DNA of 64,000 nt from an uncultured Gammaproteobacteria bacterium (GTDB lineage Bacteria; Patescibacteriota; Patescibacteriia; Patescibacteriales; UBA12465). A program made the position numbers and the translations under genes. Positions 1 to 64,000 of the stretch are shown here, one piece after another. Numbering within the stretch: the stretch's first letter is position 1; each line of letters opens with the position of its first letter. Under the pieces are notes generated by a model that had not been told where the DNA came from, made no database searches, and saw nothing but the letters and a program-made list of their open reading frames with translations. The stretch spans positions 517 through 64,516 of the forward strand of contig CAYXNV010000003.1 in assembly GCA_964466835.1 (NCBI GenBank). Direction: 5' to 3'.

Positions 1-911
1 TGACTTAAATCATAATTACCTCGAGCATGAATACCTTCTAGCTCTTTGAAGCCGAAAGGAAAATTATATTCAATGTCATAGGCCTCTTTAGCATAGAAAA
101 CTAAATTCTCATGCTTATGCCACTTCAAATTCTTCTTATCAATCCCTAAATCTAGATAAAATTTAAATCTGATTTTTTTCCACTCTTCATAGATTTTCAT
201 CTCATCTTTAGGTTCAACAAAATATTGCATCTCCATTTGCTCAAATTCACGAGTGCGGAAAACAAATTGACGAGCAGTAATTTCGTTACGAAAAGCTTTA
301 CCAATTTGGGCAACTCCGAAAGGAATCTTCACTCTAGTAGTATCAACTATGTTTTTATAGTTAACATAAATTCCTTGACATGTTTCTCCACGGAGATAGG
401 TTGGTTCTTTAGACCAGTCACTGGTAAAGTTTCCTAAATTTGAATGAACCAAAAGATTAAACTTTTTAGCGGGAGTAAAATTCTGTTCGCCACAGATTGA
501 ACACTTAACTTTATCTTTATTCTTTCCAAATATTTCATTAATTTCATCTTCACTCATTTTCTCATCAGCAAATACACCAGCTTCTTCTAATAAAGAGTCT
601 AAACGTAAACGACTATGACATTTTTTACACTCAGTAAGGGGATCAGAAAACCCTTTAACATGGCCACTAGCTTCCCAAACTTTTGGATTCATAAAAATAG
701 CTGAATCTAGACCAACAATATCATCTCTTAACTGCACCATTTCTTTCCACCATTCCTTTTTAATATTATTAACTAATTCAACTCCGTATGGTCCATAGTC
801 ATAGACAGCGGTAAAGCCACTATATATATCTGAAGAAGGAAAAATAAATCCTCTTCGTTTAGCTAGCGAAACAAGTTGTTCTAATTTATTATCTTCGTTT
901 TTCTTTTTCAT
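1..911 (-). CDS. glyQS: glycine--tRNA ligase (homodimeric GlyQS type), N-terminal ~303 codons; the gene runs off the left edge of the window
   Basis: Absent from the ORF track because there is no stop in the window. Hand translation of the reverse strand from the ATG at 911-909 gives MKKKNEDNKLEQLVSLAKRRGFIFPSSDIYSGFTAVYDYGPYGV..., matching the conserved GlyQS N-terminus (SLAK-RGF-FP-S-IY-G...YDYGP-G). Confidence 0.85.
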   Translation of the reverse strand, partial: MKKKNEDNKLEQLVSLAKRRGFIFPSSDIYSGFTAVYDYGPYGVELVNNIKKEWWKEMVQLRDDIVGLDSAIFMNPKVWEASGHVKGFSDPLTECKKCHSRLRLDSLLEEAGVFADEKMSEDEINEIFGKNKDKVKCSICGEQNFTPAKKFNLLVHSNLGNFTSDWSKEPTYLRGETCQGIYVNYKNIVDTTRVKIPFGVAQIGKAFRNEITARQFVFRTREFEQMEMQYFVEPKDEMKIYEEWKKIRFKFYLDLGIDKKNLKWHKHENLVFYAKEAYDIEYNFPFGFKELEGIHARGNYDLS

Positions 912-921
912 ATAATTATTA

Positions 922-2619
922 TTACATTTCTTCTATTACCTTTAACCCTAAAATGTTAAAGCCATTTTCTAAAACCTGAGCAATTGCTTTAATTAAAGCC
1001 AGCCTAGCTTTTCTAGTTTTTGGTTCAGACTTTAAAATATTAACCTCATGGTAATAGTCATTAAATAATTGAACTAATTCAAATAAATATTTTATTAAAT
1101 CACTAGGATCGTGTTTACGACCAGACATGGTAATTATTTCAGGATATTTAGCTATTTTTAATAAAAGATTTTTTTCTCTTGGATCTTTTAATTTGTTTAA
1201 ATGATCACCAAAATTGAACCAACTCACTCCCTGTTTACGAATAATACTCTTTAGGCGAGCATAACCATATTGTAGATAGCAAGCGGTTTGACCATCAAAT
1301 TTAGAAGCTTCTTCAATATTAAAGGTAATTATTTTATCAGCACTAACCTTTAACATTTCAAACTTAATAATCGAGACCATTAAATGTTTAGCTACCTGGA
1401 CAATTCTATTATCAGTCCAGTCTTCATGTCTTTTCCGAGTTTCAACTGTTATTTTCTCTAATATCCTGCTTTTTAATTCTTCATAGGTGATAACATTGCC
1501 ACTTCGAGAAGACATCATGCCACTAGGAAGAGTGACAAAATCATATGATAGGTGCACCAGCTTCTGTCGGTAACCCATTAATTCTAATATTTTAAATAAT
1601 TGTTTAAAATACAAATTTTGACGGATATCTACCACATGAAATGATTCATCAACTTCATGACGTCTAAATTTTTCAGTTGCTAAAGCTAAATCAGCCACTG
1701 GATACAGGGCGGTGTTATCAGAGCGAAGAATTGGCAGAACCCCCAGATTATATTCTTCTAAATTAGCAATAACTGCTCCATCACTTTTTTTCAAAATTCC
1801 ATCGGTTAATAATTCTTGAACAATTTTGAGGCCATTATCAATAATTTCACTCTCATAAAAAATATCTTTAAACTTGACCCCCAACTCTTCATAAATTTTA
1901 TTAAAATAATCAATGCTCCACTGGCGAGTTTCTTGCCAAAGTTCATAGGTTTCGCCAGTTCGACTCTCAATTTGTTTCATTATTCCCCCTACTTCATCTT
2001 TACAATCTGGATGATCTTGCAATCTCTGGCTGGCTTCACTATAGCACTTGCCTAGAAGATAGCCTTTATCTTTTGAACTATTTTGATATTCTGGATTTCG
2101 CTGCCAATTCCAAATAGTTTTAGCAATATGGATGCCAAAATCATTAATATAGGAAACAGGAATGGAAAGATAGCCGTTAGCTAATAATAAATTATTAACT
2201 GCGTCACCATAGGATAAATTACGGAGATGCCCAACATGATATTCTTTGTGAGTGTTAGCATTAGAATATTCAATCATTACTTGCTTACCCTGTCCAATTT
2301 GATTTTTACCGTAATTATCTTTTTCTCTTTTTATCTCATTAATTACTCTTTCCGCTAAATATTTTTGATTAATGTGGAAGTTGAGATAGGGACCAACTGA
2401 TTTTATCTTGGTAAATATTTTATTAAGATGATGATTATTAGCTGATTTTTCCGCTAATTCAATTGCTAAATCAGCTGGATTCATTCCTTCTTTTTTAGCC
2501 AGCTCAAAACAAGCCAAGCTTATATCCCCTAATTCTGGTTGGGGGGGATAGGAAAAGCTGGCTGTTTCTAGTTTCAATTCCTGAATAATTTGCTCTTTCA
2601 ACCTATTCAAAAACACCAT
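922..2619 (-). CDS. argS: arginine--tRNA ligase
   Basis: 565-aa ORF. It has a class-I HIGH-type signature (HVGHLRN), MSSRSG at the KMSKS position, and a C-terminal anticodon-binding-like helical region. It lies in an aaRS cluster with tyrS and glyQS. Confidence 0.9.
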   Translation of the reverse strand: MVFLNRLKEQIIQELKLETASFSYPPQPELGDISLACFELAKKEGMNPADLAIELAEKSANNHHLNKIFTKIKSVGPYLNFHINQKYLAERVINEIKREKDNYGKNQIGQGKQVMIEYSNANTHKEYHVGHLRNLSYGDAVNNLLLANGYLSIPVSYINDFGIHIAKTIWNWQRNPEYQNSSKDKGYLLGKCYSEASQRLQDHPDCKDEVGGIMKQIESRTGETYELWQETRQWSIDYFNKIYEELGVKFKDIFYESEIIDNGLKIVQELLTDGILKKSDGAVIANLEEYNLGVLPILRSDNTALYPVADLALATEKFRRHEVDESFHVVDIRQNLYFKQLFKILELMGYRQKLVHLSYDFVTLPSGMMSSRSGNVITYEELKSRILEKITVETRKRHEDWTDNRIVQVAKHLMVSIIKFEMLKVSADKIITFNIEEASKFDGQTACYLQYGYARLKSIIRKQGVSWFNFGDHLNKLKDPREKNLLLKIAKYPEIITMSGRKHDPSDLIKYLFELVQLFNDYYHEVNILKSEPKTRKARLALIKAIAQVLENGFNILGLKVIEEM

Positions 2620-2621
2620 AA

Positions 2622-3851
2622 TTATTTAATTATCTTGATAAAATGCAATTTACCGCGTTGAATAATTACGTCTTTATCTATTTCTATTAATTTATTTACA
2701 CTTTCAATTACTGCAAAATCTTTTTTACCAAACTTAACTTTAATCGCTCCTTGAGTAATTAATCTACGAGCCTCACCCTTGCTAGTTGTGAGAGCGGTTT
2801 CAGCTAAAAGATCAACTATATTATAGATTGCTTGTTTTGCTTTCCAAGTTCTTATATCTTTAGGGACCTCCTTCTTTTGAATTGTCTTCACAAAATTATT
2901 TTGTGCTTCTTTAGCTATTTTCTCACCATAATTTGTTTTAGTAATTTCAAAAGCTAGTTTCATTTTTAGATCACGAGGATTAACTTTATCTTTCTTCAAA
3001 TCTTCAATTATTTTTTCTAGCTCTTTAGTAGAGACATCAGTGCAGAGTTCAAAGGCAGAAGGCAGGGTTCCATCTGGCCAAGACATAACTTGACCATACA
3101 TATCAGCTGGCTTCTCATCAAGAAAAACAACATTACCTTCGGACTTGCCCATCTTAGCTCCAGATTCATCAGCTAATAATTTCATGGTTAAAACAAATTT
3201 TTCTTTTTTCAAAATATTCTTCACCAAGTCACGACCACACATCATGTTAAACATTTGATCATTACCACCAATTTCTAAATCAACTGCCATCGCCACACTA
3301 TCATAGCCTTGAGTAAGGGGATAGAGAAACTCATGGAGGTAAATGGGTTTTTCTTCTTTTAATCTCTCCTGGAACATATCACGCTGAATCATTTGCTGAA
3401 CTGTAAAGTGGGAAGATAATTCAATAATATCCTTAAAACTTAATTTATCATTCCATTTGCTGTTATACATTACCTTGGCTGGATTATTTCCAGAAAAATT
3501 TAAATAGGCTGAGGCTTGTTTTTTATAGTCCTGACTATTTTTCAAAACTTCTTCTCGAGTCATTTTTTTCCTAACTGCTGATTTATCAGTTGGATCACCA
3601 ATCATGCCGGTAAAATCACCGACCAAAAAGATAACTTCATGACCCAATTCTTGAAATTGAGCTAATTTTTTTAGAGAAATAGCATTGCCAATATGAAGAG
3701 CTGAGGCACTAGGATCATAACCACAGTATAAACGAAGCTTTTCTCCGCTGAGTAGCTTCTTTTCTAAGTCATGGTAACTGGGATAAACATTCTCCACTCC
3801 CCGGGTTAAAACTTCTTTAATTTTCTTTTTATCCGTAATAACTTTAGCCAT
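2622..3851 (-). CDS. tyrS: tyrosine--tRNA ligase
   Basis: 409-aa ORF with a HIGH region (CGYDPSASALHIGN), a KMGKS motif and a C-terminal S4-like domain (GEARRLITQGAIKV). Confidence 0.92.
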   Translation of the reverse strand: MAKVITDKKKIKEVLTRGVENVYPSYHDLEKKLLSGEKLRLYCGYDPSASALHIGNAISLKKLAQFQELGHEVIFLVGDFTGMIGDPTDKSAVRKKMTREEVLKNSQDYKKQASAYLNFSGNNPAKVMYNSKWNDKLSFKDIIELSSHFTVQQMIQRDMFQERLKEEKPIYLHEFLYPLTQGYDSVAMAVDLEIGGNDQMFNMMCGRDLVKNILKKEKFVLTMKLLADESGAKMGKSEGNVVFLDEKPADMYGQVMSWPDGTLPSAFELCTDVSTKELEKIIEDLKKDKVNPRDLKMKLAFEITKTNYGEKIAKEAQNNFVKTIQKKEVPKDIRTWKAKQAIYNIVDLLAETALTTSKGEARRLITQGAIKVKFGKKDFAVIESVNKLIEIDKDVIIQRGKLHFIKIIK

Positions 3852-3963
3852 ATTAATACTTGGTATTAATTATTGAATTATGTTATAATATTAACAAACT
3901 TCTCTAAGTTTTTCAATTAATTTTATTTAAACAAGCTAAGCAAAAAGTTAGCTTTTTAATCCT

Positions 3964-4941
3964 ATGTTTTCTTATCGTTCTATCTTAAAACAAGCCTGGA
4001 ACATCACCTGGAAAAATAAATATCTTTGGTTTTTCGGGCTTTTTGCTTCTCTGGCCGCTGCTAGTGGTTCAGTTGAGCACCAAATTTTGACCCAAAACTT
4101 AAATCAAAATTTAGTTGATGGTTCCTACGCTCATCTAGGAAGTATACTCCTATTAGGTGACCTAATGAACAATCTATGGATTGGTTTAGGAGCTTTATTT
4201 AGTCAAAATATTTGGATTATTATTAATGCCCTAACTTTACTGTTAGTTACCCTAACTTTAGTGGTTGCCTTCATCTGGCTAGCAATTAGTTCTCAAGTAG
4301 CTATTGTTGATCATGTTAAAAAAATTGTAAATTCTAAAAGAAAAGCCTCAGTTCTAAGTGTTCGAGAGGGTTTAACAATTGGCAATCAGCATTTTTGGCC
4401 AGTCTTAGGACTAAATGTTCTAATCAAAATTCTAATTGGAATTGCGTTCTTCCTCATTAGCATACCTCTGCTTTTCATGTTCCTAAATGATACTGCTGTT
4501 TTAATAGTTGTCTATACCATCCTCTTTGTTATTTTCATGCCAATTGCTGTTTCCCTGTCATTAATGATTAAATATGCCATTGCCTATAAAGTCTTAAATA
4601 AAAAATCTTTTATTGTTTCAATAGAAAAAGGCTGGGAATTATTTAGTAAAAATTGGTTGATAAGTTTAGAGATGGCAATTCTCCTTTTTATTATTAACTT
4701 TCTCTTTGGTATTGGAACACTGTTGATAATCTCCCTAATACTATTCCCTCTATTCTTGTTTGGAATTATGTTTAAATTGGCTTGGCTAACCACCCTAATG
4801 TTATTCTTGGGTCTAATTGTTGTAATTTTAATCGGAGCCTTTTTAACCACCTTTCAAACAGCTACCTGGACTAATCTTTTTCTTCATTTAGACAGCAAGA
4901 AAGGATTAGCTAAATTAGAAAGATTATTTAGAAAAAAATAA
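3964..4941 (+). CDS. polytopic membrane protein, function unknown
   Basis: 325-aa ORF with about 6-7 hydrophobic segments. Its stop is 9 nt before the pilB-like start, so the two are probably co-transcribed. Confidence 0.5.
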   Translation: MFSYRSILKQAWNITWKNKYLWFFGLFASLAAASGSVEHQILTQNLNQNLVDGSYAHLGSILLLGDLMNNLWIGLGALFSQNIWIIINALTLLLVTLTLVVAFIWLAISSQVAIVDHVKKIVNSKRKASVLSVREGLTIGNQHFWPVLGLNVLIKILIGIAFFLISIPLLFMFLNDTAVLIVVYTILFVIFMPIAVSLSLMIKYAIAYKVLNKKSFIVSIEKGWELFSKNWLISLEMAILLFIINFLFGIGTLLIISLILFPLFLFGIMFKLAWLTTLMLFLGLIVVILIGAFLTTFQTATWTNLFLHLDSKKGLAKLERLFRKK

Positions 4942-4950
4942 AAAAGTACT

Positions 4951-7900
4951 ATGAGTGATGATTTAGCTTCAATTGAAAACCTTATTAATCCGACCGATGA
5001 CGAGGAAAGCGTCACCGGTCGTTTTGCTAAAAAACAAACAGAGATAAAGAATAAGGAAATTGAAAAACAAACAGAAAAACAGGCAAAAAAACTCAGTTTA
5101 GACTATGTTAATCTATTTGGTTTTCCAATTAGCCCTGAGGCCTTGTCTCTATTGCAAGAAAAAAGAGCTCGAGAACTTCAAGCAGTTTGTTTCTTCTATA
5201 ATGGTGAAAGCATTCGCATGGCTTGCCTCAATCCAAGTCCTGAAATAAAAGATGAACTTAATCGTTTAGGCGAACAATATTTTGCTGATACTAAATTATA
5301 TTTAGTTTCAAAAAATAGCCTAGAAGCTGCTTTGGATATTTATAAAAGTATCCCCAAGGTTAAACGTTATGAAAGCGGAGTAGAAATTAGTGAAGAAAAT
5401 TTAGAAAAGTTTAAAGAAGATATTGCCAGTTATCAAAGTTTAAATGAAAAAATAAATGAAGTTAATATTACTGATGTTGTTACCCTAATGTTAGCCACTG
5501 CTATCAAGGTTGGAGCAAGTGATATCCATATTGAGGCAGAAGAGGAGCAAGTAGTTATTAGAATGCGTTTAGACGGTGTCCTTCAGGAAGCGGCTCGAAT
5601 TAGTAAAGAAAAGTGGGATAAAATAATCGCTCGCTTAAAAATTCTTTCTCGAGTAAAAATTAATATTGAAAATAAACCCCAAGATGGTCGTTATACTATT
5701 TATCTAAAAGATAGAAAAATAGATGTTCGCTGTTCTTTCTTGCCAACTGCCTACGGCGAGAGTGTAGTAATGCGTTTATTAGACTCCACTGCTATTGCCT
5801 TAGAATTAAAAAAATTAGGTGTTCGCCCAGAAATGATGCCAGCTCTAGAAAGAGAAATTATTAAACCAAATGGTATGATTCTAACCACTGGTCCAACTGG
5901 TTCTGGTAAAACCACCACTCTCTATGCGGTAATTAATCGTTTAAATAAACCAGGCACGAAAATAATTACTTTAGAAAATCCGATTGAATATCAATTGCCG
6001 GGAATTAATCAAAGCCAAGTTGATGTTAAGCGTGGCTATACTTTTTCCGATGGTTTGCGTTCAATTCTTCGTCAAGATCCAAATATAGTAATGGTTGGTG
6101 AAATTAGAGATTTGGAAACAGCTGAAATTGCTATTCAGGCTGCTTTAACAGGACATTTAGTTCTATCAACTCTGCACACTAATGATGCAGCTGGTGTTAT
6201 TCCTCGGTTAATTGATATTGGAGTAAAACCATATTTCTTAGTGCCAGCGATTAATGCTGTAGTTGGTCAACGGTTAATAAGAAAGCTTTGTCCTCATTGT
6301 CGAGAAGAACATAAATTAGATTCCGAAGAAGAAGAACAAGTAAATAAAATCCTAGCTGTTATTTCTCCTAAAACTGGGATTGATATTCCAGCCGAGCTAC
6401 CAAAAATGTATAAAGCTAGTAAGGGCTGTGAAAAATGTAGTTTTATTGGCTATAAAGGACGAACTGGTATTTATGAAATCTTCACCATGGATGATGATTT
6501 AAAACAATTAACAATTGATAAAGCTCCTTCATTTAAAATCCTTCAACAAGCAATTGAGAATGGCATGATTACTATGCTTCAAGATGGCGTCCTCAAAACC
6601 ATGGAAGGAGTTACTTCCCTAGATGAAGTCTATCGAGTAATTGGCAACTTTGATTATGTTAATGAATTATATGATATTGTAATTTCTCAAACCATTGGCC
6701 GAGGAGTGAAACTAAGAAAAGAAGAAATAGAAAAAGCTAAAGAATTAAGTAAAGATATTAATAAGATTGCTAGTGCTGCCAAAGAAATACCAACCACTGA
6801 ATTAATTAATCTAGTAATGGCTCTGGCCGTGGTGAGTGATGCTGGTGATATTCATATCGAACCAACCGAAGAAGATGTTAAAGTTCGTTTTAGAATTGAT
6901 GGTGTTCTTCATGACATTCTTAACCTACCTAAAACTAGTTATTTGCCATTATTATCAGAAGTAAAAATATTAGCTGGAGCCGCTACCAATATTAAACGAG
7001 CTACCTTTGATGGTCGCTTCACTATTGGGTTAGAAAAGAATAAAATTGACTGTCGTCTTTCAATTATCACTGGTGGTCACGGGGAAACGATTGTTGTTCG
7101 GTTGCTATCAACAACAGCTGCTAAGTTGGACATGCAAAAACTAGGCATTACATCTGTTAATTATGATGCCCTACAAAAAGCAATGAAAAAAACTAGGGGT
7201 ATTATCATTACCACTGGTCCAACTGGTTCTGGTAAAACTACTACCTTATATAGTATTTTAAATAAATTAAATAAACCTGATACCAAAATAATTACCGTTG
7301 AAGATCCCATTGAATATGAACTGCCCGGAATCATGCAAACTCAAATTGATGAAAAACGAGGTTATACTTTTGTTTCTGCTATGCGTTCTTTGTTGCGTCA
7401 AAATCCAAATATAATGATGATTGGAGAAATTCGTGATGCTGAAACCGCTAAAGTTTCAATTGAAGCTTCTATGACTGGCCACTTAGTTTTATCTACTATT
7501 CATGCTAATAGTGCCGCCGGAGCAATTTCTCGTTTCGCTGGCCTAGGTCTAGAAAGACAGGCTCTAGCTAATGCGATTGAGTTCACTATTGGCCAACGTT
7601 TAGTTCGCCGAATTTGTCCTCATTGTAAAAAAGAAACTGAACCTAATCCAGAAACCCTAAAGAAAGCTCAAGAAGCTTTGGGGTTAATAAATAATTCAAA
7701 GATAAAAATTCCAGACAAACTCACTTTCTACAAGGGAGAGGGTTGTGATAAATGTAATAGTATTGGCTATAAAGGGCGTCTTGGTTTGTATGAAACTATT
7801 GCCATGACTCCTGAAATTCAAAAATTAATTCAAAAGGAAGATGTAACTGATCATGATATCGAACAAGCAGCAATTGCTAACGGTATGGTGACGATGCTTC

Positions 7901-7965
7901 AAGATGGCATTCTCAAGGCTTTAGCTGGAGAAACCAGTCTTGAAGAAATCTTCAGAGTAGTTTAA
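4951..7965 (+). CDS. pilB: PilB/GspE-family type IV pilus (T2SS-like) assembly ATPase with two complete ATPase modules fused in tandem
   Basis: 1004-aa uninterrupted ORF. It has an N-terminal T2SSE_N/MshEN-like segment followed by two copies of the same module. Each copy has ASDIHIE/AGDIHIE, Walker A GPTGSGKTTT, an Asp box (ENPIEY / EDPIEY), Walker B (VGEIRD / IGEIRD), a His box (GHLVLSTLH / GHLVLSTIH) and a CPHC...C-KC tetracysteine. Confidence 0.9.
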   Translation: MSDDLASIENLINPTDDEESVTGRFAKKQTEIKNKEIEKQTEKQAKKLSLDYVNLFGFPISPEALSLLQEKRARELQAVCFFYNGESIRMACLNPSPEIKDELNRLGEQYFADTKLYLVSKNSLEAALDIYKSIPKVKRYESGVEISEENLEKFKEDIASYQSLNEKINEVNITDVVTLMLATAIKVGASDIHIEAEEEQVVIRMRLDGVLQEAARISKEKWDKIIARLKILSRVKINIENKPQDGRYTIYLKDRKIDVRCSFLPTAYGESVVMRLLDSTAIALELKKLGVRPEMMPALEREIIKPNGMILTTGPTGSGKTTTLYAVINRLNKPGTKIITLENPIEYQLPGINQSQVDVKRGYTFSDGLRSILRQDPNIVMVGEIRDLETAEIAIQAALTGHLVLSTLHTNDAAGVIPRLIDIGVKPYFLVPAINAVVGQRLIRKLCPHCREEHKLDSEEEEQVNKILAVISPKTGIDIPAELPKMYKASKGCEKCSFIGYKGRTGIYEIFTMDDDLKQLTIDKAPSFKILQQAIENGMITMLQDGVLKTMEGVTSLDEVYRVIGNFDYVNELYDIVISQTIGRGVKLRKEEIEKAKELSKDINKIASAAKEIPTTELINLVMALAVVSDAGDIHIEPTEEDVKVRFRIDGVLHDILNLPKTSYLPLLSEVKILAGAATNIKRATFDGRFTIGLEKNKIDCRLSIITGGHGETIVVRLLSTTAAKLDMQKLGITSVNYDALQKAMKKTRGIIITTGPTGSGKTTTLYSILNKLNKPDTKIITVEDPIEYELPGIMQTQIDEKRGYTFVSAMRSLLRQNPNIMMIGEIRDAETAKVSIEASMTGHLVLSTIHANSAAGAISRFAGLGLERQALANAIEFTIGQRLVRRICPHCKKETEPNPETLKKAQEALGLINNSKIKIPDKLTFYKGEGCDKCNSIGYKGRLGLYETIAMTPEIQKLIQKEDVTDHDIEQAAIANGMVTMLQDGILKALAGETSLEEIFRVV

Positions 7966-7972
7966 TAGATTT

Positions 7973-8548
7973 ATGATTAATAAAAAATTTTTAGAAAATC
8001 TAAAACAAGATTATAAAGCTAATGAAAGCGAACGCCGACAAATAATTAGTGCTGCTAATAGTATTTTATTTGATTCCAAAAAAACCATTTTCATTCTTCA
8101 GCGCCAAGATGAAAAAGAGGCTGAAAAACGTCTTAAAGAAATAGAAAAGAACTTAAAAACTCTAGAAAAACGTTTTAGTTTTAAACGTTTAAACAAAGAA
8201 GGCGCCTATCGAGCCGCCGCTGAAGAGTATGTTGAAGCTAAAACTTTCTTTCTAGTTATTAAAAATAAAAAAATTGATGCAGTGAAAAACATTACCCTGG
8301 ATTATGAAGCCTATCTCGGTGGAATTTGTGATTTAATTGGTGAACTGGTTCGCTATTCCACTAATCAGGCCGCTAAAGGAAAATTTGCCATTGTCGCTAA
8401 AAATAAAAAGATTGCTGAAGATATCATGGCTCATCTAATTGATTTTGACATGACTGGCTATCTCCGCACTAAATATGATCAGGCTAAAGGGCATCTCCGT
8501 AAACTTGAACAAATGGCTTATGAAATAAAATTAAAAACTAAGAAATAG
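7973..8548 (+). CDS. translin-family protein (putative nucleic-acid binding)
   Basis: 191-aa ORF. The C-terminal half aligns by eye with human translin: DYEAYLGGICDLIGELVRYS against DVEDYLSGVLILASELSRLS, and LRTKYDQAKGHLRKLEQMAYEI against LRKRYDGLKYDVKKVEEVVYDL. Confidence 0.65.
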   Translation: MINKKFLENLKQDYKANESERRQIISAANSILFDSKKTIFILQRQDEKEAEKRLKEIEKNLKTLEKRFSFKRLNKEGAYRAAAEEYVEAKTFFLVIKNKKIDAVKNITLDYEAYLGGICDLIGELVRYSTNQAAKGKFAIVAKNKKIAEDIMAHLIDFDMTGYLRTKYDQAKGHLRKLEQMAYEIKLKTKK

Positions 8549-8552
8549 AGCC

Positions 8553-9050
8553 ATGCTAATTGCAATTATTTCTGATATCCATGACAATGTCGTTAATCTA
8601 GAAAAATGTTTAAAATGGTGCCAAGAAAATAAAGTTGAAAAACTAATCTGCTGTGGGGATATTACTAATTTAGAAACTGTAAATATTCTCGCCCGACAAT
8701 TTCCCGGCGAGATTTTTATTGCCGAGGGTAATTGCAGGCTCTATGAAGAGTCTGATCTAAATCATTTTAAAAATATTACCTATTGTGGTGAAATTGGCAT
8801 CAAAGAGGAAGATAGTATTAGGATTGGTTTTTGTCACGAAAAAAGAAAAATCATTAAAATGTTAGAGATTAGCCATGATTCTTTAGATTTTATCTTTTAC
8901 GGTCATAGCCACAAACCCTGGATTGAAAAGAAAAATAATATTACTATTGCTAACCCGGGTAATATTGCCGGAGTCTGGAATCAAGCCACCTTTGCTGTGC
9001 TTGATACTACTAATAAAAAGTTAGAATTAAAAATTTTAGCCGAACTATAA
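8553..9050 (+). CDS. metallophosphoesterase (YfcE/MJ0936-like)
   Basis: 165-aa ORF with the calcineurin-like motifs ISDIHDN, CCGDI and GHSH. Confidence 0.75.
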   Translation: MLIAIISDIHDNVVNLEKCLKWCQENKVEKLICCGDITNLETVNILARQFPGEIFIAEGNCRLYEESDLNHFKNITYCGEIGIKEEDSIRIGFCHEKRKIIKMLEISHDSLDFIFYGHSHKPWIEKKNNITIANPGNIAGVWNQATFAVLDTTNKKLELKILAEL

Positions 9051-9054
9051 TTAT

Positions 9055-9837
9055 ATGAACAACGAAAAAGAAAAAAGAATAATGATAAAAATGATAAAAC
9101 AGGCAGGAAAATCTCTCTTAAATGATTACCAAACTTTTAAGCGTTCTCAAGCTCACCTTAAAACCAAAAGAGATCTGGTCACTCAAGCTGACCTTAACAG
9201 TGAAAAAATAATTATTAAAACAATCAAGAAAAACTTTCCTGATCATCAAATCCTATCCGAAGAAGCGGGTCTAGACGAAAAAAAATCTGATTATTTCTGG
9301 ATCATAGACCCTCTAGATGGCACCACTAACTTTTATATTCATAATCCAATTTGGTCAGTAGCAATTGCCTTGGCCTATAAAAATAAAGTCATTCTAGGAG
9401 CTGTTTATATTCCTCTCCAAAATGAATTATTTTTAGCTGAAAAAGGTAGGGGTGCTTATTTAAATGGCAAAAAAATAAAAGTATCTCAAGGATCTGTAAA
9501 AAAAATAAATACTTTTTGTCATGGTAGTGGCACTAAACATCTAAAGAAAGCTCTTAAATACTATACCTATCAAAAACTTAATTCCTTTGATTGTCGTCAA
9601 TTAGGTAGCGCTGCAACTGAGTTGGCCTATGTTGCTTCAGGGCGAGTAGAATCCATCCTAATCCCTGGAGCTAAAGCCTGGGATGTAGCAGCTGGCTCAC
9701 TTTTAGTTACTGAGGCTGGTGGAAAAGTAACTAACTTCAAAAATAAGCCTTGGACAATAAAAGAAGAAAATATTTTAGCAGCTAATAAAAAATCTCATCC
9801 TCAGATAATAAAGATAATTAAAAAAATAAAAATATAA
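9055..9837 (+). CDS. inositol monophosphatase family protein (SuhB/IMPase-like)
   Basis: 260-aa ORF with the signature WIIDPLDGTTNF, a later WDVAAG motif and an EE metal-ligand region (LSEEAG). Confidence 0.85.
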   Translation: MNNEKEKRIMIKMIKQAGKSLLNDYQTFKRSQAHLKTKRDLVTQADLNSEKIIIKTIKKNFPDHQILSEEAGLDEKKSDYFWIIDPLDGTTNFYIHNPIWSVAIALAYKNKVILGAVYIPLQNELFLAEKGRGAYLNGKKIKVSQGSVKKINTFCHGSGTKHLKKALKYYTYQKLNSFDCRQLGSAATELAYVASGRVESILIPGAKAWDVAAGSLLVTEAGGKVTNFKNKPWTIKEENILAANKKSHPQIIKIIKKIKI

Positions 9838-9899
9838 ACTATCTCAATATAATAAAAAAACCACCTTTTCAGGTGGTTTTTTTATTATAGTTAAAACTT

Positions 9900-12389
9900 C
9901 TAAATAATTTTCTTTAAATATTGTCCCGTATAACTCTTTTTTTCTTTAACTATTTCTTTGGGAGTACCTTGGGCAACTATTTCACCACCTTTATCTCCAC
10001 CATCTGGACCCAAATCAACTACCCAATCAACTGATTTGATAACATCAAAGTTATGTTCAATAATTAGAACTGTATTACCTTGGTCAACTAACATATTAAG
10101 GACCTTAAGGAGTCGATCAATATCAGCAAAGTGAAGACCAGTAGTAGGTTCATCTAAAATATATAATGTTTTACCAGTCGCTCTTCTGGATAACTCCGTT
10201 GCTAACTTAATTCTTTGTGCTTCACCGCCAGAAAAAGTGGTGGCCGCTTGACCCAATTTAATATAGCCAAGACCAACCTCTTCTAAAGTGCTAAGTTTTT
10301 GGCTAAGAGCTGATTGGCCTTTGAAAAATTCTTTAGCCTCAGTTACAGTCATTTCCAGCACTTCATAAATATTTTTATCTTTATACTTAATCTCTAAAAC
10401 TTTTTGTTTAAACCTTTTCCCTCCACAAGTTTCGCAAGTTAGATAAACATCAGATAAAAATTGCATTTCTACTTTAATTACACCATCACCAGCACAATTT
10501 TCACAACGACCACCAGGGACATTAAAAGAAAAATGACCAGCAGTTAAATTCTTTACTTGAGCCTCTGGTAATTCTGCAAATAAATCACGAATATAGGTAA
10601 ATAAACCAGTATAAGTAGCGGGGTTAGAACGAGGAGTGCGTCCAATTGGAGATTGATCAATATTAATTACCTTATCAATATTATTCAAACCTTTAATTTC
10701 CTTATGTGCTCCTGGCTCAGCTTTAGCACGATAGAATTTTTTGCTTAAAGCAGTTGCTAAAATATCACTCATTAAAGTTGACTTCCCTGACCCTGACACA
10801 CCCGTGATGGCCACTAATTTACCTAAAGGAATCTTTACATCTATATTCTTTAAATTATGTTCTTTAGCACCAATAATTTCAATTGCCTTACCATTGCCTT
10901 TACGATATTTTTCTGGAGATTTAATCTCCTTCTTGCCTGACAAATAGGCGCCAGTTGAAGAATTTTTACATTTTTTTATATCTTGAGGACTGCCAGCAAA
11001 AATAATTTCTCCACCAAGGTCTCCGGCTCCTGGACCAACATCAATTAACCAATCAGCTGCCAGCATAGTTGAGGCATCATGTTCAACAACAATTACGGTA
11101 TTATCATTATCACGTAATTTTTTTAGAGTAGAAATTAATTTATCATTATCTTTTTGATGTAAACCAATTGATGGTTCATCTAGAATATAGAGGACACCAC
11201 TTAAAGCTGAGCCAACCTGAGAAGCTAGACGAATCCTTTGGGCTTCACCACCAGACAAAGTAACAGCAGAACGACTAAGGGTTAGATAATTTAGACCGAC
11301 ATTTGATAGAAATTCTAAATTTTTAACCATTTCTTTAATAATTGGCTCAATAACTTCAGCTTGACCATTTAAAACTGTTGGTTTTTTCAACCAACCAGCA
11401 AAAAGCTTCTTTAACTCTTCAATATTATTATTAGTTACCTCATTAATTGCTAATTTATCAACTTTCACTGCTAAAATTTCTGCTTTTAAGCGAGCACCGT
11501 GACAAGTCGGACAAAGACAAACTCGCATACACTTTTCTATTTCTTGCTTAACAAAATTAGATTTTGTTTCTTGATATTTATTTTCTAAAATAGCTAATAA
11601 GCCAGAAAATTTTGAATCACCTTTTAGTAATAAACTTTTTGCTTTTGGCTCTAAATCTTTAATAGCGGTTCGCAAACTAAAACCACCTCTCTCTGCTAAA
11701 CTTGTTAAATCATCAAGTAAACCATTACTAGTTAAATTAGCATGAGATAGTGGCTTCACAGCTCCTTCTAAAATACTAAGTTTTTGGTTAAAAACTAATT
11801 CGGGATTAATCTCTGCTTTAGTGCCTAGTCCACTACAATCAGGGCAAGCGCCATGACTAGAATTAAAAGAAAAATCACGCGGCTCTAAACTAGTTCGACG
11901 ATAATCGCAACTTGGACAAACGAAAGAACGTTCTCTTACTTTAGTTTTTACTTGTTTGCCTCGAATTGATTTAACTTTCTTTTTTTCTTCAGAAATCTTC
12001 TTTAATTTCACACTACAAGTAGGACAATAGGGCTGACCACAACGAGCATATAACAAACGAAGGTAATCATAGACCTCTGTAATAGTACCAACGGTTGAAC
12101 GGGGATTATTACCAACCGTTCTTTGATCAATGGAGATAGCTGGTGATAGACCCTCAATTAAATCAACATCTGGTTTATCCATTAAACCAACAAATTGACG
12201 AGCATAAGAAGATAATGATTCAACATAACGACGTTGACCTTCAGCATAGATAGTGTCAAAAGCTAGAGATGATTTACCTGATCCTGATAAACCAGTAATG
12301 ACGATCAATTTATCACGAGGAATATCTAAATCAACATTTTTTAAATTATTTGTTCTTGCTCCTTTAATTTTGAGAAAATTTACTGCCAT
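9900..12389 (-). CDS. uvrA: UvrA-family ABC ATPase (excinuclease subunit A-like) lacking the UvrB-binding domain
   Basis: 829-aa ORF with two ABC modules (GLSGSGKSS and GVSGSGKST Walker A; two LSGGEAQR signatures). The N-terminus is near-identical in pattern to E. coli UvrA. Only 32 residues separate CPTC (aa 122-125) from CPSC (aa 158-161). Confidence 0.9.
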
Positions 12390-12486
12390 GGAAATAAAAG
12401 TTAAAAATTATTAAGCTCTATTGTACACTAAAATAACAAAAAAGACAAGACTGAAGTAGGTCTTGTCTTTTTAAATTGGTTTATAA

Positions 12487-13524
12487 CTAAAATATTGGAT
12501 AGAAAATCTTGAAGAAGGTGATAAAAATTTTATCATACCATCTTATCTTTTTATATCTAGCCTTAAAGGGGGTTGCTTCTTTTTTCCAATCTTCAATAAC
12601 TTTTCTTAAATCATTAACTAAATCTTTCTGACTAAAAAATACTCCTAACTCAGCCAAAAAATTAAAAGATAATATATCCATGTTCTGAGAACCTATCACT
12701 CCTTCTTGATCATCAACTAACATTAACTTAGCGTGATTCATGGTTGGGGTGAGATAAAATTTCACGCCCAAACTAGCGAGACGACAGCAATTTAAATAAT
12801 TAATTTTATTTATTGGTTTTACATCTGTATCATTGGGAATAATTATCTCTACTTTAACTCCTCGTTCACAAGCACTGGCCAAATGAGCCACTAACCAACG
12901 AGGGGGGATAAAATAAGGGGTAACAATTTGAATTGATTTTCTAGCTTCAGAAATTTTTTGACGATAATAGTTATTTAGATAATAAAGACGTTTAGTGCTA
13001 GGCCAATTATCAGTTACCCAAGCTTTTATCTTTTGCGACATTGGTAAATTACTAAATTTCAAAATTGATTCTTTTTTCCCTCCACATTTACGATAGGCCT
13101 TGGAAAAAGATTTTAAAATCGGCTTTACAATTCGCCCCTCTAATTTAATTTGCAGATCACGCCAATACCTAATTTCATTTTTAATATTAACTCCTCCCAA
13201 AAAAGCCACCTTATTATCAATTACTAAAATCTTACGATGAGTTCGTCGTAACCAACTATTGAAATAGATAAATTCTACTCCGGCTTCACGTAGCCCTTTA
13301 ATTGCAGAAGACTTTAAAGCAGAGCTGCCATAGATATCAGCAATAATAACCACCTCTAAACCAGATCTAGCCTTTTCTTTGAATAGACCAAAAAAATCAT
13401 GAGTTTTCTTGGTGTCATCAAGACAAATAAACATTTCTAAATAAATAGATTTCTGAGCTGCTTTAACGGCTTTAATCATTCCATCCCAAGCTTTTTGTGA
13501 AGTTGTATATAATTTATATTTCAT
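12487..13524 (-). CDS. phospholipase D / cardiolipin-synthase-like protein (two HKD motifs)
   Basis: 345-aa ORF with two HKD motifs, HRKILVIDNKVAFLGGVN and HAKLMLVDDQEGVIGSQN. No N-terminal TM segment is evident. Confidence 0.8.
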   Translation of the reverse strand: MKYKLYTTSQKAWDGMIKAVKAAQKSIYLEMFICLDDTKKTHDFFGLFKEKARSGLEVVIIADIYGSSALKSSAIKGLREAGVEFIYFNSWLRRTHRKILVIDNKVAFLGGVNIKNEIRYWRDLQIKLEGRIVKPILKSFSKAYRKCGGKKESILKFSNLPMSQKIKAWVTDNWPSTKRLYYLNNYYRQKISEARKSIQIVTPYFIPPRWLVAHLASACERGVKVEIIIPNDTDVKPINKINYLNCCRLASLGVKFYLTPTMNHAKLMLVDDQEGVIGSQNMDILSFNFLAELGVFFSQKDLVNDLRKVIEDWKKEATPFKARYKKIRWYDKIFITFFKIFYPIF

Positions 13525-13568
13525 AAGATATATTTTAGCATATTTTAAGGAAATAATTATCCTTTCTA

Positions 13569-13597
13569 TTGACTTAATTTATTTTTTATGATATATT
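13569..13597 (+). promoter_or_regulatory. sigma70-type promoter (TTGACT-N17-TATATT) for the 13647 cassette
   Basis: TTGACT at 13569-13574, a 17-nt spacer, then TATATT at 13592-13597. Confidence 0.45.
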
Positions 13598-13646
13598 ATC
13601 ATATTCCTTAATAATCAAATAAAATACCAATTTAAAACATTCCACA

Positions 13647-14306
13647 ATGAAAAACCTAACCGTTTATTTTATTATTTTCTTTATTGCCTCAATGTTCGTT
13701 GGTTGTAGTTCGAAGATACTACCAACACAAGCACCTCTAATCAATACTAAAGTATGTGACAGAACTCCAGAAGAACAAAGAAAGTTGGACTCAATCATGA
13801 GCCTTGATTTCACCACTGATGAAGATGGGGTATATAACTATCCTCCTGATGAGATGGATACATACGATCCCCAGGACTACAACGTTCTCCTGAGAGGCAG
13901 AATAATACTGCCTGTCACAGCCGAGGACAGCTTGAAGGGTACAAAACAGTCTTCCATGGAATATAGCTTCATTGAATGGGATGAAGAAATATCAATGAAG
14001 TTGCATAGCTTCCAGGGACACTATTCGCTCTATCCCCCTCCAGAACACAGAGAGCCCACTGAACAATGCCCAATACACGTTTTCATGGCTATCAAAGACG
14101 TCCTTGAGGGAATATTGGCCTACCAGGTCGATTGGAGTTCCGATGGCGAAATGACTAATATCTGGTTCAAGAGCTTAACATTGCAGAAATACGAAGTTCA
14201 TTTCTATGGAAAGCCAGATTTGGTCAGGATTCTAAGAATCACTGACGAACTCGAAAATAAACTTGGTGTTATAATCACCAAAGAATACTGGAGCAAACAG
14301 AGATAA
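13647..14306 (+). CDS. predicted lipoprotein, unknown function (compositionally atypical)
   Basis: 219-aa ORF with a signal peptide and lipobox (FIASMFVGC). The hand-counted 60-nt line 14041-14100 is 47% GC, well above neighbouring genes. It has its own promoter and terminator. Confidence 0.6.
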   Translation: MKNLTVYFIIFFIASMFVGCSSKILPTQAPLINTKVCDRTPEEQRKLDSIMSLDFTTDEDGVYNYPPDEMDTYDPQDYNVLLRGRIILPVTAEDSLKGTKQSSMEYSFIEWDEEISMKLHSFQGHYSLYPPPEHREPTEQCPIHVFMAIKDVLEGILAYQVDWSSDGEMTNIWFKSLTLQKYEVHFYGKPDLVRILRITDELENKLGVIITKEYWSKQR

Positions 14307-14319
14307 GGCAAAAAGCCAA

Positions 14320-14348
14320 AACCAGCTCAACGAGCTGGTTTTCTTTTT
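14320..14348 (+). terminator. intrinsic terminator
   Basis: AACCAGCTC-aac-GAGCTGGTT stem followed by TTCTTTTT. It abuts the tRNA-Glu 3' end. Confidence 0.7.
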
Positions 14349-14349
14349 G

Positions 14350-14421
14350 CAGTCCCTAGGGGAATCGAACCCCTGTTTCCAGGATGAAAACCTGGCGTCC
14401 TAACCACTAGACGAAGGGACC
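14350..14421 (-). tRNA. tRNA-Glu (anticodon UUC)
   Basis: The reverse complement reads GGTCCCTTCGTCTAGTGGTTAGGACGCCAGGTTTTCATCCTGGAAACAGGGGTTCGATTCCCCTAGGGACTG. It folds as a cloverleaf with anticodon loop TTTTCAT and a TTCGATT T-loop. No CCA is encoded. Confidence 0.9.
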
Positions 14422-14538
14422 ATTATTTTTGGCAAAAAATAAAAATCTATGTAGCTAGATTTAATCCTATTGTATAGATATTCCTTTGTTCTGTCAACTG
14501 ATTTGTCTTTTTCCAAAAATCCTCTACAATACTAATAT

Positions 14539-15564
14539 ATGTATATATTAGGAATAGAAACAAGTTGTGATGAGACTGCAGCTGCGGTTGTTAAAGCTGG
14601 CCCAAATAACAAAGTCAGAGTTTTATCTAATATTATTTCTTCACAAATAGATATTCATAAAAAATATGGTGGAGTAGTGCCGGAAATAGCGGCGCGAGAA
14701 CATGTGGTTAATATTTTGCCCGTTATCCATGAATCTTTAAAAAAAGCTAAGATATCTGAAAAAAAAATTGATCTAATTACTGTTACTAAAGGTCCGGGAC
14801 TAATAACTTCTCTCATTACTGGAGTAGAAACTGCTCGTACTCTAGCTTTTGCCTGGCAAAAACCAATTATAGAAGTAAATCATATTGAAGGGCACATCTA
14901 TTCTAATTTTATTGATCTAAAATCTCCAATTAAATTCCCTGCCTTGATATTAACTGTTTCTGGCGGTCATACCACTCTATTGTTAATGGATAATAAAGGA
15001 AAAATAAAAATTATTGGTGATACTCGTGATGATGCCGCTGGTGAAGCCTATGATAAAGCCGCTAAAATGATGAACTTAGGCTATCCTGGTGGACCAATTA
15101 TTTCTAAATACGCTGAAGATTATAAAAAAACTAAAAAGAAAGATAACTTAAACTTTCCCCGACCAATGATAGATAGTAATAATTTTGATTTTTCTTTTTC
15201 TGGATTAAAAACCTCCCTATTATACCAACTAAAAAAAGATAAAAATTGGAAAAAAAGAATTCCTGAATATTGTTTTGCTTTTCAACAAGCAATTATTGAT
15301 GTTTTAATAAATAAAACTATAAAGGCAGCCAGGAAATACAAAGTAAAAACAATAATGATAGCCGGTGGTGTAAGTGCTAACAATGAATTAAGAAAACAAA
15401 TGGCTAGAGCAGCAAAGAAAGAGCTACCCAATGCTAACTTTATAATCCCTAAAAAAGAATACACAACTGATAATGCCGCTATGATTGCAAGTGCTGCCTA
15501 TTTTAAAAAGAAATCAGTATCCTTTAAGCAAATTGGGGCTGATGCTAGTTTACAACTTAAATAA
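14539..15564 (+). CDS. tsaD: tRNA N6-adenosine threonylcarbamoyltransferase
   Basis: 341-aa ORF. The N-terminus ILGIETSCDETAAAV and the motifs VSGGHT and GGVSAN are typical of TsaD/Kae1. Confidence 0.92.
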   Translation: MYILGIETSCDETAAAVVKAGPNNKVRVLSNIISSQIDIHKKYGGVVPEIAAREHVVNILPVIHESLKKAKISEKKIDLITVTKGPGLITSLITGVETARTLAFAWQKPIIEVNHIEGHIYSNFIDLKSPIKFPALILTVSGGHTTLLLMDNKGKIKIIGDTRDDAAGEAYDKAAKMMNLGYPGGPIISKYAEDYKKTKKKDNLNFPRPMIDSNNFDFSFSGLKTSLLYQLKKDKNWKKRIPEYCFAFQQAIIDVLINKTIKAARKYKVKTIMIAGGVSANNELRKQMARAAKKELPNANFIIPKKEYTTDNAAMIASAAYFKKKSVSFKQIGADASLQLK

Positions 15565-15589
15565 GATAAGCTAAAATTCAAATACTACT

Positions 15590-15663
15590 GGCTCGATGGC
15601 GAAGTGGTCTAACGCTGCGGTTTGCAAAACCGTCATTCGTGGGTTCGAATCCCACTCGAGCCT
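15590..15663 (+). tRNA. tRNA-Cys (anticodon GCA)
   Basis: Sequence GGCTCGATGGCGAAGTGGTCTAACGCTGCGGTTTGCAAAACCGTCATTCGTGGGTTCGAATCCCACTCGAGCCT. The acceptor stem is GGCTCGA/TCGAGCC, the anticodon loop is TTGCAAA, and the discriminator is U as expected for Cys. Confidence 0.88.
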
Positions 15664-15669
15664 CAACTA

Positions 15670-15715
15670 TTAAAACAGCTTAAGTCTATGAATACCTGGA
15701 CTTAAGCTGTTTTAA
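15670..15715 (+). terminator. 17-bp perfect inverted repeat (hairpin) downstream of tRNA-Cys
   Basis: TTAAAACAGCTTAAGTC (15670-15686) pairs perfectly with GACTTAAGCTGTTTTAA (15699-15715) across a 12-nt loop. Confidence 0.6.
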
Positions 15716-15913
15716 TATAACTTGAAAAATCAACTCAATAACTACTATTTATCCTTAAAATCTGTGGATAACTTGTGTTTTCTGTGTACAAAACTAAGTT
15801 TTAAGTCTAAGATATCGTGGACTTAAATACTAAAAATGGTATAAATATGGTCTAAATATGGTATTAATTTTAACTAATATTAAACAAATATACTAGTTAT
15901 CAACAAGTAATAA

Positions 15914-15942
15914 TTGACCCTATTATTAAAAAATGCTATAAT
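15914..15942 (+). promoter_or_regulatory. sigma70-type promoter (TTGACC-N17-TATAAT) with no ORF downstream
   Basis: TTGACC at 15914-15919, a 17-nt spacer, then TATAAT at 15937-15942. Confidence 0.5.
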
Positions 15943-15948
15943 TAGAGT

Positions 15949-16298
15949 AAGTTCTTTAACTGGTTCTACACTTTGCCAACGCTGACGTGGCAAATATACA
16001 TTGGAGGGTAGGTTAAATAGTGTTAGCCAAAATCAATAAAATTCAATAAAAACACAAAAAGATGTTTTATTTAATTTTATTACAAGCTAACAAATATAAT
16101 TAAAATAATCTTAACTTACTAAGAGCCGGTAAAGATCCGCTCTTTAAGTCAGCAAAGATGCTTCTTTTTCTACTAACATAACACAAAGTAAAAAAACAAA
16201 AGTTATATTAGTAGGAATGAGGCTCAGACTGAGGCCATAAATTAATTTTTATTTATTTTATATAAAAAAGCGGCCCGTTCTGGGCCTCTTTTTATTTT
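15949..16298 (+). ncRNA. candidate ~350-nt non-coding transcript of unknown class
   Basis: It is bounded by the promoter at 15914-15942 and a GGCCC-gttct-GGGCC hairpin plus T-tract at 16272-16298. The track shows no ORF of 60 aa or more on either strand in the 670-bp gap 15666-16334. Local hairpins include GCCA-acgctgacg-TGGC, AGAGCcGG-taaagat-CCGCTCT and CTACTAA...TTAGTAG. Confidence 0.35.
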
Positions 16299-16361
16299 AG
16301 CTAATATTAACCATATATTTGATATTGGCAAAAAATGAAATTTCCGCTAATATTAAAGCGT

Positions 16362-17426
16362 ATGTCATTATCAATTGGAATTGTTGGTTTGCCTAATGTT
16401 GGCAAATCAACTCTATTTAATGTCCTAACAAAAAATAAGGCTGAAGCAGCTAACTATCCCTTTTGCACTATTGATCCAAATGTAGGGATAGTACAGGTGC
16501 CTGATTTTCGTTTAGATAAACTAGCTAAAATCTCTAAACCAAAAGCTGTTATCCCAACCGCAATTGAATTTGTTGATATTGCGGGTTTAGTGTCTGGAGC
16601 TCATAAGGGCGAGGGCTTGGGTAATCAATTTTTGGCTCATATTAGGGAATGTAATGCGATTTGTGAAGTAATTAGAGACTTTAAAGATACTAATGTTATT
16701 CATGTTGATGGTAAAATTAATCCAGAAAGCGATAAAGAAACTATTAATATGGAGTTAATATTAGCTGATTTAGCAACCATCGAGAAAAGATTAGCTAAAA
16801 TTAATAAAGAAGCTAAAAGTGGTGATAAAGAAATTATAAAATTTAAAGGAATATTAGAGAGAATACAACAACATTTAGCTGATGGCAGAGCTGTTCGTAG
16901 TCTTAGATTTGATGATGAAGAGCTAGTATTAGTCAAAACCCTTAATTTACTCACCATTAAACCAATTATATACCTCCTCAACGTAGACGAAGATCATAGC
17001 GATGACGTTCTCTCTGGAACCAATAATCAAGTGGTTAAAATTAATGTAAAATTAGAGGAAGAAATAGCTAAATTACCAGGATCTGAGCAAATTGAGTATA
17101 TAAAAGAGTTAGGATTAGAACAAAGTGGTTTAGATAAATTAATCAAAAGTGCCTATAATTTGCTAGGATTAGAGACTTTTTTCACTACCGGCCCCGAAGA
17201 AACTAGAGCCTGGACTATTAAAAAGGGCACAAAAGCACCTGAGGCTGCCGGAGAGATCCATACTGACTTTATTAAAGGATTTATTAGAGCTGAGGTGATC
17301 AATTGGGAAAGCTTTGTTAAGGTTGATGGAGAAGCTAAAGCAAAGGAACAGGGATTAGTTAGAACTGAAGGTAAGGATTATGTAGTAAAAGACGGGGATG
17401 TTTGTTATTTTTTAGTTAATAAATAG
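16362..17426 (+). CDS. ychF: ribosome-binding ATPase YchF
   Basis: GIVGLPNVGKSTLFN P-loop, and a TGS-like C-terminus (VVKDGDVCYF). The track ORF starts at 16335, but the ATG at 16362 (MSLSIGIVGLPNVGKST) aligns with YchF N-termini. Confidence 0.9.
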   Translation: MSLSIGIVGLPNVGKSTLFNVLTKNKAEAANYPFCTIDPNVGIVQVPDFRLDKLAKISKPKAVIPTAIEFVDIAGLVSGAHKGEGLGNQFLAHIRECNAICEVIRDFKDTNVIHVDGKINPESDKETINMELILADLATIEKRLAKINKEAKSGDKEIIKFKGILERIQQHLADGRAVRSLRFDDEELVLVKTLNLLTIKPIIYLLNVDEDHSDDVLSGTNNQVVKINVKLEEEIAKLPGSEQIEYIKELGLEQSGLDKLIKSAYNLLGLETFFTTGPEETRAWTIKKGTKAPEAAGEIHTDFIKGFIRAEVINWESFVKVDGEAKAKEQGLVRTEGKDYVVKDGDVCYFLVNK

Positions 17427-17491
17427 ACTAATATTAAATAAATATAATATAAAAAGAGGTTTAATATCCTCTTTTTTAACACCTTTCTATG

Positions 17492-17520
17492 TTGACAAAT
17501 ATCAATATATATGATATAAT
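17492..17520 (+). promoter_or_regulatory. perfect-consensus sigma70 promoter (TTGACA-N17-TATAAT)
   Basis: TTGACA at 17492-17497, a 17-nt spacer, then TATAAT at 17515-17520. It lies just after the ychF terminator (AAAAGAGG...CCTCTTTT). Confidence 0.55.
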
Positions 17521-17597
17521 AACATAATGTCAAAATACGTTAATTGCTAACTTCCTGTGAAGTTGCCGTATTAAGACCTTAACAAATACCTTAACAA

Positions 17598-18662
17598 ATG
17601 AAAAACAGACTTCTGTTGATTTTTGCCTTTATCGTTATAGGCGGAGCAGTTATTGCTCAAAATAACGACGACACCAATTTCATGGCCATCTATGAAGCAG
17701 CCAAAACACTAAACCAGGAACGTTTCCAGGATATCAACGTTATTGATGTTGGTGACACTATTTTCTTCCCCAGTAAAACCGAGCCGGGTGGAATTGAGTA
17801 CTGGGTTGCTGATCAACCAGACTCAACTGGACGCCATGACTGTGTCTGGCGACTAACTCAGAAGTATTTGGCTGAAGAACTCCCAACTACTCCGATTCCT
17901 CCAGAACCAGTTATCCCTGAGCCCGTTATTGATCCTGTTATCGATGACAACGAAAGATCATCTTTCTGGGATTGGTTCTGGATTATCCTTATCGCAATAG
18001 TTGCTGCTGGTCTAATAAGAGGCGGGATACATTTTTTACTTAACAAGGATCTCCGGAAAAAATTGTTCAGGAATATGTTTAAAAGGAAAGATCCTGATAC
18101 CTGGGAACCGATGATTAAGGGAGCTGATGATCTCAACCATAATGACCTGGTTGACGAAATCGTTCAGACCCAGCTCTTTGGTCTCGGAGATAGCATTATC
18201 AAATCAGAACAAGGGATTCTGGTAAGAGATAGTGGGCCAAAAAAAATTGAAGTATTGATGGCCTTCGGTGATAAAAGAGCTCGCCAGGTATATATGTTTC
18301 CCGGCGAAAAAGCTGTAAGGCTGACCATTAAAGACAAGGACGGCAAAGAAAGGCTTGAATATTACCGTCGTCATTGTGGAAATCTGGTCGGAGCCATTTC
18401 TGAAGATCAATTTGAACTGCCTGATGGCTGGCGGTTCGTGGTCGAAGAAACCCTGGACAATCCAATGGACCCAGAAACAATTCAGGTAGATGCAAAAGAG
18501 GAAAAGGTTGAAACAATTACTGACATTGATCCGGCTAAAGTGGTTGACTCAGCCATGAACCTGACAGATGTTGCCAAGGAAGCTGTCAGGAAAAAAACCC
18601 CAACAACAATTACTATTGAAAAGGGGACGATCAAAATCGAAATCAAAAACGACGAAGAATAA
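17598..18662 (+). CDS. secreted or single-pass membrane protein, unknown function (GC-elevated)
   Basis: 354-aa ORF. It has a signal peptide ending ...AVIAQ, a Pro-rich linker (PTTPIPPEPVIPEPVIDPVID), one TM segment (FWIILIAIVAAGLI) and a ~190-aa C-terminal domain. Hand-counted lines 18361-18420 and 18421-18480 are 43% and 53% GC. Four antisense ORFs in the track reflect the scarcity of stop codons. Confidence 0.6.
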   Translation: MKNRLLLIFAFIVIGGAVIAQNNDDTNFMAIYEAAKTLNQERFQDINVIDVGDTIFFPSKTEPGGIEYWVADQPDSTGRHDCVWRLTQKYLAEELPTTPIPPEPVIPEPVIDPVIDDNERSSFWDWFWIILIAIVAAGLIRGGIHFLLNKDLRKKLFRNMFKRKDPDTWEPMIKGADDLNHNDLVDEIVQTQLFGLGDSIIKSEQGILVRDSGPKKIEVLMAFGDKRARQVYMFPGEKAVRLTIKDKDGKERLEYYRRHCGNLVGAISEDQFELPDGWRFVVEETLDNPMDPETIQVDAKEEKVETITDIDPAKVVDSAMNLTDVAKEAVRKKTPTTITIEKGTIKIEIKNDEE

Positions 18663-18684
18663 TCGGTCGTAAACGATTTTAAGA

Positions 18685-18716
18685 GCGGGACTTCTATAAG
18701 TTCCGCTTTTTCTTTT
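18685..18716 (+). terminator. intrinsic terminator
   Basis: GCGGGACTT-ctat-AAGTTCCGC stem followed by a T-run. Confidence 0.7.
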
Positions 18717-18801
18717 ATATTGACTTTTTAGTTAGAAAGTAATAAATTATATTATTAAACAATGTATTTTAAAAATCAAATATTAACTAAACAATATAGT
18801 C

Positions 18802-19488
18802 ATGAAAACACTTCTGTCATTTATTTTATTAACCCTTATCGCTGGCAATTTATTTGCTCAAAAATTGGAATTTCGTGATTTGCCTCATGATAATCCAAAC
18901 GAACGGAAGGTGGTTATCTTTAAAGAAATTAATCCACCCAACAAAACCTGGGTTAAAGATCGAAAAATATTTACTGAGAGAAGAATAAGGATCTGGGTTG
19001 ATACTATCCTTGATACTATAATCACATTAAAACACGTTAAAGACACTTGGATTGAAAAGGCCTACCTCTCCCCTGGAAAAGAAATTACGGACGATGAAAA
19101 AGATAGAAGGGAAAGAAATTATGGTTTTTTATACCTGAAACATCGAAAAACTATAACCACCTTCTGGAAATCATATCTCTATTCTCCAGGGACAAAATAT
19201 ATTGACTATAAAGAAGGCCATAGTACTAAGCTAAAATATGCTGATCGTACAGACTGGGGTTTAATAATTTTATACGCTATCGCCTTATTATTTCTAGCGT
19301 TAAACGAATTTAAATTCGTTCATAAATTACCAAAACAAACCCGCGGTTGGTTGGTGGCAATCTTTATTATTGACGTATTTGCTCTCTGGCTTCATCATTG
19401 GCTTTTCTTTCTTTTTGTTGTCGCCTACTTTATGATCAGGGGAGGTATATATATGCTGGTGCAAGCACAAAGAAAAAGGAAAAAATAA
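18802..19488 (+). CDS. signal-peptide protein with C-terminal TM segments, unknown function
   Basis: 228-aa ORF with a signal peptide ending ...GNLFAQ and 2-3 C-terminal hydrophobic helices. It is preceded by TTGACT-N17-TAAATT at 18720-18748. Confidence 0.55.
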   Translation: MKTLLSFILLTLIAGNLFAQKLEFRDLPHDNPNERKVVIFKEINPPNKTWVKDRKIFTERRIRIWVDTILDTIITLKHVKDTWIEKAYLSPGKEITDDEKDRRERNYGFLYLKHRKTITTFWKSYLYSPGTKYIDYKEGHSTKLKYADRTDWGLIILYAIALLFLALNEFKFVHKLPKQTRGWLVAIFIIDVFALWLHHWLFFLFVVAYFMIRGGIYMLVQAQRKRKK

Positions 19489-19709
19489 TGAACTGGGCTC
19501 TTATTATTTCATTAATTGTTTTCGTGTGTTTATGTATAATCTATACGTTCCATCTCTACGAAAACTGGTCAATTAAAGGTTATTATTATTTAATGATAAT
19601 AACCGCAATTGATATCATCGCTCTTTTAATCGCTGAGTGGTGGCTTGGTTTAGGAATTTTATTAACATATTTCAGTTATATGTTTATAAAATGGAAATTC
19701 ATAAAATAA
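19488..19709 (+). CDS. small membrane protein (73 aa)
   Basis: The ATG at 19488 overlaps the upstream stop (TAATG). The product MNWALIISLIVFVCLCII... has two TM helices. The track ORF 19398..19709 is an out-of-frame-overlap extension. A terminator (AGCAGGT-cttgaa-ACCTGCT plus T7) follows at about 19723-19748. Confidence 0.45.
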   Translation: MNWALIISLIVFVCLCIIYTFHLYENWSIKGYYYLMIITAIDIIALLIAEWWLGLGILLTYFSYMFIKWKFIK

Positions 19710-19786
19710 TTGATACAACAAAAGCAGGTCTTGAAACCTGCTTTTTTTATATTGCTAAGTAAATATAGTTATGCTAAAATATCAAT

Positions 19787-20057
19787 ATAGCAAGGGTTGA
19801 AAATCTTTAATCAAGGTGAAAAGAAAAAGTTCTTTTTAAATAAATCTGCTTCCTCTGGATCTTTTTCAAGATTAGTGGCTAAGGCGAGCAGTGCCGATGC
19901 TCTAAGCGTGACTCAAGTGGTGAGAAAAGCTCTGTAGATTTAGCGAGGAAATAAATTTACATCTTTATTGATTTAAAATCTCAACATACAGAGAACAAAA
20001 ACACGCGGTAGACTTTTGCTTTTTTATAAATAAGTCCTGAATGAACAGGGCTTTTTT
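19787..20057 (+). ncRNA. candidate ~270-nt structured non-coding RNA of unknown class
   Basis: Upstream promoter TTGCTA (19752-19757)-N17-TAAAAT (19775-19780). The track shows no ORF of 60 aa or more here. The hand-counted line 19861-19920 is 50% GC. Possible closing helices are GTTGA/TCAAC and AATCAA/TTGATT between about 19796-19816 and 19962-19985. A GTCCTG-aatgaa-CAGGGC hairpin plus T6 lies at 20034-20057. Confidence 0.35.
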
Positions 20058-21228
20058 ATTCTCTCTCTAAAACTACAATTTCTCGATAGACTTTTTGTTT
20101 GGGGCGTCCGTAGATGAAAGTATTTCGTTTAGTTATTTTTATGAATTCATTATCAACTAAGTGCTCAGGTAAAGGGTTTATTATTTTAAAACCATTATGA
20201 TCTGGATTAATCAACTTAGAGCCATAGAAAACTGGCCAAATCATCACTACTCTCCCCTTGGGCTTTAGAACTTTAGAAAATTCTTGGAAGGCTTGAGAAT
20301 ATAATTGCTCCAAATTATCAATTACCTCTTTAAAATCAATTCTTCCTCTTTGGGGGCCAAGATATGGCTCAGTGATAATAGCGTCAACTGAATCATTTTT
20401 GATAAATTTAGATAAATCTAAAACATTTTTTACCAACAATTTAATTTTATTGCTCTCTAATTGATAGCTATCCCTAATCCACTCAATATTTTCTCTAGTA
20501 TTTTCAATTGCTTTTAGAGAAGAGTCGGAACCAACAAGATTTTTATAACTCCCTAACATTGCTTCGCTTAGAACTGTGCCGGAACCACAAAAAGGATCAA
20601 CAATTAAGTCATCTTCTTTGATCTGAGCTAAATTAATCATCACTTGAGCTAATTTGGGTGGAAGCATGCCAGATAAATCATCACGGGCTGGTCGACCATA
20701 GTCTCGTTTAGATAAATCTTTAAATGGTTGTACAGTTACAGTTTCACCAATTAAGACTTTATCATCTGTTTTAATTAAAATAATCTCTATTCCTCTTCTA
20801 AGCAACTTATTTTGAGTTACTACTACACTAGAAAGGGTTTTTTCGCGACTAACTACAAATCGTGAACTAATATTTTGCTCTTTAAAGTGTTTTTTTAATT
20901 TCAATCCTAAATCTTTTTTATTAAATTCTTTTTGACCATAACTTGAAATACCAAAGTTAAATTTTCCTTCTGGGCTCTCTGCTTTTTTATTACTAGCTAA
21001 CTCAGTTATTTTTGATAGTAAATCTTTCTCTGCAGTTTCACTTTTAATAATCCCTATTTTAATAATTCCCCCTAAATATTTAATCAATCTCTCAGGATTA
21101 ATTTCTTCATTAGTCTCTAATATCAAAAAGTCAGGCGCTAACAACTGCGCTGTCTTTAAATCAAGGACTGAATTTAATTCAGCCACCGACAGGGTAGTAT
21201 TTGTTCCTAAAACAAAAAAGTATTTCAT
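20056..21228 (-). CDS. SAM-dependent RNA methyltransferase (UPF0020/Trm11-like)
   Basis: 390-aa ORF with SAM motif I (VDPFCGSGTVLSEA), a catalytic-type motif ITEPYLG in place of the (D/N)PPY tetrad, and an N-terminal RNA-binding-like domain. Confidence 0.6.
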   Translation of the reverse strand: MKYFFVLGTNTTLSVAELNSVLDLKTAQLLAPDFLILETNEEINPERLIKYLGGIIKIGIIKSETAEKDLLSKITELASNKKAESPEGKFNFGISSYGQKEFNKKDLGLKLKKHFKEQNISSRFVVSREKTLSSVVVTQNKLLRRGIEIILIKTDDKVLIGETVTVQPFKDLSKRDYGRPARDDLSGMLPPKLAQVMINLAQIKEDDLIVDPFCGSGTVLSEAMLGSYKNLVGSDSSLKAIENTRENIEWIRDSYQLESNKIKLLVKNVLDLSKFIKNDSVDAIITEPYLGPQRGRIDFKEVIDNLEQLYSQAFQEFSKVLKPKGRVVMIWPVFYGSKLINPDHNGFKIINPLPEHLVDNEFIKITKRNTFIYGRPKQKVYREIVVLERE

Positions 21229-21257
21229 ATCGCTATCATATCCTAATAATTCAACTC

Positions 21258-21487
21258 TTGCAATTTATAATTCTTTATGTTAAATTAGATGGACAAAGAA
21301 ATATTAATAATATCTTTCCCATATCTTGGTGATTATCAAGATAATTCCGCTAATATTAATCGGGATTAAAGGTGTTCTAAGCCCCAAAGATCTTGGAATA
21401 CTTGGGGATTTTATTTAATTAGCAGGAGTTTAGAAATTGTTTAGAATTTTGTTAAATAATTTTTAGGTTCCATAAGGTAAAATAATT
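21258..21487 (+). promoter_or_regulatory. rpsF operon promoter plus ~195-nt structured leader (possible S6:S18 autoregulatory leader)
   Basis: TTGCAA (21258-21263)-N17-TAAATT (21281-21286). The leader contains the hairpins ATCTTG...CAAGAT and CCCCAA...TTGGGG (21382-21407), the latter followed by ATTTTATTT. Confidence 0.3.
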
Positions 21488-21985
21488 ATGTCAAAAACAA
21501 AATTTACTGGATCTACTCATTACGAGATTTTATTCATTGTTCCCAACAAATTCACTGAAGATGAGGCTAAAACTATCGCTGATAACATTAAAAAGATAAT
21601 TACCGATAATAGTGGCCAAATTACTCATGATGAATATTGGGGAAAGAAACGTTTAGCCTATGAGATAAATCATAATAGTTATGGTTACTATGGTTTATTT
21701 GAATTTGACCTAGAAGGGGAAAATTTAGCTAAGATCGATAAAGCCCTGCGTTTATCAGCTGATGTTCTTCGTCACCAGATAGTTAAAAAGAAAGTTAAAA
21801 CTGGTGAAGAAGTAGAGCGTGAAGAAAAAATTAGAGCTAAAATCGATTCTAAAAAAGCAGCCGAAGAAAAAGAGAAAAAAGAAGCTGAGTCTACTAAAAC
21901 TAAAAGTAAAACTGAGAAGAAAGTTGACTTAAAAGACTTAGATGAAAAATTAGAAGGCATTTTAAATGCTGATGATTTAATTTAA
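21488..21985 (+). CDS. rpsF: 30S ribosomal protein S6 with a K/E-rich C-terminal extension
   Basis: HYEILFIV...WGKKRLAYEI is typical of S6, and the gene sits in the conserved rpsF-ssb-rpsR order. About 60 extra Lys/Glu-rich residues extend the C-terminus. Confidence 0.9.
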   Translation: MSKTKFTGSTHYEILFIVPNKFTEDEAKTIADNIKKIITDNSGQITHDEYWGKKRLAYEINHNSYGYYGLFEFDLEGENLAKIDKALRLSADVLRHQIVKKKVKTGEEVEREEKIRAKIDSKKAAEEKEKKEAESTKTKSKTEKKVDLKDLDEKLEGILNADDLI

Positions 21986-22031
21986 TTAACATATAGTTCT
22001 ATATCTTTTGTTATAGGCTATTCAAAAAAAT

Positions 22032-22469
22032 ATGAATTTAAACAAAGCCATGGTAATTGGCAACCTAACCAGAGATCCGGAGATGAGAACAACTCCCTCT
22101 GGTCAAAATGTAGCTTCTTTTTCAGTCGCTACCAACCTGGTCTGGACTGATCAAAGCGGTCAGCAACAAAAGAAAGCTGAATTTCATAATATTGTTGCTT
22201 GGCGTAAGCTAGCTGAGATTTGTGGGCAATATCTTCATAAAGGCTCTAAAGTCTATATTGAAGGACGATTACAAACCACTGATTGGACTGGCCAAGATGG
22301 AGTAAAACGCTATCGAACTGAAATTGTGGCTGAAAACATGATTATGTTAGATGGTAAAAAAAGTGATGTTGGAGCTCCTGCGGGAGAAGAAGCTGTTATT
22401 GAAATTCCTGATGAACCAAGTGATGAACCTAACGAAGAAGAAATTAAAGTGGAGGATATCCCTTTCTAA
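22032..22469 (+). CDS. ssb: single-stranded DNA-binding protein
   Basis: OB-fold N-terminus (MNLNKAMVIGNLTRDPEMRTTPSG) and an acidic tail ending EDIPF. Confidence 0.92.
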   Translation: MNLNKAMVIGNLTRDPEMRTTPSGQNVASFSVATNLVWTDQSGQQQKKAEFHNIVAWRKLAEICGQYLHKGSKVYIEGRLQTTDWTGQDGVKRYRTEIVAENMIMLDGKKSDVGAPAGEEAVIEIPDEPSDEPNEEEIKVEDIPF

Positions 22470-22486
22470 AAAATAATTAAATAAAT

Positions 22487-22702
22487 ATGGTAAACACTAA
22501 AAAGAAAAAAGAGTGCTATTTTTGTGTTAACAACTTAGAGGTTGACTATAAAGATACCAGAACCCTAAGACGTTTCGTTAATTTCTATATGAAAATCCTG
22601 CCTGGAAAACGAACCGGAGTTTGTGCTTGGCATCAAAGAAAATTAGCCACTGCTATTAAACGTTCTCGCATTATGGCTCTTTTGTCTCACACCCACAGAT
22701 AA
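22487..22702 (+). CDS. rpsR: 30S ribosomal protein S18
   Basis: 71-aa ORF with the pattern DYKD...LRRF....KILP.R.TG.CA.HQR.LA.AIKR.R. Confidence 0.92.
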   Translation: MVNTKKKKECYFCVNNLEVDYKDTRTLRRFVNFYMKILPGKRTGVCAWHQRKLATAIKRSRIMALLSHTHR

Positions 22703-22720
22703 TTAATTTAACTGAAAACT

Positions 22721-23278
22721 ATGTTAAATTTTAACGAAATTAAAACTGGGAAAGTTATTAAAGTTAATAATGATCCTTATGTTATTATAAAAGCTGATCA
22801 TCATCAAATGGGAAGAGGAGGAGCTGTGCTTAGAACTAAATGTCGTAATTTAATTAATGGTAATGTATTAGAAAAGACTTTCCAGGGGACAGAAAAAGCT
22901 GAAGAGGCAGAAACTAAAACAAAAAAAGCTAACTTCATGTATAAAGATAAAGATGGCGCCCATTTTATGGATAATGAAAGCTACGAGCAATTTAATTTTC
23001 CTTTAGACGAAATCGGGGAAAGCGTCAAATTCCTTAAAGAAGGTGTTGATGCTGATGTCCTATACTTTGAAGGTCAGCCAGTAACCATTAACTTACCTGT
23101 TAAAATGGAATTTAAAGTAATCAGTGCTCCACCTAGTGTTAAAGGGAATTCAGCTGGCAATGTTAATAAGGTGGTTGAAATTGAAACTGGCGCCAGCATA
23201 TCAGTTCCCCTGTTTATAAACGAAGGTGATATAATTAGAGTTAATACTGAGACTGGTGAATATGTAGAAAGAGTTTAA
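22721..23278 (+). CDS. efp: elongation factor P (Arg at the modified-loop tip)
   Basis: 185-aa ORF with the three-domain EF-P pattern and a C-terminus ...VNTETGEYVERV. The loop reads HHQMGRGGAVLRTK, with R32 (codon AGA at 22814-22816). Confidence 0.9.
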   Translation: MLNFNEIKTGKVIKVNNDPYVIIKADHHQMGRGGAVLRTKCRNLINGNVLEKTFQGTEKAEEAETKTKKANFMYKDKDGAHFMDNESYEQFNFPLDEIGESVKFLKEGVDADVLYFEGQPVTINLPVKMEFKVISAPPSVKGNSAGNVNKVVEIETGASISVPLFINEGDIIRVNTETGEYVERV

Positions 23279-23345
23279 GATAAAATCGCTCCTCAAGGGA
23301 GCGATTTTTGTTTGTTTTTATCGCCAGTGATATAATATAAATAAT

Positions 23346-24734
23346 ATGACTATTCTAATAATCCTATCCTTGATCTTCTTTCTAACCATAGCGTTAACTC
23401 GTTTAGATTTAGCTTTGCTTTTTCTAGTTGCCACTCTACCCTCCTATCTAATCCGCTTTCAAGTATTGGGTGTGCCTTCTACTTTACTAGAAGCAATGAT
23501 TTTAATTTGTTTTGCTGTTTGGTTTTTCAAAACAATTGCTCCTAAATTTAAAACTTGGTGGGGAAATCGTAAGAAAAGAATTCCCTATCCCTTTTCTTGG
23601 GAAATTATATTGCTGATTATTATTGCTTTCATTGCCGCTGGTGTAGCTGGCTTCAAGCCAAGCGCTTTAGGTATTTGGAAAGCCTATTTCTTTGAGCCAA
23701 TTCTATTGTTTATTTTAATTTTGAATGTTTTTAAGCATAAAAAAGATTGGCAAAAAATATTTTGGGCTTTTTTAGTCTCAGCTGCCACCGTGTCTTTCTT
23801 GGCTATCTTTCAAAAAATAACTGGTCAATATATTTTTAATGAATTTTGGGCACAGACAGAAATGCGACGAGTAGTTTCTTGGTTTGGTTATCCTAATGCA
23901 ATTGGTTTATACTTAGCTCCCCTGATCATGCTCTTTATTGGCTGGTTCTTCTATCTACCAAAACGCACTACTCTGATTAAAGCTCTAAAAAAACTATTAA
24001 TTATTATTGTGGTCGCTAGTTCAATCTTAGCAATTTACTTTGCTCATTCTGAAGGAGCTTTAATCGCCCTAATTGCCGGTCTAATTATTTTTGGTCTATT
24101 CGCTGGCAGAAAACAAAGGATAGCAACTATAATTATTGCCCTAGTAATTGTAACTGGAATAACCATCTATCCTCCCACTAAAAATTATACTGTCAATAAA
24201 CTCACTTTAAGTGATCTTTCAGGGAAAATTAGACAACAACAGTGGCAAGAAACTTGGCAAATGTTGAAAGATGGTCGTATTCTAAGTGGTACTGGCCTAG
24301 ATAGTTATCAAGAAGTGATAAAACCATATCATCAAGAAGGAATTTTTTATAATAGTGATAACATGGCCAATTTTGATAGCCGTTTATATGGCAGTGCTGA
24401 ACTCAGAGCTAAATATTGGCAACCAGTAGAAATATATCTCTATCCTCATAATATCTTTTTAAATTTCTGGAGTGAATTAGGTTTATTAGGAGCTCTATTA
24501 TTCACTTGGTTGGTAATAAAATATCTATTAATATCCACCAAGTTAGTAAAACATCTCAATAAAGAAAACAAAAAGGAAAAGTATTTAATCCTAGGATTAT
24601 TGGGAGCAATGATAACTATAGTTGTTCATGGCTTAGTAGATGTCCCCTACTTTAAAAATGATTTAGCAGCCATGTTCTGGATATTACTAGCTCTATTAGG
24701 ATCATTTAATCTTTATTATAAAAAATCAAAATAA
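23346..24734 (+). CDS. O-antigen ligase/polymerase-like (Wzy_C-type) polytopic membrane protein
   Basis: 462-aa ORF with at least 10 TM segments and a large periplasmic loop, which is the typical architecture. Confidence 0.55.
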   Translation: MTILIILSLIFFLTIALTRLDLALLFLVATLPSYLIRFQVLGVPSTLLEAMILICFAVWFFKTIAPKFKTWWGNRKKRIPYPFSWEIILLIIIAFIAAGVAGFKPSALGIWKAYFFEPILLFILILNVFKHKKDWQKIFWAFLVSAATVSFLAIFQKITGQYIFNEFWAQTEMRRVVSWFGYPNAIGLYLAPLIMLFIGWFFYLPKRTTLIKALKKLLIIIVVASSILAIYFAHSEGALIALIAGLIIFGLFAGRKQRIATIIIALVIVTGITIYPPTKNYTVNKLTLSDLSGKIRQQQWQETWQMLKDGRILSGTGLDSYQEVIKPYHQEGIFYNSDNMANFDSRLYGSAELRAKYWQPVEIYLYPHNIFLNFWSELGLLGALLFTWLVIKYLLISTKLVKHLNKENKKEKYLILGLLGAMITIVVHGLVDVPYFKNDLAAMFWILLALLGSFNLYYKKSK

Positions 24735-24738
24735 ACTT

Positions 24739-25053
24739 ATGAAAAATTCAAAACTATTCCTGCGAGGAATACTAAATTCATTAGGTGTTATCGCCTATGT
24801 CTTTCTTTTGGTCTTGGTGATGAACAGTGCTCAAGACATATTTAAAGCAGAAAATGAGCTTATTGCTCCGATGATATTTTTGATTCTTTTTGTCTTCTCA
24901 GCCTTAATAACTGGTGCTTTAATTCTGGGGCGACCAATCACCCTCTATCTAAATGGAGCTAAAAAAGAAGGACTTAAATTACTTTTCTATACTGGAATCA
25001 GTCTCTTTATTCTTCTCGCAATTGCTTTTGTTGTTTTGTTTCTAACAAAATAA
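24739..25053 (+). CDS. small membrane protein, unknown function
   Basis: 104-aa ORF with three hydrophobic helices. It starts 5 nt after the upstream gene. Confidence 0.5.
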   Translation: MKNSKLFLRGILNSLGVIAYVFLLVLVMNSAQDIFKAENELIAPMIFLILFVFSALITGALILGRPITLYLNGAKKEGLKLLFYTGISLFILLAIAFVVLFLTK

Positions 25054-25059
25054 AATATC

Positions 25060-25893
25060 ATGAAAAAATCAATTTTAATCACTGGTGCCTCTTCTGGGAT
25101 TGGCAAATATTCAGCTGAACTACTAGCTAAACGAGACTGGATAGTTTGGGCTGGCTACAGAAAAGAGACTGATCGAAAAAGACTATTGCAAACTGGGTTA
25201 AAAAGAATAAAACCAATTAAAATTGATGTCACAGATGAAAAAACAATCATCAAGGCCAAAGAAATTATTATTAAATCAAAAACACCTTTACATGCTTTAT
25301 TTAACAACGCCGGAGTAGCTTTGGGCGCACCAGTTGAAGCTCTAGATATCCAAGAAATTAAAAGTCTCTATGAAGTTAATTTTTTTGGGGTGATAAGGAT
25401 GACTAAAACTTTCTTGCCATTATTAAGAGAGTCTTCAGGAAGAATTATTAACATGAGCTCAATGTCTGGAAGAATCTGCTTTCCCTTTATGTCCCCCTAT
25501 TCTTCCTCTAAATATGCCCTAGAATCACTGTCTGACGGATTAAGAAGAGAAATAAAGGGACAAGGGGTGAAAGTAGCTATAATTCAACCAGGGATTATCA
25601 AAACTGCTATTTGGGAAAAGTCAATTACTAAATCAAAAAAAGCAATTGAAAATTCTGAAATTCTAGACATATACCAGCCAGCCCTAGATAAATTCCTTAA
25701 CAAATCAGAAAATAATGATAGATATGCTGTGCCAATAGAAAAGCTGGGGAAAGCAATTATTGATGCAGCTGAGAATAAAAAACCAAAAACAAGATATCTG
25801 GTAACAAAAAATAATTTAGTTATTAAAATAATGTTGAAAATCTTACCAGACAAAACTAAGGATTTCCTTTTAAAATTAATAATTAACGGTTAA
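25060..25893 (+). CDS. short-chain dehydrogenase/reductase (SDR)
   Basis: TGASSGIG cofactor motif, NNAG, and the catalytic YSSSK. Confidence 0.88.
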   Translation: MKKSILITGASSGIGKYSAELLAKRDWIVWAGYRKETDRKRLLQTGLKRIKPIKIDVTDEKTIIKAKEIIIKSKTPLHALFNNAGVALGAPVEALDIQEIKSLYEVNFFGVIRMTKTFLPLLRESSGRIINMSSMSGRICFPFMSPYSSSKYALESLSDGLRREIKGQGVKVAIIQPGIIKTAIWEKSITKSKKAIENSEILDIYQPALDKFLNKSENNDRYAVPIEKLGKAIIDAAENKKPKTRYLVTKNNLVIKIMLKILPDKTKDFLLKLIING

Positions 25894-25948
25894 ATTAAAT
25901 AAACAAAAAACCCCTGGTAGAGGGGTTTTTTTGTTTTTATTTCAAAAA

Positions 25949-26326
25949 CTAGATAACAGAAAATCCGAGAAGAGCTAAAACAATACCGATAATTAAAACA
26001 ATAATTCCTTTAGCCATCATGCCTTTTTTGCAAGAACTAGCCATATTAACCATGGCTTTAGGAAATAGGAAAAGAAGCATACCTTTGACTAAGGATAGCC
26101 AACCCAGAATAGTGATGACTAAAGACCAGCTCCATTCCCAAACGTTAAAAAAGGTCACTAGCAAAAAACCAACTACAAAAGCTAAGGCGCCAGCAAAATA
26201 AACAGACATTGGCTGCTCAGAAAGGCTAGCCATTATTTTTTTGTAGAAACCTGGGTTTATTAAAATGCCAAGACCAATGGCAAGGTAAGCTAACCCAAAA
26301 GCTTGAAAAACTTGTGTTTCCAGCAT
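25949..26326 (-). CDS. membrane protein, unknown function
   Basis: 125-aa ORF with four hydrophobic helices. The terminator at about 25908-25935 is shared with the SDR gene. Confidence 0.5.
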   Translation of the reverse strand: MLETQVFQAFGLAYLAIGLGILINPGFYKKIMASLSEQPMSVYFAGALAFVVGFLLVTFFNVWEWSWSLVITILGWLSLVKGMLLFLFPKAMVNMASSCKKGMMAKGIIVLIIGIVLALLGFSVI

Positions 26327-26439
26327 AGATTTTTTGTTAAATTAATATATTTACGCCTTTATTATACCATAAAATACTATTTCTAACAATTCACGAAGTC
26401 TGGTATAATATAAATAGTAAATTTAATAAATTAAAGCAT

Positions 26440-27459
26440 ATGAAAAAAATAAATATAGTTTTCTTTGAGACTGAGAAGTGGGAGAAAGAATATTTAGAAA
26501 AAAAACTAAAGAATATTAAAAATATATCATATTCTTTCTTTGCTGACTCTTTGAAAGATAAAGATATTACAAAAATAAAGAATACCAACATCTTAGTACC
26601 CTTTATCTATTCACAAATAACCAAAGAAGTGATTGAAAAACTACCTAACCTGAAATATATTACTACCATGTCAACTGGATTTGACCATATTGACCTGGAA
26701 ACATGTAAGGCTAAGGGCATAAAAGTAAGTAATGTCCCCTTCTATGGCGAGAATACCGTAGCAGAACATACTTTTGCTCTTATTTTTGCTCTATCAAGAC
26801 GATTGTTAGAGTCAGTTGCCAGAACTAACACCGGAAGTTTCTCGCCCGATGGTTTAATGGGCTTTGATCTTAAAGATAAAACAATCGGAATTATTGGCTT
26901 GGGCCACATTGGCGCCCATGTTGCCAAAATTGCTCATGGTTTAGACATGAAAATCCTGGCCTATGACCCCTATCCAGATAAAAAACTGACTAAGAAGTAT
27001 AAAATAAAATATACTACCCTTAACAATCTCCTTAGAAACTCTGATATTATCAGCCTTCACGCCCCCTATAACAAAAAAACTCATCACTTGATTAATAAAA
27101 CCAATATTAAGAATATTAAGTCCGGTTCCTATTTGATTAACACTTCTCGTGGTGGATTAGTGGATACGGAGGCCTTGTTAATTGCTCTCCAAAAGAATAT
27201 TATTGCTGGAGCTGGTTTAGATGTATTAGAAGAAGAACATTTCATTAAAGAAGAAAAAGAACTTCTAGCTAAGCCCTTCCAAAAGAAAACTAATCTCAAA
27301 ACTGTTCTTCAGAGTCATCTTCTGGTTAAAGATCCTCGAGTAATCGTCACCCCTCATAACGCCTTCAACTCTAAAGAGGCTTTGGAGAGAATCTTGGATA
27401 CCACCGTGGACAATATCAAGGCTTTTACTAAGAAGAAATTCATTAATAAAGTGAAATAG
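26440..27459 (+). CDS. D-isomer-specific 2-hydroxyacid dehydrogenase family (NAD-binding)
   Basis: 339-aa ORF with GIIGLGHIGAHVA (GxGxxG), NTSRGGLVD, and the catalytic-region pattern LDV...E and TPH. Confidence 0.85.
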   Translation: MKKINIVFFETEKWEKEYLEKKLKNIKNISYSFFADSLKDKDITKIKNTNILVPFIYSQITKEVIEKLPNLKYITTMSTGFDHIDLETCKAKGIKVSNVPFYGENTVAEHTFALIFALSRRLLESVARTNTGSFSPDGLMGFDLKDKTIGIIGLGHIGAHVAKIAHGLDMKILAYDPYPDKKLTKKYKIKYTTLNNLLRNSDIISLHAPYNKKTHHLINKTNIKNIKSGSYLINTSRGGLVDTEALLIALQKNIIAGAGLDVLEEEHFIKEEKELLAKPFQKKTNLKTVLQSHLLVKDPRVIVTPHNAFNSKEALERILDTTVDNIKAFTKKKFINKVK

Positions 27460-27519
27460 AATTAACATGAAATACAAAAAAACAAGCTAAACACTTGTTT
27501 TTTTGTATATATTATGCTA

Positions 27520-27763
27520 ACATTACCATACCTCGTAACCGTTACCTTAGCATCCCCTTGGACGGTTCAATATTATGAGATTATTAGGGGCTTCAAAAAA
27601 ACAGACCTGAAAGTATCTAGGGTCGCGTAAGAAGTTATTGCTAAATCATCCTGCCCATTATCCTTGAACAAGGGTATTAGCCTGATGTGGGGCAGTGAAA
27701 AGGGCCAACGCTGATCGGGTCCTAAACTAAAGTGGGGCTCTTCCAATTTTGGAGCCCCATTTT
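27520..27763 (+). promoter_or_regulatory. GC-enriched structured leader ending in a hairpin plus short T-tract, directly 5' of an SD-ATG (riboswitch/attenuator or sRNA candidate)
   Basis: Pairings visible by eye are AACCGT/ACGGTT (27535-27540 / 27562-27567), CTGCCC/GGGCAG (27650-27655 / 27690-27695), ATCCTT-gaac-AAGGGT, and GGGGCTC (27734-27740)/GAGCCCC (27752-27758) followed by ATTTT. A strong AGGAGG SD follows at 27803-27808. Confidence 0.3.
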
Positions 27764-27812
27764 CCCAGAAAATAACACAACTAAATATCTATCATTTAAA
27801 AAAGGAGGGGTT

Positions 27813-28130
27813 ATGGAAAAATCCATATTTCTAGCTGATGATTGCTTGGCCAGGATAGGAGATTTTGTTACCTGGCTCGATCCTGAATCATTTACCTTGG
27901 GTTCTAAGAAAAAATTTGAACAAGTAAGTTATATAAAAACTTACGGAGAAAGACCATTCGAGGTAACTGATATTGATGAAAAAGAAAAAAAAGTGACAAT
28001 TGCTATCCACGAAATGGAAATCGAAGTTGATTCTTTTCGCTTGAAGATCGCTGGTCAGCAACAATTTGCTAAAAAAGGAACGAAAAAAACATTATCGTTC
28101 AAACTAGGCTCCCTAGTAATCGCATTCTAG
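27813..28130 (+). CDS. small cytoplasmic protein (105 aa), unknown function
   Basis: The ATG at 27813 is preceded by AAAGGAGGGG. The track ORF (27732, GTG) runs through the upstream hairpin and is probably over-extended. A terminator (GCGGCTC-acaa-GAGTCGC plus T6) follows. Line 27841-27900 is 45% GC by hand count. Confidence 0.55.
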   Translation: MEKSIFLADDCLARIGDFVTWLDPESFTLGSKKKFEQVSYIKTYGERPFEVTDIDEKEKKVTIAIHEMEIEVDSFRLKIAGQQQFAKKGTKKTLSFKLGSLVIAF

Positions 28131-28210
28131 CGGCTCACAAGAGTCGCTTTTTTATATAAACAAAAACCGAGTTATAGACTCAGTTTAATAAATATAAAAA
28201 ATTTTTATTT

Positions 28211-28408
28211 TTATTTCTTATTTTGAAAAAACCCTCTGGCAATAAATATTCCGGTGGCAATTCCAATTATAAATAACAACACTTCTGGTGTTTTATCCTT
28301 TGATAACAACACTGCAATAATAGCAATTGCTGGTGCAATTCCCATCATTGCTTTTCTGGGAATAACTATATTCTCTTGTTTTGACTTCTCATTTATCTTT
28401 TTAGACAT
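28211..28408 (-). CDS. small membrane protein (65 aa)
   Basis: Two hydrophobic helices. It lies 14 nt downstream of the 28423 gene on the same strand. Confidence 0.4.
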   Translation of the reverse strand: MSKKINEKSKQENIVIPRKAMMGIAPAIAIIAVLLSKDKTPEVLLFIIGIATGIFIARGFFQNKK

Positions 28409-28422
28409 TATATTAATTATGA

Positions 28423-28959
28423 TTAATTAAAATCACCTTCGATAATATGTTTTTCAGGGATAGCATCTACTTTAGTCTCTTCAGTAATAACCACTCTTTT
28501 ATAGCTTGGAGACTCCTGATCTGATACATATTCCAAAATCCACATATTGTTCTCATCTTTGCTCATCACACCAGTTGAGAAAAATTTTAGTGGACTAGGC
28601 TGGACTAACCAACCTTCATACTTATTATTATCTTTCGGGTTAGGCATAGAAGCAACTACAGCGTGATAGAGTTGGCCATCTTTTAATAAACGATAGGCTG
28701 TGCCACTGGAATTACTGCCATCAACTGCTTTTAAATCAGTTAGTTCAGTAGCATTATCTTGTTTTACCAAATTCAAGACACTTATTTCTTCCTTAATATC
28801 ACTTTCAACTTCTTCAATAACTTGGCTATTTTCTTGCTCTAATTGCAATGGCTCCCCATCTTCCACTTCTATCCTTGTTGACTCATTATTTCTTAACACC
28901 AAAACAACACTTAAAATAACTAGGATGACGATAATTAAAAATATAATAGTTTTCTTCAT
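28423..28959 (-). CDS. N-terminally anchored extracytoplasmic protein; weak resemblance to the anti-sigma-K RskA C-terminal domain
   Basis: 178-aa ORF with an N-terminal TM segment (IIFLIIVILVILSVVLVL). The C-terminal pattern YEGWLV....P...STGVM resembles the RskA-type Y-LWL...G.P.S.G motif. Confidence 0.35.
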   Translation of the reverse strand: MKKTIIFLIIVILVILSVVLVLRNNESTRIEVEDGEPLQLEQENSQVIEEVESDIKEEISVLNLVKQDNATELTDLKAVDGSNSSGTAYRLLKDGQLYHAVVASMPNPKDNNKYEGWLVQPSPLKFFSTGVMSKDENNMWILEYVSDQESPSYKRVVITEETKVDAIPEKHIIEGDFN

Positions 28960-29001
28960 GTTTATATTATATCAAAAAATCGCCTAAAAGACGATTTATT
29001 T

Positions 29002-29025
29002 AATGCGGAACGGACGGGACTCGAA
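29002..29025. repeat. orphan copy of the tRNA-Asp 3' end (att-like direct repeat, distal copy)
   Basis: AATGCGGAACGGACGGGACTCGAA is identical over 24/24 nt to 33478-33501 in the same orientation. No tRNA body is attached. Confidence 0.85.
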
Positions 29026-29249
29026 TTGTCAAAAGTGATGATGAGAAAAGTTAATGAAAATGGGGATTTTGTTTAATGTTAGGAATAATATAGAATTATC
29101 TATAGTTATCTGTGTTAGTCTAATTTATCTATTTTTATCACTTCTTGGTCTATATATGGTCAACACTGTTGATTTGGCGATATGAGGGGAGTGGTGAAAA
29201 TATGTTAACACACTTGACAAACTCACTTTAGCTTGATAAAGTGTATAGC

Positions 29250-29561
29250 ATGAATGATATTAATTGGAAAACCAAAGAGAATCAACAACTTTTGTCTGCC
29301 TTCTTAATTCCAAAGAATAAAGAGGAGATGAAGTCTTTTTTGCGTGATTTGATGACCGCAAAAGAGATAGAAGAATTTTCCAATCGACTAGAAGCTGCCA
29401 AATTATTAACAAAGAAATCTAACTATATCGCAATAACTAAAAAAACAGGACTATCCTCTACAACTATTGCCAGAATATCAAAATGGTTAAACGGATCTCT
29501 GGGTGGATATAGGCTGGTATTAAAACAACTACATCATACAAAACTTTCTCGCTTCCGCTAG
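29250..29561 (+). CDS. TrpR-like (YerC/YecD family) helix-turn-helix protein
   Basis: The pattern LLSAFL...N.EEM..FLRDL.T..EIEEFS.RLE.AKLL......Y..I...TG.S..TIARIS..LN...GGY matches YerC/YecD. The track start is the GTG at 29241. Promoter TTGACA (29214-29219)-N17-TAAAGT (29237-29242) would place the transcription start at about the ATG at 29250, giving a leaderless mRNA. A terminator (CTCTCC-ttggcg-GGAGAG plus T6) lies at about 29598-29628. Confidence 0.75.
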   Translation: MNDINWKTKENQQLLSAFLIPKNKEEMKSFLRDLMTAKEIEEFSNRLEAAKLLTKKSNYIAITKKTGLSSTTIARISKWLNGSLGGYRLVLKQLHHTKLSRFR

Positions 29562-29638
29562 GAAAGAAAAGTTTTTGTATTGTTATTTTTTCAAAAACAG
29601 CTCTCCTTGGCGGGAGAGTTTTTTAATTTACTTATATT

Positions 29639-30397
29639 ATGAACCAAAAAATTAACCAAAACAAAAAATTTCTAATTATAGTCGCAACTCATGGCGATGA
29701 GTCTTTTAGCGTGCCTATAACAAAGAATCTCAAAACAAAATTCTCTAATAAATTTGATTATATTATTGGCAATCCAAGGGCGCTAAAAGAAAAAAAGAGA
29801 TTTATTGACGCTGACTTAAATCGTGTTGCTCCTGGAAAAGAGTTTTCAAGATTATATGAAATCAAAAGAGCTTTTATGATTATGCGGAAATCTAAAAACT
29901 ACAAATTTGTTTTAGATATACACGGAACAGTCTCACAATCATCCATTTTCACTATTGTCACCAATCCAAGGCCTGCCAATATCAATCTTGCATATTCTTT
30001 GCCGATAGATAGAGTTGTTATATGGGGCGGTAGAAATAATGGCAGAAGAACGGGCCCCATATCTCGTTTTGTTAAGTGTGGTGTCGGAATTGAATGTGGC
30101 TCTAAAAACTCTAAAGAAACAAAAAATAATTTGTCAGACAAATTAACACAATTCTTAGAAGATGATGCTCAAAATTATGAGGAAATGAACAAAAAAGAAT
30201 TGTATCAAGTTTTTGGAGAAATCAAAAGGGGAGGCATAAACTCTCAAGAGAAAAAGAGATTAAAAGACTTTGAAGAAATAACAATAAACAATCAAACTTT
30301 TTTCCCTCTTTTAACAAAACAACAAGAAAATAAAAATATTATTTGCTATAAAATGAGAAAATTAAATTTCTATGAAAAATTTAGTTTTCCCTACTAA
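29639..30397 (+). CDS. succinylglutamate desuccinylase/aspartoacylase (AstE/AspA) family zinc hydrolase
   Basis: 252-aa ORF with the zinc-ligand pattern ATHGDE, then DADLNR, then DIHGT. Confidence 0.7.
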   Translation: MNQKINQNKKFLIIVATHGDESFSVPITKNLKTKFSNKFDYIIGNPRALKEKKRFIDADLNRVAPGKEFSRLYEIKRAFMIMRKSKNYKFVLDIHGTVSQSSIFTIVTNPRPANINLAYSLPIDRVVIWGGRNNGRRTGPISRFVKCGVGIECGSKNSKETKNNLSDKLTQFLEDDAQNYEEMNKKELYQVFGEIKRGGINSQEKKRLKDFEEITINNQTFFPLLTKQQENKNIICYKMRKLNFYEKFSFPY

Positions 30398-30402
30398 AAA
30401 AT

Positions 30403-30945
30403 ATGAACAAAAAGAAACTACAAATAGGTGTATTAGGGTGGGCAGGTTCTGAAGAATATCCTTCAGGTGGCCCCACACGAAAGGAACTAGATATGGCTCA
30501 AGAGGTAGGCTATTTGTTAGCCAAGAAAGGAACTGCAGTTGTAGCAGGCGGTAAAGGAGGAATAATGGAGTCAGCCGCCAAAGGTGCTAAAGAAATAAAA
30601 AATAGCATCACCATAGGTGTTATTACTGGTCCTCGAGGCACGTCAAATCAATGGATTGATGTGGAAATAATCACTGGAGCTAAAATATCTGGGTGGGATG
30701 AGGTTTTGCTTCCACTTATGTGTGATGCGGTGATTATTATTGGTGGAGGAGTTGGCACCTTACAAGAAATTTGCGTTAGCTATAGAAACAAAATTCCAAT
30801 CATTATCATGGAAGAAAGTTTTGGTTGGGCCTCCAAGGTTTTAGCAGAAAAATATCTAGATTCAAGAAAAACCACACCAATTCTATCAGCTCAAAGCCCC
30901 AAAGAAGCAGTAGACAAAGCTATAAAACAAGCATATGGAAAATAG
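30403..30945 (+). CDS. LOG-family/TIGR00725-like Rossmann-fold nucleotide-binding protein (SLOG superfamily)
   Basis: 180-aa ORF with IGVLGWAGS..., VVAGGKGGIMESAAKGA and DAVIIIGGGVGTLQEI, the signature GG.GGvMe and GG.GT..E motifs. Confidence 0.75.
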   Translation: MNKKKLQIGVLGWAGSEEYPSGGPTRKELDMAQEVGYLLAKKGTAVVAGGKGGIMESAAKGAKEIKNSITIGVITGPRGTSNQWIDVEIITGAKISGWDEVLLPLMCDAVIIIGGGVGTLQEICVSYRNKIPIIIMEESFGWASKVLAEKYLDSRKTTPILSAQSPKEAVDKAIKQAYGK

Positions 30946-31007
30946 AAAAAAATATTTCATCATTATAAAGCATCATAACTCTTTCTTTTTGTAGAGAGAG
31001 GTTAGTT

Positions 31008-31763
31008 GTGCTGTTTAAAGAACATTTATCCCTTCTCTGCAAAAGAGATGAAATAAAAAGTTCTTTAAACAATAAAATACTTATCATGAAAACATTTAAT
31101 TACACTCAAAAAATCATCACTGATGGACGCGTCATCCTTATTGACGAGCCACTAACAAAAGAAATTCAATGTGAACTACAACAGCTACAAACCAAAGATG
31201 GGCAAGAATTAGTTTTTCTAGAAGATCGGATTCTAGCTAAACACCTTGAAGTTTCTCTTGAAAAAATAAGCAAAGAGAACAACAACGTATTATTCGTATT
31301 TCCTGGCAACGGATCAAATTATCCTCGCAAAACCTCACAAGTTTGGAGAAAATATCTCCATACCAGTGTTCATGCAAAAAGATTTTGGTCTCCAGGGATG
31401 GATCCAATATCAATTGCTAACGAAATTATGCCTGAAAAGTTTTTAGTAACAGACATCAAAACAATTGTGGTGGTTGATGATGTTATTTCATCAGGAAAAA
31501 CCATGCGAGCACTCTACAAAAAGAATTCATGGAAATTCACTCAAGCAGAGTGGATAGCCACGTCGTGGTTATCACAATCTTTAGATTTTGGAATTAAGGG
31601 ATATCAGCAGATACATACAGCCTGTGTTGTTAAAAAAACAATACAAGGCAAAGTTCCAATAAATTCTCTTAGCACTCTAAGAAAAAATGAAGAAATCATT
31701 AATATTTACTCTCAAAGACATTTCCAAAAACCAAAAAAGTTCATGGATTTAATAAGACGCTAG
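31008..31763 (+). CDS. type-I phosphoribosyltransferase-like protein with a divergent N-terminal region
   Basis: PRPP-binding loop TIVVVDDVISSGKTM. The GTG at 31008 is preceded by a GAGAGG SD-like sequence. An alternative start is the ATG at 31086. A hairpin (AGACGCTAG-ataa-CTAGCGTCT plus T) spans the stop codon. Confidence 0.6.
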   Translation: MLFKEHLSLLCKRDEIKSSLNNKILIMKTFNYTQKIITDGRVILIDEPLTKEIQCELQQLQTKDGQELVFLEDRILAKHLEVSLEKISKENNNVLFVFPGNGSNYPRKTSQVWRKYLHTSVHAKRFWSPGMDPISIANEIMPEKFLVTDIKTIVVVDDVISSGKTMRALYKKNSWKFTQAEWIATSWLSQSLDFGIKGYQQIHTACVVKKTIQGKVPINSLSTLRKNEEIINIYSQRHFQKPKKFMDLIRR

Positions 31764-31810
31764 ATAACTAGCGTCTTTTTCATGCAAGCGTAATATAAAA
31801 TTGTTTGAGC

Positions 31811-33196
31811 TTATTTAAACCTATGGGCAATTTCTATTTTCTTAACTAAAAATTCCAAAATGTTGCCACCCCTAAACTTAAAATAAAAATTATCTATAAG
31901 TTGAATCATGCGTTTAGCATCAGCTATTTGTTCCGGAGAATTAGCCGTGTTATTAATCACTCCATTATATTTACTTACAACATTATCAATATCCCCTGAA
32001 GTATCCAACGAGGTTTCTAAGTATGCACGAATCCATTGAGAATAAAATTCTGACAAATTGTCTTTTAGTTTTATAGAATCAATAACATGTGTTGCCGAGA
32101 CTTTTTTATCTTTTATTTGTTGATACAAGTCTGGTTTTTTCTTTCTCAAGATGAGCAAAAAGCTTAAAAAAATTGGATGTAAAAAATGATTTTCCGGAGT
32201 AACCCTAATCACAACCACAATTTGAGAAATAATTTGCTCAATTTCTCTTAAACTAAAGTCAAACAGAGAAAATAATTGGGATAAAGACGCAACTATATTG
32301 TCCTTATCATGTTGCAACTCTGGAGATTTGTTCCTGGCATTAAAAAAATCATCAAGCCCATACCTCTCTAATGTAAATTTAATAAAAGCTTCATTGTCAG
32401 GCTTAGGGAGATTGTACTCGAAATCAATAAACTTATCTAAATATCCAGGAACATCCATTCCTACTCCATATAAAGTTTCTAAAGAGCATCCTATTTGCTT
32501 CTTATCTATTCCTAAAACAAACACCAAATTTTTTATTGAAAAAAGATGCTTGATTTTTTCTAAAACCTGGACAGCATAGTCTGGGCGACATCTGTCTAAT
32601 TCATCAACAATAAAAACCAACGGTCCGTCAGCAGAAACTTCTTCGCTGAATTTTTCTAAGTTTTTTTTAAAATCTGCTAATGATTCTTTTGTTTTTTCAT
32701 ACAAAACAAATTGCTCCTCTGCTATCTCCTTGGTCATGTCAGATATTGTTTCTTTTGCCACATCCGACATATCCACCAACCCTTGTGTTGCCAGCTTTAC
32801 AGCAACAGGAATGCCCTTTTTTATTAAGCCATAACCTATTTCTTTAGCTTTCTTTAAATATTTTAAAGCATTAGCTTTTTTCTCTGCATCTATTTCATAG
32901 TTTTCTAAATGCAGCTCCATTTCTTTGATAATTGCAATCAAAGCATCGTCATTAAAATCAGTGGCCCAAGCATTAAAATACAAGGAATGAACATTATTGT
33001 TTTTTAAGTGAGCTTGCCACATTTGCAAAAAAGTAGTTTTCCCAGTGCCCCACGGAGAATCTATGGCTATAACATAGGACTCCCTGAAGCTTTTGATAAA
33101 TTCTGTCAAAATTTCAGCGTTTTCTTTTCTTTTTAACGCATCCTTTTGAAAGGTATCTTCGCTATTTATTATCAAAGGTTGTAATTTGATATGCAT
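31811..33196 (-). CDS. KAP-family P-loop NTPase
   Basis: 461-aa ORF with Walker A in the typical KAP context (VIAIDSPWGTGKTTFLQMW) and Walker B FIVDELDRCRPDYAVQVLEKIKHLF. The insert between the motifs is amphipathic rather than clearly transmembrane. Confidence 0.8.
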   Translation of the reverse strand: MHIKLQPLIINSEDTFQKDALKRKENAEILTEFIKSFRESYVIAIDSPWGTGKTTFLQMWQAHLKNNNVHSLYFNAWATDFNDDALIAIIKEMELHLENYEIDAEKKANALKYLKKAKEIGYGLIKKGIPVAVKLATQGLVDMSDVAKETISDMTKEIAEEQFVLYEKTKESLADFKKNLEKFSEEVSADGPLVFIVDELDRCRPDYAVQVLEKIKHLFSIKNLVFVLGIDKKQIGCSLETLYGVGMDVPGYLDKFIDFEYNLPKPDNEAFIKFTLERYGLDDFFNARNKSPELQHDKDNIVASLSQLFSLFDFSLREIEQIISQIVVVIRVTPENHFLHPIFLSFLLILRKKKPDLYQQIKDKKVSATHVIDSIKLKDNLSEFYSQWIRAYLETSLDTSGDIDNVVSKYNGVINNTANSPEQIADAKRMIQLIDNFYFKFRGGNILEFLVKKIEIAHRFK

Positions 33197-33477
33197 ATTA
33201 TTTTAAAATTATAAGATACCTATATTTATTATACCAAAAAGCATACGAGTTAAAAATAATCTTAAAAAACGGACGGGTTTTTGGACTAGCAAAAAATATT
33301 ATTTCTCAATAAATACTAATATTTCCCAACATATTAAATGGCAATATTTATACATTTCCCATCTCGTGGGCAACTGGCGGTCAACACCTATGTTTTAGTG
33401 ATTTAAAAATGAAATTTCAAAAAGTCATTTTAATACCGTAAAATAAGAAAAAACAAGGCGTTAACCTTGTTTCTATA

Positions 33478-33501
33478 AATGCGGAACGGACGGGACTCGA
33501 A
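33478..33501. repeat. att-like direct repeat, tRNA-proximal copy
   Basis: It covers the last 20 nt of tRNA-Asp (33482-33501) plus 4 nt downstream, and is identical to 29002-29025. Confidence 0.85.
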
Positions 33502-33555
33502 CCCGCGACCTCCTGCGTGACAGGCAGGCGTTCTAACCAACTGAACTACCGCTCC
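33482..33555 (-). tRNA. tRNA-Asp (anticodon GUC)
   Basis: The reverse complement GGAGCGGTAGTTCAGTTGGTTAGAACGCCTGCCTGTCACGCAGGAGGTCGCGGGTTCGAGTCCCGTCCGTTCCG is almost identical to E. coli tRNA-Asp. The anticodon loop is CTGTCAC. Confidence 0.95.
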
Positions 33556-33693
33556 ATTGTGTTACAAAAAAGGCTATATACCTAGCCACAGGGGAATAAT
33601 AGCAAAAAGTTTCTCCCTTGTCAAAATTTATTATCTGCGCTATAATTATAGTATAAAACTAGCCATTACGTAGTTTTTTTAATACCGAAATAT

Positions 33694-34077
33694 ATGGAAA
33701 AAGCCCTAAATGAAAAAACAATTAAAGAGATTAAAGATCAACTTTTAGCCCGGAAAAAGCGGATTGAAGATGATTTAAAGGAATTGTCACGTAAAGACGC
33801 TCATGAGGCTGATAATATGACTGCTAAATTTCCTGAATACGGTGATAAACCAGATGAGAACGCTCAGGAAATAAGTGATTACTCTACTAATGTTGTAGCA
33901 GAGAAGGTCTTAGAAAAATCTCTAGAAGATATTAATAAAGCCCTTGATAGAATAGAAAAGGGTGTTTATGGTGTTTGTAAATATTGTAATGGCTCAATTG
34001 GCGAAAAACGGATGATAGCTAGACCAACTGCCGGGGCTTGTATCACCTGTAAGACAAAACTACAAGAGAATGATTAA
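33694..34077 (+). CDS. DksA/TraR-family C4 zinc-finger protein
   Basis: 127-aa ORF with a coiled-coil N-terminus and a C-terminal CKYC-x17-CITC zinc finger. Promoter TTGTCA-N17-TATAAT lies at about 33630-33658. Confidence 0.75.
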   Translation: MEKALNEKTIKEIKDQLLARKKRIEDDLKELSRKDAHEADNMTAKFPEYGDKPDENAQEISDYSTNVVAEKVLEKSLEDINKALDRIEKGVYGVCKYCNGSIGEKRMIARPTAGACITCKTKLQEND

Positions 34078-34546
34078 TTCTATATATACAAGATATTTTA
34101 AAAATATAGCTATTTATCTACTAATAGCTATATTTTTTATTGGTGATCGTTATTTAAAGCATTTAGCTGTTAATGATGTTTTCAGCCCGCCAAAAGAAAT
34201 AATAGCTAATCTATTTTCTCTTAAATTCACTGCTAATTATCAGATGGCCTTTTCTCTGCCTTTTCAGGGTTGGCTCTTAGATCTAATAGTTATTACTGTA
34301 ACAACCCTATTATTGATAGCTATCATATATTTAGCTACAAAAAAGGAGAGGGATAGAATAAATATTATACTCTTGACAATTATTCTATTTGGTGCTATAA
34401 GTAATCTTACTGATAGGCTATCACTAGGTTATGTAATTGACTATCTTGATGTTCAATATTTCACTGTTTTTAACCTAGCTGATGTGATGATTAGTGTTGG
34501 AGCGATTATTGTGATAATAAGGAATTTAAAAAAGAAATATGTTTAA
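34070..34546 (+). CDS. lspA: lipoprotein signal peptidase II
   Basis: 158-aa ORF with four TM segments and the conserved NLTDRL..GYVIDYL and FNLADVMISVG motifs (catalytic Asp residues). Confidence 0.85.
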   Translation: MINSIYTRYFKNIAIYLLIAIFFIGDRYLKHLAVNDVFSPPKEIIANLFSLKFTANYQMAFSLPFQGWLLDLIVITVTTLLLIAIIYLATKKERDRINIILLTIILFGAISNLTDRLSLGYVIDYLDVQYFTVFNLADVMISVGAIIVIIRNLKKKYV

Positions 34547-35201
34547 CTATGATCGTTTAGAAAGATCAACTAATATTGAGAGCTCAGGTGTGTTTCTGGA
34601 ACATGACTATTTTAAAAGTGTAAAAAAACTTCCCTATAAACAGGAAGCGAATGATAAAATAGATGGAATTGATGAGGTTTCTGCAGATATGAGTCCAATC
34701 GAGAGAGCAGAAATGATGATGAAGAAAAAACAAAAAGCTTTAGAAACACCTGATGATTTTTATAAAAATTCTTATTTAAAATATAAGGATGCAATGGAGA
34801 TAGTTGAAAAATGCCAACCATTTGATCCGGAAAATCCTACTCCCTTTTTTGCTCATCATCTCCACAAAAAAGTTTTAGAAAAATTGAATTTGGATAATGA
34901 AGACAAATTAAAATTCTTTACTGCCGTTGGCTCTCACCTTGATCATAATCACGGTGTTGATGCTTTCTTTAAACTTTATAGTAAACATGGAGAAGAAATA
35001 TCGAGAGCAACAATTGATTTAACTGAAAGAGAAAAAAGAGGAAAGGCTGATATGATATTGATTGTCTCTGATGACGAACAAGAACTCTATGATCCTAGTT
35101 CAGATAAATTTAACAAAGAAGAATTTGAAAAAAGATTAGAAGCAGAAGCTTTAAATATAAAAAAGATTTTAGAAATAAATCATAATAAAAATAAAAATTA
35201 G
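34539..35201 (+). CDS. hypothetical protein
   Basis: 220-aa ORF overlapping the lspA stop by 8 nt. It is soluble and charged, with no motif I recognise. Confidence 0.45.
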   Translation: MFNYDRLERSTNIESSGVFLEHDYFKSVKKLPYKQEANDKIDGIDEVSADMSPIERAEMMMKKKQKALETPDDFYKNSYLKYKDAMEIVEKCQPFDPENPTPFFAHHLHKKVLEKLNLDNEDKLKFFTAVGSHLDHNHGVDAFFKLYSKHGEEISRATIDLTEREKRGKADMILIVSDDEQELYDPSSDKFNKEEFEKRLEAEALNIKKILEINHNKNKN

Positions 35202-35224
35202 TTATTTAACATAAATCAAATATC

Positions 35225-35521
35225 GTGAGCAAGAAGGAAAGATTAATTGGAGCTGTCGCCAGAAACGAAGGCGAAGGTCTATATTCGGCTGAAAGGGTTG
35301 AATTAAAAAAATCATTCAAAAAAAAGAGTACTGTCTGCTGGATGTTTTGCAGTAACCATAATCGCTATTATGAAATTGATTCTGGTTATGCCGACTGGTT
35401 ATTAAAACAGAGCGGAGCCAAAAAACCTGACGACTGGAGTGAATATTATTTTGAAACTCAAAATATTTGCCGATACTGTCTAATAGACAAAGAGAGAAAA
35501 ATCCAACTCAAAAAAATCTAA
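35225..35521 (+). CDS. hypothetical small Cys-containing protein (possible zinc ribbon)
   Basis: 98-aa ORF with a GTG start and two Cys pairs, CWMFC and CRYC. It is followed by a bidirectional terminator (AAAGGATCC-tgatc-GGATCCTTT). Confidence 0.4.
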   Translation: MSKKERLIGAVARNEGEGLYSAERVELKKSFKKKSTVCWMFCSNHNRYYEIDSGYADWLLKQSGAKKPDDWSEYYFETQNICRYCLIDKERKIQLKKI

Positions 35522-35555
35522 CATTAAACGGAAAGGATCCTGATCGGATCCTTTT

Positions 35556-35984
35556 TTATTTTATAACTATTTCTCTTTCTGTTTCTGTCTTATGTTTAAT
35601 CTTTATCGTCTTGGCTTGTTTGGATAATAATTTTTTTATCTTCTCTGGCCACTCAATCGCTATTACTGCTTGAGAGTCTTTAAGAAATTCCAAAGCGCCT
35701 AAATTTATTAAATCTTCATCAGATTGAAGTCGATAGGTGTCAACGTGATAAAAACTTTTAATTTGTTTATTATCTTTTATTTTATAGACTTTAATGATGT
35801 TAAAAGTGGGGCTATTAATCTTTTCTTTAACACCCAGACCTTTAGCTAAACCTTGAATAAACTTAGTTTTTCCGGCCCCTAAATCTCCTTCCAAAGCAAA
35901 AATCTCTCCCCCACGGCAAGTTTTTCCTAGCTCATTTCCTAATTGAATTGTCTCCTTTTCACTTTTACTAATTATTTTCTTCAT
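35556..35984 (-). CDS. tsaE: tRNA threonylcarbamoyladenosine biosynthesis protein TsaE
   Basis: 142-aa ORF with LEGDLGAGKTKFIQGLAKGLG and SPTFNI, both characteristic of TsaE/YjeE. Confidence 0.88.
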   Translation of the reverse strand: MKKIISKSEKETIQLGNELGKTCRGGEIFALEGDLGAGKTKFIQGLAKGLGVKEKINSPTFNIIKVYKIKDNKQIKSFYHVDTYRLQSDEDLINLGALEFLKDSQAVIAIEWPEKIKKLLSKQAKTIKIKHKTETEREIVIK

Positions 35985-36055
35985 GTCTTTAGTTTAGTTT
36001 ATTTTCCTTAAAAAATAAAGAAAGGGACAAATTATGTCCCCTTCCAATGTTTTTA

Positions 36056-36499
36056 CTAAACAATTTTTAATACTTTAATCAAATGAACATCGTTATAAAA
36101 ACTGTCTCCAACTTTAGTACCAAGCAACTTCTGACCCATCCTACTATTAATGTTGCAGACACCTCTTACGCCGGATCGCAGTTCTTCAAGCCGGAAAGTA
36201 CTTTTATTCCCATCGCAACTAACTGTGATCGTATGACCAAATTCAACTTTTCCATTACTTTTTGGCGTAGGAACAACTTTAAATTTGTTGAAATTTGTTT
36301 CTAGCTCATTAAGTCTTTGTTTGGATCTTAACAATTTCTCATTTTCATTTGTTGAAGCAACTTCTTCAGGCGACTGATTATTTCTTCTGTCCTTAATGCC
36401 CTCTTCTATGGTTTCAATCTCATCCTCGATACTCTCAATCATTTTTTCTACATGATCATACGTCGCTTGAGTAACTTTAATTTGTCCTTGAATTCCCAT
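36056..36499 (-). CDS. GreA/GreB-family protein (C-terminal domain clear, atypical N-terminal coiled coil)
   Basis: 147-aa ORF. The C-terminal VEFGHTITV...INSRMGQKLLGTKVGDSF matches the Gre C-terminal domain pattern (IS..SP.G.ALLGK.VGD). Confidence 0.6.
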   Translation of the reverse strand: MGIQGQIKVTQATYDHVEKMIESIEDEIETIEEGIKDRRNNQSPEEVASTNENEKLLRSKQRLNELETNFNKFKVVPTPKSNGKVEFGHTITVSCDGNKSTFRLEELRSGVRGVCNINSRMGQKLLGTKVGDSFYNDVHLIKVLKIV

Positions 36500-36610
36500 T
36501 TTTATTAGTTTTAGTTTATTGAATGTACTTTAATCAATAATTTATTCTATAAAATTTGGCTGTTTTTGTCAATACAACAAAAACTATCTGTTTAAAGATA
36601 GTTTTTGTTT

Positions 36611-36687
36611 TGGTGGGCACACGAGGATTCGAACCCCGGACCCCTTCGGTGTAAACGAAGTGCTCTAACCAGCTGAGCTATGTGCCC
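36611..36687 (-). tRNA. tRNA-Val (anticodon UAC), CCA encoded
   Basis: The reverse complement reads GGGCACATAGCTCAGCTGGTTAGAGCACTTCGTTTACACCGAAGGGGTCCGGGGTTCGAATCCTCGTGTGCCCACCA. The anticodon loop is TTTACAC. Confidence 0.95.
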
Positions 36688-36700
36688 AATATAGCAAGTG

Positions 36701-36784
36701 TGGGCGAGAGAGGACTCGAACCTCCACGAGATTGCTCTCCCAAGCCCCTCAAGCTTGTGCGTCTACCAATTTCGCCACCCGCCC
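36701..36784 (-). tRNA. tRNA-Leu (anticodon GAG), long variable arm
   Basis: The reverse complement reads GGGCGGGTGGCGAAATTGGTAGACGCACAAGCTTGAGGGGCTTGGGAGAGCAATCTCGTGGAGGTTCGAGTCCTCTCTCGCCCA. The anticodon loop is TTGAGGG. Confidence 0.9.
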
Positions 36785-36791
36785 AATGCTT

Positions 36792-37118
36792 TTACTTTAC
36801 AATTGTTTCTTTTAATTTCTTTCGGTATTTACCACGTAAAAAATAAAGTTTAGCTCGTCTAGTTCTAGCTTTTTTCTTAACTTCTATTTTATCAATAGTG
36901 GGCAGGTTAAGAGGAAAGATTTTCTCAACACCAATTCCGTCAGAAACCTTTCTGACAGTGATGGTTCCGCCAGTTTCTTTATTATGTTTTCTGGCAATAA
37001 TCAAGCCTTCAAAATATTGAATTCTCTCTTTTTCTTCACCTTTAGAGTTTAATTCTTTAATCTTCTGATAAACCCTGACTGTCATGCCTGTCTTTAAATC
37101 TGGTATTTTCTCATCCAT
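36792..37118 (-). CDS. rplS: 50S ribosomal protein L19
   Basis: 108-aa ORF with the L19 pattern GMTVRVYQKIKE...RIQYFEGLIIARK...TITVRK...GVEKIFPLN.P. Confidence 0.9.
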   Translation of the reverse strand: MDEKIPDLKTGMTVRVYQKIKELNSKGEEKERIQYFEGLIIARKHNKETGGTITVRKVSDGIGVEKIFPLNLPTIDKIEVKKKARTRRAKLYFLRGKYRKKLKETIVK

Positions 37119-37199
37119 ATAATTAATGAATTTTATAAACGAGATCGGTTAAATCTCGTCTCTGTAATTGCTTATTTAATTAATAAATCTTGTCTAATA

Positions 37200-37784
37200 T
37201 TATAATGAATTTTTCCTATTGTCAAGATTTTTCTTAATTTCACTATAAACAGCTTGCCAAACCTCTTCAAGGGCAAGATTAGTTGTATCTAGATAAAAAT
37301 CGTAGTTTTTAGGATCATAAACATCAATATTATAATACTTTTTATAGCGTATTTTATCACTTTTAACCCTATTTTCAGCACTTTCTAGCACATCAGTCTC
37401 TGTTTTTAGATTATCTCCTTCATTTCTGGTATTTTCTTGCTGAAGATGGCCAAAAATCCTCTTTGATCCTTCATTAATATCAACATCTAAGTAGATTTTA
37501 AAGGAATGAGGAATAAAATACCAAGAAGTTCGTCCTTCAATGATGAAATTATCCTCAGTTTCCCCTAATTTCCTTTGATATTCATCAACTTCTTGATCAG
37601 TGCTAATATCAGTTTCCCCCAATTCATTATACTCAGCCAAAGTTAAACCACGATCCTGAGCAGCCTGACGACGAATGCCACCCATATAATAGCGAGGCCA
37701 ATTTAATTCTTTAGCTAATCGCTTGCCAATTGTACTTTTGCCTGAGCCTGGAGCCCCAGAGATAGAGATAATCATAAATTTCAA
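37200..37784 (-). CDS. cytidylate kinase-like nucleoside-monophosphate kinase
   Basis: 194-aa ORF with P-loop ISISGAPGSGKSTIGKRLA and an overall resemblance to archaeal-type (d)CMP kinases. Confidence 0.6.
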   Translation of the reverse strand: MKFMIISISGAPGSGKSTIGKRLAKELNWPRYYMGGIRRQAAQDRGLTLAEYNELGETDISTDQEVDEYQRKLGETEDNFIIEGRTSWYFIPHSFKIYLDVDINEGSKRIFGHLQQENTRNEGDNLKTETDVLESAENRVKSDKIRYKKYYNIDVYDPKNYDFYLDTTNLALEEVWQAVYSEIKKNLDNRKNSL

Positions 37785-37845
37785 TTTGTGTTTTTGATAA
37801 TAAAAGTTTATTATATTATTATAAAAGAATCAACTAGCTAGTAAT

Positions 37846-40560
37846 ATGTATCTCGATAAATTAGAAGTACAAGGATTTAAATCTTTCGCCAACAAAAATA
37901 AGTTGGTTTTTTCTGGACTTATCAACGGTGGAAAAAGAGGACTAACCGCTATTGTTGGCCCCAACGGTTCTGGAAAATCCAATGTGGCCGATGCTATTCG
38001 TTGGGGTTTAGGAGAGCAAAGTATAAAAACTCTTCGGGGCAAAAAAGGTGAAGATGTAATTTTTTCTGGATCAGACAAAAAGAGTAAACTGGGTATGGCC
38101 GAGGTATCTTTGATTTTAAATAATAACGGTAAAGTAAAAAATAAAAGTGATTTTCCAGAAGCAATTGAAAAAGAAAGCGATCTTGATCAAGTTATTTCCA
38201 ATTGTCCAGAAATAACAATTACTCGTCGACTATTTCGTAATGGTGATAGTGAATATCTTCTAAACGGTAATCGAGTTCGTCTTAATGACATTCAATTGCT
38301 TTTGGCTAAAGCTAATTTCGGTCAAAAAACTTACAGTGTTATTGGTCAGGGAATGGTAGAAAACTTTCTCAATACTAGTGCGGCTGAACGAAAAGATTTT
38401 TTTGATGAAGCAACTGGAGTAAAACAGTTTCAAATTAAACGTGACTCTGCTTTAAATAAGTTAGAAAGTAGTTATGAAAATCTCCAACAAGTAGAAATGC
38501 TATTATCAGAAATTAGCCCTCGTCTCAGAAGCTTAACCCGTCAAGTTAACAAATTAAATAGGCGCAGTGAGATTGAAACTGAATTAAAAACCAATCAATT
38601 AGACTATTACCACAACATCTGGAAGGATATCAGCGATAAACTTGATGATTTCAATGCTCGTTATTTAGAACGAGAAAAAATTAAAATTGAAAAAGAGAAA
38701 AAACTAAAAAAACTAAATGAAGATTTAAATAAACTTAAAACAACTGATAACTATCAAGAAATTAATGAGCTAAAACCACGCCTACAAGAATTATATAATT
38801 CAAAAAATCAATTATTAAAACAATCAGCTAAAATCCAAGCTGAATTAGAAATAAATCTAGAATCTCAAGGTCAATTTGATCTATCCTGGCTTAACAGTAA
38901 ACAAGCTGATTTAATGGCTGAATTAGAAAAAACTGATAAAGAGCTAAATACCCTTAAAACTAGCCTAAATAACGATGATGAGGATAAACTAAAGACTGAA
39001 TTAGTTGATATTAATAAAAGAATACAAACTACCAGTGAAAAACTAAAAATGATTAACCAGGATGATTCAAGTCCTCAATACCAAAAACAAAGCCAAGAAG
39101 AAATCAAAAATATCATAAATGAATTTTTATCTCATTTAGATAACATTGAAACTGAAACTGATCTGGACAAAATCAAAAATCTACTCCAGGAAGTTAAATC
39201 AAACTTCAAAAATAAGATTAAAAACTTCTTAAGCGCTGAAGATTCAAAAAAATTAGAAGAGGTTAGAGAAACTCAAGCGGAAATAATTAATCTTAATGAA
39301 AAAAAACAAGAAATAATTGAACGCCTCAACAATCATCAGTTAAAATTTTCTGGGCAGAAAGAAAAATTAAAATTATTAACTGAAAAAAAGAACGATTTAG
39401 AAAATGATTTGGAAGAGATAAAAAATAAATTATTTAAAGAGTCAGGATCCCAGGAGACAAAAACTGTTAGAGAAGAAAAAATTAAACTTGATGATAAAAC
39501 CAAGGAGTTGAATCAAAAAATAAATGAATTAGAAAATAAATTAGAAAAATTAAATCAAGCCAAGGAGGAGGAAAAGAATTTAATCTTTGATTATCAAAAG
39601 AATCTTCAAGATTTACAAAATGAAATTAACATTCTCAACACTGAATTAAACGAATTAAAAATTAATGCTACTCGCCAAGAAACTAAATTAGAAGATCTAG
39701 AAATTAATATTAGAAATGATGAACTTAGCCTAACTGAAATTAAGGATCATGTTATGCAGGCGAAAGAATTTGATCCAGAAAAAATTCAAAATAAAATTAT
39801 TAGTTTAAAAAATCAATTAGAACTTATTGGCGGTATTGATCCGGAAACAGAAAAAGAATATAAAGAAACTAAAGAACGTTTTGATTTTTTAAATGGGCAA
39901 ACAACTGATTTAAATAAAACTATAAAATCATTAGACCAAATTATTCAAGAATTAGACGCGACTATCAAGACTCGCTTTGATAAAGAATTTAAGGTCATTT
40001 CTGAAAAGTTTAACGATTACTTTAAAATTCTCTTTAACGGTGGTGATGCTAAGATAGCTCGCATCATGATTGAAGATTTGGAAAAAAATAATGGAGATCA
40101 AAAAAATAATGATGAAATAGCCCTAAACCCTGAAGAAGAGAAGAAAAAAGAAACTAATGAGCAATTGAAAAAAATAAAATATTTAAAAAAATATAATGCG
40201 GTTGGTTTAGCAGGAATTGATATTCAAGCTATTCCTCCAGGGAAAAAGATTAAATCAGTTGCTATGCTTTCAGGTGGAGAAAGAGCCTTAACTGCTATTG
40301 CTTTAATTTGCGCTATTATTAGCGCAAATCCCTCACCATTTGTTGTTCTAGACGAAGTCGATGCTGCTCTAGATGAAGCTAATTCTGAACGTTTTGCCAA
40401 GATTCTTGATGATCTATCTCATAAAACTCAATTCATCATTGTCACCCATAACCGAGCTTCGATGCGTCGAGCTAGTATATTATATGGGGTAACAATGGAA
40501 TCTGATGGTGTTAGTCGTTTACTAAGTGTTAAGCTGGATGAAATTAAAGAAAAGGACTAA
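37846..40560 (+). CDS. smc: SMC-family chromosome segregation ATPase, short form with no recognisable hinge
   Basis: 904-aa ORF. The N-terminal head (LEVQGFKSF...IVGPNGSGKSNVADAIRWGLGEQS) and C-terminal head (LSGGERALTAIAL...VLDEVDAALDEAN...IIVTHN) are canonical. The interior is continuous K/E/N-rich coiled coil. Confidence 0.85.
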   Translation: MYLDKLEVQGFKSFANKNKLVFSGLINGGKRGLTAIVGPNGSGKSNVADAIRWGLGEQSIKTLRGKKGEDVIFSGSDKKSKLGMAEVSLILNNNGKVKNKSDFPEAIEKESDLDQVISNCPEITITRRLFRNGDSEYLLNGNRVRLNDIQLLLAKANFGQKTYSVIGQGMVENFLNTSAAERKDFFDEATGVKQFQIKRDSALNKLESSYENLQQVEMLLSEISPRLRSLTRQVNKLNRRSEIETELKTNQLDYYHNIWKDISDKLDDFNARYLEREKIKIEKEKKLKKLNEDLNKLKTTDNYQEINELKPRLQELYNSKNQLLKQSAKIQAELEINLESQGQFDLSWLNSKQADLMAELEKTDKELNTLKTSLNNDDEDKLKTELVDINKRIQTTSEKLKMINQDDSSPQYQKQSQEEIKNIINEFLSHLDNIETETDLDKIKNLLQEVKSNFKNKIKNFLSAEDSKKLEEVRETQAEIINLNEKKQEIIERLNNHQLKFSGQKEKLKLLTEKKNDLENDLEEIKNKLFKESGSQETKTVREEKIKLDDKTKELNQKINELENKLEKLNQAKEEEKNLIFDYQKNLQDLQNEINILNTELNELKINATRQETKLEDLEINIRNDELSLTEIKDHVMQAKEFDPEKIQNKIISLKNQLELIGGIDPETEKEYKETKERFDFLNGQTTDLNKTIKSLDQIIQELDATIKTRFDKEFKVISEKFNDYFKILFNGGDAKIARIMIEDLEKNNGDQKNNDEIALNPEEEKKKETNEQLKKIKYLKKYNAVGLAGIDIQAIPPGKKIKSVAMLSGGERALTAIALICAIISANPSPFVVLDEVDAALDEANSERFAKILDDLSHKTQFIIVTHNRASMRRASILYGVTMESDGVSRLLSVKLDEIKEKD

Positions 40561-40678
40561 ATTTTAATTTATAATAAACTATTTTAAAACCGCTTTTTAG
40601 CGGTTTTTATATAAACTTCACATATTGGAATAATCGAGCTGTTTTTGATATAATAAAAAGGTACTAAAAATAAATAAT

Positions 40679-42058
40679 ATGTATAAAAAAATAACGATTT
40701 TATCTTTATTAACTGTTTTTGTTTTAACTTCTGGTTTTGGCTGTAAAATAGCTAGTAAAAAAACCAAAGAAGCAATGCAACCAATTACTCTCACCTATTG
40801 GCGAGTCTTTGATGGCCCTGACGCTTTTGCAGAAATCATTGAACAATACAAAGCCCTACACCCTTTCATCACTATTGAATATCGTAAGCTCCGCTACAGT
40901 GAATATGAGCAAGAATTAGTAAATGCTTTAGCTGAAGATCGGGGGCCAGATATATTCTCTATCCATAATACCTGGATAAGAAAATATCAATCTAAAATAG
41001 TTCCTATGCCTGAAGAAATTACCATGGTTTTCCCTGTAGCCAAGGGAACAATAAAAAAAGAGATTGTTCCCGAACTAAGAACTGTGCGTAGTCTGTCTTT
41101 AAAAAGCCTAAAAGACAATTTTGTTGACACTGTTAGCCATGATGTTGTAATTGATAATCAAATTTATGGACTACCACTGTCAGTTGATACTTTAGCAATG
41201 TATTATAATAAAGATCTTTTTAATAACGCTGGCATTAGTCAGGCTCCAAGGTATTGGAATAAAGAATTTTTACAAAATATTAAACAACTTACCAAACAAG
41301 ATCCTCGTAAAGGCATGGTGCAAGCTGGAGTTGCCTTAGGTGGTAGTTCAAATATTGAAAGATTTAGTGATATTCTATCTGTTTTAATGATGCAAAACGG
41401 TGCCACTATGATGAGCAGTGATCAACAAGTATTATTCAACACTGTTCCGCCTTTCGCTCAGGATACTAACTATAATCCTGGTTTAGATGCCCTCCGCTTT
41501 TATACTGATTTCTCTAATCCAATCAAGGAATCATATTCTTGGAACAATGAACTATCAAATTCATTAGAAATGTTTATCAGTGGTAATTTGGCAATAATGT
41601 TTGGCTATTCATATCACCTACCAATAATTAAAGCTCAAGCACCTAAATTAAATTTTTCCATTGCTAAACTACCACAAATTGAGGGTAATCCTCCAACCAA
41701 TATTAATTTTGCTAATTATTGGGTAGAAGTAGTTTCAAAAAAGAGTGAACATGTTAATGAGGCTTGGGACTTTATTCAATTTATGACTAAGGCTGAACAA
41801 GTTCAAAGTTATTTAAATAAAACTAAATTACCAACTGCCCTAAGAGTCTTAATTAACAGCCAAAAACAGGAAAACGAAGAAGTTGATGTTTTTATTGATC
41901 AAGTCCTAACAGCTAAAAGTTGGTATTTAGGTAAAAATCCAAAAGCAGCTGAAGATGCTATTAAAGAGATGATTGATAGAGTTAATCAAAATGCGGGCGA
42001 AGAACTACAAGAAATAATTAATACTGGAGCGGCCAAGGTACAACAAACAATCAACTAA
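40679..42058 (+). CDS. ABC-transporter extracellular solute-binding lipoprotein (sugar-type), no cognate permease or ATPase adjacent
   Basis: 459-aa ORF with a lipobox (LTSGFGC) and a family-1 SBP-like pattern (TLTYWRVFDG...). Confidence 0.7.
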   Translation: MYKKITILSLLTVFVLTSGFGCKIASKKTKEAMQPITLTYWRVFDGPDAFAEIIEQYKALHPFITIEYRKLRYSEYEQELVNALAEDRGPDIFSIHNTWIRKYQSKIVPMPEEITMVFPVAKGTIKKEIVPELRTVRSLSLKSLKDNFVDTVSHDVVIDNQIYGLPLSVDTLAMYYNKDLFNNAGISQAPRYWNKEFLQNIKQLTKQDPRKGMVQAGVALGGSSNIERFSDILSVLMMQNGATMMSSDQQVLFNTVPPFAQDTNYNPGLDALRFYTDFSNPIKESYSWNNELSNSLEMFISGNLAIMFGYSYHLPIIKAQAPKLNFSIAKLPQIEGNPPTNINFANYWVEVVSKKSEHVNEAWDFIQFMTKAEQVQSYLNKTKLPTALRVLINSQKQENEEVDVFIDQVLTAKSWYLGKNPKAAEDAIKEMIDRVNQNAGEELQEIINTGAAKVQQTIN

Positions 42059-42068
42059 ATAAAATTAT

Positions 42069-42536
42069 ATGAAAAAAAGAATTGTCTTTTTAATACTGCT
42101 ATCAACTCTATTATTACTTAGTTACAATATTGTTCAAGCCCAAGGAATATTACCCGAAGCACATGGTGATGAATGTATAATCAATGGAGTCCCAGTAGCA
42201 GATAAATCTGAATGTGGAAATTATTCATTAGATGACATAATGCGACTAGCAGTTAACGCCTCTGGCTTGATTTTGGGTTTAGTTGGATCCTTGGCTTTAG
42301 TGATGTTTATCTATGGTGGTATTTTAATGATGACTTCAGGCGGAACAACTACCTCAAGCGATGGGAAGAGTAAAATAAATCAAGGCAAAAAAGTAATTAT
42401 GGCCGCTATTATTGGTTTAATAATTGTTTTCTGTAGTTATTTGATTATAAACTTTGTTTTAGGATCTCTAGGAATAGAATGGAAAGGAGAAATTGAAAAA
42501 ATGACATACAATAGCAGTCAAGAAATTAAAGTCTAA
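42069..42536 (+). CDS. VirB2/TrbC-like pilin-family membrane protein (solitary paralog)
   Basis: 155-aa ORF with the same architecture as the 46662-49155 array: a signal peptide ending VQAQ, a TM segment, the loop GGILMMTSGGTTTSSDGKSKINQGKK, then a second TM segment. Confidence 0.6.
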   Translation: MKKRIVFLILLSTLLLLSYNIVQAQGILPEAHGDECIINGVPVADKSECGNYSLDDIMRLAVNASGLILGLVGSLALVMFIYGGILMMTSGGTTTSSDGKSKINQGKKVIMAAIIGLIIVFCSYLIINFVLGSLGIEWKGEIEKMTYNSSQEIKV

Positions 42537-42541
42537 CAAAA

Positions 42542-43210
42542 ATGACTGGCTTTATTCCAAGAAAACTGAATCCGGAAGAAAGTTTGGGCGAAAAATTACG
42601 TCAAGCTAGAAATTTTAAAAATTTAAAAATTGAAGAGATTGCTAAAAAGTTAGGTATTCGTCCTAATTACCTATTAGCCCTAGAAGAAGAAAATTTTGAG
42701 GGACTACCAACTGGTTTATACGGTCGTAATTATTTAAAAAAATATGCTGAATATCTGAAGCTAGATTCTAAAGAAATTTTAGAAATTTGGGATAAGATTA
42801 TGAATACTGATGATTTGACTGACCCCTTTTCTCAAAAGATTGTTAAGAGAAGTAAGTTTATTGTTTTCCCTAAAATTGTTAGAAATATTTTAATCACCAT
42901 CGCAATTTTAATCTGTTTTCTATATTTAATCTTTTATTTCAAAAAAATTGCTTTTCCTCCATCCCTAAAAGTGACTCAACCAGAAAAAAATCTATTAATT
43001 GAAGAAAATTTTATTACTATAATTGGTCAAACCGAGAAGGAAGCTGAGGTAAAGATAAATGGTGAAGTAGTATTAAATAATCATGATGGCATTTTTTCCC
43101 AAACTGTAAATCTAAAAGAGGGATTAAATAACATTGTAATTAAAGCAAAGAAGAAATATAGCCGAGAAAAAATTATAACCAGACAGATTCTAGTAGAACA
43201 AAATAAATAA
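42542..43210 (+). CDS. RodZ-like helix-turn-helix membrane protein
   Basis: 222-aa ORF with an N-terminal HTH (LGEKLRQARNFKNLKIEEIAKKLGIRPNYLLALEEENF), one TM segment and a C-terminal beta-rich domain. Confidence 0.6.
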   Translation: MTGFIPRKLNPEESLGEKLRQARNFKNLKIEEIAKKLGIRPNYLLALEEENFEGLPTGLYGRNYLKKYAEYLKLDSKEILEIWDKIMNTDDLTDPFSQKIVKRSKFIVFPKIVRNILITIAILICFLYLIFYFKKIAFPPSLKVTQPEKNLLIEENFITIIGQTEKEAEVKINGEVVLNNHDGIFSQTVNLKEGLNNIVIKAKKKYSREKIITRQILVEQNK

Positions 43211-43216
43211 AAATAT

Positions 43217-43768
43217 ATGTCAGACATGAGAAGAAGCGCCCTATTTAATCTAGATTTTATCTTGCGCAAACTAACTCTTGAGGAGAAGCAAGTGGTGGCT
43301 GAGTTGGGTTGTGGAAACTTTGGTTTTTTTGTTTGGCCATTAGCTAGACAGGTTGGTCGTAACGGCGTGGTTTACGCAGTTGACATTTTGAAATCAGCCC
43401 TAGAAGAAATAAAAACTCAAGCAAATAAAGATAATCTACCACAAGTAAAAACCATTTGGAGTAATCTAGAAATTTTTAAGGCAACTAATATTGAAACTAG
43501 TAGCGTAGATGCTGCTCTATTAGTAAATGTCCTTCATCAATCTAAAGAAAGAACTGCTATTATCAGAGAAGCAGTTCGATTATTAAAAAGGGGTGGACAA
43601 TTATTAATTATTGAATGGAAAAATGAGGATCTACCATTTGGCCCAGCCCTAGAAAATAGGGTAAAAATCGAACCCCTAAAAGCAGCCCTACCTCGATTAG
43701 GATTAGACATTAAAGAAGAATTTGAAGCCGGGCCATATCACTATGGATTAATACTAACTAAACTCTAA
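43217..43768 (+). CDS. class I SAM-dependent methyltransferase
   Basis: 183-aa ORF with motif I (VAELGCGNFGF) and a later LKRGGQLLIIEW. Confidence 0.7.
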   Translation: MSDMRRSALFNLDFILRKLTLEEKQVVAELGCGNFGFFVWPLARQVGRNGVVYAVDILKSALEEIKTQANKDNLPQVKTIWSNLEIFKATNIETSSVDAALLVNVLHQSKERTAIIREAVRLLKRGGQLLIIEWKNEDLPFGPALENRVKIEPLKAALPRLGLDIKEEFEAGPYHYGLILTKL

Positions 43769-43772
43769 AAAT

Positions 43773-44156
43773 ATGGAAAATCTATTAACACTCAATTATT
43801 GGTTTACTTTAAGACCAGAATCATTAATTCCTGTAGCCATGAAGTTATTTGCTGGCTTTATTATCCTATTGATCGCCATGATAATTATCACCTCAATTGC
43901 TAAAAAGAAGGGTAAATTATACCGTCGTTTCTGGCAAAAATTAAATAACTTTGCTTTAACAAATTTTATTCTCGGCTTAGTCTTCATATTTTTCAATTAT
44001 GAATCTATAGCTTTCTTTTCTGCTCGTTTTTGGTTAGGGTTATGGGTGATAGGAATGATTATTTGGCTAGTCTTCATATTTATAAATTTAAAAACAATCC
44101 CCAAGAGAAAAAAAGTATTAGATAAAGAGCAGGAATTTAATAAATATCTTCCCTAG
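43773..44156 (+). CDS. membrane protein, unknown function
   Basis: 127-aa ORF with three TM helices. It is followed by the terminator AACCCCCTC-tcatg-GAGGGGGTT. Confidence 0.45.
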   Translation: MENLLTLNYWFTLRPESLIPVAMKLFAGFIILLIAMIIITSIAKKKGKLYRRFWQKLNNFALTNFILGLVFIFFNYESIAFFSARFWLGLWVIGMIIWLVFIFINLKTIPKRKKVLDKEQEFNKYLP

Positions 44157-44208
44157 AATAATAATGATAAAATAAAACCCCCTCTCATGGAGGGGGTTTT
44201 TGTTAACC

Positions 44209-44931
44209 TTATTTTTTTATTTTCTTTAATCTATTTTTCAAAATAAATAAATTCTTTATAAACACCCAGCAATCCTTAAACACTTTAACCTTGCTCTGCC
44301 TTTCATCATAGCGATTTTCTTGCCAATCAACTGGAATCTCCTTGACTCGATAACCTAAGTATTTAGTAATAACTACTAACTCAGTATCAAAAAACCACTG
44401 GTCATCACATAGAAATTGGTTAGCTTTATTAAAAACAGAATGTTTAATTGCTTTAAAACCACATTGCAAATCAGACAGGGAGTGTCCTAGAATCAAACGA
44501 GATAAAAAATTATAGGCTTGAGAGCTAAATTCTCGGAAGCCAGAACGAACTGTTTTAGACTCTGATAACAAACGAGAGCCAATTACTAAATCACTCTGAT
44601 TATCTAACAACGGTTGAATAAGATCAATGATATTCTCTAGAGAAACTGCTAGATCAACATCCATAAAAACTAAAACATCAGCTGAGCTCTCTTGGAAACC
44701 TGTTTTAAGAGCTAAGCCTTTCCCAGCCGCCTCTATTGCTTTAAATTTAACTCTTTCGTCTTCTAATTCTTTAGCGATCTTAACAGAAGCATCATTGGAG
44801 CCGTTGATGATGATAATAATTTTCCAAGTTATTGGCCAAGATTGAGATTCTAAAAAACTTTTTAGCCTAGCAACATTAGTGGCTAATATTTTTTCTTCAT
44901 TTCTAACTGGTAGACAAAAATCAACTTGCAT
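44209..44931 (-). CDS. family-2 glycosyltransferase (polyprenol-phosphate sugar synthase-like)
   Basis: 240-aa ORF with a GT-A N-terminus (VDFCLPVRNEE), DxD-type motifs (NGSNDAS and FMDVDL), and similarity in pattern to DPM1/GtrB-type enzymes. Confidence 0.75.
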   Translation of the reverse strand: MQVDFCLPVRNEEKILATNVARLKSFLESQSWPITWKIIIIINGSNDASVKIAKELEDERVKFKAIEAAGKGLALKTGFQESSADVLVFMDVDLAVSLENIIDLIQPLLDNQSDLVIGSRLLSESKTVRSGFREFSSQAYNFLSRLILGHSLSDLQCGFKAIKHSVFNKANQFLCDDQWFFDTELVVITKYLGYRVKEIPVDWQENRYDERQSKVKVFKDCWVFIKNLFILKNRLKKIKK

Positions 44932-44935
44932 AAAA

Positions 44936-46540
44936 TTAATTATTGTTTAGATATATAATTGCTGTTGAATCTTCATAAACTGCTTGCCAATCATTTGACC
45001 TCATCAAATAATCTCTTAAATAATTATTTACTTCTAACTCCTCATCTTTAATTCTAAATATTATCTTTTCCCATTTTTTAACCCCTATTTCTTTATCTTC
45101 AGCTCTCATCAATATTAATTTTACATCATATTCATTGAATTTATTTAAATAATCAACATCTTTTTTATAAAATGATATATATTCTTCCAGAAAAGTATGC
45201 CCAGCAAATTCAATTTGAGGTAAGCGGCCATCAATGAATATTTTTCTTTCTGGATAGACCCAAATCATGAAGTCGCCCCAATTATATTCATTAAAAATAT
45301 TTAAAGGATCATATTGAGGAGTGGTTTGCAGAAATTCAATTGCACCACAAGGATAATCTTGGCAAAAATCAGTAAACGGTTGATTTATAAAATTAATATT
45401 AATTAATTGACTAGCAACCGCCATTAAAAGACAGATGGCAATAAAGAGTTTATACTTAAAATCAAAAAAGGAGCCTAATTTTTTCTTTAGATTAAAGAAG
45501 TGAACAATATTTTCAACTAAAAATGGGAAGGAAACAATAAAGAAAAGGGGGAAATGACGACGAGACTGAAAACTAAGAGCAAAAAACAAGACTATTAAAG
45601 AAATTGTCCACAAATTTAATTTAGTCTTGCGATTATGAAAAAGATTAAAGCCGTAAAAAGATAAAAATACAACTGCCATTGCCAAATAAGCTAATTGCCA
45701 ATAGTTAAAGGGGAAATGAAATTGTGATAACCACTCCTGGATATGAGATAAATAGAAAGTATTGCCATACCCTCCCAAGAAAGAATAAAGCTTAAAATAA
45801 TATGGGGTAAAAAAGGTGGCAACAACTGATAATAAAGTAAAGCTGGAAAAAATAGCAATTTCTCTGTAACTTAACATCTCAGATAAACTTATCCAAAATA
45901 ATCTTAATCTACTCAAAACTATTTTTTCAAATAATTTAATTAAAATAAAAGCTAATAATAAAAAGAGTCCTAATAAAAATCCGCCATGTAAATTAACCCA
46001 TAAATAAAAAAGTGGTGGCAAAGCAATTAGCCAATTAAATTTTTTAGTCTTATTGTAGTAATAGATAATTATTAACAATAAAACTAAAAATAAAAGATTA
46101 AGCTCTTGAACTCTGACCCCAAAATGAGGTAACGAAGCTATTAGCCCAAAAAGTTGCAAAAAAGCAATTAAAATCCCTGGGGCTCGAGGTAATAATTGTT
46201 TAGTAAAAATAGTTAAGATAATCAGAATTAGCACTACTAATCCAGAAAAAATTACATTTAACCCTAAATAACCCCAGGAATCATAGATATCATAAACTGC
46301 CCAATTAGTTAGCCATTCATGATCAACCCAATTACCAGTAAAGGTATAATTATAGTGATTAATCTGGGGCACAGTTTGATTTAAAGAAATCTCTTGACCT
46401 ACTTTCAGATGCCATCCCAAATCTGGATCTAAATAGCTATAAGAGTGCTGAAGAAGCAAGCCAAAGACAAAAAGGTAAAAGAAAACCCAGAAAATTGAAA
46501 TAAATTTAATTTTTTTCAAAAATTTAAACATAAATATCAA
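44936..46540 (-). CDS. large polytopic membrane protein, GT-C-like glycosyltransferase candidate
   Basis: 534-aa ORF with at least 11 TM segments. An acidic first-loop motif (YLDPDLGWHLKVG) is reminiscent of the GT-C DxD loop. The C-terminal domain is soluble. It starts 4 nt from the GT2 gene. Confidence 0.4.
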   Translation of the reverse strand: MIFMFKFLKKIKFISIFWVFFYLFVFGLLLQHSYSYLDPDLGWHLKVGQEISLNQTVPQINHYNYTFTGNWVDHEWLTNWAVYDIYDSWGYLGLNVIFSGLVVLILIILTIFTKQLLPRAPGILIAFLQLFGLIASLPHFGVRVQELNLLFLVLLLIIIYYYNKTKKFNWLIALPPLFYLWVNLHGGFLLGLFLLLAFILIKLFEKIVLSRLRLFWISLSEMLSYREIAIFSSFTLLSVVATFFTPYYFKLYSFLGGYGNTFYLSHIQEWLSQFHFPFNYWQLAYLAMAVVFLSFYGFNLFHNRKTKLNLWTISLIVLFFALSFQSRRHFPLFFIVSFPFLVENIVHFFNLKKKLGSFFDFKYKLFIAICLLMAVASQLININFINQPFTDFCQDYPCGAIEFLQTTPQYDPLNIFNEYNWGDFMIWVYPERKIFIDGRLPQIEFAGHTFLEEYISFYKKDVDYLNKFNEYDVKLILMRAEDKEIGVKKWEKIIFRIKDEELEVNNYLRDYLMRSNDWQAVYEDSTAIIYLNNN

Positions 46541-46661
46541 AAATTGCCCACTATTACCTATATTTTAACATAGGCTAATTTATTTGTCTTGTTTTAAATA
46601 ATATGTTAATATTAGAGATATCAAAGTAAAAATTATCAATAAACTAGAAAGGTGGTGAAAT

Positions 46662-47048
46662 ATGAAAAACTTTTATAAATATCTTATTTCGTTCGCTATT
46701 ATTTGCCTAGTAGTTACGTCTTTGGCAGCTGCTCCGGCTTTAGCTCAGAACGATCCTTTCGGAATTAACTCAGTTAATAATGGTTTGAACAATAGTTTGG
46801 CTAGTGGTGATCCTAGAACTATTGTGGGACGAATCATTAACGTTGCTCTAAGCTTCTTAGGTGTAGTAGCTGTAGTAATCATCTTATTAGGTGGTTTCAA
46901 ATGGATGACAGCTGCTGGAAATGAAGAAAAAGTAACTGAAGCTAAAAAGCTATTAGGGGCTGGAATTATTGGTTTAGTAATCATTTTAGCCGCCTGGGCA
47001 CTAGCAGGATTTATCATTGATCAAATTTACGGCGCAACTAATGGTTAG
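46662..47048 (+). CDS. VirB2/TrbC-like pilin-family protein, array copy 1
   Basis: 128-aa ORF with strong SD AAGGTGGTG and a signal peptide ending APALAQ. The core reads TM-GGFKWMTAAGNEEKVTEAKK-TM. Confidence 0.7.
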   Translation: MKNFYKYLISFAIICLVVTSLAAAPALAQNDPFGINSVNNGLNNSLASGDPRTIVGRIINVALSFLGVVAVVIILLGGFKWMTAAGNEEKVTEAKKLLGAGIIGLVIILAAWALAGFIIDQIYGATNG

Positions 47049-47077
47049 TACTATATAGGTGATTCTCATTTATGAGA

Positions 47078-47132
47078 GTCACTGCTTTAAACGCAAACTA
47101 CTTTGTGTTTAAAGCAGTGACTAATATTTTTT
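47078..47132 (+). terminator. strong intrinsic terminator between pilin copy 1 and copy 2
   Basis: GTCACTGCTTTAAAC (47078-47092) pairs perfectly with GTTTAAAGCAGTGAC (47107-47121), followed by TAATATTTTTT. Confidence 0.75.
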
Positions 47133-47134
47133 CT

Positions 47135-47521
47135 ATGAAAAAGAAAATTGTTTTTATTTCTCTCTTATTTTTACTATCCTTTGCTTTATTAATCCCAACC
47201 ACTAATGCTCAAACTGCTGATCCCACTTTAAACGGATTAAACTTAACAGCTGATCAAGTTGATGCTTTTGATACTGGTGGTGTTTATGATACATTTTTAC
47301 AAACTCGACTAGGAACAATCGTTGGGGTAGTATTATCTTTTGTCGGTGTTCTTTTTCTAGTATTAGTAATTTATGCTGGTATTAGCTGGATGACTGCTAA
47401 TGGCAATGAACAACAAGTAAAGAAAGCTAGAGATTTAATAATTAATTCTATAATTGGCGCTATAATCGTTTTTGCTGCCTATGCCATTACTTCCTTTGTT
47501 GGCAACCAGATTTTAAAATAA
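47135..47521 (+). CDS. VirB2/TrbC-like pilin-family protein, array copy 2
   Basis: The start MKKKIVFISLL lies at 47135. The track start at 47072 would read through the terminator hairpin. The signal peptide ends TTNAQ and the core is GISWMTANGNEQQVKKAR. Confidence 0.65.
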   Translation: MKKKIVFISLLFLLSFALLIPTTNAQTADPTLNGLNLTADQVDAFDTGGVYDTFLQTRLGTIVGVVLSFVGVLFLVLVIYAGISWMTANGNEQQVKKARDLIINSIIGAIIVFAAYAITSFVGNQILK

Positions 47522-47928
47522 TGAAAAGTAAAATTGGACGAAAATTAATTATTGGTTTAATAGGGGCAATTTTTGCCTTTTCTTTTTATGGTATAGCCTC
47601 AGCTCAAACTACTGGTGGCGGAACCTATGATTTTAACAATCAAAGTGGCCTAGAAATTACTGCTGATGGAGCTGGTTATACTCAAGAAATTAAAGAAGTT
47701 ACTATTGAAGAGCGTGTTAGTAGAATTATTAACACTGTCTTGCTAATATTGGGCGTCTTATTTTTAGTCTTAATAATGTATGCTGGAATTACTTGGATGA
47801 CAGCCTTTGGTAACGAAGAAAAAGTGGGGAGAGCTGTCCAGATCCTTACTGAAGCAATAGTAGGATTATTTGTAGTGTTTGCCGCCTATGCTCTTAGCTG
47901 GTTTATATTAGAATATTTTTGGCAATAA
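47521..47928 (+). CDS. VirB2/TrbC-like pilin-family protein, array copy 3
   Basis: The start overlaps the copy 2 stop (TAATG). The signal peptide ends IASAQ and the core is GITWMTAFGNEEKVGRA. Confidence 0.65.
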   Translation: MKSKIGRKLIIGLIGAIFAFSFYGIASAQTTGGGTYDFNNQSGLEITADGAGYTQEIKEVTIEERVSRIINTVLLILGVLFLVLIMYAGITWMTAFGNEEKVGRAVQILTEAIVGLFVVFAAYALSWFILEYFWQ

Positions 47929-47930
47929 TT

Positions 47931-48344
47931 ATGAAAAAAAGAAATCTAATTATATTTATATTAACTATTTGTTTTCTATTAGTGGGCACAGTAGCTATGG
48001 CCGGATTAAATGAAGCTTTTGACCAAGATAATATAAATTTAGTAGCTGAACCAACCTATGATACAGATGAAACTTCTAAATCTGGTTCAATTGATAATGT
48101 TGTTGCCACAATAATTAGATTGGTTATATCAGTGCTAGGCTTAATATTCATGCTAATAATTTTCTTAGCAGCTGATCTATGGATGAAGGCTAATGGCAAT
48201 CCAGATAAGGTTCTAAAAGCTAAAAAAATGATTAGTCAGTCTTTAATTGGTTTAAGTTTTGTCTTGATCGCTTATGCCCTAGCTTATATCTTGACCCTTA
48301 TTTTCTCTACTGATCAATTAGGTGGAATAAATTTACTTAAATAA
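47931..48344 (+). CDS. VirB2/TrbC-like pilin-family protein, array copy 4 (most divergent loop)
   Basis: The start MKKRNLIIF lies at 47931. The core is ADLWMKANGNPDKVLKAKK. Confidence 0.6.
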   Translation: MKKRNLIIFILTICFLLVGTVAMAGLNEAFDQDNINLVAEPTYDTDETSKSGSIDNVVATIIRLVISVLGLIFMLIIFLAADLWMKANGNPDKVLKAKKMISQSLIGLSFVLIAYALAYILTLIFSTDQLGGINLLK

Positions 48345-48347
48345 TAT

Positions 48348-48749
48348 ATGAAAAAAAACATTATCAAATTTACATTTATAATTATTCTACTTTCGTTAGT
48401 AATTACTCCTAGTCTAGCCCTAGCTCAAAATACAAACACTAGCGTGCCACTACTAGATAAATTAGAAAATGTCGGTACTCAAGATGGTGGTTATAACGCT
48501 GGAATTAGCCCTCCACAAATAATTGGTTTTATCATCGGTGCTTTTATCAACTTTCTAGGTCTAGCCTTTATCGTTCTAGTAATTGTAGCTGGTTATGGCT
48601 GGATGACAGCTGGAGGTAATGAGGAAAAAGTAAAGAAAGCAGCTACCACCTTGAAAGAAGCAACGATTGGTTTAGTTCTCTCAATTTCAGCTTGGGCTCT
48701 TTGGAACTTTGTCTTTGAAAGCTTGGTTCTTAAAGGCTCACCAACATAA
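48348..48749 (+). CDS. VirB2/TrbC-like pilin-family protein, array copy 5
   Basis: The signal peptide ends LALAQ and the core is GYGWMTAGGNEEKVKKAA. Confidence 0.65.
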   Translation: MKKNIIKFTFIIILLSLVITPSLALAQNTNTSVPLLDKLENVGTQDGGYNAGISPPQIIGFIIGAFINFLGLAFIVLVIVAGYGWMTAGGNEEKVKKAATTLKEATIGLVLSISAWALWNFVFESLVLKGSPT

Positions 48750-48753
48750 AAAT

Positions 48754-49155
48754 ATGAAAAAAACATTAATTATAATTATACTATTAATATTCTCACTAAT
48801 TATAGTTTCTCCTGTTTCAGCTCAATTAGTGGATACAAATGGTTTAAGCGAAATAAGTGAAGACGTTCGTAAATCAGCCAATCTAGGCACTACTACCTTA
48901 GAGATAGTAATAGCTAATGTAATTAAAACTGTTCTCGGTTTATTGTCAATTGTTTTCTTAATATTAATCCTTTCAGCTGGAATTAGATGGATGACTGCTG
49001 AAGGTAATGAAGAACAAGTAGCTAAAGCTCGGAAAACATTAAAGACAGCTATTATCGGATTGATAATTGTTCTGGCTGCTTATGCCATCACCTACTTCAT
49101 ATTTGCTAATCTGCCATTTAGTGGCGGAGAAGTTGGTGGAGTTGGTGGAACTTAA
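48754..49155 (+). CDS. VirB2/TrbC-like pilin-family protein, array copy 6
   Basis: The start MKKTLIIII lies at 48754. The signal peptide ends PVSAQ, the core is GIRWMTAEGNEEQVAKAR, and the tail is Gly-rich (GGEVGGVGGT). Confidence 0.65.
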   Translation: MKKTLIIIILLIFSLIIVSPVSAQLVDTNGLSEISEDVRKSANLGTTTLEIVIANVIKTVLGLLSIVFLILILSAGIRWMTAEGNEEQVAKARKTLKTAIIGLIIVLAAYAITYFIFANLPFSGGEVGGVGGT

Positions 49156-49188
49156 TTAGAATAATAAACTAAAAATTTAGTTATATAA

Positions 49189-49220
49189 AAAAGGGCATTG
49201 GAATCATCCAAAGCCCTTTT
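49189..49220. terminator. bidirectional terminator between the pilin array and the 49241 cassette
   Basis: AAAAGGGCaTTGGAatcaTCCAAaGCCCTTTT is an extended hairpin flanked by A/T runs on both sides. Confidence 0.7.
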
Positions 49221-49240
49221 GCTTTTTACTTATTGCCTGA

Positions 49241-50050
49241 TTAATTACCTTCTCTCCATACGCCCCAATGAACTCTCTCACCCAAAACTTTCTTTAATTG
49301 GGAGGAAACATTAAATCTATGCTCCCCGACTAAACTCCCCATGATATAAACAGAGCAAATATAGTCTCCCGGAATAAGGTAACATTCTTCTTTCGAGCCT
49401 GGTTCTAAAAAAAATGATTCTGGCTCAAAATCATAGTTCGCATCTTGAATAACAAAATTGCAACGAGAAGCTCGAGATAGATTCAGGATCACTCCTTTGT
49501 ACCCGTTGATAGGATTGGCTATAACAGGAGAGCTTGCTAGTTTGTCCAGAGCGAGCTGATTACGTTTTACATACAAAGCCCTGTTCTTCCTATTGGTTTC
49601 AAGAATGGTTAACTCTTCATATCCAGGTTGAGTAGCACGAACATCAAAAATACTATCTTGCTTATCGCTCAGGAAAGCCATTCTAGTCTTTTTCTTCTCG
49701 ATTTGTTGCTTTATTAAGTCAATGTCAACCTTTCCATTTTTCCGAATATACTTTTTCAAGAGTCTTTGTTTGCTACGAACAACATAACCCAGAGAAACAC
49801 GGTCATGTTCGGACAAGGTGGAATCATCTTCTATTGTATTCTGGAGTTGTTTTATATCCTCCTCCAAGAATTCAATTTGTTTTGGATAATAGATGTCCGG
49901 GAGTTTACGTTCCAATTTGGAAATATCAGATTTCAAGGAACGAATTTCCTTATCCAATTCCTTTATCTGCTTTTCAGATTGGATAGTGATTTGGCTCATG
50001 GCTGATACGGTCAGCCCAATTACTACAATTACTAAAAAAATCTTTTTCAT
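49241..50050 (-). CDS. secreted coiled-coil protein, unknown function (GC-elevated)
   Basis: 269-aa ORF with a signal peptide ending ...VSAMSQ, an N-terminal coiled coil and a Cys-containing C-terminal domain. Line 49501-49560 is 48% GC by hand count. Confidence 0.6.
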   Translation of the reverse strand: MKKIFLVIVVIGLTVSAMSQITIQSEKQIKELDKEIRSLKSDISKLERKLPDIYYPKQIEFLEEDIKQLQNTIEDDSTLSEHDRVSLGYVVRSKQRLLKKYIRKNGKVDIDLIKQQIEKKKTRMAFLSDKQDSIFDVRATQPGYEELTILETNRKNRALYVKRNQLALDKLASSPVIANPINGYKGVILNLSRASRCNFVIQDANYDFEPESFFLEPGSKEECYLIPGDYICSVYIMGSLVGEHRFNVSSQLKKVLGERVHWGVWREGN

Positions 50051-50126
50051 GATCTGTGATTTATATGGTTATTACTTAATTATTTACTTGTTAACGAACG
50101 GTTTTCACCTTCTTTTTTAATATACT

Positions 50127-50155
50127 ATTATATCATATTTGAATAATTTTGTCAA
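50127..50155 (-). promoter_or_regulatory. perfect-consensus sigma70 promoter (TTGACA-N17-TATAAT) for the 49241-50050 gene
   Basis: On the minus strand, TTGACA is the complement of 50150-50155 and TATAAT is the complement of 50127-50132, with a 17-nt spacer. Confidence 0.55.
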
Positions 50156-50287
50156 TAATATGTCCACACCCCTACTCTTGACTTTTTTTGTGTAGTGTGC
50201 TAAAGTGAGTAGTTATAAAAATCTCTGCTTTTAAGCTTAATTAATAAATAAAGTAGAGATTTTTTATTTAGCTAAAATTAAACAAAT

Positions 50288-50869
50288 ATGAAAATATTAC
50301 AGAGAATAGCTGAAGAAGTGATTCCCCTTAATACTAAGCAAAATATTGGTCTTGCACTAATTATTGTTTTTATTTTTCAATTTGCCCTATTTTACGCTCC
50401 TGCTTTAGCTGAAGAAGCAATGGAACAGCTTAAAATCAAGGAAACTGAAGAAATAATCACTATTGGTGACTTCAGAAAAGAAGCTGAAATGGACTCAGAA
50501 GCAGCTAAGGTCATTGGAGAAATGGTTGTCACCTCTTCTGTAGATGAGTCTGAAGCAGAGGTGATAGTAAGAACAAGTACTCATGTGATTACTGCCTATA
50601 ATTCAGAACCTGGACAAACTGATGATACCCCTTGTATCACTGCCAATGGCTTTAATGTTTGTCAACATGGCGAAGAAGATACTATCGCCGCTAACTTCTT
50701 AAAATTTGGCACTAAGGTAAAAATCCCTGAATTATTTGGTGATAGAGTATTTATTGTTAGAGATCGAATGAATAAAAGACATGCCAGTCGAGTTGATGTC
50801 TGGATGAAAGAAAGAAGTGATGCTATTACCTTTGGTATTAAGGTTGCTCAAATTCAAGTAATTGAATAA
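50288..50869 (+). CDS. 3D-domain (MltA/RlpA-like double-psi beta-barrel) cell-wall-associated protein
   Basis: 193-aa ORF with an N-terminal TM or signal segment. The C-terminal VITAYNSEPGQTDDTPCITANG...FGTKVKIPE...VRDRMN......VDVWM matches the 3D-domain pattern. Confidence 0.7.
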   Translation: MKILQRIAEEVIPLNTKQNIGLALIIVFIFQFALFYAPALAEEAMEQLKIKETEEIITIGDFRKEAEMDSEAAKVIGEMVVTSSVDESEAEVIVRTSTHVITAYNSEPGQTDDTPCITANGFNVCQHGEEDTIAANFLKFGTKVKIPELFGDRVFIVRDRMNKRHASRVDVWMKERSDAITFGIKVAQIQVIE

Positions 50870-50943
50870 ATTATAATTTAAAAACCAAAATATAAAACTC
50901 CCTGATAATATCAGGGAGTTTTTGTTCAAATTATTCTAATTAT

Positions 50944-53349
50944 TTAAAATAATGATAATAGTTTACGACTTTTTAGTTGAGCTTCTTTCTTTGCAATCGC
51001 CATAGTGGTGGGAATAACAGAATCAGAGGTAAGTGAGACACTATCAATTCCTTGTTCTACTAAAAACGTAGCAAAGTCTGGAAAATCACTTGGTGCTTGT
51101 CCACAAATTCCAACTTTACACTTATATTTCTTAGCGGTGGTGATTAAATTCTTAATTAAAATCTTTACCGCTTCATTTTTTTCATTAGCTACCCCAATCA
51201 CTTCTAACGTTCCGCTGGAATCACGATCAATTCCTAGGGTAAGTTGGGTTAAATCATTAGAGCCAATTGAAAAGCCATCAAAAACCTTGGCAAACTCTTT
51301 AGCTAAAATTATATTAGCGGGAATTTCTGCCATCACATAAATTTCTAAGTCCTTTACTCCTCGTTTCAAACCATTCCTGGCCATAATTTCTTGGACCTTA
51401 ATCCCTTCGGCAACTGTTCGACAAAAAGGTACCATAATTTTTAGATTCTTTAAGCCCATTTCATCACGTACCTTCTTTAAAGCTTTGCATTCTAGCTCAA
51501 AAGCAGATAAAAAGCTGGAGGAATAATAACGACTAGCTCCTCGCCAGCCAATCATTGGGTTAGCTTCATCAGGTTCATATAATTGACCACCAATTAGATT
51601 AGCATATTCATTTGATTTGAAATCACTTAGACGTACAATCACGTCTTTGGGATAGAAAGCAGCACTAATCATAGCTACTCCCTGGGCTAAACGATCAACA
51701 AAATATTGGGCTTTATCCTTATAGCCAACAGTTAAATCATCAATTTTCTTTTTTAACGCTTTATCTTTAATCTTCTTATAATTAACTAAGGCTAAAGGAT
51801 GAATTTTAATGTAATTATTGATAATAAATTCTAACCGCGCTAAACCAACACCATCATTAGGGATAAAGGAATTTAAGAAAGCTAAATCTGGTTCACCAAG
51901 ATTCATCATTACTTTGGTTTTAGGTTTTTTTAATTTTTTAATATCAGTTTTTTCTATTTCAAACGGTAATTTTCCTTTATAAACAAACCCTTCTTCACCC
52001 TCGGCACAACTAACAGTTATTGTTTGTCCGCTTTTTATTAATCGTGATCCATTTTCAGTCCCGACTATGCAAGGAATGCCTAATTCTCGAGAAACAATAG
52101 CGGCGTGACAGGTACGACCACCTTTGTCAGCTACAATTGCACTAGCAATCTTCATGATTGGCTCCCAATCAGGGTCAGTCATGTCAGTCACTAACACTTG
52201 ACCCCTTTTAAAGCCGTGCATGTCTTTTGCATTCATAATGCGATTAGCGGTGCCAACCCCAATTTTATTACCAACACTTTGACCAGAGGTAATAATCTCA
52301 CCTTTTTTGCTTAGCTTATAACGCTCCAACACTCTCCAATCTTTAGTGCTTTGGACAGTCTCAGGACGAGCTTGTAAAATATATAACTCGTTAGTACGAC
52401 CATCTAGGCCCCACTCAATATCCATTGGTCGTTTATAATGCTTTTCAATAATCATTCCCCAATCAGCTAATTGAATAACTTGTTTATCAGTTAACGAAGG
52501 TTTAATCCTGTTCTGAGGAGAAACTTTTATATTCTTTACTGGTTTAGGCCCCTTAAAATTATAAATCATTTTTATTGATTTTTTGCCAATTGAGCGAGAA
52601 ATTATTTTTCTGGTTGGTTTAAAAACATAGAATTCGTCTGGGTTAACTTTTCCTTGAACAATATTCTCTCCCAAACCATAAATAGAATTAATAAGAACAG
52701 CGTTTTCAAAACCCGATTCAGTATCAATAGTAAACATCACTCCTGAAGAGCCAGAATCAGCTCGAACCATTTTCTGGACACCGACTGAAAGAGCAACAGA
52801 AAAATGATCAAACTTTTTATCAACTCGATAGGAAATGGCTCGATTAGTAAATAAAGAAGCAACACATTTCTTAACAGCAATTAATAAATCTTTTTCACCA
52901 GTAACATTTAAGAAAGTTTCTTGTTGACCAGCGAAAGAAGCATCTGGCAAATCTTCAGCAGTAGCGCTGGAACGAACTGCTACATCTAAATTCTTTACTT
53001 TTGATTGAGCTGATAGTTTACGGTAGGCTTTAACAATCGCTTTAGAAAAATTAGTTGGAAATTCAGCTTCAATAATCATTTTCCTAATCTTAGCGCCCCG
53101 GGCCACCAAATCTCTAGTATTGTGAGTATCCAAACCTTTAAGAGTTTTTTTAATTTTTTCCTTTAATCCGCTTGATTCTAAAAAATAATCATAGGAATAA
53201 GCAGCGGTAGCAAAACCGTTGGGGATTCTAAGTCCCTTATTGGTTAATTTACGATACATTTCTCCTAAAGAAGCATTTTTTCCTCCCACCTGAGGGACAT
53301 CCTTGATAGAGAGTTCATTAAAAAATTTAATAAATTTGTTTTTTGTCAT
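50944..53349 (-). CDS. ppsA: phosphoenolpyruvate synthase (PEP/pyruvate-binding, phosphohistidine and PEP-utilising domains)
   Basis: 801-aa ORF with VGGKNASLGEM at the N-terminus, the phosphohistidine motif GGRTCHAAIVSRELGIPC, and a C-terminal TIM-barrel region containing SIGSNDLTQ. Confidence 0.9.
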   Translation of the reverse strand: MTKNKFIKFFNELSIKDVPQVGGKNASLGEMYRKLTNKGLRIPNGFATAAYSYDYFLESSGLKEKIKKTLKGLDTHNTRDLVARGAKIRKMIIEAEFPTNFSKAIVKAYRKLSAQSKVKNLDVAVRSSATAEDLPDASFAGQQETFLNVTGEKDLLIAVKKCVASLFTNRAISYRVDKKFDHFSVALSVGVQKMVRADSGSSGVMFTIDTESGFENAVLINSIYGLGENIVQGKVNPDEFYVFKPTRKIISRSIGKKSIKMIYNFKGPKPVKNIKVSPQNRIKPSLTDKQVIQLADWGMIIEKHYKRPMDIEWGLDGRTNELYILQARPETVQSTKDWRVLERYKLSKKGEIITSGQSVGNKIGVGTANRIMNAKDMHGFKRGQVLVTDMTDPDWEPIMKIASAIVADKGGRTCHAAIVSRELGIPCIVGTENGSRLIKSGQTITVSCAEGEEGFVYKGKLPFEIEKTDIKKLKKPKTKVMMNLGEPDLAFLNSFIPNDGVGLARLEFIINNYIKIHPLALVNYKKIKDKALKKKIDDLTVGYKDKAQYFVDRLAQGVAMISAAFYPKDVIVRLSDFKSNEYANLIGGQLYEPDEANPMIGWRGASRYYSSSFLSAFELECKALKKVRDEMGLKNLKIMVPFCRTVAEGIKVQEIMARNGLKRGVKDLEIYVMAEIPANIILAKEFAKVFDGFSIGSNDLTQLTLGIDRDSSGTLEVIGVANEKNEAVKILIKNLITTAKKYKCKVGICGQAPSDFPDFATFLVEQGIDSVSLTSDSVIPTTMAIAKKEAQLKSRKLLSLF

Positions 53350-53452
53350 AAATATATTTTAGAATAGTTTTATACTTCGATTATATCACATTCTTTACTT
53401 TATAAAAATAATCAGATAATATAAAATCAGTGTTATTAACACTTCAAGAAGA

Positions 53453-53534
53453 GCGGACGTGGCGGAACTGGTAGACGCGCTTGGCTTAGGACCAAGTGGG
53501 GCAACCCGTGAGAGTTCAAGTCTCTCCGTCCGCA
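53453..53534 (+). tRNA. tRNA-Leu (anticodon UAG), long variable arm
   Basis: Sequence GCGGACGTGGCGGAACTGGTAGACGCGCTTGGCTTAGGACCAAGTGGGGCAACCCGTGAGAGTTCAAGTCTCTCCGTCCGCA. The anticodon loop is CTTAGGA. Confidence 0.92.
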
Positions 53535-53541
53535 CATTATT

Positions 53542-54366
53542 ATGTTCAACTTTTTACACACTTTTCAGCCACAGTCGGTTTTAATATCATTTGGACCCAT
53601 TACTATTTATTGGTATGGGTTTTTTATTGTCCTAGGAATTCTAGCGGCTGTTTTAGTTGCTTATAAATTAGCTAAATATTATCAAATTAAACGAGATCTA
53701 ATTTTTGATCTTAGTTTCTGGTTGGTGATTGGTGGATTGATTGGGGCGAGAATATATGATGTTTTTCTTTTTCTCCCTTATTATCTCAAAAATCCAATCG
53801 ATGCTTTAAAAATCTGGCAAGGCGGCTTAGCTATTCATGGTGGAATAATTGCTGGAGTAATTATCATTTGGTTTTTTGCTCGCAAGAAAAAAATTAACTT
53901 TTGGAAATTAACAGCTTTAATTATTCCTGGGTTAGCCCTAGCTCAAACAATTGGTCGTTGGGGTAATTACTTCAATCAAGAACTGTTTGGCCTACCAACT
54001 AGCCTATCATGGGGCATACCAATAAATATAATAAATCGCCCCCTAGAATATATTTCAACTGAATTCTTTCATCCCACCTTTCTATATGAAAGCCTAGGCA
54101 ACCTATTAATCTTTTTAATACTAATAATAATTAATATATATTTTATCAAAAAGAAGCGCTTAACTAATCATTTTTTTGTTTGGATAACCGCTCTTTATAT
54201 GATATTATATTCTATATTAAGGTTCTCTCTAGAATTCATTCGTCTAGATGAGACTCCTTATTTTTTATTTCTCCGTTGGCCACAAATTATTAGCTTAATA
54301 TTAATTACTATCGCTATTCTACTCTTAATTTTTAATCCCCATGCAAAAAAGAAAAAAGAGGAATAG
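53542..54366 (+). CDS. lgt: prolipoprotein diacylglyceryl transferase
   Basis: 274-aa polytopic ORF with GRWGNYFNQELFG, the Lgt signature. Confidence 0.9.
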   Translation: MFNFLHTFQPQSVLISFGPITIYWYGFFIVLGILAAVLVAYKLAKYYQIKRDLIFDLSFWLVIGGLIGARIYDVFLFLPYYLKNPIDALKIWQGGLAIHGGIIAGVIIIWFFARKKKINFWKLTALIIPGLALAQTIGRWGNYFNQELFGLPTSLSWGIPINIINRPLEYISTEFFHPTFLYESLGNLLIFLILIIINIYFIKKKRLTNHFFVWITALYMILYSILRFSLEFIRLDETPYFLFLRWPQIISLILITIAILLLIFNPHAKKKKEE

Positions 54367-55519
54367 AAATCAATTTCGATTATCAATTACCTATTTTTTA
54401 GGGTTTATTTTAGCTATTTCAGTTGCTTTGCCTGCTTATATCCAATCTAATTTTTTAAAGCAATTTGTCAGCTTGGAAATAGTTAGTTTATTCTTTGTAA
54501 TGGCTAATTTAGCGACAGTAATCGCTATTTTCTTCTATCCACACATCATTAAAAAACTTACCAATTATTTTACCGCTAAGATTATTCTGGTTATTTATTT
54601 TACTTCTCTCTTGGCTTTAGTTCTAACTAAAACCCCGATGTCAGCCTGCTTAGCAATAGTCTTATTTAGTATTGCCTCTAATCTAATTTGGATAAATATG
54701 GATGTCTTATTAGAAGGATTCTCTGCTAATGCAAGAACAGGGAAAATTAGAACTACTTATCTCACCTTTATTAATCTTGGTTGGGTTTTAGCGCCTAATT
54801 TTTCTGGTTATCTGGTAAACACCGGGGGATATTATCTAACTTTTTTAATCTCAGCCGCAATTATAATTCCATTTTTTCTAATTTTCTTAAAACAAGGAAA
54901 AAAACTAAAAGATAAAATTAAATATCCTAAAGAAAAGGTAGTGAAGATTATAAAAAAGATGTGGACTAATCATAATTTAAGAGGAGTTTTCTTTGTTTCA
55001 CTCTTATTAAGTATTTTTTATAGCTGCGCTGTCATTTATATACCTATCTACCTTCATCAAACTTTGGGCATGGATTGGCAAACTTTAGGTATGATTTTTT
55101 CAATCATGCTCCTGCCATTTATTCTAATAGAATTGCCAGCCGGAATTATTGCTGATAAATATATTGGAGAGAAGGAAATGATGACTTTGGGTGTAGCTAT
55201 ATTAGTAGCAACCTTATTCCTGTTTTTCTACATAGACACACCAACAATCTGGCTCTGGACCCTGGTTTTATTCTTAAGCCGTATTGGAGCGGCCCTAGTA
55301 GAAGCTATGAAGGAAACATATTTCTTTAAAATAGTTAATGCCAAAGATGTTACCTTAATTAATTTTTTCCGAACTACTAATCCTTTGGGGTATGTGATAG
55401 GGCCAGCCATAGCTATGGTATCTTTAGCCTTCTTGCCCCTGCAATACATTTTTTTAATACTAGGTATTATTATGATTTCCGGCCTTGGTTTTGTAGCTAT
55501 AATTCACGACACTAAATAA
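54341..55519 (+). CDS. MFS-type transporter
   Basis: 392-aa ORF with about 12 TM segments arranged 6+6 around a basic central loop (KQGKKLKDKIKYPKEK). Confidence 0.65.
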   Translation: MQKRKKRNRNQFRLSITYFLGFILAISVALPAYIQSNFLKQFVSLEIVSLFFVMANLATVIAIFFYPHIIKKLTNYFTAKIILVIYFTSLLALVLTKTPMSACLAIVLFSIASNLIWINMDVLLEGFSANARTGKIRTTYLTFINLGWVLAPNFSGYLVNTGGYYLTFLISAAIIIPFFLIFLKQGKKLKDKIKYPKEKVVKIIKKMWTNHNLRGVFFVSLLLSIFYSCAVIYIPIYLHQTLGMDWQTLGMIFSIMLLPFILIELPAGIIADKYIGEKEMMTLGVAILVATLFLFFYIDTPTIWLWTLVLFLSRIGAALVEAMKETYFFKIVNAKDVTLINFFRTTNPLGYVIGPAIAMVSLAFLPLQYIFLILGIIMISGLGFVAIIHDTK

Positions 55520-55558
55520 TTGACTTAAATTTTATTATTCTATAATATTAAACAATCT

Positions 55559-55631
55559 GCGGGTATCGTATAATGGTTTATTATGTCAGCCTTCCAAGCT
55601 GAAGATGGGGGTTCGATTCCCCCTACCCGCT
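55559..55631 (+). tRNA. tRNA-Gly (anticodon UCC)
   Basis: Sequence GCGGGTATCGTATAATGGTTTATTATGTCAGCCTTCCAAGCTGAAGATGGGGGTTCGATTCCCCCTACCCGCT. The anticodon loop is CTTCCAA. Confidence 0.92.
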
Positions 55632-55686
55632 CACATAACAAAAACAGCCCTAAAAAGGGCTGTTTTTGTGTATCTGTATATCTCTA

Positions 55687-56460
55687 TTAGCAATGATCCC
55701 AAATAAACTTAAACCAAGTTCTATAACAGTTTGCTAGCTCGCTATTTTTTATCACTGCTATAGTTACATCTTCTGAAATGTGTTTTAATGATAATCCTGA
55801 AAAAGTTACAATATAATCTCCAAATATATCTATAGCTCCCGTGGTGGAATATTCTTTTGGTAAAAATTTATATTCTTGTCCTAGATTTTTTATAATATCC
55901 TGAGCATTTGTCTCCACTTCAGCATCGAATATATGATGTCTTTTTATTTTCTTTTTATCCATTTTTTTAAGAATATTTCCTCGGAAAGTTTTTAGATCCG
56001 GGTCTAGCCATCCTCCCTTGGCGCCAATAAAATATATATCCTCTCCTGTTTTTAGGACATCTCTAAGATAATTTTTAAATCCTTCTTTCCCTTTATATAC
56101 ATATACTGCTTCTTTGGTGGTGGTTTTTTGAAATTGCTCTTTTAAATCAGGCAATATCTCTTTTAATTTTTCCTCTTTTTCCCAAATCAATTCTTTTAAC
56201 TTATCAGGCCCTACTGCTGCATATATATTTTCTTTTGCTCCGGCTATTTGATAGAGCAAGCCTTTTCTTAGTAGTCTCGGAACAGCATCGTATATATTCC
56301 TTTTATCTATTCCTGTATGCAAAGAAATAGCAGGAACTGATGCTTTGTTGTGCTTAATCAATGATTCGTAAATTTTAGCTTCATTGGGGGATAATCCAAT
56401 TTCTTCTAATACTTCTCGATACATAGCTTTATTATTTATTATAGTGGTGGTGTTTGCCAC
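55687..56460 (-). CDS. TrmB-family transcriptional regulator
   Basis: 257-aa ORF with an N-terminal winged HTH (LEEIGLSPNEAKIYESLIKHNKASVPAISLHTGIDKRNIYDAVPRLLRKGL), as in TrmB sugar regulators. Confidence 0.75.
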   Translation of the reverse strand: MANTTTIINNKAMYREVLEEIGLSPNEAKIYESLIKHNKASVPAISLHTGIDKRNIYDAVPRLLRKGLLYQIAGAKENIYAAVGPDKLKELIWEKEEKLKEILPDLKEQFQKTTTKEAVYVYKGKEGFKNYLRDVLKTGEDIYFIGAKGGWLDPDLKTFRGNILKKMDKKKIKRHHIFDAEVETNAQDIIKNLGQEYKFLPKEYSTTGAIDIFGDYIVTFSGLSLKHISEDVTIAVIKNSELANCYRTWFKFIWDHC

Positions 56461-56520
56461 TCATTCTATATAGTATACAATTTTATGAAATAAATCAATT
56501 ATTTTATATTTTACAAAACT

Positions 56521-57974
56521 ATGAATTTAATTAGTCCACAAGAAGGTTTACTCATTTTAATTGTTTTTGCAGTTATTATGATATCCCTAGTTCATTTTCT
56601 AACTAGAAGAAAAAGGAACACAAATGAAAGTTTTTTAGTAGCTGATCGCAATGTCTCTTGGTTAAGGGGTGCCTTTAGTATTGCTGTTAGTTGGATCTGG
56701 GCTCCAGCCATCTTTATTGTTTCTTTACAGGCATACACCCAAGGAATAGCTGGTGCATTTTGGTTTATTGTCCCAAATATTCTTTGTTTCTTTATCTTTG
56801 CTCCTTTAGCTATTAGACTAAGAAAACTAATGCCAAACGGATACACATTAACTGAGTTTATTCTAGAGCGATACAATAATGATGAAAAGACTCATATTGT
56901 TTTCTTAGTAGTGTTTTTTGGATATCAGTTGGGCGCCATTATCATTAATGCTTTAGCCGGAGGGACTTTATTGCACATACTAACAGGTATGAGCTTCAGC
57001 GTGGCAGTATTGTCATTATCAGGTATTGCTCTAATATATTCATTGATGAATGGATTAAAAGCATCTGTTATTACGGACGTTGTTCAAATGTTAATTATAT
57101 TAGTTTTTGCCTTTATTCTTGTTCCCTGGGTATTAGTGGAAGCCGGGGGTGTGTCTTCTATTATTGGAGGCTTAGGAGGAGTTACGGGTGAATTTGGAAA
57201 CATATTTAATCCTTGGGTGGCCTTCTCATTTGGAATAGCCACTACGATCGGATTAATATCTGGACCTATTGGAGATCAAATGTTTTTTCAAAGAAGTTTT
57301 GCGGTAAAACGAAGAGAAATTAAAAAAACATTTATTGCTGGTGGTCTAATATTTGGTTTAGTTCCTATAATTCTTAGTTTGTTGGGATTCGTGGCCGCAA
57401 ACCCAGCATTTAGTTCACTAATTAATGTAGTTGATCCCCAAATGGTTACTCCATTAACTATTGGGTATTTCTTGCCCAAGACAGCTCTTATGCTGTTTGT
57501 TTTCATGGCTTTTGCTGGGCTATCTTCAACTTTAGATTCAGCATATTGTGCTATTAGCTCTCTAGGAACAATTGATATTTATAAAAAATATTTTAACCCA
57601 AAAGCAGAAGACAAAAAATTATTAACAGTATCTAGGAAGTTTATGTTGATAATGGCCGTGATTGGAACTGGGATTGCTTTAATGCAACCAAAGTTATTAT
57701 GGGTATTTTTGATTTACGGAGCCTTAGCATCAGCGGGATTATTTCCAACTATACTTAGTTTATCTGGAAAAAATTAAACTCTAAAGGGGCGTTTTGGGCC
57801 GTTGCATTGTCATTAATCATAGCTACACCATTGTCAATATATGCCAATATTACTGAAAACAACAACCTAATTGTGTTAGCAGCAATTCTCAGCATAGTAA
57901 TTGGTCTAGCTGTTTGCTTAATTGCTGGGTGGAGTAATAAGGGCGCTAAATATATTTTCAATAAAAATTTATAA
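56521..57974 (+). pseudogene. sodium:solute symporter (SSS) family transporter interrupted by a frameshift at an A6 run
   Basis: The track ORF ends at 57777 (...FPTILSLSGKN*). Hand translation of the adjacent frame continues NSKGAFWAVALSLIIATPLSIYAN...LIAGWSNKGAKYIFNKNL* to 57974. Reading the A-run 57768-57773 as A7 gives a continuous ...LSGKKLNSKGAFWA.... Confidence 0.7.
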
Positions 57975-58134
57975 CTAAACTGTGATAGAAATAATCTAAA
58001 ATCAGCCCTGAAAAGGGCTGATTTTTGTTATGTCTAATCAATAAAAATATTCTTATATATTGACATAATTACTAAAATATGCTAATATAACATAACACCT
58101 TAATAACCAAATAATAACCCCAAAATACCAATAA

Positions 58135-58386
58135 ATGTATATTACTATTGAAACTGTTACTGACAGAACTTTTATCTATTCGGTTCTTGTTAATGTAATT
58201 CTTTTTGGAATATCATTTCTCATTTCAGAAGAATTATCCCTGTCCTTTTCCTGGATCAGATCCGGAACACTAGTTGCCACTGCCGCAACATTCATAGTTT
58301 TTGGTTTGTTTAATGAAACATGTTTTAAAAACTATGGTAAATATATCGCAGTATGTTTATGTGCTGCTACCGTTTGTTTTTTATAA
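58135..58386 (+). CDS. small membrane protein (83 aa), unknown function
   Basis: It has its own promoter, TTGACA (58060-58065)-N17-TAATAT (58083-58088), and its own terminator (CCCGTCG...CGACGGG plus T-run at about 58393-58428). Confidence 0.45.
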   Translation: MYITIETVTDRTFIYSVLVNVILFGISFLISEELSLSFSWIRSGTLVATAATFIVFGLFNETCFKNYGKYIAVCLCAATVCFL

Positions 58387-58450
58387 AATAAGCCCGTCGT
58401 TAAAATAATTTAGCGACGGGTGTTTTTTATTCTATACAGAATTTAATATA

Positions 58451-58849
58451 TTATTTTTTTCTATAGCTAGATAGCAAGACTATAATGATAATTAAAAAAG
58501 TAAAATGAAGGAAAAAATCAGTGGGGTTAAGATTATAAACAAATAGTTCCTTGGCTTGATAAATAATTTCTCTCCCATTGATTATTAAACCAATAATTAA
58601 AGCGGTAATTAAAAAAATAGTAAAAAATATTAAAACTTTTTTAACATACTTGTTAAACAACAAAAGAATTCCGCCAACAATTTCTAAAATTATAATTAGC
58701 CAAGTAAAAAAGTCTGGTAAATGTAGCTCTATCATTTCCAGTTTAGCTAATTCAGGATTAAATATCCGAAAAATCCCTGCGGAAAGAAAAATTAACCCGA
58801 GAAATATTCTGAGAACATTATTTTTTTGGTTGTTTGCCACCCATGTCAT
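58451..58849 (-). CDS. DoxX-family membrane protein
   Basis: 132-aa ORF with four TM segments and the N-terminal pattern LRIFLGLIFLSAGIFRI typical of DoxX. Confidence 0.6.
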   Translation of the reverse strand: MTWVANNQKNNVLRIFLGLIFLSAGIFRIFNPELAKLEMIELHLPDFFTWLIIILEIVGGILLLFNKYVKKVLIFFTIFLITALIIGLIINGREIIYQAKELFVYNLNPTDFFLHFTFLIIIIVLLSSYRKK

Positions 58850-59534
58850 AATTCATTATTTTTCTTCTTATTCTTTTATTAAAAATAGTATACCGAGCCA
58901 TATACAGCCACTGCAATGTTCCTTTTATTATCCCTTCTTTTTCTAAACGACGAGAAGAATATAATATTTTCTTAGAGCGAATCATCCTAAATTTACCTAA
59001 TTTAGCCGCTCGACAACAATAATCATAATCTTCAGCTACAAAAATACTAGTATCAAAACCTTTAATTCTCCGATGCACTTCTTTTGTCGCTAACATACCG
59101 GCACCAACTGAGGCAGGAACATAATACTGGCGAAAAAAACAAAAAGCATTATAGAAAAAGGCATAAATACTGTATAGAAAACAATTGGGATTGAATTTAA
59201 AATATGTCCCAGCTACAACTAAATTTCTTCTTTTAAACTCATCAACTACTAGAGTTAAAAAGTTGTCTGGCAAAACAGTGTCTGCGTCTAAAAATAAAAA
59301 AATATCTCCTTTGGCTATTTTGGCGCCATTGTTTCTTTGAAATGATGGATGTCTATTTTCTTTATCAATCACTGTTTGACAATTATATTTTTCAGCAACT
59401 CTAATAGTATTATCATCTGAGCCTGCATCAGAAACAATAATTTCATAATCAGAAAAATCTTGTTTTTTTATTGACTCTAATAAGCGAGGTAAATATTTTT
59501 CCTCATTCAGAGTCGGAATAATAATAGATAGCAT
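58818..59534 (-). CDS. family-2 glycosyltransferase
   Basis: 238-aa ORF with LSIIIPTLNEEKYL, SDAGSDD and FLDADT (DxD). Confidence 0.85.
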   Translation of the reverse strand: MLSIIIPTLNEEKYLPRLLESIKKQDFSDYEIIVSDAGSDDNTIRVAEKYNCQTVIDKENRHPSFQRNNGAKIAKGDIFLFLDADTVLPDNFLTLVVDEFKRRNLVVAGTYFKFNPNCFLYSIYAFFYNAFCFFRQYYVPASVGAGMLATKEVHRRIKGFDTSIFVAEDYDYCCRAAKLGKFRMIRSKKILYSSRRLEKEGIIKGTLQWLYMARYTIFNKRIRRKIMNYDMGGKQPKK

Positions 59535-59536
59535 AA

Positions 59537-60550
59537 TTAATCAAAAATAGTACGAGCTAATTTCCAGTATTCCGGATTCTCATTCTGATACTGCCAATAC
59601 CACCATTCCACCCCCCAGAGATAGGCTTTATCAAAATCAACATTAATTGCATATTGTAAGTTAGCCTTGAATTGTTCTAAATTAAAAGATTTTGTGGCCT
59701 CTTGTTCAGGTAAATAGGCAATACTGCCATAGGGCACCCAGGGCTCAGCCTGGAGCTCAACAATAATCCTCTGACCAGCAGGAATACCAGCTAACCAGGC
59801 CTTTAATTTATAGAACCAAGCTGGGATAGGATAGCGAACATAGCCAGTCCAAGGCCCCCAAACAACTCGATAAACAGTACTACCAAAAATATCAGACAAT
59901 CTAGCTTCCTTAAGCCAAAAACTTAACTCGCCAGTAGCAGAAATAATGATAGGACGATCATCTAATTCTCTAACTAACTCTAACTCTTTTTCAAAAAACC
60001 ATTTATCACTCGGGGGGCAAACGCCGAAAGCATTAAAAAAGGGTTCATTTTCTAATTGCCAAGCAATAATATTATCATTATCCTTATAATGCCCTATTAC
60101 CTCTTTTAACATCCTAGTAGTTTTAGCCTGAGTAATTGATAAACTCTTTTTTCCGGTCCATTCGGGAGCGTGACATTCGGGCCAACGGGGTAAACGCCAA
60201 CCAATATTAGCAATAAACTTAACATCTCGCTTAGCTCCCTCTTCAAAAATATAATCATAGTCAGTAAAATCAAAAACATTTTCTTCTACTTCAATTTCGT
60301 CCCAATAAATCGGCAGTCTTATTTCTTTTACCTCTAAATCATCTAAAATAGCTAAATAAACCTCTTTCCAATCCAAGCCAATTTCAGAACAAAACTTTTT
60401 TGAAAAAGTAACACCAAAAAATCCTGATTTATAATTCAAATCTTGTTTTAAGGGATAATTATTAGCTACCTTAAAAAAATAAACTAATAAAAATATACAC
60501 AAAAGTGCAATTAATATCCAAATCATTGTTTTTCTTCTTTCTTTATTCAT
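59537..60550 (-). CDS. membrane-anchored clan GH-A (TIM-barrel) glycoside hydrolase-like protein
   Basis: 337-aa ORF with an N-terminal TM segment and WQLENEP (the NEP acid/base motif typical of GH5/GH42-like enzymes). A later ELQAEPW could supply the nucleophile Glu. Confidence 0.5.
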   Translation of the reverse strand: MNKERRKTMIWILIALLCIFLLVYFFKVANNYPLKQDLNYKSGFFGVTFSKKFCSEIGLDWKEVYLAILDDLEVKEIRLPIYWDEIEVEENVFDFTDYDYIFEEGAKRDVKFIANIGWRLPRWPECHAPEWTGKKSLSITQAKTTRMLKEVIGHYKDNDNIIAWQLENEPFFNAFGVCPPSDKWFFEKELELVRELDDRPIIISATGELSFWLKEARLSDIFGSTVYRVVWGPWTGYVRYPIPAWFYKLKAWLAGIPAGQRIIVELQAEPWVPYGSIAYLPEQEATKSFNLEQFKANLQYAINVDFDKAYLWGVEWWYWQYQNENPEYWKLARTIFD

Positions 60551-60551
60551 A

Positions 60552-61484
60552 TTAAATCATTATAAAATATAAACCCAGGGCAATAAAAATGACAGCGACT
60601 GATTTATGCAAAATTATTCGCCAAGAAAAAGTCTCTTTTAATAATTTTGGTGCCATAAAAGCTAAAATTGCACTTAGGATTAACAGGAAAGCATATTGCA
60701 CTCCTTGTAAGGCATTGACTAAAACAATTGGTCCCAAGAAAATAGCATAATTCTGTAAAATAAATCCACTTGCCCCTAGACCCTGATTGAAAACCACTAA
60801 GAATTTATGTTTATTCTTCTTAGGCTTCCTGAAAATAGCCATGATTCTTTTTCTGTCTTTAACTCTAATTAAAAATAAAAGGACAAATACGGCTGCTCCT
60901 AGACGATTCCAAATAAAAGCGCTAGCAAATGTTTGTTCAATATAAGTATATTTAGATAACCAAAAGAAAACAGCATAGGCTAAAGCAGAAAAAATAGCTA
61001 TTGTCAGCCCGCCTGTTCTATTTTCTTGAATAATCTTGAACTTCCTTAAAACACGGGCACAAAAACTACGTGGCTGAGGTAAAAAGGCAATAATAAATAT
61101 TCCAATCAATAGAGTAGCAATGCCAATCCATTGGCTAGAAGAAAATTGTTCTTTGAAAAATAGGGAAAAAATAGCTGAAAATATTGGCGTAGTACCACCA
61201 ATAATAACTAAGATGCGAGCGGCCTCACCACGACGGAGAGCCTCATATAATAACCAAAGAGCAATCGCAAATATAAAACCAGCCAGGATGTTAAGGGAAA
61301 ACAAAAAAACTCCTGGCCATTGTAAAAACCAAGGAGCACCGATAATGACAATTCCGCCCATTAAACAAACAATAAAAGTATATGCTTTACTACTAGTAAT
61401 AACATTATCAACTAAAAATTTATCTATTAGATTAGCGATTGCCAGGAATAGATAAGCTAAAATTGCAATTAATAACCAAGACAT
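60552..61484 (-). CDS. EamA/DMT-superfamily transporter
   Basis: 310-aa ORF with 10 TM segments arranged as two 5-TM repeats. Confidence 0.6.
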   Translation of the reverse strand: MSWLLIAILAYLFLAIANLIDKFLVDNVITSSKAYTFIVCLMGGIVIIGAPWFLQWPGVFLFSLNILAGFIFAIALWLLYEALRRGEAARILVIIGGTTPIFSAIFSLFFKEQFSSSQWIGIATLLIGIFIIAFLPQPRSFCARVLRKFKIIQENRTGGLTIAIFSALAYAVFFWLSKYTYIEQTFASAFIWNRLGAAVFVLLFLIRVKDRKRIMAIFRKPKKNKHKFLVVFNQGLGASGFILQNYAIFLGPIVLVNALQGVQYAFLLILSAILAFMAPKLLKETFSWRIILHKSVAVIFIALGLYFIMI

Positions 61485-61487
61485 AAA

Positions 61488-62807
61488 TTATAATAATTGA
61501 ATATCAGAATCTTCTATTATATTTTTACCACGTAAAATTAAATCTTCGATATGATAAGTGCCCATTTTTGGTGCATCCAAAAATCCTTCCATAGCCGCTT
61601 CGGCTAGCCAGCCAGAATTAATCCAATCAAATAACCATTCATTAGTATATTCTGGATCATCACTGTCTAGGCCAGCTCCAATGGCAATTAGCCACTGACG
61701 ATTAAAGTCTTCTTGAGAACCAACTGGGTCAGACATAATAATTGGCAGACCTAGACCACTATAAAAAGTAAGTTCAGAAGGTTTAGTCCAAAGTATATCA
61801 GTTTTTCTTAAACATTTATTAAATAATTTAAAATATTCAACCTTATTAGGGTTATATATTATTTGGACATTCTTATTATTCTTTAAACCATTAGTCTTAA
61901 CAACTTCTTTGAAAAATTCATTAACATCTTCACGGCTACCAGCAATTAAATTTAAGGCAATTTTATTTTGTTTTAATGAATTTTTTAAACTTTTCAAAAT
62001 TGTTGCTCCTAAATCACGTTGAGCGCCAGCTCCACCAACTGCAAATGTTACTGTTAACAAGCGTCTATCATTTTTTTCTAAATCTTTACCTAAATGTTCT
62101 TTTAACAAGCCTTTATATTTCTTATGATAAACTCCTTGAGGGTCAAGTTTCTTTAATCTAACAGCCAAATCCTTTTTTACGATTTCTTGTTTTTCTCCTA
62201 CATTCTCTTTGGGCAAAGGGAAACCAGTAATTATAATATTCTCCTTTCTGACACCATACAATTGCAGTCTTTCTTTAACTCTTTTATTGGGGGCTAGATA
62301 AATAACTCGACTAGTCTTGGGTTCAACCGGGGCCCAAGCTCGAGAAATATCAGCATCACAAACTATACAATATATATCACCAGCATAACCATGATATTCA
62401 GCAAAATAAGCGGGGACAAAAAAGGTGGTGAGCATAGGAAGGGGGTTTTTATTGAGTTTTTCGATTAAATCTTTGCCCAAACCTTTTTTAGTTTTGCGAT
62501 AAAAGTATAATTGTTGGGAAGATTTTTTAGATAAATCACGACGAGGATAAAAATGATCAATTTTTTGGAAAGAATCCATAATTGAAAAAACTAAATCACC
62601 AAGCAAAGGAGTCTTTTTGAAATAAGATATTTTTTCATAGGTCTTTTGCCCACTTTCCCAGCTTTTTCTTTCCTTATCAGGAATGCCCTGGTAATTATTA
62701 ATCGTAATAATACCCTCTTTGCTGTCTTTCAAGAAGGGATAAGCAGCTCGTTGATGACCATAGCCCATGTCAATTGCCACCACATGCATTTTATTTTTTT
62801 TATTCAT
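61488..62807 (-). CDS. GT-B glycosyltransferase, MGDG-synthase/UgtP (GT28)-like
   Basis: 439-aa ORF with an N-terminal IDMGYGHQRAA (G-GH--AA motif) and a C-terminal TKPSELTFYSGLGLPIIM..PVGSQE..N resembling TKPGG.T..E....P......PGQE..N. Confidence 0.5.
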   Translation of the reverse strand: MNKKNKMHVVAIDMGYGHQRAAYPFLKDSKEGIITINNYQGIPDKERKSWESGQKTYEKISYFKKTPLLGDLVFSIMDSFQKIDHFYPRRDLSKKSSQQLYFYRKTKKGLGKDLIEKLNKNPLPMLTTFFVPAYFAEYHGYAGDIYCIVCDADISRAWAPVEPKTSRVIYLAPNKRVKERLQLYGVRKENIIITGFPLPKENVGEKQEIVKKDLAVRLKKLDPQGVYHKKYKGLLKEHLGKDLEKNDRRLLTVTFAVGGAGAQRDLGATILKSLKNSLKQNKIALNLIAGSREDVNEFFKEVVKTNGLKNNKNVQIIYNPNKVEYFKLFNKCLRKTDILWTKPSELTFYSGLGLPIIMSDPVGSQEDFNRQWLIAIGAGLDSDDPEYTNEWLFDWINSGWLAEAAMEGFLDAPKMGTYHIEDLILRGKNIIEDSDIQLL

Positions 62808-62861
62808 ATAAATAAAGATTATTCTTCTTTAATTATACACTAAAAATCTTCAACTATAAAC

Positions 62862-63782
62862 TTATTTTTTGTTTTCCTTAAGTTGAATATATTGATAGGC
62901 GCTAAGAACAGCCGTGGTTGCCTGTCCCATCGCAATTGTAATCTGTTTGAACTCAGTATTAGTAACATCACCAGCCGCAAAAAGCCCTGGAGTTTTAGTT
63001 TCGGCTTTGCTATTAACAATAATCTGATCACTGTCATTGCGATCAACAAATTCAGCTACTAAATCCGTGCTAGCAATCCGGCCAATTTCAATAAACACAC
63101 CATCAAGAGTAACTTCTTTCTCTTCATTCGTTTTACTATTTATTACTTTCATCTTTTCTACCTTTTGTTCACCTTCAATGCTCTTTATTTCTGTATCAAA
63201 AAGTATTTCTATGTTGGGTCGAGCTTTAACTTCATCAACCAGGGCTTCAAAAGCCCTAAATTCATCCCGACGATGGACTAAATAAACCTGGCTAGCAATT
63301 TTAGACATAACTTCAGCTGCATCTAGGGCTGAATTTCCCCCACCAATTACTGCTACTGTTTTGTCTTTGAAGAATGGGCCATCACAATTAGCACAATAGG
63401 AGACTCCTCGTCCATTTAATTCAACTTCTCCGGGAACAGCTAAACGTCGAGGAGATAAACCCATGGCGACAACAACTGTTTTAGTTTCAAATTTATCACG
63501 GCCAGTATAAAGGATAAAAGTTCCTTCATCTGTCTTCTCTATTTTCTTTACTTCATCTTCTTTAAGCTCTGCCCCAAAGTTAAGGGCTTGTTGTTTTATC
63601 TTCTGAATTAACTCAAAGCTTTTAATACTCTCAAAGCCGGGATAATTTTCAATCTCACTAGCCAAAGCGACTTGGCCACCGACTTCCCTGCCAATAATTA
63701 AAGTTTTCATCTCACGACGAACACCGTAGATAGCAGCTGTCATTCCAGCTGGGCCAGCACCAATAATAATCACATCATACAT
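62862..63782 (-). CDS. trxB: thioredoxin-disulfide reductase
   Basis: 306-aa ORF with the FAD motif YDVIIIGAGPAGMTAA, the redox-active CANCDG, the NADPH motif VIGGGNSALD, and a C-terminal GLFAAGDV. Confidence 0.92.
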   Translation of the reverse strand: MYDVIIIGAGPAGMTAAIYGVRREMKTLIIGREVGGQVALASEIENYPGFESIKSFELIQKIKQQALNFGAELKEDEVKKIEKTDEGTFILYTGRDKFETKTVVVAMGLSPRRLAVPGEVELNGRGVSYCANCDGPFFKDKTVAVIGGGNSALDAAEVMSKIASQVYLVHRRDEFRAFEALVDEVKARPNIEILFDTEIKSIEGEQKVEKMKVINSKTNEEKEVTLDGVFIEIGRIASTDLVAEFVDRNDSDQIIVNSKAETKTPGLFAAGDVTNTEFKQITIAMGQATTAVLSAYQYIQLKENKK

Positions 63783-64000
63783 AATTTTAATATAAGAATA
63801 ACTATCCTCATTTAATATGAGTTTAATAATCTTAAAAATATTAATTTATACTACTATTATAAATCCTTTTGACACTAAAGGCAAACAGGGGACTAAAGAA
63901 GAATTTATAATTATTTTATCTTTTATTTAACTTTATTTTAGCTAAAATTTATCTCTAATAACAAGTTTTCCACAATTTGTCTAAATATGGTATTTAACTA

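Follow-up and report, generated by a model that had tools for sequence, protein, structure and literature searches.

A tandem two-module PilB/GspE-type ATPase in Falkowbacteria (Patescibacteria)

PilB, GspE and PilT motors drive pili, secretion and DNA uptake. How six such subunits coordinate ATP is debated, with C2, C3 or C6 symmetry under discussion together with the question of which sites fire together (bioRxiv 10.1101/082750). A gene in a 64-kb stretch of DNA (the window) from an uncultured ultrasmall bacterium of the Falkowbacteria, Patescibacteria, adds a question of its own, as it encodes two complete ATPase modules in one polypeptide. Is such a protein genuine, can both of its modules work, and what kind of ring and machine would they build?

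Reading frame, domains and family assignment

The open reading frame at 4951..7965 (+) comprises 1004 codons in a single frame with no internal stops. Its domain order is N1 (MshEN/T2SSE_N), a first N2+CTD module, a connector and a second N2+CTD module. PF00437 (T2SSE) matches the protein in two stretches (E = 3e-233) and PF05157 (MshEN/T2SSE_N) matches at residues 49-129 (28.3 bits against a cutoff of 23.1), giving one N1 domain per chain rather than one per module. The original prediction of a single frame with two full modules and one N1 domain is thereby borne out, while its linker of about 55 residues becomes an inter-module segment of about 48 (residues 566-612). The parts of the gene are as follows:

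4951..7965 (+), tandem two-module PilB/GspE-family ATPase, uninterrupted reading frame of 1004 aa
4951..5355 (+), N-terminal tail and N1 domain (residues about 46-135), placed by PF05157
5464..6645 (+), module A, N2 (residues 172-300) and catalytic CTD (301-565), placed by motifs and alignments
6646..6720 (+), conserved inter-module connector, residues 566-590, NFDYVNELYDIVISQTIGRGVKLRK, defined by pairwise identity and AF2
6721..6786 (+), variable spacer, residues 591-612, homologous by alignment to the N1-N2 linker of module A
6787..7962 (+), module B, N2 (residues 613-742) and catalytic CTD (743-1004), placed by motifs and alignments

As the original prediction had stated, neither module looks degenerate, and each carries the Walker A, Asp box, Walker B, His box and paired CxxC motifs. 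Walker A (GPTGSGKTT) occupies residues 314-322 in module A and 756-764 in module B, the Asp box residues about 341-347 and about 783-789, Walker B (GEIRD) residues 383-387 and 825-829, and the His box (beginning TGHLVLST) residues 400-409 and 842-851. The CPHC...CxKC zinc motif starts at 447/493 in module A (C447, C450, C493 and C496) and at 889/932 in module B (C889, C892, C932 and C935), and the N2 arginine motifs are found in both modules.

Module A (143-565) and module B (585-1004) are 47% identical in amino acids (E = 5e-139) and 59% identical in nucleotides. Since residues 585-614 align with the pre-N2 segment 143-172 of module A, only about 19 residues of the inter-module segment (566-584) are novel. 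The tandem arose by an old duplication of the unit formed by the pre-N2 linker, N2 and CTD of a canonical PilB-like gene, and N1 with module A appears to resemble a complete ordinary PilB still.

The PDB chains closest to each half are those of GspE, PilB and PilF (E = 1e-90 to 1e-103). The alignment of the first half with Myxococcus xanthus PilB (3jc8, residues 13-558) runs from end to end. GspE and PilB are also the top NCBIfam models for both halves, with scores below the equivalog cut-offs: TIGR02538 (PilB) gives 491.4 bits for N1 plus module A and 416.0 for module B (cut-off 675.65), and TIGR02533 (GspE) gives 495.0 and 446.3 (cut-off 630.25). The PilT/PilU retraction class can be rejected, as TIGR01420 gives 179.9 and 154.9 bits against a cut-off of 319.1 and the N1 domain and zinc cysteines are present. 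The VirB11/TrbB type IV secretion class can likewise be rejected, with 40-60 bits against cut-offs of 250-304. By sequence, both modules are classed as zinc-binding secretion ATPases of the PilB/GspE extension type.

Conservation of the fusion and divergence of its modules

Related genomes contain the same fusion. Protein clusters with 1003-1009 aa, 73-100% identity and 99-100% query coverage number at least 120, and of the 79 loci taken from GTDB species representatives 74 have an intact reading frame of 1003-1031 aa. The two-module architecture is rare, at about 14 of 58,308 representative hits. Nothing was found in favour of an assembly artefact such as the misjoining of two neighbouring paralogues or the collapse or expansion of a tandem repeat. 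A few loci have shorter reading frames; three of these (L015, L042 and L078) are contig-end truncations and a further one (L044) has a 742-aa frame with a 796-nt gap. A frame of about 1003-1031 aa recurs in 74 species-level genomes from many groups, the dozens of independent assemblies include a closed 977-kb chromosome (CP066698.1), and the junction peptide is strongly conserved. Modules only 59% identical in DNA are also too diverged for assembly collapse or expansion. An artefact or a recent tandem repeat is rejected on these grounds as exceedingly improbable.

The connector contains the only new part of the inter-module segment. Its mean pairwise identity is 0.83 at residues 566-590, against 0.77-0.83 for the catalytic domains, and the spacer at 591-612 has a mean of 0.39. 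An AF2 monomer model predicts a helix at residues 568-581 followed by a short strand. The connector, of about 19-25 residues, is new and conserved. Its motif was seen in 14 of 17 divergent tandem representatives (missing in P0127, P0128 and P0137), and unites these 14 in a main clade, in keeping with an old duplication. A tree built from the individual modules places the Falkowbacteria-type module A and module B in clades with 100% bootstrap each that are never sisters. The deep branching of this tree is weakly resolved, with 16% bootstrap for the 14-member module B clade.

Two short tracts depart from this general divergence:

5884..5912 (+), P-loop coding tract of module A, 29 nt identical to 7210-7238
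7210..7238 (+), P-loop coding tract of module B, 29 nt identical to 5884-5912

The 29-nt identity noted in the original prediction is reproduced and is the longest exact match between the modules. With the codon usage of the window, the chance that nine shared residues also share nine codons is about 1e-4, and the identity therefore exceeds chance. Conversion or codon constraint had been offered as the reason. Over the whole gene, 111 of 195 identical residues use the same codon against 99 expected, and gene-wide conversion is rejected. The suggestion of conversion holds up at Walker A, where it is confined to about 30 nt. Across 80 genomes, the within-genome excess of same codons is +0.20 at Walker A and +0.09 elsewhere in the gene (difference 0.114, 95% interval 0.090-0.138), a baseline that speaks against codon bias as the source of the signal. 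The excess reaches 0.57 at S318/S760 compared with at most 0.14 at three other conserved serines. The codon family of the Walker A serine agrees between modules in 72 of 74 genomes, and Fitch parsimony gives 13 changes for module A, 15 for module B and 16 for the two jointly. Such concordance despite at least 13 switches indicates recurrent short-tract gene conversion, by which the P-loop tracts were homogenised repeatedly while other parts of the modules diverged to 47% identity. The P-loop is thus a clean natural case of concerted evolution in short tracts, acting on repeats that have diverged within one gene.

The two modules may nevertheless differ in function, one of them being catalytically silent and serving as a regulator or scaffold. 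Losses of this kind occur in isolated tandem relatives, as module A of P0137 reads GSGTTT and lacks the Walker A lysine, module B of P0131 lacks the zinc cysteines and module B of P0132 lacks the RxRxDG motif. In the window protein and a sample of the Falkowbacteria-type family (a 20-sequence alignment, 73-85% identical to the window protein), however, the catalytic residues are kept in both modules: K320/K762, E384/E826 and H402+H409/H851 are invariant, as are the arginines of the RxRxDG and DGR motifs and each of the eight zinc cysteines, and at least 90% keep H844, the first histidine in the His box of module B. Most tandem representatives keep the motifs down to 39% identity. Mean pairwise identity is 0.77 for N2 of module A against 0.78 for module B, and 0.83 against 0.79 for the CTDs, which shows equal purifying selection on both modules. 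Conversion at the P-loop also holds the two sites identical. A silent module is accordingly very unlikely, and the tandem gene is genuine and selectively maintained.

Gene neighbourhood and the machine served

The ATPase gene lies within an apparent operon, whose other elements are as follows:

3860..3889 (+), candidate operon promoter, TTGGTA-18-TATAAT with a TG extension, sigma-70-like, a 10/12 consensus match only
3964..4941 (+), TM325, a 325-aa polytopic, all-helical membrane protein (adjacency, AF2)
7973..8548 (+), Translin-family gene (PF01997, E = 4.9e-19)
8553..9050 (+), calcineurin-like metallophosphoesterase gene (Metallophos_2, Pfam), 4 nt after the Translin gene
9055..9837 (+), inositol-monophosphatase-family gene (Pfam), last of the apparent operon

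The promoter candidate sits in the divergent intergenic region 5' of TM325, and no terminator-like sites were found on the + strand from 3964 to 9837. The membrane protein that had been placed upstream is confirmed as the 325-aa, multi-helix TM325, whose gene ends 9 nt before the ATPase ATG. The Translin gene starts 7 nt after the ATPase stop and is probably co-transcribed with it. Translin is detected downstream of the ATPase in most Falkowbacteria-type loci and the inositol-monophosphatase-family gene in a subset of related loci only. A 390-aa protein with module B only (P0144), followed by Translin and phosphoesterase genes as at the window locus, was considered as a natural split version and rejected as a contig-end fragment.

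In 77 of 80 species-representative loci the gene immediately 5' of the ATPase, and in the same orientation, is TM325; much of this adjacency evidence is weak, because Falkowbacteria-type loci also keep most other neighbours. The adjacency does hold in L053, L054 and L064, where no other window neighbour was detected, and a TM325 homologue (E = 1.7e-54) lies 15 nt upstream of a single-module relative (P0142). The distant tandem genes have no TM325 beside them. Its Pfam matches (DUF7544 and Choline_transpo) are weak and all below threshold. An AF2 model (pLDDT 74, pTM 0.72) finds its best PDB folds by Foldseek in the choline-transporter-like proteins CTL1/Pns1 (E 0.04-0.1); the matches listed are CTL1/Pns1 and CysZ, then chance-level ones, with no PilC/GspF fold among the top 50 PDB matches listed. 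The TM325 profile found no match among PDB sequences, and 11 orthologues gave no T2SSE or T2SSF (PF00482) match at E <= 1. A reading of TM325 as a cryptic PilC is thus unsupported, with no sequence, profile or listed-fold similarity to PilC/GspF detected.

The 64-kb window was scanned with Pfam on its reading frames and with six-frame motif scans, the part from 33.7 to 40.6 kb being read as translations only. No pilC, pilM/N/O, pilD, pilT or class III signal-peptide pilin gene was found in it, no prepilin motif in six frames and no second T2SSE gene, which agrees with the earlier statement that pilC, pilM-Q and a prepilin peptidase are missing nearby. A VirB2-like pilin array of T4SS pilin family PF18895 is present at 46.6-49.2 kb. 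As a substrate of the ATPase it is unsupported, lying about 39 kb away, and the modules are of PilB/GspE and not VirB11 type. The supplement of PMC12206443 provides a list of Falkowbacteria genomes without a per-gene pilus census. Since pilus genes were found neither in the window nor beside the distant tandem genes, a pilus role is argued from homology alone.

This leaves room for a machine other than a pilus, formed by the tandem ATPase and TM325, possibly with Translin and the phosphoesterase, for instance for nucleic-acid uptake or scavenging. The TM325/ATPase pair stays together where neighbours change (L053, L054), a TM325 homologue also accompanies a single-module relative, TM325 is unlike PilC, and the spacing to the Translin and metallophosphoesterase genes is operon-like. 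Distant tandem genes adjoin RuvB, RuvC, PolA, UvrD and a DHH-family gene, not pilus genes, but in genomes of about 1 Mb such DNA-repair neighbours are nothing unusual and may be inherited synteny, and Translin and phosphoesterase are missing beside these distant genes. All motifs are moreover those of PilB/GspE extension ATPases, whose sole role, to our knowledge, is filament assembly via PilC/GspF, and an N_methyl pilin-like gene comes after a single-module relative that falls in the module B clade. A non-pilus machine is therefore considered unlikely. Equally doubtful is its more specific form, an unrecognised Patescibacteria membrane machine in which the tandem ATPase and TM325 would act as a trimeric A-B-A-B-A-B ring without a PilC platform; such a machine might drive uptake of nucleic acids or other macromolecules, coupled to the co-transcribed Translin and phosphoesterase. 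If true, its motor would represent a naturally occurring C3-type form in a family believed to work with C2 symmetry.

Ring architecture and comparison with known systems

The reading that we favour, with a probability of about 0.6 for its parts jointly, combines two active modules, a six-module ring of three chains, a type IV filament and TM325 as partner. Modules A and B would both hydrolyse ATP, and three chains would form a pseudo-hexamer. Packing units of N2D(n) with CTD(n+1) are the main inter-chain contact in PilB, GspE, PilT and FlaI (bioRxiv 10.1101/082750). Since N2D(n) packs on CTD(n+1) in PilB/PilT/GspE hexamers, the proposal is that within one chain the module A CTD receives N2 of module B (in cis), and that N2 of module A packs against the module B CTD of the neighbouring chain (in trans). 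This pseudo-hexamer would have three N1 domains rather than six, with strictly alternating A and B sites. Its role would be to drive the assembly of a type IV filament, either a pilus or a competence-type pseudopilus, in a host cell without an outer membrane, and TM325 would be a lineage-specific membrane partner or anchor. In the AF2 monomer model of the ATPase (pTM 0.41) inter-module placement is of low confidence and favours neither a single ring nor stacked rings.

Six chains could instead build a stacked double ring, with a hexameric A ring above a hexameric B ring, resembling KaiC, ClpB, p97, NSF or the PilT/PilU rings of Vibrio cholerae. In GspE-Hcp1 fusions the CTD C-termini lie on one ring face. 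Hcp1 comes after GspE in the fusion chains 4ksr and 4kss, and a 48-aa connector could span from the C-terminal face of the CTDs to a second ring, with its conserved helix spacing the rings apart; its length of about 48 aa suffices for a single ring or for stacked rings. The two module clades are each conserved separately, as would be expected if A-A and B-B interfaces evolve independently, and a PilT-PilU double ring of ATPases has been reported in situ in the V. cholerae competence pilus machine (bioRxiv 10.1101/2025.10.14.680967). No T2SSE-family protein is known to us, however, to build stacked rings out of a single chain, and with N1 on module A only the B ring would be kept off the membrane platform. 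A homomeric ring with an even number of subunits is also readily turned into one made of fused dimers. On balance, stacking appears rather unlikely.

A natural covalent dimer locks subunit order and stoichiometry, and opposite positions in the three-chain ring would be one A and one B, which constrains the symmetry models. The fusion also allows each class of site to be mutated on its own in a native protein; site-by-site mutation has reportedly been done artificially in joined subunits of linked ClpX. With TM325, the tandem ATPase constitutes a conserved gene pair of the Patescibacteria, in which surface appendages are central for the episymbiotic lifestyle.

In full-text literature searches, no paper turned up that describes a PilB/GspE ATPase in tandem or fused form. 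Residues 1-565 share the N1-N2-CTD organisation of PilB (3jc8; Geobacter metallireducens 5tsg/5tsh) and GspE (Vibrio 4pht, 1p9r, 4ksr), and both modules share their Walker A, Asp box, Walker B, His box, N2 arginines and tetracysteine zinc site. Unlike those proteins, the tandem ATPase has a second full N2+CTD fused via a conserved connector, has one N1 per two ATPase sites and is encoded outside any pil or gsp operon. In PilF the repeated domains are the N-terminal ones of GSPII/N1 type, and there is only one ATPase module. PilF of Thermus thermophilus (6f8l, 5it5), one of the solved structures nearest to both modules, is likewise a PilB-family assembly ATPase expanded by internal repetition, but the unit repeated in the tandem ATPase is the ATPase module itself.

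Other systems offer precedents for pairing. Duplication of a P-loop ring module within one chain, with stacked rings, is found in KaiC (CI/CII) and in ClpB, p97 and NSF (D1/D2). These belong to other folds and families (the KaiC family and AAA+, respectively), and the likeness is one of functional analogy and not family-level homology. PilT-PilU supplies a two-ring precedent on one machine within the T2SSE superfamily for the stacked reading, although it is of the retraction class, without N1 or zinc site, and in separate chains. The 1047-aa tandem T2SSE protein P0137, from a different kind of bacterium, also has two T2SSE modules per chain. Its modules are each other's nearest relatives (83% bootstrap) and its tandem is therefore of independent origin; it differs from the window ATPase in its N-terminal T2SSF-like domain, the lost Walker A lysine of module A, the absence of the connector motif and its genomic context (ECF sigma factor, sulfatase, BatA/MoxR). 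PilB and TfpB of Acinetobacter baylyi are two diverged extension ATPases for which cooperation has been proposed, perhaps within a single complex or through mixed hexamers (PMC8213720; reviewed in PMC11656802). They are encoded by separate genes as separate chains, whereas the tandem ATPase locks a 1:1 ratio and adjacency covalently.

Architecture, conservation and proposed assembly

The tandem ATPase is a PilB/GspE-family product in which an N1 domain is followed by module A (residues 143-565), a connector and module B (residues 585-1004). As originally predicted, the two ATPase modules are fused in one open reading frame, which runs through 1004 codons without interruption and carries both sets of motifs.

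Tandem ATPase frame and its motifs
4951..7965, + strand: tandem ATPase, single uninterrupted frame, 1004 codons
Walker A, GPTGSGKTT: residues 314 (module A) and 756 (module B)
GEIRD: residues 383 (module A) and 825 (module B)
His box: residues 400 (module A) and 842 (module B)
CPHC...CxKC: residues 447/493 (module A) and 889/932 (module B)

In Pfam, T2SSE (PF00437, E = 3e-233) covers the protein in two stretches and a MshEN/T2SSE_N domain lies at residues 49-129. The modules are 47% identical across 423 positions (E = 5e-139) and 59% identical as DNA, in a window of about 33% G+C. The predicted inter-module linker exists, at a length of about 48 rather than about 55 residues, and only residues 566-584 are new sequence because residues 585-614 are homologous to the linker that precedes N2 in module A.

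By every sequence criterion tested, the protein is classed with the T2SSE superfamily, extension (PilB/GspE) class. The best NCBIfam models for both halves are GspE and PilB, with PilT and VirB11 scoring far lower; the GspE and PilB scores lie under the curated equivalog cut-offs, and the gene context does not place the protein in a type IV pilus or type II secretion system. The nearest solved structures by sequence are Vibrio GspE, Thermus PilF, Myxococcus PilB and Geobacter PilB, and N1 plus module A matches M. xanthus PilB residues 13-558 end to end. Public annotation gives merely "GspE/PulE family protein".

Catalytic residues are kept in both modules. K320/K762, E384/E826, H402 and H409/H851, the arginines R204/R206/R247 and R646/R648/R689 and all eight zinc cysteines are invariant in a 20-sequence family alignment, in which H844, the first His-box histidine of module B, is kept in at least 90%. 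The catalytic motifs persist in representatives as distant as 39% identity, with isolated exceptions: the Walker A of P0137 module A, the zinc site of P0131 module B and the N2 arginines of P0132 module B.

Mean pairwise identity by region, 120 family members
N1: 0.62
N2A: 0.77
CTD_A: 0.83
Connector, residues 566-590: 0.83
Spacer, residues 591-612: 0.39
N2B: 0.78
CTD_B: 0.79

These identities argue that neither module is relaxed and that the connector is a constrained functional element. The invariant motif residues and the similar N2 and CTD identities of the two modules uphold the view that neither is degenerate, and both look active on these grounds.

In PilB, GspE, PilT and FlaI hexamers, the chief inter-chain contact is that of N2D on the CTD of the neighbour, the "packing unit", and for PilB a C2-symmetric ring that works on PilC has been modelled (bioRxiv 10.1101/082750). 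The packing unit of PilB measures roughly 1600 A^2. The simplest way to satisfy packing-unit contacts would be a single ring of three tandem chains, with N2(B) packing in cis on CTD(A) of its own chain and N2(A) contacting, in trans, CTD(B) of the neighbouring chain. Such a ring would have strict A-B alternation and three N1 domains, and any C2-related pair of sites would comprise one A and one B, which fits the retention of activity in both modules. Two stacked rings, for which the connector is long enough and for which the PilT-PilU double ring offers a reported precedent (bioRxiv 10.1101/2025.10.14.680967), are a less likely alternative. The AF2 monomer (pLDDT 70.9, pTM 0.41) gives inter-module geometry without confidence.

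Codon sharing at the P-loop

The 29-nt identity between 5884-5912 and 7210-7238 is exact and maximal, and nine identical residues with nine identical codons have a probability of about 1e-4 under the codon usage of the window. The original prediction took this identity as a hint of conversion or codon constraint. Modules A and B were codon-aligned in 80 distinct genes, only positions with the same residue in both modules were scored, and the excess was taken as same-codon frequency within a genome minus that between genomes. Across the gene the excess is uniform at +0.089 and comes from genome-specific codon bias, whereas the Walker A block (residues 308-325) reaches +0.202, exceeding this baseline by 0.114 (95% interval 0.090-0.138, genome resampling). 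Conversion is thus favoured locally, at the P-loop, and not along the gene. Gene-wide conversion between the modules gave no signal (111 identical codons vs 99 expected).

The peak lies at the P-loop serine S318/S760, where the same codon is used at a frequency of 0.77 within genomes and 0.20 between them, and the excess falls off over about four codons on either side. Serines 262, 371 and 406, which are also conserved, show an excess of at most 0.14. The serine codon families TCN and AGY are not connected by any single synonymous step. At the P-loop serine the codon family agrees between modules in 72 of 74 genomes (37 AGY/AGY, 35 TCN/TCN, 2 discordant). Fitch parsimony on the gene tree requires 13 changes in module A, 15 in module B and only 16 for the joint state, and therefore almost all serine codon switches are shared by the modules. 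The pattern bears, at the level of codons, the signature of recurrent intragenic conversion over short tracts (~30 nt). Such conversion starts from the nearly identical stretches of DNA that encoding the invariant TTGPTGSGKTTT peptide requires.

Distribution and ancestry of the family

A word-indexed protein search returned at least 120 clusters (built at 90% identity) of 1003-1009 aa, which are 73-100% identical to the query at 99-100% coverage. Where names are given, members are called "GspE/PulE family protein", "type II/IV secretion system protein" or "PilB", and NCBI-named members are labelled Patescibacteria group or Candidatus Falkowbacteria. A junction-specific probe found 80 loci among GTDB species representatives, with the entire junction 58-82% identical and with informative titles of Falkowbacteria, Patescibacteria or Parcubacteria. 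In this survey of related genomes, which had been proposed as a check on the fusion, 74 of 79 loci in which the gene was detected have an unbroken frame of 1003-1031 aa, and the fusion is not an assembly artefact. A closed chromosome (CP066698.1, 977 kb) carries one family member, and the gene is also present in JBAZKQ010000001.1 (809 kb). Five loci have shorter ATPase calls, including L015, L042 and L078, truncated by contig ends, and L044 (6696-10782), with an ORF of 742 aa and a 796-nt gap between the membrane-protein gene and the ATPase, explicable by a frameshift, by decay to a pseudogene or by an error in local assembly. Many co-assembled MAG records (L005, L006, L012, L015 and others) are titled "uncultured Gammaproteobacteria bacterium"; they share the ArgRS / membrane protein / tandem ATPase / Translin / UvrA / PLD synteny of Falkowbacteria records, and their titles look like mislabels.

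The design is rare in the wider superfamily. HMMER, run exhaustively over 1.84 billion representatives of clusters at 50% identity, gave 58,308 relatives at E <= 0.001, of which about 14 are two-module proteins of about 1000 aa (P0121-P0133 and P0137; 37-64% identity) and the remainder single-module. In neighbour-joining trees of the separated modules, Falkowbacteria-type modules A form one clade and modules B another, with 100% bootstrap each, and the two are never sisters; the duplication is therefore older than the Falkowbacteria-type radiation. The best tree unites module B of 14 of the 17 tandem representatives in a single clade, with a bootstrap of only 16%. Support independent of the tree comes from the connector motif G-[DN]-x-x-Y-[IV]-x-x-[LM]-Y ... 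R-G, which argues for a single origin of the main tandem group because it is shared throughout that group; it is missing in P0127, P0128 and P0137.

Each of these three carries two modules that are more closely related to one another than to any others (bootstrap 96, 100 and 83; inter-module identity 56%, 75% and 44%, respectively), by either independent duplication or extensive homogenisation. P0128 (L089 3226-6213) and P0122, of the main clade, have divergent PolA-TsaE neighbours in common, which keeps whole-module homogenisation of P0128 in consideration; P0128 and P0127 were either re-duplicated independently at the same locus or homogenised over whole modules. P0137 (1047 aa, L092 9001-12144) has a T2SSF-like (PilC/GspF-like) N-terminal domain ahead of its two ATPase modules, and its module A is without the Walker A lysine (GSGTTT). 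Its neighbours include an ECF sigma factor, a sulfatase and BatA/MoxR, and its source is a different kind of bacterium from that of the Falkowbacteria-type family, so that the tandem T2SSE design arose more than once. Fusion of a platform domain to a motor, as in P0137, would itself deserve attention.

Gene neighbourhood, role and related motors

The tandem ATPase gene lies in an apparent operon at 3964-9837, ahead of the end of which no + strand terminator was detected.

Apparent operon
3860-3889: promoter-like site, by sequence match
3964-4941, + strand: membrane protein, ending 9 nt ahead of the ATPase ATG, as predicted
4951-7965, + strand: tandem ATPase
7973-8548, + strand: Translin-family gene (PF01997, E = 4.9e-19), beginning 7 nt past the ATPase
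8553-9050: metallophosphoesterase, after the Translin-family gene
9055-9837: IMPase-family gene

The operon lies between TyrRS and ArgRS at one end and UvrA and PLD at the other, with UvrA just downstream. In most of the 80 Falkowbacteria-type loci, both the Translin-family gene and the metallophosphoesterase were picked up. Proteins of the Translin family are known chiefly as nucleic-acid binders of eukaryotes and archaea, and a conserved bacterial member, seemingly co-transcribed with a PilB-type motor, is curious.

The predicted lack of adjacent pilC, pilM-Q and prepilin peptidase genes was borne out by Pfam scans of window ORFs, in which no T2SSF/PilC, PilM/N/O, prepilin peptidase or N_methyl pilin was found (33.7-40.6 kb was read as translations only). 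No second T2SSE gene was found in the window, nor a class III signal-peptide motif in any of its frames. Six consecutive small paralogous genes (128-149 aa) lie at 46662-49155 (+), with a seventh about 4 kb upstream at 42069-42536 (+); each product combines a signal peptide with a two-helix hairpin at the C-terminus that bears the motif W-M-T-A-x-G-N-E-E-K-V, and the five that were compared with Pfam all score above the threshold for T4SS_pilin (PF18895; E = 2.7e-11 to 3e-6). Arrays of VirB2-like pilins have already been described from Patescibacteria (PMC12102498); no VirB4, VirB6 or VirB11 was found among scanned window ORFs. The lowest-GC (0.286), highest AT-skew part of the window holds a 904-aa coiled-coil ORF (37846-40560, +) that looks, by eye, like an SMC/RecN-type protein, with an N-terminal GPNGSGKS P-loop and a C-terminal LSGGE signature.

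In 77 of 80 loci the membrane-protein gene immediately precedes the ATPase gene on its strand, usually with a gap of 0-20 nt, and it is kept without any other detected window neighbour in L053, L054 and L064 (the L064 contig is only 4.7 kb). The weight of this adjacency within Falkowbacteria is weakened because synteny is generally conserved there. P0142, which has one ATPase module in 584 aa and is the nearest single-module relative of module A, likewise has a homologue of the membrane protein (hmmsearch E = 1.7e-54) encoded 15 nt upstream. The membrane-protein family is small, with 430 clusters, all unnamed or hypothetical; the protein has no Pfam family above threshold (weak DUF7544 and Choline_transpo matches only) and no PDB relative in a profile search. 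Its AF2 model is all-helical (pLDDT 74, pTM 0.72), and Foldseek against the PDB places choline-transporter-like CTL1/Pns1 at the top (E 0.04-0.1, TM-score 0.36-0.51), with nothing below E = 0.001 and no PilC/GspF among the top 50 matches listed.

At distant tandem loci, neither the membrane-protein gene nor pilus genes were found beside the ATPase.

Neighbours of distant tandem ATPases
P0122: PolA-TsaE-DHH, RuvB
P0124: Archease, RuvB-YebC-RuvC
P0128: PolA-TsaE
P0129: CCA-adding enzyme, RuvC

Tandem genes at L084, L085/L086, L087 and L089 are repeatedly beside RuvB, RuvC, YebC, PolA, UvrD and a DHH-family gene. These DNA repair and recombination neighbours may be a legacy of synteny in small genomes or a clue to function. 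An N_methyl pilin-like gene is next after P0188, a single-module relative inside the module B clade.

From its family membership, the tandem ATPase probably helps assemble a type IV filament (probability about 0.6). These bacteria are described as commonly having type IV pili, although PilQ, the outer-membrane secretin, was not found in them (PMC6744442). Gene context at the locus lends no support to this role. That the tandem ATPase and its conserved membrane protein form a distinct machine is unlikely.

No published description of a tandem or fused PilB/GspE ATPase was found by full-text literature search and targeted reading. Tandem ring ATPases of other superfamilies are one near concept. 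The stacked rings of PilT-PilU are another (bioRxiv 10.1101/2025.10.14.680967), and A. baylyi PilB and TfpB are two extension motors on separate chains, for which mixed hexamers have been speculated (PMC8213720; PMC11656802). To these the tandem ATPase adds a natural covalently linked motor, together with the P-loop conversion result and an uncharacterised conserved partner.
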